31,022 nucleotides of DNA from Oopsacas minuta (Eukaryota; Animalia; Porifera). The translations under genes were made by a program, and so were the position numbers. The first letter of the stretch is position 1. Each line of letters begins with the position of its first letter. The stretch is from positions 1-31,022 of the forward strand of contig JAKMXF010000082.1 of the NCBI GenBank assembly GCA_024704765.1. The letters run 5' to 3'. Below the pieces are notes generated by a model that saw only the letters and a program-made list of their open reading frames with translations, was not told the origin of the DNA and did no database searches. Positions 1 to 31,022 of this stretch are shown here, one piece after another.

Positions 1-2
1 AA

Positions 3-2168
3 ATTGTAAACTATGAAATCAATCATATACAAGCAAAGTTAAGCAACACAGCAGAGAGAACCATCTCAACGTTTGTGTTCGCCTATGCATTCAGATCTCA
101 ATGGATAATGAAATCGAAAAAACGTATAGAGAGTAACATTAAACAGGAGGAGAAAAAGCGTAGCCTTCTTCAATACTTTCTACGAAAAATTGAAAATCGT
201 AAAATGATCCGTGGAAAGTGGGATCGTGAGAAAATGAAAGAAAGCGATCATAAAATGTCCCAAAAGTTTGCCTCAGATTTTCTATTGAGTATACAGCGTG
301 GAGTGGAAACTGCTGAACAATCTACTATTGAGGCTCTATTTAAAGGACGAAGTGGAAATTTAACACACACCAGTATTTTACTATCAGCAAATGAGAGAAT
401 CACAACTGAACTGAATAAAGTTGACGAATCGATTGGTACTAACAATTTCATAGTTCAGTATATTTGTAATCGAAACGAAGAATTAAAGAAGTTATTTCAG
501 AAACAATGGGAAATCATAGAAGAAGAATTATACTATAAAGTAGAAAAAAATATGACTCAAAAATTTCTAAAGCAAATAGGAACTCTCAAACAAATACTAA
601 CAGATTTTCTAAGCGATCTGAATACATCTGGCTCCGAGCAAAAAGCTTTTGATTCGGAAAACAATTTTGAGTTGGCTGACTTACAAGCATGTAAAGACAA
701 AGATCCTGAACTACTGATGAAGGCAAGAGAGAGTCCATTCAAGGCAATGGTTTCCTTTTTACGAATGTATCTAGATCCTAAGGTAAGTCCTGTCGAATTT
801 AACAACTATTTTTCAGATACTTTTCAGGTTGATGAAGTCCAAATCAAGAAATCCGATACTTACATATTATGCAAGAAACATACGAATCCAGCAAATCTCC
901 TGGACGAAGACTCTTTCAAAAGGTTAACTAATACCAAGATGTTCAATTCTGAGAATATATTCAATATCTCTGAATATATAGAACAATTTTTATCTGTTCT
1001 AAATTGCTACAAATATGAAGTTACTAAAGCCGACTTTAGAGAGATGACCAAACATATAAGAGAGGAATTCGAGAAAAATGGAATTGGCTGTCCTGCGCAA
1101 TGTCCAAGTTGCGGTAAACTGTGTGAACGAGAAATTCACCCAAACGATGGGAAATGTCAACTTAAGACTGGCCACCAAATATGTTCAATGGGTGGTAAGG
1201 TGTGGAATAACGATGGTAAAAATACTGCAGTATTATTAATGTGTGACGATTACAAGGAAAACACTAAAGTTATTCTACCAGGACAGAGAATGAATTGGGG
1301 AGAATTTAAAGAAAAATGTGAGAATGAATGGGATTGGATGCTCCCCAAGGATGAAAAGTACGTTACCTACCAACAAAACAATCGTGAAAAAATGAAAGAG
1401 ATATGGAACAAATTCGGAAGGGGAATTTTGGAATATCATGAAAAGAGAGGTACAAAAATCAAATATATTCCTTATATATCTTCAGATGAAGTGTACAAAA
1501 CACTACTTTCTATCAAATACTATATCTGCTTTGTAATCGATGGAACCGGATCAATGTGTACGGATATTGAAAGGGCTCGAATTTCTGTTAATCAATTTAT
1601 CAAGAAATATAAAGAACGTGGGAGCGAAACAGAATTTAAAGTAGTGATCTATCGAGATCATTGCGATTCTAACATTATCGAAAAGTTTCCTAATGATAAT
1701 AAATTCACATCACAACACAAAACTATACAAAACTTTCTTGAAACAGTTAAAGCTAATGGTGGAGGAGATTACCCAGAGGCAGTGTTAGATGGTCTAGCGA
1801 CAGCAGCTACTCAATGTGACTGGAAAAACCAATTAGGCGCTAGAAACATATTAATCCACATATATGATGCTCCTCCACATGGAGATTTCCCCAATTACGA
1901 ATCACATTACAGCCGGAGCAATAAAAGTCACTGTTGTTGTTGCAATCATGGTACTTTATGCAATTTTGATTGGGAGCGAGATGTATGGGCTAACATGCAC
2001 AAGTTTCAAATACAATATCATGGAATAACTACAGGTGATAATTTTCCTGGTTTTGAAGCAGAAATGAAGAAAAAATTAGGAGATCTTTGTGGAGAATTTC
2101 AGAAGGTTGGGAAAGAACAAGTTAACGATGCAATTCTTCAGATTTTCATTAAATGCAAGATGGATTAA
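3..2168 (+). CDS. 5'-partial very large inducible GTPase (VLIG/GVIN1/URGCP-like) C-terminal region fused to a C-terminal VWA domain
   Basis: Frame is open from position 3 (IVNYEINHIQAKLSNTAERTISTFVFAYAFR...) to TAA at 2166-2168 with no intron needed. GCPAQCPSCGKLC...H...C...H (from 1086) resembles the Cys/His motif near the GVIN1 C-terminus. VWA motifs: ICFVIDGTGSM (MIDAS DxTxS, 1539-1553), YRDH, GGGDYPEAVLDGL, IYDAPPHG. Family call is by motif recognition, not a database search. Confidence 0.8.
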   Translation: MVNYEINHIQAKLSNTAERTISTFVFAYAFRSQWIMKSKKRIESNIKQEEKKRSLLQYFLRKIENRKMIRGKWDREKMKESDHKMSQKFASDFLLSIQRGVETAEQSTIEALFKGRSGNLTHTSILLSANERITTELNKVDESIGTNNFIVQYICNRNEELKKLFQKQWEIIEEELYYKVEKNMTQKFLKQIGTLKQILTDFLSDLNTSGSEQKAFDSENNFELADLQACKDKDPELLMKARESPFKAMVSFLRMYLDPKVSPVEFNNYFSDTFQVDEVQIKKSDTYILCKKHTNPANLLDEDSFKRLTNTKMFNSENIFNISEYIEQFLSVLNCYKYEVTKADFREMTKHIREEFEKNGIGCPAQCPSCGKLCEREIHPNDGKCQLKTGHQICSMGGKVWNNDGKNTAVLLMCDDYKENTKVILPGQRMNWGEFKEKCENEWDWMLPKDEKYVTYQQNNREKMKEIWNKFGRGILEYHEKRGTKIKYIPYISSDEVYKTLLSIKYYICFVIDGTGSMCTDIERARISVNQFIKKYKERGSETEFKVVIYRDHCDSNIIEKFPNDNKFTSQHKTIQNFLETVKANGGGDYPEAVLDGLATAATQCDWKNQLGARNILIHIYDAPPHGDFPNYESHYSRSNKSHCCCCNHGTLCNFDWERDVWANMHKFQIQYHGITTGDNFPGFEAEMKKKLGDLCGEFQKVGKEQVNDAILQIFIKCKMD

Positions 2169-2609
2169 ATTACTAGTAGGATAGCAGTGTTTTTAGGTTA
2201 GTTAGCATTATCAATTCACCATATTAGGCATGGATGATAACAATCTTTGTATATTCAGTATTTATTTGTTATTTTATTATAACATTGTTTTCTAATGACG
2301 TAATATTTCCTATTATTTATAGTAGACATAAGCCATACTGCAAAATATAGAACACATCTATATTGTTTGAGTGCATTCAACTTCTTGAAAATTAGTTATC
2401 TCAAATACTTACCTTTTTCACTATCATAATGGAAACAGGGAAATACGGTAATCAGATTGGAATTACATTGTCATGCTTTCGGTAATGTCAATACGAGCAG
2501 CATCAAACCAGATAGCAAGATTTGTATAAGTGCTATACATATTTGTGCTATTTTTCAAAGAATAAATTCGTCCGAACATTTTGAATTGTGTCCTAAATTC
2601 AAATACGTA

Positions 2610-2776
2610 CAGTAGAACCCGGCTCAATACGTACTCCAGCTGAGTAGGTACTTTTCAAAACAGATAACCAATTCTTGTGCTAATTGTATAAGAATATTAT
2701 TTGGATTAAGACGTATTTTGGTTACTACGTACTAATGTCTATTTCCAGAGGGATATGTCTTATCCGAGTTCTAATA
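2610..2776. mobile_element. degenerate Tc1/mariner (pogo-like) MITE
   Basis: TA|CAGTAGAACCCGG left end; degenerate right end CCGAGTTCTAATA|TA; non-coding. Confidence 0.4.
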
Positions 2777-3730
2777 TAGTTGTAATCTGCCCAAATTGTT
2801 AATTATTATTAAGGAATAAAATTTGGAAAATCGACACTTTAATCTAGTAAGAGCACCGTAAATCTATTTGGCACTGTACTGTCTATAGACTCTGTACACT
2901 ATAAGAAGTGTAAATTATGTACATAGGCGTAGGAGTAGGTCCACAAAGCCGGACCTTTTTTGGGCAGAATTTGCTTGTCCGGCTTTTTTCCCAATGTTTT
3001 AACTGTACATATATTGGACCATACAACCAAGGTTTGTTTCAATTTCTAGCCGGACCACTTTTTGAAGCAGTGCTACGCCACTTTTGTAGCAACGTAGTAC
3101 AAAAACAAAAATGCAGTCTGCAATAGGCCAATAGCATTGATACACAATGCAAAGATCTCTGAATAAATTGGATACGCATCCGTTTCCTATCCCCTGGAGG
3201 CCTGGAGTACTTATTATCATCATATTCGAGAATCAGAAGGGCTGAGAGCTTTGTTGTTTATCAGATTTTCAAAAGATCGGAATGAAAGGATCGAATTAGG
3301 AATAAAAACAATCGCTATCTCCATTTAGATCCTCCTGTCAAATATGATCAATCTCAATTTCGTTGGTGAAGTACAGTGACTAAACCCAGGATGATGTGTA
3401 CAATTTTCAGGACCCTTCAATGTATTTTCATGGAAATTTAAACGGTAATACGAATTCCGAATAATTATACTTTTCCATTGATCCTTTCCTTGGTAGTTGG
3501 TACGTACTGGTATTTTAATTAATCCTTAACTATATCCAATATCTATATGCTACATATCAGATTACATTCTTTCTTGATAAATTTAGCTGAGGCTGCACTA
3601 TGTATATGATGTGCTATTGGAGCTTTATTCAGAGTATAGATATTTATTCATAAGTATTTTCCTATTTTTCATTATTCGTATTATCGAAGCACGAAGTTTC
3701 GAGCCCATCTACAAAGCCGCAAAGGAGTTA

Positions 3731-3885
3731 AGGGCCGTTCAAACGTTACGTCACGCTAACAAGGGGAGGTGGTAGTCAGCAAATCGGGACAATCCCATTC
3801 TTTTTGTATCACAAAAAGCGTGACACAAGGAGGGAAGGGGCCCAAATTTCTTGAATTTTGCGATATCCAACTTACCAACGGCCCT
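3731..3885. mobile_element. PIF/Harbinger-type MITE (155 bp)
   Basis: Perfect 9-bp TIR AGGGCCGTT (3731-3739) / AACGGCCCT (3877-3885), flanked by identical TTA (3728-3730, 3886-3888); a 3-bp TWA TSD is typical of PIF/Harbinger. Confidence 0.7.
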
Positions 3886-4358
3886 TTATGTATCCTAGTA
3901 AGTGAAGTGTGCTAGTTGGACTAAGATCATATAATGTTACTATCTAATCAATTCTCGACTGCCATTTATGTAAATGATGCAATATTTCTAGGATTTTCTG
4001 AAGTTTACAACCGATTTCTAGATTTGGAGGATCGCGACGGATATCTTCTCAACCAATAGGGCATCTTAATATGAGAGCAGCTGTACTAAAGCATTCATAT
4101 TGTGCTGTATTTATATTTTGGAATTTTTTAGCATTTTGTTACAATTCCGCTAAAATTTTTGCTCTAATTTTCGAATTAGTTTATATGTATTAAAATGAGT
4201 GCTAATTTGTCGACAAGTAGCTGATCACTTTGAAATCCAATGGATCTTGATCTCCATGTAAGAACTATGCCAATTTTCAACGATATATCGATGTCATTCC
4301 TTGTAACACCTACACAACAATTGTGCTTGTATTTATCATGTTCATATTTAGTTAGCAG

Positions 4359-7300
4359 ATGTATCTCCTTATTGTGTGTGTATTTCTCACCACTATGTCT
4401 GTAACTCATCAACAGATATATTGTATCAATAAGTGCAGTTGTGACTCGATTAATCCTATAGATGATTTATTTATAGAGATGGATGCTACTGATTGTTGTG
4501 ATTCAAATATTACTTCAGCTATGGGTAATGTTAACGTATCAGGCCTTACTATAACAGGGTGTGTCCTGTGTCCCTCCCTCTGTGGGGGTGGTACCTGTGA
4601 GATTGACCCAATCACGGTGAGTTTGTTTATTCCATAATTCAATATTAGTATGTTACACGTGTCAGTCTTTATAGACTGGAAACGCGAGCTGACCTAAGCT
4701 TATACACACGTATTTGTTATACTTGATATACGTATTTAGACAGATTATGCAGCAAACATAACTCGTCCGACAGCTGGAAGCTTGTTATTCACAATATCTG
4801 CTACATACACTTGTCCAGGAGAAATTGCATCAAGTCTCTCCTTGGTTTATTCACGCGGGTCTTTAACAGGAGATATTCTGTTCACTATAGTAGGTGAAAG
4901 CACAGGAGCTATTAGAATTACATTAGCTAATCCACCTAATGAGATAAGAACTTATACAGGCTCTGTCAATGTTCAGCTGTTTAAAAACTCAATTGAACTT
5001 CTGGCTGAAACAACCGTTAACTTTACTTTCAATGTAAGTTTAATAAATTGTATTTAAACTAACCTTTGGCTCGGTACGCATCAAATGGGATTATTATCAG
5101 CTGATTATCATTTAACAATAAAATCATGTACGTGAATAAACTACATATAACCTCGAGTAGTTAACCCAACAATATTCCAGGTATATGATGCTATAGAAGC
5201 TAATGCAACTGAATATAGTGCTACAACTACTAATAGTAGAGTTGGAGGTATCTATCTGTTTACTGCAGGAACTATTACACCAAATTTTACTGTTGTATAC
5301 TCTATCAAGCCTTTGATTGGAGATCCTGGTTCTATTTCTATTGATAGCACAACAGGACGTGCAATTACTAGTACTATTCAACCTCCTATAGTTATTAGAA
5401 CATATATCGGAGTAGTACTATTAAGCTACACTAGTGATAGAGGTATGAGATAACAGAGCTGTATAAACAGCCTTAGTAATGCTGAAGATTTAAGGAAATA
5501 TTTATCATTTTGCTATTAACATTTTCATTGCAACTTACATACTATGTCAACATATCCATACTTGTTGAATGAGAAAGCAAAAATCTAGACAATATGCGAG
5601 TATGTTTCTAAAACTGTTGGTCAATTTCGTAGACCGGTGCCAGTCAACCCTGGCCGATTCCATCTCTGATCGCTCCACGCTAATTGTTTCCACTAATGGC
5701 TAATTAATAAAAATCTTAGATCATGTCTATTATTTTCTTATTTTCTTAATACATTATTGCTCCTTCAGATCCTTCTCTGACTGGTGTTATAGAAGTACAA
5801 TTCAGTTTCACTATAGCACTCCCCCTCACACCAGATCCTTCTATATATTCTGTTATACTTACATTCCCTCCAACTACTCCTCTTAATGTTATGGCTTTCA
5901 CCATTACTTACTCATTCTTTCCAGGATTTACTATTAATTCTTTTACATATAATTTCACTGACGATGCTAACATACTGAATATTGACGATGCAACCGGTAG
6001 CTTTAGTTTCCCAATCATGCGCAACACAGAAGTAAAAAGTTATCCAGAAAACGGAAATAGAGAAATAGTAATCAGCTATTTCTCTAAAGAGATTTCAAAC
6101 AATGAATCAGTGTACATGGGTACTTTCACCACAGATTATGTTATAACTATAGTAGATCCATGCGGGTTCAGTTCAGGTGCTACTCCTATATGTAAGAATA
6201 ATGGTATTTGCCTGGGTTTAGGGAGTAACTATTCGTGTAACTGCACAGATACCGGATATACAGGATATAATTGCCAGATTAATATAAATGAATGTGATGC
6301 TAATCATGACTTATGTGGTCTTGGAGAGTGTCATGATACGAATGGAAGTTTTATTTGTAATTGTGATGGAACTGAGTTTATTGGAACACGCTGTACAGTC
6401 GTAATTAATGAAGGTAAGTTTAAGTTTCTACTACGTGATATTATCCCACTTTATCTGTTAATATTTTTATGCAATTTAGAATAGATTGAATTTATATTGT
6501 CTTGAAATTTGGTTGATCTCTTTTTAGTGAGCTTAACTACTGTGATGATGTCAACAACAGAAACGACAACAAATATTGCAATGACAGAAGCGCCAAGTAA
6601 GTTCAAGAACAATAATGTGTTGTTTGAATATTATTTACTATAGCTTTTAAGTTGGAATTAATTGTTTCTACTCCGCTTACAACAAAAATACCGCTTATAA
6701 CGAAATTACACCAGGGTTCCGAACACTTCGTCATAACGAGAGTTTACTGTTTATTTCCTATCTTTTAGTTGCTGGATCCATTAGTAAGTTCTTAAGACAA
6801 TACAAGTAACATTAGCTGTTAACATATCACGTATATATTTGTGATTGTAGCTGTAGTAGCTGGAGCAGTTGTAATGATATTGGTGATACTTTTCCTGATA
6901 ATACTGGTTATATTAACAGTAGCTGTAGTCCATCAGAGACGCAAAGGTAATTACAGTAGACCACGTTTATTAATTAAGTAAATGTGAAACACTTGAGAGA
7001 TCTTTTAACAAAACCTGCATAACCCACACTCGTTGAGACGTGAAAATTGTGTCGGTTTATCAATTTGACGGATTATGCAATGCAGGTGAATTTGTATATC
7101 GTCGGAAGCTATTTCAGATCAGAAAGACGGTCATGTATAAAGGTCTGACGGATTATCCAGGTGTGGGTTTATGCAGGTTGCACTGTACTCAGACCTACCT
7201 TGTTGACTTGCAGGGATTTGTTATCGCCCTGATCTTTCATATTATGAGATTCTATGATCAGTATATTACTCCGATACTTTATTAAATGGCAGGAGTGGCC

Positions 7301-7658
7301 AAGTGGAATATATTCAGTTCGACTAATTTCCCTTCGACCAAATTCCGTTCAACGATTATTCCAGGACAAAATTTCGGGTGACGAATCCTCCTGGATCAAA
7401 GATCATTTCCGCTAACTTATAGGGTTATACCATATTAATCTTGTAGGTAGTTTACGTGTCAGAGTTTCTATATCACAACCACTTCAATCACCTAAATGTA
7501 GAGAACAAAGTTTTTTTACAAACGAGAGTATTTCATCTTCACCAACAAAACAACCTTCTGATTCTATCATAGAATTAAACTCAATACATTCTCAAGAACC
7601 AGTGGAACCTTCTAATTCTATTCTTATTAACGCTGAATTGAGTGAGATTGAAATATAA
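4359..7658 (+). CDS. type-I transmembrane protein with cadherin-like repeats and two EGF-like domains (8 exons, 616 aa)
   Basis: Hand-spliced join(4359-4616,4740-5033,5181-5442,5769-6413,6528-6596,6769-6783,6851-6946,7447-7658). All introns are GT-AG and phase-compatible; total 1851 nt = 617 codons ending in TAA. Signal peptide MYLLIVCVFLTTMS; EGF CKNNGICLGLGSNYSCNCTDTGYTGYNC; Ca-binding-type EGF INECDANHDLCGLGECHDTNGSFICNCDGTEFIGTRC; TM VVAGAVVMILVILFLIILVILTVAVV followed by HQRRK. Confidence 0.85.
6670..6750. mobile_element. pogo/Tigger-like MITE fragment in an intron
   Basis: Ends CGTCATAACGAGAGTTTACTGT (reverse complement ACAGTAAACTCTCGTTATGACG) with internal CCGCTTAYAAC repeats; left end not identifiable. 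Confidence 0.4.
7006..7185. mobile_element. pogo-like MITE in intron 7
   Basis: Inverted repeat AACCTGCATAACCCACAC (7012-7029) vs GTGTGGGTTTATGCAGGTT (7161-7179); right end ...GCACTG|TA; left terminus eroded. Confidence 0.55.
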
Positions 7659-7771
7659 ACATAGACAGAATATTTAGTGTAAATTTATTGAGTTCTATAT
7701 TTTTCAGAGAGTTTCCCTGTGAATAATTTGATATTTTGTTTATATTTATTAAAATTTGAATATTTATACTA

Positions 7772-7850
7772 CAGTGGAAGCCTCTTAATCGAGACTCGGA
7801 TAATCGGGACAATCGGGAAATACTAGAAGTGTCGAATTATCTATTAGGAA
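7772..7850. mobile_element. pogo-like MITE left end
   Basis: TA|CAGTGGAAGCCTCTTAATCG followed by repeated ATCGGGA motifs; no partner end found. Confidence 0.35.
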
Positions 7851-7873
7851 TAAAATGTATATAATACATGTAA

Positions 7874-8267
7874 ATGTTTGTAATTTCACATGGGAAATGT
7901 CAGTTTAGTCATAATTATATAAATGCTCCATCACTCGCATTCATCAACTGGGTATACTTCGTATATGAAAGTAAACAACTTGTTTACATTCTGAAAGCAA
8001 GGATAAGAGATATTGAGAATTATGAATGGGATCGAATGCATTACAAGGAGAGCAGAAATTCATATAGGATGTATGTTGTATTCAGTATTATCTACTCATT
8101 CGCCTTGCTGATATTGATTTTTGTATTGATGGGAAATTTGGCGGACCCTATCTTGCGGCTTTTGTTTGTTAACGATTGCTATTTTGAAACTGTTTACAAC
8201 TACAAAATTCCGATAGAAATTGATGATATTTGGAATTCGCGTATTTTACATTGTATCAAATACATTA
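7874..8267 (+). pseudogene. 5' part of a multi-pass membrane protein ORF interrupted by the transposon at 8268-10443
   Basis: Hydrophobic segments (e.g. VVFSIIYSFALLILIFVLMG). The frame runs into the transposon left TIR at 8268; the predicted tail TQCNNFLF... is transposon-derived. Confidence 0.6.
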
Positions 8268-10443
8268 CACAGTGTAACAACTTTTTGTTTATTTGGTTAT
8301 TTCCCTGTTTTTTAGACAATTCTGATGTGAGGAATTCGAATTTGACTGTGCTTTTAATGTATCGTCAATAATTTTAGTGAAAATGTCGAAATTCTACTTT
8401 TTGGATTTTCGTTTCATATTACCCATTATATATTCGCATGACATTATATTCATTTCAAATATTGATTTACTTAGATAAATTGTTGTCTACAGATAGTATT
8501 TGTTGATGGCTGCCAGAAGTATTTGCAAGCTGTCACCAGATTCGTTTTGCCATGTGTGCGGGTACTACATTGGACCTAGACAAGTCAAGCATAATATAAC
8601 ATCGGTACAAAATTGTGTATTGCTTATTATGCCTATTTTGGCATGCCAATGGGTGATCCTGACATAATGTAGTCTCCTCACTTCTGCTGTGGATCATGTC
8701 GTTCGACCTTAGAAGGATGGCTACGTGGAACCCGAAAGTGTATGCCATTTGCAATACCTCGAATTTGGAGAGAACCAGTTAACCACCATGATAACTGCTA
8801 CTTTTGTATAGTAGATATTACAAAATATAATGGAAAAGATAGAAAAAAATATTGCTTACCCGAACATTCCATCGTCTATTGCCCCAGTGTCGCACAATGA
8901 AGATCTGCCAATTCCGATTTCTCCTTTCTTAGAAGGAACTGTTGAACCTGAGTACATATCTTCTAGTGAGGAAGATTATATCAGCTTCGACGAAGACTTA
9001 ATCAGCAAGAACTATTAGAATTGGTTAGAGAATTAGGTCTGACAAAATCTAATGCAGAGCTTTGAGATCTCGTCTCAGAGAGTGGAATTCATTTGATCCT
9101 AGTTGTCTGGATATCTATCTACAGAAAACGGCATCATAATTTTGCATCTTTCTACAAATTTTCGCTTTCCAATTCTTTGTGGTACTGTTCTGATGTGGAT
9201 GGCCTTTTTAACGAGATTGGTGTGGAATACAACCCTTCAGATTGGCATCTCTTCATTGATAGCTCTACAAGAAGTCTAAAGGGTGCTTTGCTTCACAATG
9301 GCAATGAATTTCCAACCATTCCCCTAACTCACTCAGTTCATTTAAAGGAAAATTATGACAATGTGAAACATATGATGGAGATGATCAACTATCAAACACA
9401 CAAATGAGATGTTTGTGGCGACTTCAAAATGCTAGGATTTCTACTTGGATTACAGGCTGGTTATACAAAACATTCCTGCTGCTTTGTTTGTGGAATAGTA
9501 GGGCAGATGACCAGCACTATGTTAAAATGATTGGCCCGTCAGAGAGGAACTAATTCCAGGAACACATAACGTCATTCACAATGCTCTTGTTCAACCAGAG
9601 AAGGTTTTGCTGCCACAACTTCACATGAAGTTAGGGCTTGTGAAGCAATTCATCGAATCCCTGAATCCCAATAGTGATGGCTTCAAACATATACGTTCAA
9701 TATTTCCAAAACTGTCTGAGGGAAAAGTAAGAAATGGAATCTTCGTTGGACCTCAAATTAGGCGGATGTTAGCGTGTAGCGAGTTAGAAACCAAAATGAA
9801 TGTTGTTGAAAAGAGAGCTTGGCAAGCATTTAAGCTTGTAGTTAGTGGATTTTTTGTAATAGAAAGTCAGGAGACTATAAGGAACTCGTTGATAACTTAA
9901 TTGCAAGTTATCAACATCAAGGATGTAGAATGTCACTCAAACTACATCATTTACACTTACACTTGGGCTTCTTCAGACCAAATTTGGGAGATGTGAGCGA
10001 AGAACAAGGTGAACCTTTCCACCAAGACATGTTAATCATGAAGGAGACGTATCAGGGAAAGTGGGACGAACGTATGATGGGAGACTACTTGTGGTGTTTG
10101 ATACGCGATGCTCCGAATATACACAAAAGAAAATGTTATAAACAACATTTTTAACTTGTACGTCACTAATTACGCTATATAGTATGATATTGATTATAAT
10201 ACTGTAAAATGTCATATATTTAAGGAACGCATTCGTATTTAGAAGATTCACGAGCATTTGTTTAGGGGATGAAATATGATAAAATATGCTATTTTGGATT
10301 TATTGAAGAAGTTTCGATTCTGATCTAACCATCAATGGAAATAAACAAATATTGCTACTTTTGGCATCCACGCACCTTAAAGCAGTGGGGAAAAAACTAA
10401 AATTTAGATAAACAAACCTTTCATAAAAATTTGTTGCATTGTG
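8268..10443 (+). mobile_element. Chapaev3-like (CMC superfamily) DNA transposon, both ends present, non-autonomous
   Basis: TIRs CACAGTGTAACAACTTTTT (8268-8286) and the reverse complement of 10425-10443, CACAATGCAACAAATTTTT (16/19 identical). TTA is duplicated at 8265-8267 and 10444-10446. Contains the decayed transposase below. The Chapaev3 label comes from recalled motifs. Confidence 0.8.
8506..10154 (+). pseudogene. degenerate DDE transposase (Chapaev3-like)
   Basis: MAARSICKLSPDSFCHVCG...CCGSCRSTLEGW...PRIWREPVNHHDNCYFC; WHLFIDSS..SLKGALLHNGN; GDFKMLGFLLGLQAGYTK; LPQLHMKLGLVKQF; GIFVGPQIR; MSLKLHHLHLHL...VSEEQGEPFHQD...YQGKW. Broken by several stops (e.g. 8670-8672, 9405-9407) and frameshifts. 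Confidence 0.85.
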
Positions 10444-10446
10444 TTA

Positions 10447-10778
10447 TCCATTATATTGGCCCATTCATTAGTTGTCTTAGTATAATCCTAATAATTTCCC
10501 CTCTCATCCTGAATATTGTTTGGAAGTGTTCCACACAGTTTGCAAGGAATAGAAAACTCCAATCTATGAAGGTTATTACGGAGATCGTAATAGACCACGA
10601 CTCAAGGCATATGCAAGGAAACATTTCTTTAACTGTTGAATATATTTGGATGTTTTCTATAATATATTGGGATAAGTGCCAAAATCTTCTGTGTGTTTTA
10701 TTCAAGTTAGCAAAAAGCTTGGCAAAAGCACTTCTTTTAGCTTGTAGATGTTATACTCTAGCTCTATGCAAGTTTTAA
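10447..10778 (+). pseudogene. 3' part of the multi-pass membrane protein ORF interrupted by the transposon
   Basis: Continues in frame with 7874-8267 once the element and one TTA are removed: ...LHCIKYI-IHYIGPFISCLSIILIISPLILNIVWKC... Confidence 0.6.
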
Positions 10779-10863
10779 ATTTAAGGAAGACTAAACTTAG
10801 GGCACAATTACACAGTGCATAGGTTTGTTCAACTTTTGTAGAATATGGGAGGCGCATGCATGT

Positions 10864-10936
10864 GTCAGAATTCTGTAGTATGCATTTGTCAGACAAGGTG
10901 TATACATTCGTCAGAATTCTGTAGCATGCGTTTGTC
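10864..10936. repeat. 27-bp direct repeat, two copies
   Basis: GTCAGAATTCTGTAGTATGCATTTGTC (10864-10890) and GTCAGAATTCTGTAGCATGCGTTTGTC (10910-10936). Confidence 0.8.
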
Positions 10937-10977
10937 CAATTTTAACCAACAACAATTAGGAAGTCAGACATCTAGAT

Positions 10978-11251
10978 AACATTAAGGACCAATGGTGACA
11001 ATAATCTGACGAAAAAGACTCTTCACTAAAGTACGATAGTCAAATACAAATAATCAGCAAAGAGAATCACTAATCTTAACTAATACGATAAAAATATTAT
11101 TTACCGAGTAGATATCTATCCAAATACACAAATCAACAGATATGTGGTGGTCTGAGCTTCGGACAACATCCAAGACCGATACTGACACTAATTCGAAGCA
11201 AAAGCTCTTCACAACAGGAAGAATAGTGAGTAAAATACACATAATCAGCAA
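10978..11251. repeat. old diverged tandem duplication (about 190-bp period)
   Basis: 10978-11060 and 11165-11251 align loosely (AACAT..GACC...TGACA...CTCTTCAC...ATAATCAGCAA). Confidence 0.5.
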
Positions 11252-12021
11252 TTAGAAACATCTGTATAACAAATGCAAGGATTATTGTCTGAGAAACGCA
11301 GCGCTCCCAAATACGGTCTTGATAAATTTACTTGTTGAAAGTCTTTTAGCCTACATATTCAATTGAATTCATATCAATTCATATGGACCCTCACCCTCTG
11401 TCTGTCGACAAAGATTTTCTCATTGGCCGAACATAATCCAAACTAGGCCATGATAATTCGCTTCCGCTCTGCTTGCACATATTACTGACCCTTACTATAT
11501 ATTTCCTGATTCTGATAGCATATATAAATATGTAAAATGATTATAGTTTTGTAGGAGTTACATTGATTACTAATTTACTATATAATTAGTTGTTAGAAGA
11601 TAGAGCGAGCAGTTAGTGGTGAGTGAGCCACAATTGTTCGTATATTCAGATTTTAACAACAAAAATTTGACAGTTAAAAGTGTTAAATAATGTATTTTAT
11701 TAATAGAAATGCAAAGACGAAGTCTCTGCTATTTATTTCCAAAGAATTTAAAATGAAATCAGCCACATCCCGATTTTACCTAAAAGCCCGCTAAATTGGT
11801 ACTTTTTTCTGAAATTTCTCTAGAAATTTGCAAAATTTTATTTCAGATTTGATTTCTTCGATTTTTTAATCAACCAAGATTTTTTTGAATAAATTAGCTA
11901 TAAGTGGGAGTTAATTTTGCCAGAATTAATTGCTATGAATTGAAAAAGTAGCTAAAACCTTTCCGAGTGCCCCCTTAGTCAACAGTACATGCATGAATGC
12001 GGTTAAATCTTATTCCTAATA

Positions 12022-12100
12022 CCATATTTCCCCGAATAGGCGCCGGGGGTTTCATATGAACGAAAAAAATATGCGGCGGTCTATTATAAGTGCCCGTTTT
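12022..12100. mobile_element. degenerate copy of the 79-bp pogo-like MITE at 12230-12308
   Basis: Shares TACCRTATT..CCGAATA.GC..CGGGGGTTTCATATGAACGAAAAAA with the intact copy; right TIR lost. Confidence 0.6.
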
Positions 12101-12229
12101 AATAAACGCTAGGGATTGAAATTGATTGATCAGTAAACGTATACGTATATGGTATATCACAAGTTTGAATGAATGAATAATGTTTACATTGTGATTCTAT
12201 CGATTAAAAAACTGAAAGTAGGCGTAATA

Positions 12230-12308
12230 CCGTATTCCCCGAATAAGCCTCGGGGGTTTCATATGAACGAAAAAATAAGCGCCCCGGCGCTTATTCGGGG
12301 AAATACGG
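12230..12308. mobile_element. 79-bp Tc1/mariner (pogo-like) MITE
   Basis: TA|CCGTATTCCCCGAATAAGC ... GCTTATTCGGGGAAATACGG|TA: near-perfect 19-20-bp TIR with TA TSD. Confidence 0.8.
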
Positions 12309-12465
12309 TAATAGTAGAATATGGAAAATAGACATAATTACAAGTGTTACAAGCCTTATTTAGGTTATTTGAGGTGCAAATTCTTAAAATCTTTCAAAAT
12401 AGGCTTGGGCCCACCAGTCGGTCAAGATTTGGACCGGTTCCATCTCTGATATAGGCTGCAGCGGA

Positions 12466-12608
12466 AGCGAATAATCATAGCTAGTTAAAAATTATTATTA
12501 TCATTTTAACTAGGTTATGATTATTCGCTTGAATATTGTCAGGTAACTCAGTTAGCACTTTGCTTTGCTTTGTTGCAAAGTGTAAACTGAGTTACTTGAC
12601 AATATTCA
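12466..12608. repeat. two abutting fold-back palindromes
   Basis: Hairpin 1 (12466-12529): AGCGAATAATCATAGCTAGTTAAAA vs TTTTAACTAGGTTATGATTATTCGCT. Hairpin 2 (12530-12608): TGAATATTGTCAGGTAACTCAGTTAGCACTTTGC vs GCAAAGTGTAAACTGAGTTACTTGACAATATTCA. Confidence 0.85.
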
Positions 12609-12819
12609 AAATGTTCAGAAATCGAATTATCATATACATTTCCCAAAATTTATTTCATATTAGCGAAATATATTCAATAAATAGACTTCCAAATTTGTAC
12701 TCAGTAAGATAAGAAAAATTGAATCGCATACACAAAGACAACAGTTAAATTTGCTATATTTACATTTTTTCGAGCAAAATTTACGGCATACAAAACTATC
12801 CTCATAATATTACAGAAAT

Positions 12820-12967
12820 TCAACAGTTAAAGAAAAATTTCCTTGCATGTACCTTGAGCCGTGGTTTACTACGATCTCCGTTATAACCTTCATAGATTGG
12901 AGTATAACGGATTGGAGTTATTCTATTCCTTACAAACTGTGTTGAACACTTCCAAACAATATTCAGG
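12820..12967 (-). pseudogene. inverted paralogous fragment of the membrane-protein ORF at about 10507-10640, cut by the N at 12968
   Basis: Reverse complement aligns to 10507-10640; reads LNIVWKCSTQFVRNR/LQSMKVITEIVVNHGSRYMQGNFSLTVEFL* with a 16-nt frameshifting local duplication. Confidence 0.7.
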
Positions 12968-12968
12968 N
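12968..12968. other. single-N scaffold join
   Basis: N base; sequence character changes abruptly across it (pseudogene fragment to open VLIG frame). Confidence 0.8.
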
Positions 12969-12970
12969 CA

Positions 12971-14462
12971 ATTGGAAAGTCATTTTTAGTTGATTTGATA
13001 TTCGATACAGATTTCGTTAAGGGAAGTTCTCAAAATAGTGCCTTTCATTTCAATTCCATTGATATCCAAATGACAAAAAACCTGTTTGGAGAGAGGAATG
13101 ACAAAACAAGTTTAGAATCAACGAAATGGGCATACATAGATTGTCATGGGTATTCTAATTATGATATCATCAAAGTAATTTGTCGACACTTGGACATTGC
13201 TCTAATTCATATCAACCACAAAGATTATCTCAATACCAACAACAAAGGACGGTTGAACAAGGATATTGACCTTCTAACGGAAACTGTAAAACATGTGTAT
13301 TTACTTATTAGAGATTATACAGAATCTGAAGTAAAAATAATTCCGAATACAAGTGGGGATAAATTCCTAACTTCTATTTTCATTCCCAATCTTACCAGTA
13401 AGAACACAAAGATACACTCTGTGACAAAATCATTGAAAAAAATTGGTTATGAGATTTTACATTTGAAGCTTGATCCCTCGAAGAACATCGGAAGCGAGTT
13501 TTTGGAAAAAGTTATGAGCGATCTCAAATATCATTATTTGGAGGAAATTCAAAATGACAAACAATTAATTCAAGTAATAACAAACTACATTGATAAAGTT
13601 GCTCGAACTTCCAATTTAATAGATTTCTCTTTCTTAAACTTCTATCCAATTTTCGTGGAATATATGAGTTCTTATCATAAATGCTCTTATGAGACAGATC
13701 AGAAGATTATCGATCAGCTAAATGCGAAACGAGGGGAACTAGAGGAAAAACTAAAAAATACTAAAATGGGTGATGTTGTCATGCAGTTTAACGAAATATT
13801 AAAACGCAGAAATTCAACACTAATAATATGGAAACTTTCACAAGAATTATCTCTTCTCTCAAAGAAAATCATAAACTGTATGAACCTTACACCCGACAAA
13901 GTTATCGAACAGAAAAATGATAAATACACACTGGAAATCCTCTGGAGGGAATCATTGCTATCCAAAAAATATGGTAATTTAAGCGAAAAAGATAGAAAAA
14001 ATTACGCTCACACATTTGCTGCTAACTTCAGTAATCATGTTGAGAGAGGAGAAGCTTTCGAATTAATCGATGGTGATAATCTCAGGTTTTTTAATCAAGA
14101 TATCAACTCATCATTATATAATTTATACGAGAGACAAAATGCAGAACTTACCAAAATCAATAAAGGTAAAAGTATAAATATGAAACAAGCACCTATCGTA
14201 GTCAGTATTTTTGGGCCACAAAGTTCTGGTAAATCAACTTTGCTAAATTATTGTTTTGGTTGCAAATTCCTAACAAGTGCAGGCAGATGTACGAGGGGAA
14301 TATATGGATCTCTTTCAAGGTTAAGTAGACCAGTTAACAACTCAAGTCATTTCTTAATTCTCGATACAGAAGGTCTTGATGCGATTGAGAGGGGAAATAT
14401 ACAAGACACTTCTCTGATTCATTTTGACAGAACAATGGTTCTGTTCTGTCTATCAGTATCAC
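12971..14462 (+). CDS. partial (both ends gap-truncated) VLIG/GVIN1/URGCP-type GTPase region
   Basis: Uninterrupted frame between two Ns. FELIDGD; PIVVSIFGPQSSGKSTLLN (G1, 14213-14236); AGRCTRG (G2); FLILDTEGL (G3, 14363-14374); FDRTMVLFCL. These match the VLIG-type G domain of the GBP/atlastin-related clade. The ORF-track tail after 14463 is an artefact of the join. Confidence 0.9.
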
Positions 14463-14463
14463 N
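14463..14463. other. single-N scaffold join
   Basis: N base truncating the GTPase domain; followed by non-coding TE-like sequence. Confidence 0.8.
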
Positions 14464-15053
14464 AATAAATTTACAAATGAGAAACTTGAAAATGCGAAAT
14501 TCAGATTCAGCGTATTGTGTTACCCCTGTGTAGCCGTTTAGAGCAAGCCTGTACGTATATTTTGAAATTTGGATAATTTGAGTATTTTGTATTCATAAAA
14601 ACAACAATAAATTTACAAATGATTAATTCAAAAGTGTGAAAATCGGAATCAACATGTTCGATATATTTGGTGAAGTTTTATTGAATTCTAAGTACTTCCT
14701 TGATAAATACGATAAATACATAGTTATATGACAATTTCAAAATTGCATACCGTAAATCCTTTCCTTAACAACGGACAAGCAAACAGACAATCATTGAGAT
14801 TTAATATAGATTCCCATTGTATTTTTGGTGTGGGTTTATATCCAATATGTTAACACCAATAAAAAAGTCTGTCATTTTTCATATGGGTATCTGATATTAT
14901 CTATAGTGTAGGCAGTTTTGTAATTCCCTCAAATTTTTTAGTAGAGGGTGTGTTATAACTTTTTGGAAAGCTTATATTTAAAATTTTTTTCATTTTGTGA
15001 ATTATACGGAGGGAGATGGCAGAAAGGGAGGGTCATGAGTTTCCATAACATCA

Positions 15054-18000
15054 CCTCCCCTCAAAATGATATGGTGACTCTAATCTGAATCTGATTAACC
15101 AAACAGTTTGGCTTCTTCGGGATTCTCGCTTATCGGCGTAAATCTTCACTTTCTCCAGGTTCTTCGGCTACTCTTGTACTGGACTATCCTCCTCATTATT
15201 TTTCGGCATCCGTTAGTATATCGCCATTGACATTTTGAACACTTCTTCCTCCGTCTCTGGAGCAATTTCCACCCTGTTATCAGTAGGTTCAAGGTAGTTA
15301 AGACATACTTTCTCTCCGTTACCCCAGGGCTTGCACCGATTCAGATGCACCCACTTCCTGTACTGGAATCTTGGGGAATTGATTTTGACGTTAGCCCTCT
15401 CCTTTGGATTACCCCCTGAATGGTCCCTTAAAATGTGAATCAAGTGTATTCCACGGTTCTCGTGCCTAACCACCATCCAGTCTTGCGATGGGTGGGCGTG
15501 AATGAGATTTGCTATCGTAAAACTCCTTTGCTCTACCCTGCTTCTTGAATTTTCTTCTCCGATAATTGCCTCCATCTGTCGCCTCCGTATCAATTCTCCA
15601 AGGTGCTCGGGATGATCTGAGGATACGCCCATAAGTGAGTTCCTGTTAACTCACTGTTGTGCTCGAACTGGGAAAAGAGTTACTGATAAATCTGATCTCA
15701 CTGTATGTAACAGAGGCCAGTGAGCTTTGGGCAGACTCCAATCTACCAGCAGGCACCTCATGATCTGCTTGGCCTGCCCGATTGCTCTCTCGGTCGTTCC
15801 GTTCGTTCCTTTCCGGATGGTAGGCTGACGAATGTTTCTTACAGATGTATACACGTCGCACAGTTAGTGGAGAACTTCACCATCCACATTTTTTTCCTGG
15901 TCGCTCATCAACACCCTAGGCACTCCATGTCTGTACACCTATTTCGAGAGGAATGCCTTCTTCATGGACTCCGCCGTTTGATCCCACATCGGGATTTTTT
16001 CGATCCATTTTGAAACGTGTCCACTACTAAGAGGAAGTATTTATAGTCTTCTTAACTCCATGGCAGGGTGGCAAAGTCTAGAGCGACTGTGTGCTCAGAA
16101 CTAATCGGTGGGTTCTTAATCAGTTCTAAGGGTTCTCTAGCCTGCAAGTTAGGCTTGGCCTTCGCACACCATGCAAACCCGCAGTAATTGCTGATATCCT
16201 GATTCATACCAATCCACAAGTAATCGACCTGTTTTTCTCCCCCAAAGTGGTCTGTACTATGTGCTTTCCCCATTATTTCGCTGTGTAATGTTTATGGCGT
16301 CACAATTCTGGCTCCTTTGCATATTAATTCGTCTTCGATATGCTGACCATTAACTTTCTTGTATTGTCCTGCGGTGACTAATACTGTTTCACTGAGCTGA
16401 GCCCTAACTAAGTAGAGTGCGCCATCCGCGTTCTCTGCATTCTTTACTTTCTCTAACCAACCCTTCGCGACTGTAACTACGTAAATAAAGTCCTCGAACG
16501 AACTCTCTTCGTTCACCCCATTGTCGTAATCCATTACTGACGCTATGCTCGAAGGGGCGACTCAGACAGTCTGCCACACAATTGTCTCGTTCCCTGCGAT
16601 ATCTAATTTGACAGTCAAGATCTTCTAATTCCATAATCCACCTTGCAAATATATATCGGGCGTCAGGCTGTCGCCTGAGCCAGGCGACCGAATTGTGATC
16701 TGTCAGCACTATAACCCAGTAGCACCCTTGAGGTAGTCGGACCACTTCCGAGTTGCATCCACTATGGTCATGTTTCTCTTTGCCCGGCGCTATGCTTCAT
16801 CTGGGCCTCGTTCAGTGCCGATGAAAAGTAATTGATTGGTTGTACTACCCCTGTAGTTGGGCCGTGCTGAGAGAGGACCGCTACGGTAGTGAGGTTGCTA
16901 ATCTGCCTCCACTATGAATTGTGGCACTCACCTGGCGTAGCCTAGTACGGCCGGATCGGTAGCCAGGGTTTCTCGGAGCGAGTCAAAAGCAAGTTGGCAA
17001 TCCGTTGTGCAACTCCATGGAGTGTCTGTGTCAGTCTATTCAGTGGTTCGGCCGTCGCGGCTATGTTGCGTATACAGGACCTATAATAATTGATTGTCCC
17101 TAAAAAACGCTGGAGTCCCTTGATCTCGTTGGATCGGGGAAATTCCGAATCTTCGCGACAAGATCTGGATTCGGTTGATGCCCATCTCTTATTACTAAGT
17201 GTACAAGAAACCTTCCCTCCCAATACCTGAAGCTGCACTTCTCTATGCGGAGCTGTATGTTAGCTGGCTTGAATCCATGGAGGACTGTGCGTAGAACGTT
17301 CAAGTGTTTCCTAAAACTCCTTGAGTACACCAGGCAGTCATCGATAAATGACTCTGTATTTGGGGCACTCGCAAGGGCTTGATCCATGACACATTGATAA
17401 GTGACCGGTGCATTACACAGCCCAAAGGGCATTACTAACATTTCGAAATGGACTCGATAAGTGCTGAAAGCAGTCTTTTCAATGTCTTCCTTACGCACTG
17501 GTTCGCACCTGTAGGGGTCCCTGAAAGGTTGTCGACCTTCCACGCTATCTTTTCGCTCCTGCTTGTCCGCGCCCGAACTCATAAGTATTCACTCCTTGTT
17601 CCTCGTTGTTTTCTTCGCTCGTCTCCATACTGAGAACTCCGGGCTTTTCCTTTTCCGTTTCAAATGTCTTTGAAGCATTAATTACCGAAACCTTATCAAA
17701 GTAGCGATATCCCAAGTCGGTTGCTGTCCGTTAACCAATCTCTGACTTTGACCAAGAGTTCTCTGCCAGTTACCTCCGTTACTTCCTCTCTGCCGGTGAT
17801 CCATGATTTGGCCTTGCCCTGGACTTCCTTCTGAAGTTGTGCAGTTGCGTTCACGCATGCAGTTCTAAGGGGGTAGCTTGCTCTCTTGGCTTGTTTATAC
17901 ATTGCGGCGAGAAAGTCGTCCACTTGTTCTCCCTGCCGCCATGACATCGCGTGGAATCTTTTAGTTGCTTCGTATTCGTCCACTGGAGGGTCGAGTGGTT

Positions 18001-18238
18001 TCCTTGAGCAACTTGAATCCGCTATCTAGACTGTCGCACTTCACTGCTTCTTTTGAAACTCGACTAGCTCAACTAGCCTTTGGCACACGAACGCGGGTAA
18101 CATACTAACTGCGGTCTTTACCCCAGCCTAACCTTGTGCTATGATGTGGCCTACCGCAGCTCTGAAAAGGGGTCCCAGTCCTCGATTCGATCTGTCTCGC
18201 TTAGTGGTGCGATTGGAATTCAAAAGATACTGATACCA
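15054..18238 (-). mobile_element. decayed, internally deleted Ty3/Gypsy LTR retrotransposon (gag, RT, RNase H, integrase)
   Basis: Minus-strand order gag-like (about 18200-17696), RT (EDIEKTAF..MPFGLCNAP..FIDDCLVYS, 17582-17100), RNase H (LTDHNSVAWL..ARW..N.VAD.LSR, 16745-16404), integrase Zn-binding/core (16273-15651) and C-terminus (15632-15213). PBS-like TGGTATCAG directly after ..CACA (18238-18230); PPT-like GAGGGGAGG (15062-15054) followed by TG. Many stops and frameshifts. Confidence 0.9.
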
Positions 18239-18829
18239 TGTGAGAGACCCTAATGTATCAGCTGATCTCATGATGTAGGGGAAATTAAGTCATAAAAAGC
18301 TGCTATATAACCGAAAATACTTGTCCGATCGCCTAGCTTTTTATCATCTACTTAAACCACTTAGCTAGTTGATCACTGATAATTTGAAATGATTCCAAAA
18401 ATTGAGATTTGAGGTGACTATGACTGGCAGATTTGTGCCACTTTTGAGGGCACAATCAAAAATTGCAATATTATAAGATATATTTGATCATTTTCCAAAG
18501 TATAAAAAGCAAAACTGTGGGTCACGGTGTCTTCTTGCAGAAAAATAGGTTTGAAAGGAATCAGACCCTTTCACATTCAGCAAGTGAGTCGATTGTCTCC
18601 CCGGCGCTGCAAATTGTGGCCTGCCTTTCTGCCATCTTCCTTCGTTAATTCACAAAAATGAAAACTCGTAACATATTTTTCAGGTTCCGCAAGACATAAG
18701 CATTCCAAAAAGCTATTACATGCCTTTCTACTAAAATTATGGGCAGAAACAGCAATTTGGTACAAATCCGACCACACTACTATAGGAGCTGCACTCAAAA
18801 TATATTTTTAAATAAATTTACGATTAGCA

Positions 18830-19257
18830 ATGGCTTGTAAAAATGAAGAAGGGAAAGTGAATCAGGATAGAAGTAATCTAAAGATTGTGACTGAAGAAAC
18901 TATCTCAGAACAAAACACAAACATTAAGAATGAGGAAAAATTTTTCCCAGAACAAAGCACCAGAATTTTCAGTGGGGAAACGAACATTCCAGAACAAAAC
19001 ACCAGCACTACCACTGAAGAAACAAATGTCGCAGGACAAAACACCAGCATTACCACTGAAGAAATAAATATCGCAGGACAAAACACCAGCATTACCACTG
19101 ATGAAACAAATATCGCAAAACAAAACGCCAGCATTACCACTGATGAAACAAATATCGCAGAACAAAACACCAGCATTACCACTGATGAAACAAATATCAC
19201 AGAACAAAACACCAGCATTACCACTGATGAAACAAATATCGCAAAACAAAACACCAG
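18830..19257 (+). CDS. ORF containing a 14-aa Thr/Asn/Glu-rich tandem repeat, truncated at the gap
   Basis: ATG at 18830; repeats NTSITTDETNIAEQ; runs into N at 19258. No recognisable domain; expression unknown. Confidence 0.5.
18890..19257. repeat. 42-bp minisatellite (about 9 units, six well conserved)
   Basis: Consensus ACCACTGATGAAACAAATATCGCAGAACAAAACACCAGCATT; units diverge toward the left and are most uniform next to the N. Confidence 0.9.
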
Positions 19258-19258
19258 N
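19258..19258. other. single-N scaffold join
   Basis: N base at the end of the tandem array. Confidence 0.8.
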
Positions 19259-19289
19259 TGTGAAACTTATGATAGCTACAGAATATTTA

Positions 19290-19392
19290 TTAATATCATG
19301 AGTTATTGACTTTGAATTAACTAAAATGCACTTCTTATTTATCCCTGGTCCAAAAATAAGTGTAGTTTCCAGTCATTATATTACGTAGTTCA
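19290..19392 (-). repeat. dispersed repeat, near-identical inverted copy of 30920-31022
   Basis: About 103 bp differing by one substitution and one 1-nt indel from the reverse complement of the window's right end. Confidence 0.9.
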
Positions 19393-19604
19393 GGATTCAA
19401 CCAACAACCTTAGGACATATTATAAAAATCAAATATCGGTGAAAAAAGGGTCGTTGGAGCAAGTGGCTATACATATTGACTTAAAGATCTCTCGTTCAAG
19501 GACATTTACATTTGAATTTATAAATGGGGAAGGGGAGAGGGGGTTATCAGGAGATTAGCCAGCACGACCTCCCCACTTATAAAGGTTCTACTGTACGTAC
19601 GTAC

Positions 19605-19959
19605 CTTCATGATAAATCAGGTTAGAATGAGTATACTTGTTAGAAACTAATGGAGGGGATGAATTGTTTAGAGTTGAATTATAATCAAAGTTAGTTTCAA
19701 TTTGATTTTTAGAGAAGTAAGGATCTTCAAATGGTTGTAAGTTATCAATAGGTTCTTGAGTATGCAGTATATGTTCTTCTAACAATGAAAAACTATTGGT
19801 TGGTTGGTATTTTCGAGAGGATTGAGAGAACAAATTCTCGTTGCTGTAAATTCCATCTGTAATCTGTAAATTCTCATTCACAGAGAATAAATTTCCCTTA
19901 CCTCCAATAGTTTTAGAACTATTTTGATACTCCCCAGGGGGCAAGTAGGTAGGTAGCAT
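19605..19959 (-). CDS. probable first coding exon of an unidentified gene (low-complexity N/S-rich)
   Basis: ATG at 19959 (context CACAATG), 118 codons + 1 nt, then donor GAAG|GTACGT. A pogo-like MITE end (TACAGTAGAACC) follows in the putative intron. Downstream exons not found before the gap. Confidence 0.4.
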
Positions 19960-20940
19960 TGTGAGGTAAGACTCCTAAGTAATTATTAACTAGGTAAAGA
20001 GGGTAAAGTATACATGAAACCAGTTGTTACAAATAAGAGATAAAAATTAGCGCTTCCAATTACACTCAGATTCCGAAAAATATTTTGCTTGGCATGAACT
20101 ATGTACATAGTTGGAGCCTACGTATCCGGGACTGTCCGTAACCAGGGGTGTAGTACAGGGGGAGCGGCGTTCCCTTACTTACTTGCAAAGAGATACTGCG
20201 TTTCGATATTTTGACGGGTACAGCCAAGAAAGTTTTGGTCCAGACCAAGGTACCAATATTGCAAGCCTGAGAAATTTGTCGTTCCGAAAATCAGTGATTT
20301 CTTTTGAACGGAGATACCTATTCTTTTACCGGCATATTTGCCAACCTGAATGAAGGAAAAAAAGCAGGCGAGACATCGTGGAACATAGCATATTTGCATT
20401 AGGCTATACCAGTGATTCTCAACGGGGTCTACTTAGCCCCCTTGGGAGGAATTTCAAGTCCATGTGGAAGAATTTTGGCCAGGGGAGGAAATGGGGAGGA
20501 TTATGTTTAAGGAATATCCACCAGGCTCTTGGGTCACTGACTACTCAAAATCGGTTCACCTAGTCAAATTAATTTCGACTTGACCTTATTCAGAACTTGG
20601 ACAAATATGTATATTATCTAACTAAATATTATTGATCAAACACATCCAAACAAAAGAAGTATTCTGAATATAATAATACTGGTTCGATGACATTATTCAC
20701 TGTTCAGTTTGTTGATATCAAATATCATATTTTACGCATTATAAGTTATATATTTTGGATAGTTATATGTAGTTCTATTCAAAATGGCAAAACGAAATTT
20801 TCCATTGTTTGTTTGGTAGACTAACTGAAAAATTAATCATTACTATTACAAAAATTAAGGTATAATGATGATTCAAAGAAAGGGAGCCGGAGGCTATGGA
20901 AGAACTTGGGGGTTGCTAAGGGAGGAATGCGATGTCGGAC

Positions 20941-20954
20941 GTTGAGAAACACTG
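20941..20954. mobile_element. hAT (Charlie-like) terminal sequence, isolated
   Basis: GTTGAGAAACACTG, reverse complement CAGTGTTTCTCAAC; no partner TIR or TSD found. Confidence 0.35.
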
Positions 20955-21467
20955 GGCTATACAATAAAAAAGCGGGACAATTAAGGTTTAGTCTTGGCTG
21001 GACATTAGCCTTATTGGCAGTCCACACATATCCAGGCCGAGAAATCGGGATGTCCTGCCAACCAACGGAACAGTTGGCAAGTATGGTAACGTTTGAACGA
21101 CTTCATATACAGGATGCAATTTAGTCGCAAGCAAAATATTCAATGCAATGTTGCACTGTATATTTAGTGTTGCAGACAGGATAATAATAACCAGCGAATT
21201 ACCTGCAGGAAAATACACTGAATAGCAAACAAATGAAAATGAAAGTGTAGAGTTACAAGCGTGTGTAACCTAAATATCAGTACGCGCATTCAAATGGTAG
21301 TTGTAATGTATAAATTAATAGAAATTGACTATAGAAAGTAATACAATTTTTCCCATAGGATTTGGCTTAGGAAGTAAATCAATTTTCATCCGATTCTGGA
21401 GTTCTTTAGCTCTATCAGCTTCTCCCAACGAGTTCTTGAACGGTGCATACAGGGATTTTTCACCACA

Positions 21468-22700
21468 TTAAAAAAGTTTGGGGTGTAAGATTCTGCAATC
21501 GTACCCGGTGTAGCGTGAAAGCCGTTTCTTTTCTCGGAATGGATAACGTCTCTCCTTCGTTCCTATATCGCTTGTTGTTAGCCCGTTTTCATTGGTAAAT
21601 ATATCCGGTAAGACCTCTTTAGGGGGAGTCTCAATGCTTTCATGTTGTTCACACCCTTCGCTGTAGCCATCCAACTCAGACGACTCTCCCCCATTTATAT
21701 CCTGACATTTCTCATCTCCTGCAGAAGCATCTTGAGCGCATGTTTTATGACGTGTATCTGGTACCGCAGTTGGGGCTGCCTTGGTGAGAACAGGTTCTGC
21801 ACCGTCGTACTTCTAACAGTGGTCGATGCGGATCCATTTGTCTTGGGAATTTAGGCGTAGCTTTACATCCCGTCTTTTCCTATATATAACTGCAAAAGGT
21901 CCATCGAATCTCGGGGCTAATGAATCTTGAATGAGGTTCTTCATCAACATCACTTAGTCCCCTGGCTTGATCATGAGGTGTACCTGGTTCTGTTCTTAGT
22001 ACGAACCCTCTCAAAGTTCTTCTTGATGTCTGCTCTCATAACCTCTTGTAGTTCTTCTTGTTTCATTTTAAGACCTTTCAGGTATTCCTGTTAACAAAGA
22101 GGCCCAGAGTCTCTTCCGAGTCTTCTGTCTAGTTTCAAACAACGGATTACTTGTTTCACCCTTCTGATGTTGCGATCGGCCCGTCGGTTTCCGGATGGCA
22201 TGGGTTAGTTCTCTTTTTCTCTACGCCTAGGAGGCGACAAAACTTTCCTCCGTCTATGCTAGTCCCTTGGGCGGTTAGTATCCGAACGGGTACTCCATGT
22301 CCTCTATAGATCCATCCTTGTTCGATGCCGCTCACTAAACTTGCTGCTTCTTGGTTTCTCAACGGTTGCAGTCCTACATATCGACTAAATAAATCGACTA
22401 TGAGGAAGAAATAACGGTAGCCCCCTTCTGTCCATGGTAGAGTGTCTACATCTATTCCCACAGTGTAACCTGGAGGCCTACTACCGATAGTCATTTCTTC
22501 TTGAGGTTTTTTCCCCGAGGTTCGAAAGTTTTCCGCGTTGACAGACTAGTCATCCACGACTAGTCTGTCAAAGCGGAAAACTTACCCTAGGCCTTCAGTC
22601 AAAAATGATGTTGCGAGTGTACGGATTCTATTCCCTGTGACGTAACTGTTTAGGAACTACAATTCGTTCTTCGAAGATCAGGATCCCGTTTGAAACCTTC
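21468..22700 (-). mobile_element. Ty3/Gypsy integrase remnant (second family)
   Basis: TVGIDVDTLPW..YRYFFLIVDLFSRY..HGVPVRILTAQG..HPETDG (22494-22156), GPY/F-like PRFDGPF (about 21920-21895), and tail RRYPFREKK. Frameshifted; second catalytic Asp appears as Ala. Confidence 0.85.
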
Positions 22701-22913
22701 AAATGTTTGTCTCTCCGAGCTTTCCTCTTTTGAATTATGCGGGGAGGAGCCGAATAGCCGAATACAATTGATAATTAGCTACGTACAGTCAGGGGACAAA
22801 AGTATTCGAACACACAAATATATTGTCATAAATTGTATACTCCTTCCCGCTCCAATATATTGTGTAGTCTATATTCGTAGCTGCTATCTAGTAATTTACA
22901 TGGAATAACATAT

Positions 22914-22914
22914 N
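22914..22914. other. single-N scaffold join
   Basis: N base. Confidence 0.75.
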
Positions 22915-23416
22915 GATCCTATTTTATGAATTTATCATGTCTATTCGCATTATCCACAACAATATTATCATCATGGTAAGAGAAACTACACATGATAATG
23001 ATTACCTAATCATATTCATTTACTTGTTAGAAATAATCATCATTAATATGAGGATATCTATTTTCTGCCAATTAATTTTCAAGTTTCAATTATACCAATC
23101 TGGTGTCCACCAATCTGTGAGATTTGGTATCTCTATATCAAACGTATAGTTAAGGAGCAAAAAACCGTAAATTATTGCAGTTCGAGCAGCTAGAATCCAT
23201 AAGATTCTTGGATAACCCGTGATAGTTGATAGCTGGCATCTCTGCAGTGATAGAATTTCTTGGCCATTACAGTAGTGCTAGTAAATATAAGTTTGAGGGG
23301 TAATTGGGTAGATACCACAGACAACAGTCAATTTATATAGCTTACGCCTTACGGAATTTACTTGTACAAGAAATAAAAATCGAAAATTTAGAAAATTGAA
23401 ATTCGACAAATGATTA

Positions 23417-24178
23417 CATACAGCCCTCGCCGTTCGCGATGTATTCCCTCGATTATTCGCGGTTTTGTTCCGAGTTATGTTATTTTGGTAGAACATTTTG
23501 CAATTTATATATTTTGATTTATTACTAAGGCGAAAATGTATTTTCTCCTAAGTTGAATAATTCATTATTCATTTGGTTAATAATGAATAATTCTTTTTGA
23601 ATTAATAACCTTTTGGCCCCAATTTTAATTCATAAATTGGATTTGTATTAGTCGAGTTGATAAATATGAATTCTCTATATTACGAACAGTTTCTCTAGTC
23701 CCTTAGTGGTTCAGAATTCGCGACACTGACATATATTATTCAGTATCATTATGAATTGTATAAACCCATTAATTAATCAACTCTTCAAAGATAATTATTC
23801 ATTATTCTTGACGATTTTTCAATGAATTAGTCAACTTAGATTTTCTCGATAAAAGGCCCACTTACATTGGTCATTTTATCTAATTCAACATATCTAGTGT
23901 TTTTGTGGTATTATAGTCACGCGAAAACAGAAACTTCAATTGTTAAATATAAGCAAGTTTTCCCCTCTGATGCTCACACAAGTAACATTTTAACTCAGTA
24001 TATACAATTAACTTCATAATTATTTCGTAATTATACATTCCGATCATATTTAGTATCACTAATTGTTTGTCATTTTCAAATTTTAGAAACGTAACCCCAC
24101 TATTCTCATTGAACTAACGTCTTGCAATTCGCGAAAATTCTCAGGAACGTAACCCCTGAGAATGACGAGGGCTGCCTG
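23417..24178. mobile_element. pogo/Tigger-like non-autonomous element (about 760 bp)
   Basis: TA|CATACAGCCCTCGCCGTTC vs reverse complement of the right end, CAGGCAGCCCTCGTCATTC (15/19), both TA-flanked. Subterminal ACGTAACCCC repeats; AT-rich non-coding interior. Confidence 0.5.
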
Positions 24179-24479
24179 TAGCCATATGAATCACATTCAT
24201 GAAGCAAAAAGTCTCACAGTATTTATAAAAGATTAATACTCAATTGATGGCCTTTGGAAGAAAAGTCACATTTTCTCTGCCTCTCACAAAGTAATTATAT
24301 TTCGTACTAAGTCTGTTGAAATTCGAATGCTTTATAACGTTTGCAGCATAAGTATTTCTCAAGAATTCTAGCAAAACAATAATTACTATTATACTATATC
24401 TCAATTATTAAATAGGAAGTTCTGACCAATTAACACAATCCAAACATCACAACATACATGCAAACTTTAATAAAATAAT

Positions 24480-25229
24480 TTAATTATCTTCAGTTTTGAG
24501 ATCACTCGGCATTAGGAAGTATATCAGGGATAGGATGTTAAGTCCAATCATAAGATTTGCTAGTCCGTAACCGCGGAACAGAATAGCCAGAGCAAGTATT
24601 ACTAGATTACAGACAATTACTTGAAGCTGGAATTGTAGTTGAAACATTTTCAGAGACTTATAGGCATCACGTAGGACTGAACTCGGTTCGATTTGTTGGT
24701 TACGACAGAGCCTGATAAAACCAGGAATTAGCATCACGACAACTGACAATATTCCTAGCAGCAACCAAGCTGATACAGAGCTGGTTAGCTCTGATAAGAT
24801 AATCAAGGTTATCAAGACCATTGAGTAGAATTTGAAAGGATTTACAATTCTTACTGAATAAAAGAAATCAACAGTATGCTCTGCCAGTATATTTAAGGAT
24901 GTTAATTCTCGTGACACTACTTCTGCAAAGTATTTATCTTCTGTATCCGAGCGTGGAGATAGTGCATTCACCCATCCGTGCTTCTTCAATGCGAAATCTA
25001 CTCCAGTAGCAACTATAATTGCTATACCGCATATACTGATGACAGAGAGATCGTATACATAAAGGGTTAGGAACAATATCGTGACTAGGCCAATCAGGGC
25101 CGCTCCGAACGCTTCTGATTTCGGTTCAAACGTTAGAGATTTCCACATTTTTACTAGTACTCGTCTGTGTGGGTATAAGACAGATGCTAACATCCCCTGT
25201 CGGGTCTGGAAGTCAGTGTCTTGTGACAT
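24480..25229 (-). CDS. ARL6IP1: ARL6IP1-like reticulon-homology ER-shaping protein, intronless, 249 aa
   Basis: Size and spacing of two hydrophobic hairpins and motifs (LTFE..A.IG.V..LFL..Y..D.SV.S; VDF; P.KFY..LI.L; LL..L.V..L.PG) recall ARL6IP1. It carries an extra hydrophobic C-terminal segment. Recognised from memory, not aligned. Confidence 0.7.
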   Translation of the reverse strand: MSQDTDFQTRQGMLASVLYPHRRVLVKMWKSLTFEPKSEAFGAALIGLVTILFLTLYVYDLSVISICGIAIIVATGVDFALKKHGWVNALSPRSDTEDKYFAEVVSRELTSLNILAEHTVDFFYSVRIVNPFKFYSMVLITLIILSELTSSVSAWLLLGILSVVVMLIPGFIRLCRNQQIEPSSVLRDAYKSLKMFQLQFQLQVIVCNLVILALAILFRGYGLANLMIGLNILSLIYFLMPSDLKTEDN

Positions 25230-25921
25230 TTAATTGCAATAAATAAGCTAAAGCATATTAATCATTACTATCAAATAGTTAGCCTCTGATACATAAATGG
25301 GTAAAGATTGAACAATTATTAGCTATACGAACGTATGTCAAATACTGTTCACGTAATAATACTATTAATAAGGTATACGAAAGGTCATACATATCATGTA
25401 CACACATAACTGCCAACAGTTCAGGGATATCGTCCAGACGTCCAAAGATCCGACCTTACTTGTCCAGTCAATTGATTATTAAAATATTTGATAGTAGGTA
25501 TTGAAAACACTGGAAGAGAAAACCATTTTCGGACCAGGGATTTAAGCAAAAGTCCGAGAGAATTTGTGCTCATTTCAGGGATCCGTGTCACAAGGGTGGC
25601 AGGGATGTCAAGGTCATGACTATAGTTATCAATTGTATTATTTATCTTAGCCTACTCCAACACAAGGACAACTAGTGACATGACTCAAATTTCCAATATG
25701 GGCGAAGGAAGCAGGGCAAATGGGATGCCTATGAGATCAATAATGGGACGTACGTACATATTTGAGTACCTAGACGTATATGGCAATATATATCGAATAA
25801 TTTATACATACTGATATCCAAGAAGTGTGACATAATATAGTACTATATATACAGTTTACGAATAGCTTATAATTATAGCATATGATATATTCGATGTGAT
25901 TACCTGTATACCACTTCATAG

Positions 25922-28900
25922 TTAGAAGAAATCGATAAAGTCATCTTGTTCAAAGTTTGGACAAACAGAATCTAGTTCCATTTTGGTGAGGAAAAAGCTT
26001 GGCTTAGATTCATTAAATTTAGCAGGAATTATACTTTGTTTTATTGGAATGTTCGTTAAGTTATTGGGTTGCTTCTCGTTTTGAAAAGTATTTTCTATTT
26101 CAATCAATTTCTTCCTTTTACATCGATAGAAATCGTCTTCATTTTCATCTGATAAAGAATTATTTGTACGCGAATTTAACTTGGAATAATCAGCTGATCT
26201 CTGAATTGGCTCCACAATACAAGTAGGAATATGTTTAGACTTGTGTAACTGTTCAATATCTTCCGTTGAATCACAAAAAGGTTTGGGTATATTTCTTGGC
26301 GGTATGGGAGTGCCATTTAAGTCACCTTCAATATCAAAATCCTCTGGGAAAAAATCGAAATAGTTTTCATTATCTAATTCAGCATTATTCTCCAAAAATT
26401 TCGGACTAGGTAATTCATATATAGTGTTATCTGTGTGGGATTTGTACTGAGTAGGTTGGTAGGCGAATTCCTGCAGAGCGCCTGCACTCTGTTTCAACCT
26501 CATACTAAATCCAGTAGCGGGGAGTAAATCCTGTTTGTTATTTACTTCTTCCATAAATGTATTCATCCTACTACTCCTACTGTTTCTATAAGGATAGGAA
26601 TCTTCTCTCTTTGCTTTATTGCTATCTCTACATACATTCGTAATATCATTCTTACAGCATGTGTGTCCGCACAGCTGTTTATCATAACATCTGTGACTAC
26701 ATGCATTCTCCTTTGAATATAAATTCTGTTTTGTTGGAGAATCTGTATAGTACGACTGGCCTAGATCAAAGTTTTGTGACGCACCTACTTTTATTGTTGA
26801 TGCATTTTGTTGTTGTTGTTGTTGCTGTTGATTAGGTACTCTTATAGGAAGCAGGAATTTAGGTGTAAATATTCGGTTAATATCTAATCCAACAAATTTT
26901 AAAGATTTCAAATGAATTTTAAGAGATATTTTGTGATCATTTTGAAATGGAACTTTTATAAAATATGAAACATTCTTTTCAGGTTTTTGCATCACAAACG
27001 AATCAGTAATTCTATACTTAGCAAATATTCTACTATCAGCTGGGTCTCCTATGATTAGTAAACAGCTGTGAGGTGAATGAGACTTTTTGTTTGTGTTTAC
27101 TAAATCTAAACTGTTATTCAGACGTAGTACAATATCAATCATAGCAAATTCTCTATTAGGAGGTAGTCTCTGTGAAATATCAAGTGAATAGTTGGGCAGA
27201 GAAGATACAGAATTGATTACATGTGTTCCAAATGGTGGATGTCTGTTAGTAATCAATTCTAGCTGTCTAGGATTAGTCTCAGATATTTTATTGAAAGTTG
27301 TGAGTCCAGCTTGAACGAGGCAATTAGAAATAGTAGGACCAACCTTCTCAAGCTGTTTAGACACGAAATGTGAATCTAACCATAATTTAGCGTTAATACA
27401 CTGATGTAAGCAAGCAGAATGGTGAATTGCAGAGAAATCCTCTCGTAACAATTGTATTTCTAACAAACACCTAGACACTCTATAAGCATTACGAAATATC
27501 CTCTGTACATCTTGGGTTAGTGTAAAGTCCTGGAAAGGAATACAGCCTAGTGTAGCTTGTATCAAACAGTTAACCTTCATGGCCGTCGTCTTAATCTTAC
27601 CTTTCATTGGATGACGTATTGTAGTTCTCTGTTTATCTCTGTTTAAACTATTTAACACTTTCTTCTCACTGATACGTAATTTTACGTCATAAAATTCTTG
27701 TAATTCTGAAATATCTAAAAGTGTATCGCCTAGATTTTGCGTGCGTAGGTTGAGTGAGATTAGTTTTTTCATTGTAGGGAATGATAAACAGAACCTGGCC
27801 ATCAATCTACCAAGGGGGGTAGGTGTGATAAACCGCGAGTTTGGATTCAATTTTATCAGTTCAGCTTCATTTAATAACTGCAAATCTTTCAAACACATTT
27901 CTTGTAATTTCTTATCCAAATAATCTTCACTTACGAGAGTATTATCCTCTCCTAGGTAATGAGATGGGTTTCTTCTAACACGAACATATAGAAATGTACT
28001 TTTAATCCATTTTAGAGCTACAATAACTTCTTCAATAGTCCCTAATACTACTTCAGCATTAAGATGCTCTATCAGATTTTGGTGTAGATAGCTCTCTACT
28101 GTTTGCAAGCCAGATAGAAATGTCTCATATTTGCTACACGTCTCATTACGCGTCATGATGACAGCTGTAGCATGTGTGTCGAACTGGGGTCTACCAGCTC
28201 TCCCTACCATCTGTAGCACTTGAGGTTCCGAGTATTCTCTATAAACATAAAATATCGATTATCCATAGTACTGTGTATGTACTACGGGTATAACATCTAA
28301 TAAGAATAGTATTCAAACTTGCCTCGGATACCACTAGTGGGTTCTAGCAATTCATACCTTGGACGGGATGGACATTAGTATTATAAGCAACGAGATTACC
28401 CACAACGCCAAATATTATATTGTGACGCATGGCGCACTCGAAGGAGTGTTTTGTAGAATTGAAACGTCAATCCAAATTTCTGAAAATGACAACTATATGA
28501 ACCAGCAAAAACTTCAATTGAAATGCAGTAATCTAAAATATATTAAGCTCACCGGCGTCGCAATGATAAGTGAGAGGGATAATTCAGCTCAAATGGCCAT
28601 ATAACTAAATTGTACAAGTAACTGTAAAAGTAGAGGGGCTAAAGCCCCCCTGTTCCAATGTCTTTGAATACATCATATCTACGTAGCACTCCCTTGACTT
28701 GGATGCGAAACGTCACGTTTGAGATACCTGATACCTCTAATTAATGGCATACACAACTAACACAATAAATCCTGTAAATATTTGGTGTGTAAATTTACCT
28801 GAAAGCTCCCTCCACATACTGTTGAGTAGACTTGATAATAACAAGATGAGCTGGTAGATTTACTCCCATAGCTAGAGTACTGGTTGAGAACAGAACAGGC

Positions 28901-30029
28901 AGACAACCTCTTACAAAAGCAGATTCAACTGTCCTTCTATCTTCTGTGTATAATCCTGCGTGATGGAAAGCTATTCCTACGCTAAATAACTCTCTTAACT
29001 TACTGTCCTTCAAGAATAGAGCCTGTTGCTCTAAACTCCTTCTAGACTCTATACTCATTCCCAGGCCATCTTTAGCAAGGACGCAGGCAGCTTGTTGAGT
29101 ACCTTTACGTGTAGAGCAGAATATAAGAGTTGGCTTACCCTCTGAGTAAGATTGTATTACAGAACGTAGTTTATAAGAAAGAGAAATATCAAATTTGAAC
29201 TCAGACATATCTCTAGAAGAGTAAGGTAACACAATACGTGTCAGAGGAACAGGTCTCTGTGACTCATCCACCCTTACTACCTTAGCCCCCTCTCCAAACC
29301 ATTCAGCTATATCTTCACAGTTCGGTATAGTAGCTGAAGCAGCTACTAGTCTAATACCCGGGTTATTAATATTAGAATTGAGTGAAGAAGAATGTATTGT
29401 CTTCATACGTGATATCACTGCTTCTATAGTAGGCCCTCTGTGTGGATCATTCAGTAGATGTATTTCATCAACTAAGAATAGACGGATCTGCTCAACCAGT
29501 GATCTATTGTCCTTCCATTTCCTAGTCATAGAGTCCCATTTCTCTGGGGTGGTTAGAATCAGCTGTACATCTTTCAAGATAAAGAAATCATCTGACTCAG
29601 AGTCACCTGTCAACTCCAGACAGCTGATATTGAAAGGTGACAATTTCTGGGACCAATCTTGAAATCTCTCAGAGCACAGAGCTTTTATAGGTGCCATATA
29701 CACACACTTGGTTGTAGGTGGGTGTGAGACATTCATACTCTCCTGTAACAGCCATCTTACAATAGCCAATTCAAACACGCCTGTCTTACCAGATCCTGTG
29801 GGAGCACTGATCACTAGATTAGCTTCTGAGTAGAGGAGAGGATCAAATGATAGGGATTGTACTAAGTTGAAGTATGGAAATGTGAAAATACTATTATATG
29901 GAGATACTATCTCTGATACAGGTCGGAGTTGTGTGTGTCTCTGTATGTGAGGATGTAAGGGGCTGGGATAAGAGAATGGTATTCTGTGAGTGGATATAGG
30001 AGATACTGAGTTATTGGATCCAACAGAGT
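25922..30029 (-). CDS. HFM1: ATP-dependent 3'-5' DNA helicase HFM1/MER3 (Ski2-like SF2, Sec63 domain); first exon not resolved
   Basis: Exons 30029-28799 and 28238-25922, joined by a 560-bp phase-2 GT-AG intron giving ...GAFR/EYSEPQVLQMVGRAGRPQFD. Motifs: FPYFN.VQS, APTGSGKT, DEIH, SATIPN, FHHAGL, STSTLAMGVNLPA, GRAGRPQFD, Sec63 region, C-terminal CSHRCYDKQLCGHTCCK typical of HFM1. The upstream exon starts at acceptor TTCTCTTAG (phase 1). Confidence 0.93.
26807..26830 (-). repeat. (CAA)n microsatellite encoding poly-Q8 in HFM1
   Basis: Eight CAA/CAG codons. Confidence 0.85.
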
Positions 30030-30369
30030 CTAAGAGAATAAATACGTAATGAGAATAATTAAGAAAACTTCCAAGACATTAGGAATAGACGTTATCATAG
30101 CGTCATTAATTAAAATGCACTGGTGTAGTGAAATTCCATCCGAAGTACGGATTAACCCAAGCACGGTGGAAGCAAAATACAAACGTTACGGCATTTCTAT
30201 AGATACATTGTGATTTCAACAAAAGGGGTAGGGGAATTGTCTGACCACCGCCTGCTCCGCCCTGTAACCGAATGATTGAATTGGATTTAAACGGGTTGAT
30301 AGTGATTGCAATTTGTACATTTGATGTGGAACTACATATATTGGATAGAATCAATTACGTAATAGGTTC

Positions 30370-30616
30370 CAGGGGCGGCGCGTCATCTCAAAAAGTGGCA
30401 CCGCAAGGCCGTACCATGGATATTATAAGTGGCGTGTGTAGGTGTTAGAGCCATTATTAAATACGTAATTAGTGTCGAAAGGCCATACAACATGATGTAG
30501 TCTATTATTTAATTCAAACTTTATATGAAATTCAAGCCATTGTTGACAGGATTGATCCGATAAAGTGGTTGCCGTACCTGCCTATAAACGTCCGCTCGCC
30601 GTCCCTGCCGCCCCTG
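30370..30616. mobile_element. hAT-like MITE (247 bp)
   Basis: 10-bp TIR CAGGGGCGGC / GCCGCCCCTG; no exact 8-bp TSD (ATAGGTTC vs AGTTCTAA). Confidence 0.5.
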
Positions 30617-30631
30617 AGTTCTAACAAAGTA

Positions 30632-30760
30632 CAGTGCAACCTCTATAAGGGGGTTTCTATAAGGGGAACCTCTATAAGCAGGCAATTTTGGTCCACCTTC
30701 ATTAATTTACATAGAAACGAACCTCTATATTCGGGGAGTGGGGATACTTTAGAGGAAATT
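30632..30760. mobile_element. pogo-like MITE left end
   Basis: TA|CAGTGCAACCTCTATAAGGGG with repeated CCTCTATA motifs; no right end seen. Confidence 0.45.
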
Positions 30761-30919
30761 ATGCCTCACACAATTGAAATTTACCGGGGAAATCTGCGAT
30801 AAATTTTCTTGAAAAATAAGTTTTGGACAAAATTAGGAAAAAAAACACATTTATCGCTATAATGAATAGAAATTTTTGGTTACTCTGAAGAAAATGTTTA
30901 CCAATTTTATATTCAATCG

Positions 30920-31022
30920 TGAGCTACGTAATATAATGACTGGAAACTACACTTATTTTTGGACCAGGGATAAATAAGAAGTGCATTTTAGTTAATTCAA
31001 AGTCAATAACTCATGATATTAA
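30920..31022 (+). repeat. dispersed repeat, inverted partner of 19290-19392, runs off the window
   Basis: Near-identical to the reverse complement of 19290-19392. Confidence 0.9.

Follow-up and report, generated by a model that had tools for sequence, protein, structure and literature searches.

The window analysed in this work, 31,022 nucleotides long and corresponding to positions 1-31022 of scaffold C82 of the glass sponge Oopsacas minuta, opens with an open reading frame (ORF) that very probably encodes the C-terminal 721 residues of an intronless giant GTPase of the VLIG/URGCP-GVIN family, to which a von Willebrand factor A (VWA) domain is appended. VLIG-1/GVIN1 and URGCP are very large inducible GTPases of the dynamin/GBP superfamily. 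The combination of a VLIG-type body with a VWA tail is real and unstudied, and it is more widely spread than first thought. To the combined statement of this family identity and of a mechanism in which the protein forms an immune coat we assign a probability of roughly 0.6; the coat mechanism taken by itself, which would follow the analogy with GBPs and human GVIN1, is more tentative and falls a little short of even odds.

On the forward strand, the frame is open from base 3 and runs through 721 codons to a TAA stop codon at 2166-2168. Since the window starts at base 1 of the scaffold, the scaffold start cuts the ORF at its 5' end, and the gene is 5'-truncated in this sequence; any G domain of this ORF would lie beyond the scaffold start. 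The preliminary description of this DNA had proposed that one frame joins a VLIG-type body to a VWA domain; the 721 open codons, a collinear paralog and the Pfam VWA_4 match bear this out, and the DGTGS, YRDH, GGGDYPE and DAPPHG motifs were all found at the places claimed for them (Table 1). The helical segment that precedes the Cys/His-rich motif is the part of the protein that varies most among paralogs, with a mean pairwise identity of 0.42. Residues 1-505 of the 721-residue protein gave no match in Pfam, PDB-sequence, PADLOC and NCBIfam scans. SDR enzymes appeared as PDB matches of the window protein at an E-value of 0.06 only, and were discarded as chance matches.

Table 1. Features of the VWA-tailed VLIG-family sequences in the window (nucleotide positions of the window; residues of the 721-residue protein unless indicated)
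Feature	Nucleotides	Residues	Strand	Basis or remark
5'-truncated ORF, 721 codons and TAA	3-2168	1-721	+	Encodes the C-terminal third of a giant VLIG-family GTPase with a VWA tail (very probable)
Helical VLIG-body segment	3-1085	1-361	+	Inside the hhalign match to canonical VLIG residues 160-1610
Cys/His-rich motif, C-x3-CPxC-x3-C ... C ... H	1086-1196	362-398	+	Paralog alignment
Linker	1197-1517	399-505	+	Equivalent of the ~120 C-terminal residues of canonical VLIG (hhalign)
VWA domain	1518-2165	506-721	+	Pfam VWA_4, AlphaFold2 and Foldseek, motifs
DGTGS	1539-1553	513-517	+	Motif position
YRDH	1650-1661	550-553	+	Motif position
GGGDYPE	1758-1778	586-592	+	Motif position
DAPPHG	1866-1883	622-627	+	Motif position
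CCCCNHG cluster	1932-1952	644-650	+	Downstream of DAPPHG in the VWA domain
Second VWA-type VLIG piece	12962-14488		+	Paralog residues 493-996, tblastn 54% identity, E 1e-152

The O. minuta genome comprises 365 scaffolds, about 61 Mb and 36% G+C (PMC10280926), and a DNA search of the assembly (61,460,524 bases, 365 contigs) found about ten related loci. The paralog on scaffold C321 (L012:474-7253:-) is a single unbroken intronless ORF of 2,260 residues, which shows a URGCP_GTPase domain (PF25683, 89.6 bits against a Pfam cut-off of 55) at residues 845-1026 and a VWA_4 domain at residues 2047-2145. The window protein aligns from its first to its last residue with residues 1534-2259 of this paralog, with 56% identity over 721 residues, and its residues 1 to about 505 correspond to paralog residues 1534-2048. 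In the VWA-type family, the motifs G1-G3 of the dynamin-superfamily G domain are intact, and a degenerate G-like module lies upstream of this active-looking G domain. In this respect the family is reminiscent of human GVIN1, for which two LG domains have been modelled. Neither a signal peptide nor a transmembrane segment was predicted in the VWA-type paralogs.

The relation with canonical VLIG proteins was analysed by comparison of sequence profiles with hhalign, one profile being built from 36 proteins of the VWA type and the other from nine canonical VLIG ORFs of O. minuta. Residues 479-2048 of the sponge VWA type matched residues 160-1610 of the 1,611 residues of canonical VLIG (probability 99.9, E 7.5e-33, 1,288 columns). 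The last aligned pair joins canonical residue 1610 of 1611 and paralog residue 2048, and it is exactly here that the first VWA strand starts; the match thus reaches the canonical C-terminus, and the sub-family is a VLIG body with a VWA domain added behind it. Of this match, the ~515 C-terminal residues are represented in the window protein. On these grounds, collinearity with a paralog that bears URGCP_GTPase and an hhalign probability of 99.9% to the canonical body, the assignment of a VLIG-like C-terminal region made in the preliminary description was correct.

Canonical VLIG genes of O. minuta number about 12 genome-wide, are roughly 1,600 residues long and match PF25683 with 314-409 bits, whereas the VWA-tailed loci, about nine, show only a partial match with 67-100 bits. 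The sponge VWA type shares with VLIG/GVIN a G domain above the URGCP_GTPase cut-off, found in the paralog and in the second fragment of the window, a body collinear with canonical VLIG, and intronless genes present in multiple copies. It differs in its additional C-terminal VWA domain of about 215 residues, in the lower PF25683 score (67-100 against 340-409 bits) and in the URGCP N-terminal domain PF25496, which was not found by Pfam in the intact VWA-type paralog; one of the canonical O. minuta VLIG genes shows both PF25496 (187 bits) and PF25683 (405 bits). We take PF25496 to be a mark of the URGCP/GVIN core group, and its lack in the VWA type therefore marks the latter as a divergent branch. 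A further difference lies in the host: sponges are not known to have an interferon system, so the term "interferon-induced" is an inherited name only.

Three of the about nine VWA-type loci are intact (C321, C310 and C49), and the other six are broken into several ORFs. Two O. minuta VWA-type ORFs, of 2,234 and 2,206 residues, agree in length with the NCBI proteins P0043 and P0040; these two paralogs are already present in NCBI, and one of them is named "Interferon-induced very large GTPase 1". With the intact paralog as query, database searches retrieved 90 relatives for the C-terminal part and at least 644 for the G domain, most of them from a single ENA assembly, ERZ25071281, probably that of a further sponge in which the family has expanded greatly. 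The VWA-type family follows a multi-copy birth-and-death pattern. Across 36 paralogs, mean pairwise identity was 0.80 in the G domain, 0.69 in the Cys motif, 0.61 in the VWA domain, 0.42-0.48 in the helical parts and 0.44 in the N-terminus. Contamination or a horizontal origin of the window ORF was considered and rejected: its G+C content does not stand out from the remainder of the window, the scaffold also carries ordinary eukaryotic genes, and many paralogs are distributed across large scaffolds.

The window ORF ends in a VWA domain with MIDAS-type residues that are predicted to bind metal. Pfam identified VWA_4 (PF25106) in the window protein with an E-value of 6.4e-12 and 45.8 bits, the curated cut-off being 27 bits, while VWA_2 and VWA matched below their cut-offs. 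In an AlphaFold2 model of residues 340-721, built with 39 paralogs, the VWA part reached a pLDDT of 70-93, and Foldseek searches with this model retrieved integrin beta I-like domains, the VWA domain of CMG2 and ITIH1 (E 1e-7 to 3e-9), with the integrin beta I-like domains and CMG2 as the top matches of the modelled VWA. The structure prediction of the C-terminal part agrees with a Rossmann-like VWA fold. Residues D513, T515, S517, D589 and D622 are all in place, so that the domain, as had been claimed, is MIDAS-intact. All five positions are kept in 70 of the 88 alignable family tails; the remaining 18 form one sub-clade in which the MIDAS is lost and the domain itself is retained, and these MIDAS-dead paralogs may be regulators or decoys. 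A feature search of the ESM Atlas gave low scores only (up to 0.76), all in VWA_4 clusters, and is to be read as a lead only.

Upstream of the VWA domain, the cysteines and the histidine of the motif at residues 362-398 are invariant in 39 paralogs. The same motif is found at residues ~1430-1500 of the nine canonical O. minuta VLIG ORFs, and hhalign paired the motifs of both types at top confidence. AlphaFold2 modelled this part poorly (pLDDT <50). As judged from its residue pattern, the motif is probably a zinc-binding module common to the sponge VWA type and canonical VLIG, with a fold and zinc ligation that we infer.

Regarding the state of the window copy, a rather unlikely reading is that it is a non-functional relic, a fragment or pseudogene of a decaying tandem cluster that gives no product, although the architecture of the family would be real in any case. 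This reading draws on the start of the ORF at the scaffold edge, on the broken state of six of the about nine VWA-type loci, on retroelement and other transposon-like sequence within the same window, and on a sister copy. The latter lies on scaffold C202 (5.5 kb), which opens with the same bases as the window, does not contain window nucleotides 242-1508 (1,267 bp), shows 22 other letters there and then continues with 93% identity. Despite this deletion the C202 frame stays open and encodes 306 residues (P0131), and contigs from four runs of a single sample include the form with and the form without the deletion. Between the VWA regions of the window and C202, dN/dS was 0.69, calculated from only 43 nucleotide and 25 amino-acid differences; because of this value, which also counts in favour of a relic, constraint on the two domains is weak, and their functional motifs are intact in both copies.

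Against the relic stand 721 stop-free codons with every MIDAS and Cys position intact, as well as the read contigs, which reach 247-442 nucleotides upstream of window base 1; since they overrun this base, the truncation is a property of the assembly and not necessarily of the gene. For run X4, of a kind not recorded, contig depth was about 1,000-3,900 over the ORF and 87 behind nucleotide 2161, so that the ORF exceeds the sequence after its stop codon 10-40 times in depth, depth being a poor measure. This pattern, high over the ORF only, counts against the relic and could reflect transcription of the ORF; among the RNA runs on record, none was found to contain the window stretch.

A second VWA-type VLIG piece lies further downstream in the window and corresponds to residues 493-996 of the paralog (Table 1). 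It shows a URGCP_GTPase match of 72.1 bits (Pfam), with the P-loop and the DTEG motif of the G domain intact. A single n stands near either end of the piece, at 12968 and at 14463, which indicates that a short contig was inserted here during scaffolding; as scaffold joins the two n's also mark the region as poorly assembled, which again weighs against the relic. The piece may belong to the same gene as the truncated ORF or to a tandem neighbor. Only part of the window copy is represented in the assembly, and the copy may belong to a tandem cluster as a member that is decaying or was mis-scaffolded. Taken alone it is of limited value, and the intact paralog on C321 lends itself better to study.

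The function of VLIG/GVIN proteins has only recently been approached, in a 2025 preprint and an eLife paper on human GVIN1; this protein depends on interferon-induced cofactors and forms a coat on Burkholderia thailandensis (bioRxiv 10.1101/2025.03.24.645074). By analogy with this coat and with those of GBPs, we propose the following mechanism for the sponge proteins, whose immune role we infer. In order, the body of the sub-family comprises a degenerate first G-like module, the active-looking G domain, an extended helical region and the Cys/His motif of zinc type; the VWA domain follows, and the protein has cytosolic features. Contacts between G domains, driven by GTP, would join its copies into an oligomer, or a coat, on a target such as a microbe, a membrane or a particle. 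Target specificity would come from the fast-diverging helical body, while the MIDAS of the conserved VWA domain, loaded with Mg2+, would clamp an acidic residue of a constant partner, which may be a cofactor, a neighboring subunit or a downstream effector.

The VWA tail could instead be a variable pathogen sensor that binds microbial ligands directly through its MIDAS, a reading we hold to be quite improbable. MIDAS-type VWA domains do bind diverse ligands in integrins and anthrax-toxin receptors, the top Foldseek matches of the modelled domain are the ligand-binding integrin beta I-like domains and CMG2, and the dN/dS ratio against C202 is fairly high. However, across the 36 paralogs the VWA domain is better conserved than the helical body or the N-terminus, and the sub-clade without a MIDAS still keeps the domain. 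Judged by these identities, the VWA domain has the look of an adaptor that stays constant rather than of a sensor that varies; the suggestion that it acts as "sensor or adaptor" is therefore favored in its adaptor half and is weaker in its sensor half. More improbable still is a housekeeping GTPase for membrane remodelling or trafficking, of the atlastin/Sey1/RHD3 kind, in which the VWA domain would be a cargo or tether adaptor like the VWA-like trunk of Sec23/24: the G domain of the C321 paralog also matches RHD3_GTPase (43 bits) and Dynamin_N, and a homologue in Anaeramoeba flamelloides is automatically named "protein sey1", but URGCP_GTPase is the best model for the G domain, the whole body is collinear with VLIG, no transmembrane segment is present where atlastin and Sey1 have two, and the very high lineage-specific copy number, together with pseudogenes and rapidly evolving helices, is in keeping with a conflict gene family.

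An exhaustive HMMER search with the VWA domain alone gave 5,332 matches, among them giants of about 1,700-2,600 residues with a C-terminal VWA domain, several of which carry G domains of GBP/URGCP/RHD3 type or MMR_HSR1 according to Pfam. They were found in A. flamelloides, in the ciliates Tetrahymena malaccensis and Paramecium primaurelia, and in the bdelloid rotifers Adineta steineri, Rotaria magnacalcarata and R. socialis, and several bear the UniRef name "VLIG-type G domain-containing protein". Like the sponge proteins, the giants of rotifers, ciliates and Anaeramoeba show a GBP/VLIG-like G domain in mid-protein, CPxC Cys/His motifs and a terminal VWA_4 domain with DxTGS, YRDH, GGGDxPE and DAPPHG. 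In contrast, they have GCPCG behind DAPPHG where the sponge has CCCCNHG, and their helical bodies do not align with that of the sponge in the profile comparison, in which the sponge and rotifer/protist profiles matched only in the G core (97-98%) and the VWA domain (99%), apart from weak matches in the Cys motif. The DAPPHG...GCPCG arrangement is general to the VWA_4 subtype, including VIT-VWA proteins of Polyangia bacteria.

The GTPase had been called lineage-specific, a view that is not supported, as the same architecture occurs in Adineta, Rotaria, Paramecium, Tetrahymena and Anaeramoeba. It had also been proposed as undescribed. In the databases the architecture is already widespread and annotated, as machine-annotated entries with a VLIG-type G domain and VWA_4; for the literature the proposal stands, as no description of the fusion was found in publications on VLIG or GVIN with VWA, sponge or invertebrate, and neither glass-sponge genome paper mentions VLIG-type GTPases.

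Phylogenetic trees of the VWA domain were generated with two alignments. In the tree of 143 rows, the sponge sequences form a clade (support 100) that arises from an unresolved polytomy. In the tree of 54 rows, obtained with a quick method and with a long sponge branch, the sponge VWA joins the rotifer-type clade (SH-aLRT 96), and all GTPase-linked VWA domains fall on one side of a branch (83). The grouping of sponge and rotifer-type domains in the latter tree is weak. The fusion in sponges, rotifers and protists possibly goes back to one ancient event, repeated fusion being the alternative. A wider proposal, which we regard as doubtful, is that VWA-tailed VLIG giants constitute one ancient class of cell-autonomous defence that sponges, rotifers, ciliates and metamonads share and that vertebrates have lost, in which a GTP-driven coat would be anchored, or linked to factors downstream, through a Mg2+-MIDAS clamp and the sponge expansion would be an innate-immune repertoire without interferon. 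If this were true, the hundreds of paralogs in one sponge assembly would represent the immune repertoire of an animal that lacks interferon. Non-vertebrate relatives of VLIG/GVIN are unstudied; the occurrence in sponges, rotifers and protists suggests that defence by large GTPases may be older than animals, and the terminal MIDAS-intact domain, predicted to bind proteins, would offer an experimental handle on the attachment of such a coat.

A resemblance to MoxR-VWA and conflict systems had also been suggested. It was not sustained: with the 721-residue protein, PADLOC models of prokaryotic defence gave nothing better than an E-value of 0.003 and NCBIfam gave no match, and no AAA domain was found by Pfam in the window ORF or the intact paralog. 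Midasin/Rea1 and MoxR-VWA are NTP-driven machines coupled to a MIDAS that grips an acidic residue of a partner. The likeness to the sponge protein, an NTP-driven machine with a MIDAS domain, would be a functional analogy only: no relation in sequence was detected, and theirs are AAA+ ATPases whereas that of the sponge is a dynamin-superfamily GTPase.

The same MIDAS variant and signature motifs as in the sponge VWA domain are shown by VIT-VWA proteins of Polyangia and by amoebozoan proteins automatically named "vwkA", although there the VWA is paired with VIT, FHA, Ras-like or other modules and no VLIG body. The likeness to VwkA that had been pointed out holds for the VWA subtype, which is common to both, and not for the kinase, as no alpha-kinase domain was found by Pfam in the window ORF or the full-length paralog. 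The accompanying remark that this VWA subtype is common in microbial proteins was confirmed, the DxTGS, GGGDxPE and DAPPHG motifs being widespread in microbial and protist proteins. For VWA_4, one UniRef name begins "Hemicentin-1-like von Willebrand factor".

The 5.5-kb scaffold G000:C202 of the O. minuta assembly, whose first base is identical to the window's start (L020:1-952 compared with window 1-2200), carries the same gene tail as the VWA-tailed ORF that opens the window, but 22 letters stand in place of nt 242-1508. The reading frame of this form is still open and encodes 306 aa (NCBI protein P0131), and its identity to the window is 99% over the initial 241 nt and 93% over the VWA. Both the C202 form and the window form are contained in the reads of one sample. 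Further along the same scaffold, a stretch of approximately 2.5 kb (L020:1448-3976) is simultaneously open in one forward and two reverse frames, which suggests stop-poor repetitive or low-complexity sequence.

Contig depth over window 1-2400 was flat in sequencing runs X1-X3, whereas in run X4 it was about 1,000-3,900 across the ORF, falling to 87 directly behind the stop codon. Run X4 may be an RNA library.

The window contains four single n's (12968, 14463, 19258, and 22914). The first two flank the 1.5-kb VLIG G-domain piece, which therefore resembles a short contig inserted into the scaffold. The seeming truncation of the VLIG genes in the window may be the result of assembly artefacts. 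The G+C-rich block, with its reverse-transcriptase ORF, is a retroelement adjoining the VLIG fragment, and the large ORFs on the reverse strand represent an ordinary host gene for a Brr2/ASCC3-like helicase, which shares the scaffold with the VLIG pieces.

Other genes and elements in the window
Feature	Window position	Strand	Detail
G+C-rich block	15000-18000	-	47% G+C vs ~34%
Reverse-transcriptase ORF (RVT_1), inside G+C-rich block	17100-17582	-	E 5e-13
Weak reticulon-like ORF	24480-25229	-	
Large ORFs	25922-29814	-	Sec63/Brl, SNRNP200-type winged helix, DEAD/Helicase_C domains

The ENA assembly ERZ25071281, presumably from a sponge, shows a very large expansion of the VWA-tailed VLIG family (e.g., L016:3001-9774), with dozens of intact family ORFs of 2,200-2,400 aa, and supplies most of the at least 644 G-domain matches found in the database search. 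Among the paralogs, a sub-clade formed by P0066, P0068, P0111 and 15 further members retains the fold region of the VWA, although its MIDAS serine and the two aspartates have been lost and three cysteines of the four-cysteine cluster are absent. Such MIDAS-less paralogs may be regulatory or decoy forms. The VWA-type proteins show a degenerate P-loop module N-terminal to the active G domain (aa 488-516 in the intact paralog L012), and the N-terminus of some paralogs (P0024 and P0034) gives numerous helix-turn-helix Pfam matches. Finally, the 2,436-aa O. minuta protein P0100 (G000:C312), named 'Formin-like protein' at NCBI, combines URGCP_GTPase/GBP matches with formin FH2/FH3 domains, and is probably a gene model which fuses a broken VLIG locus with an adjacent formin gene.
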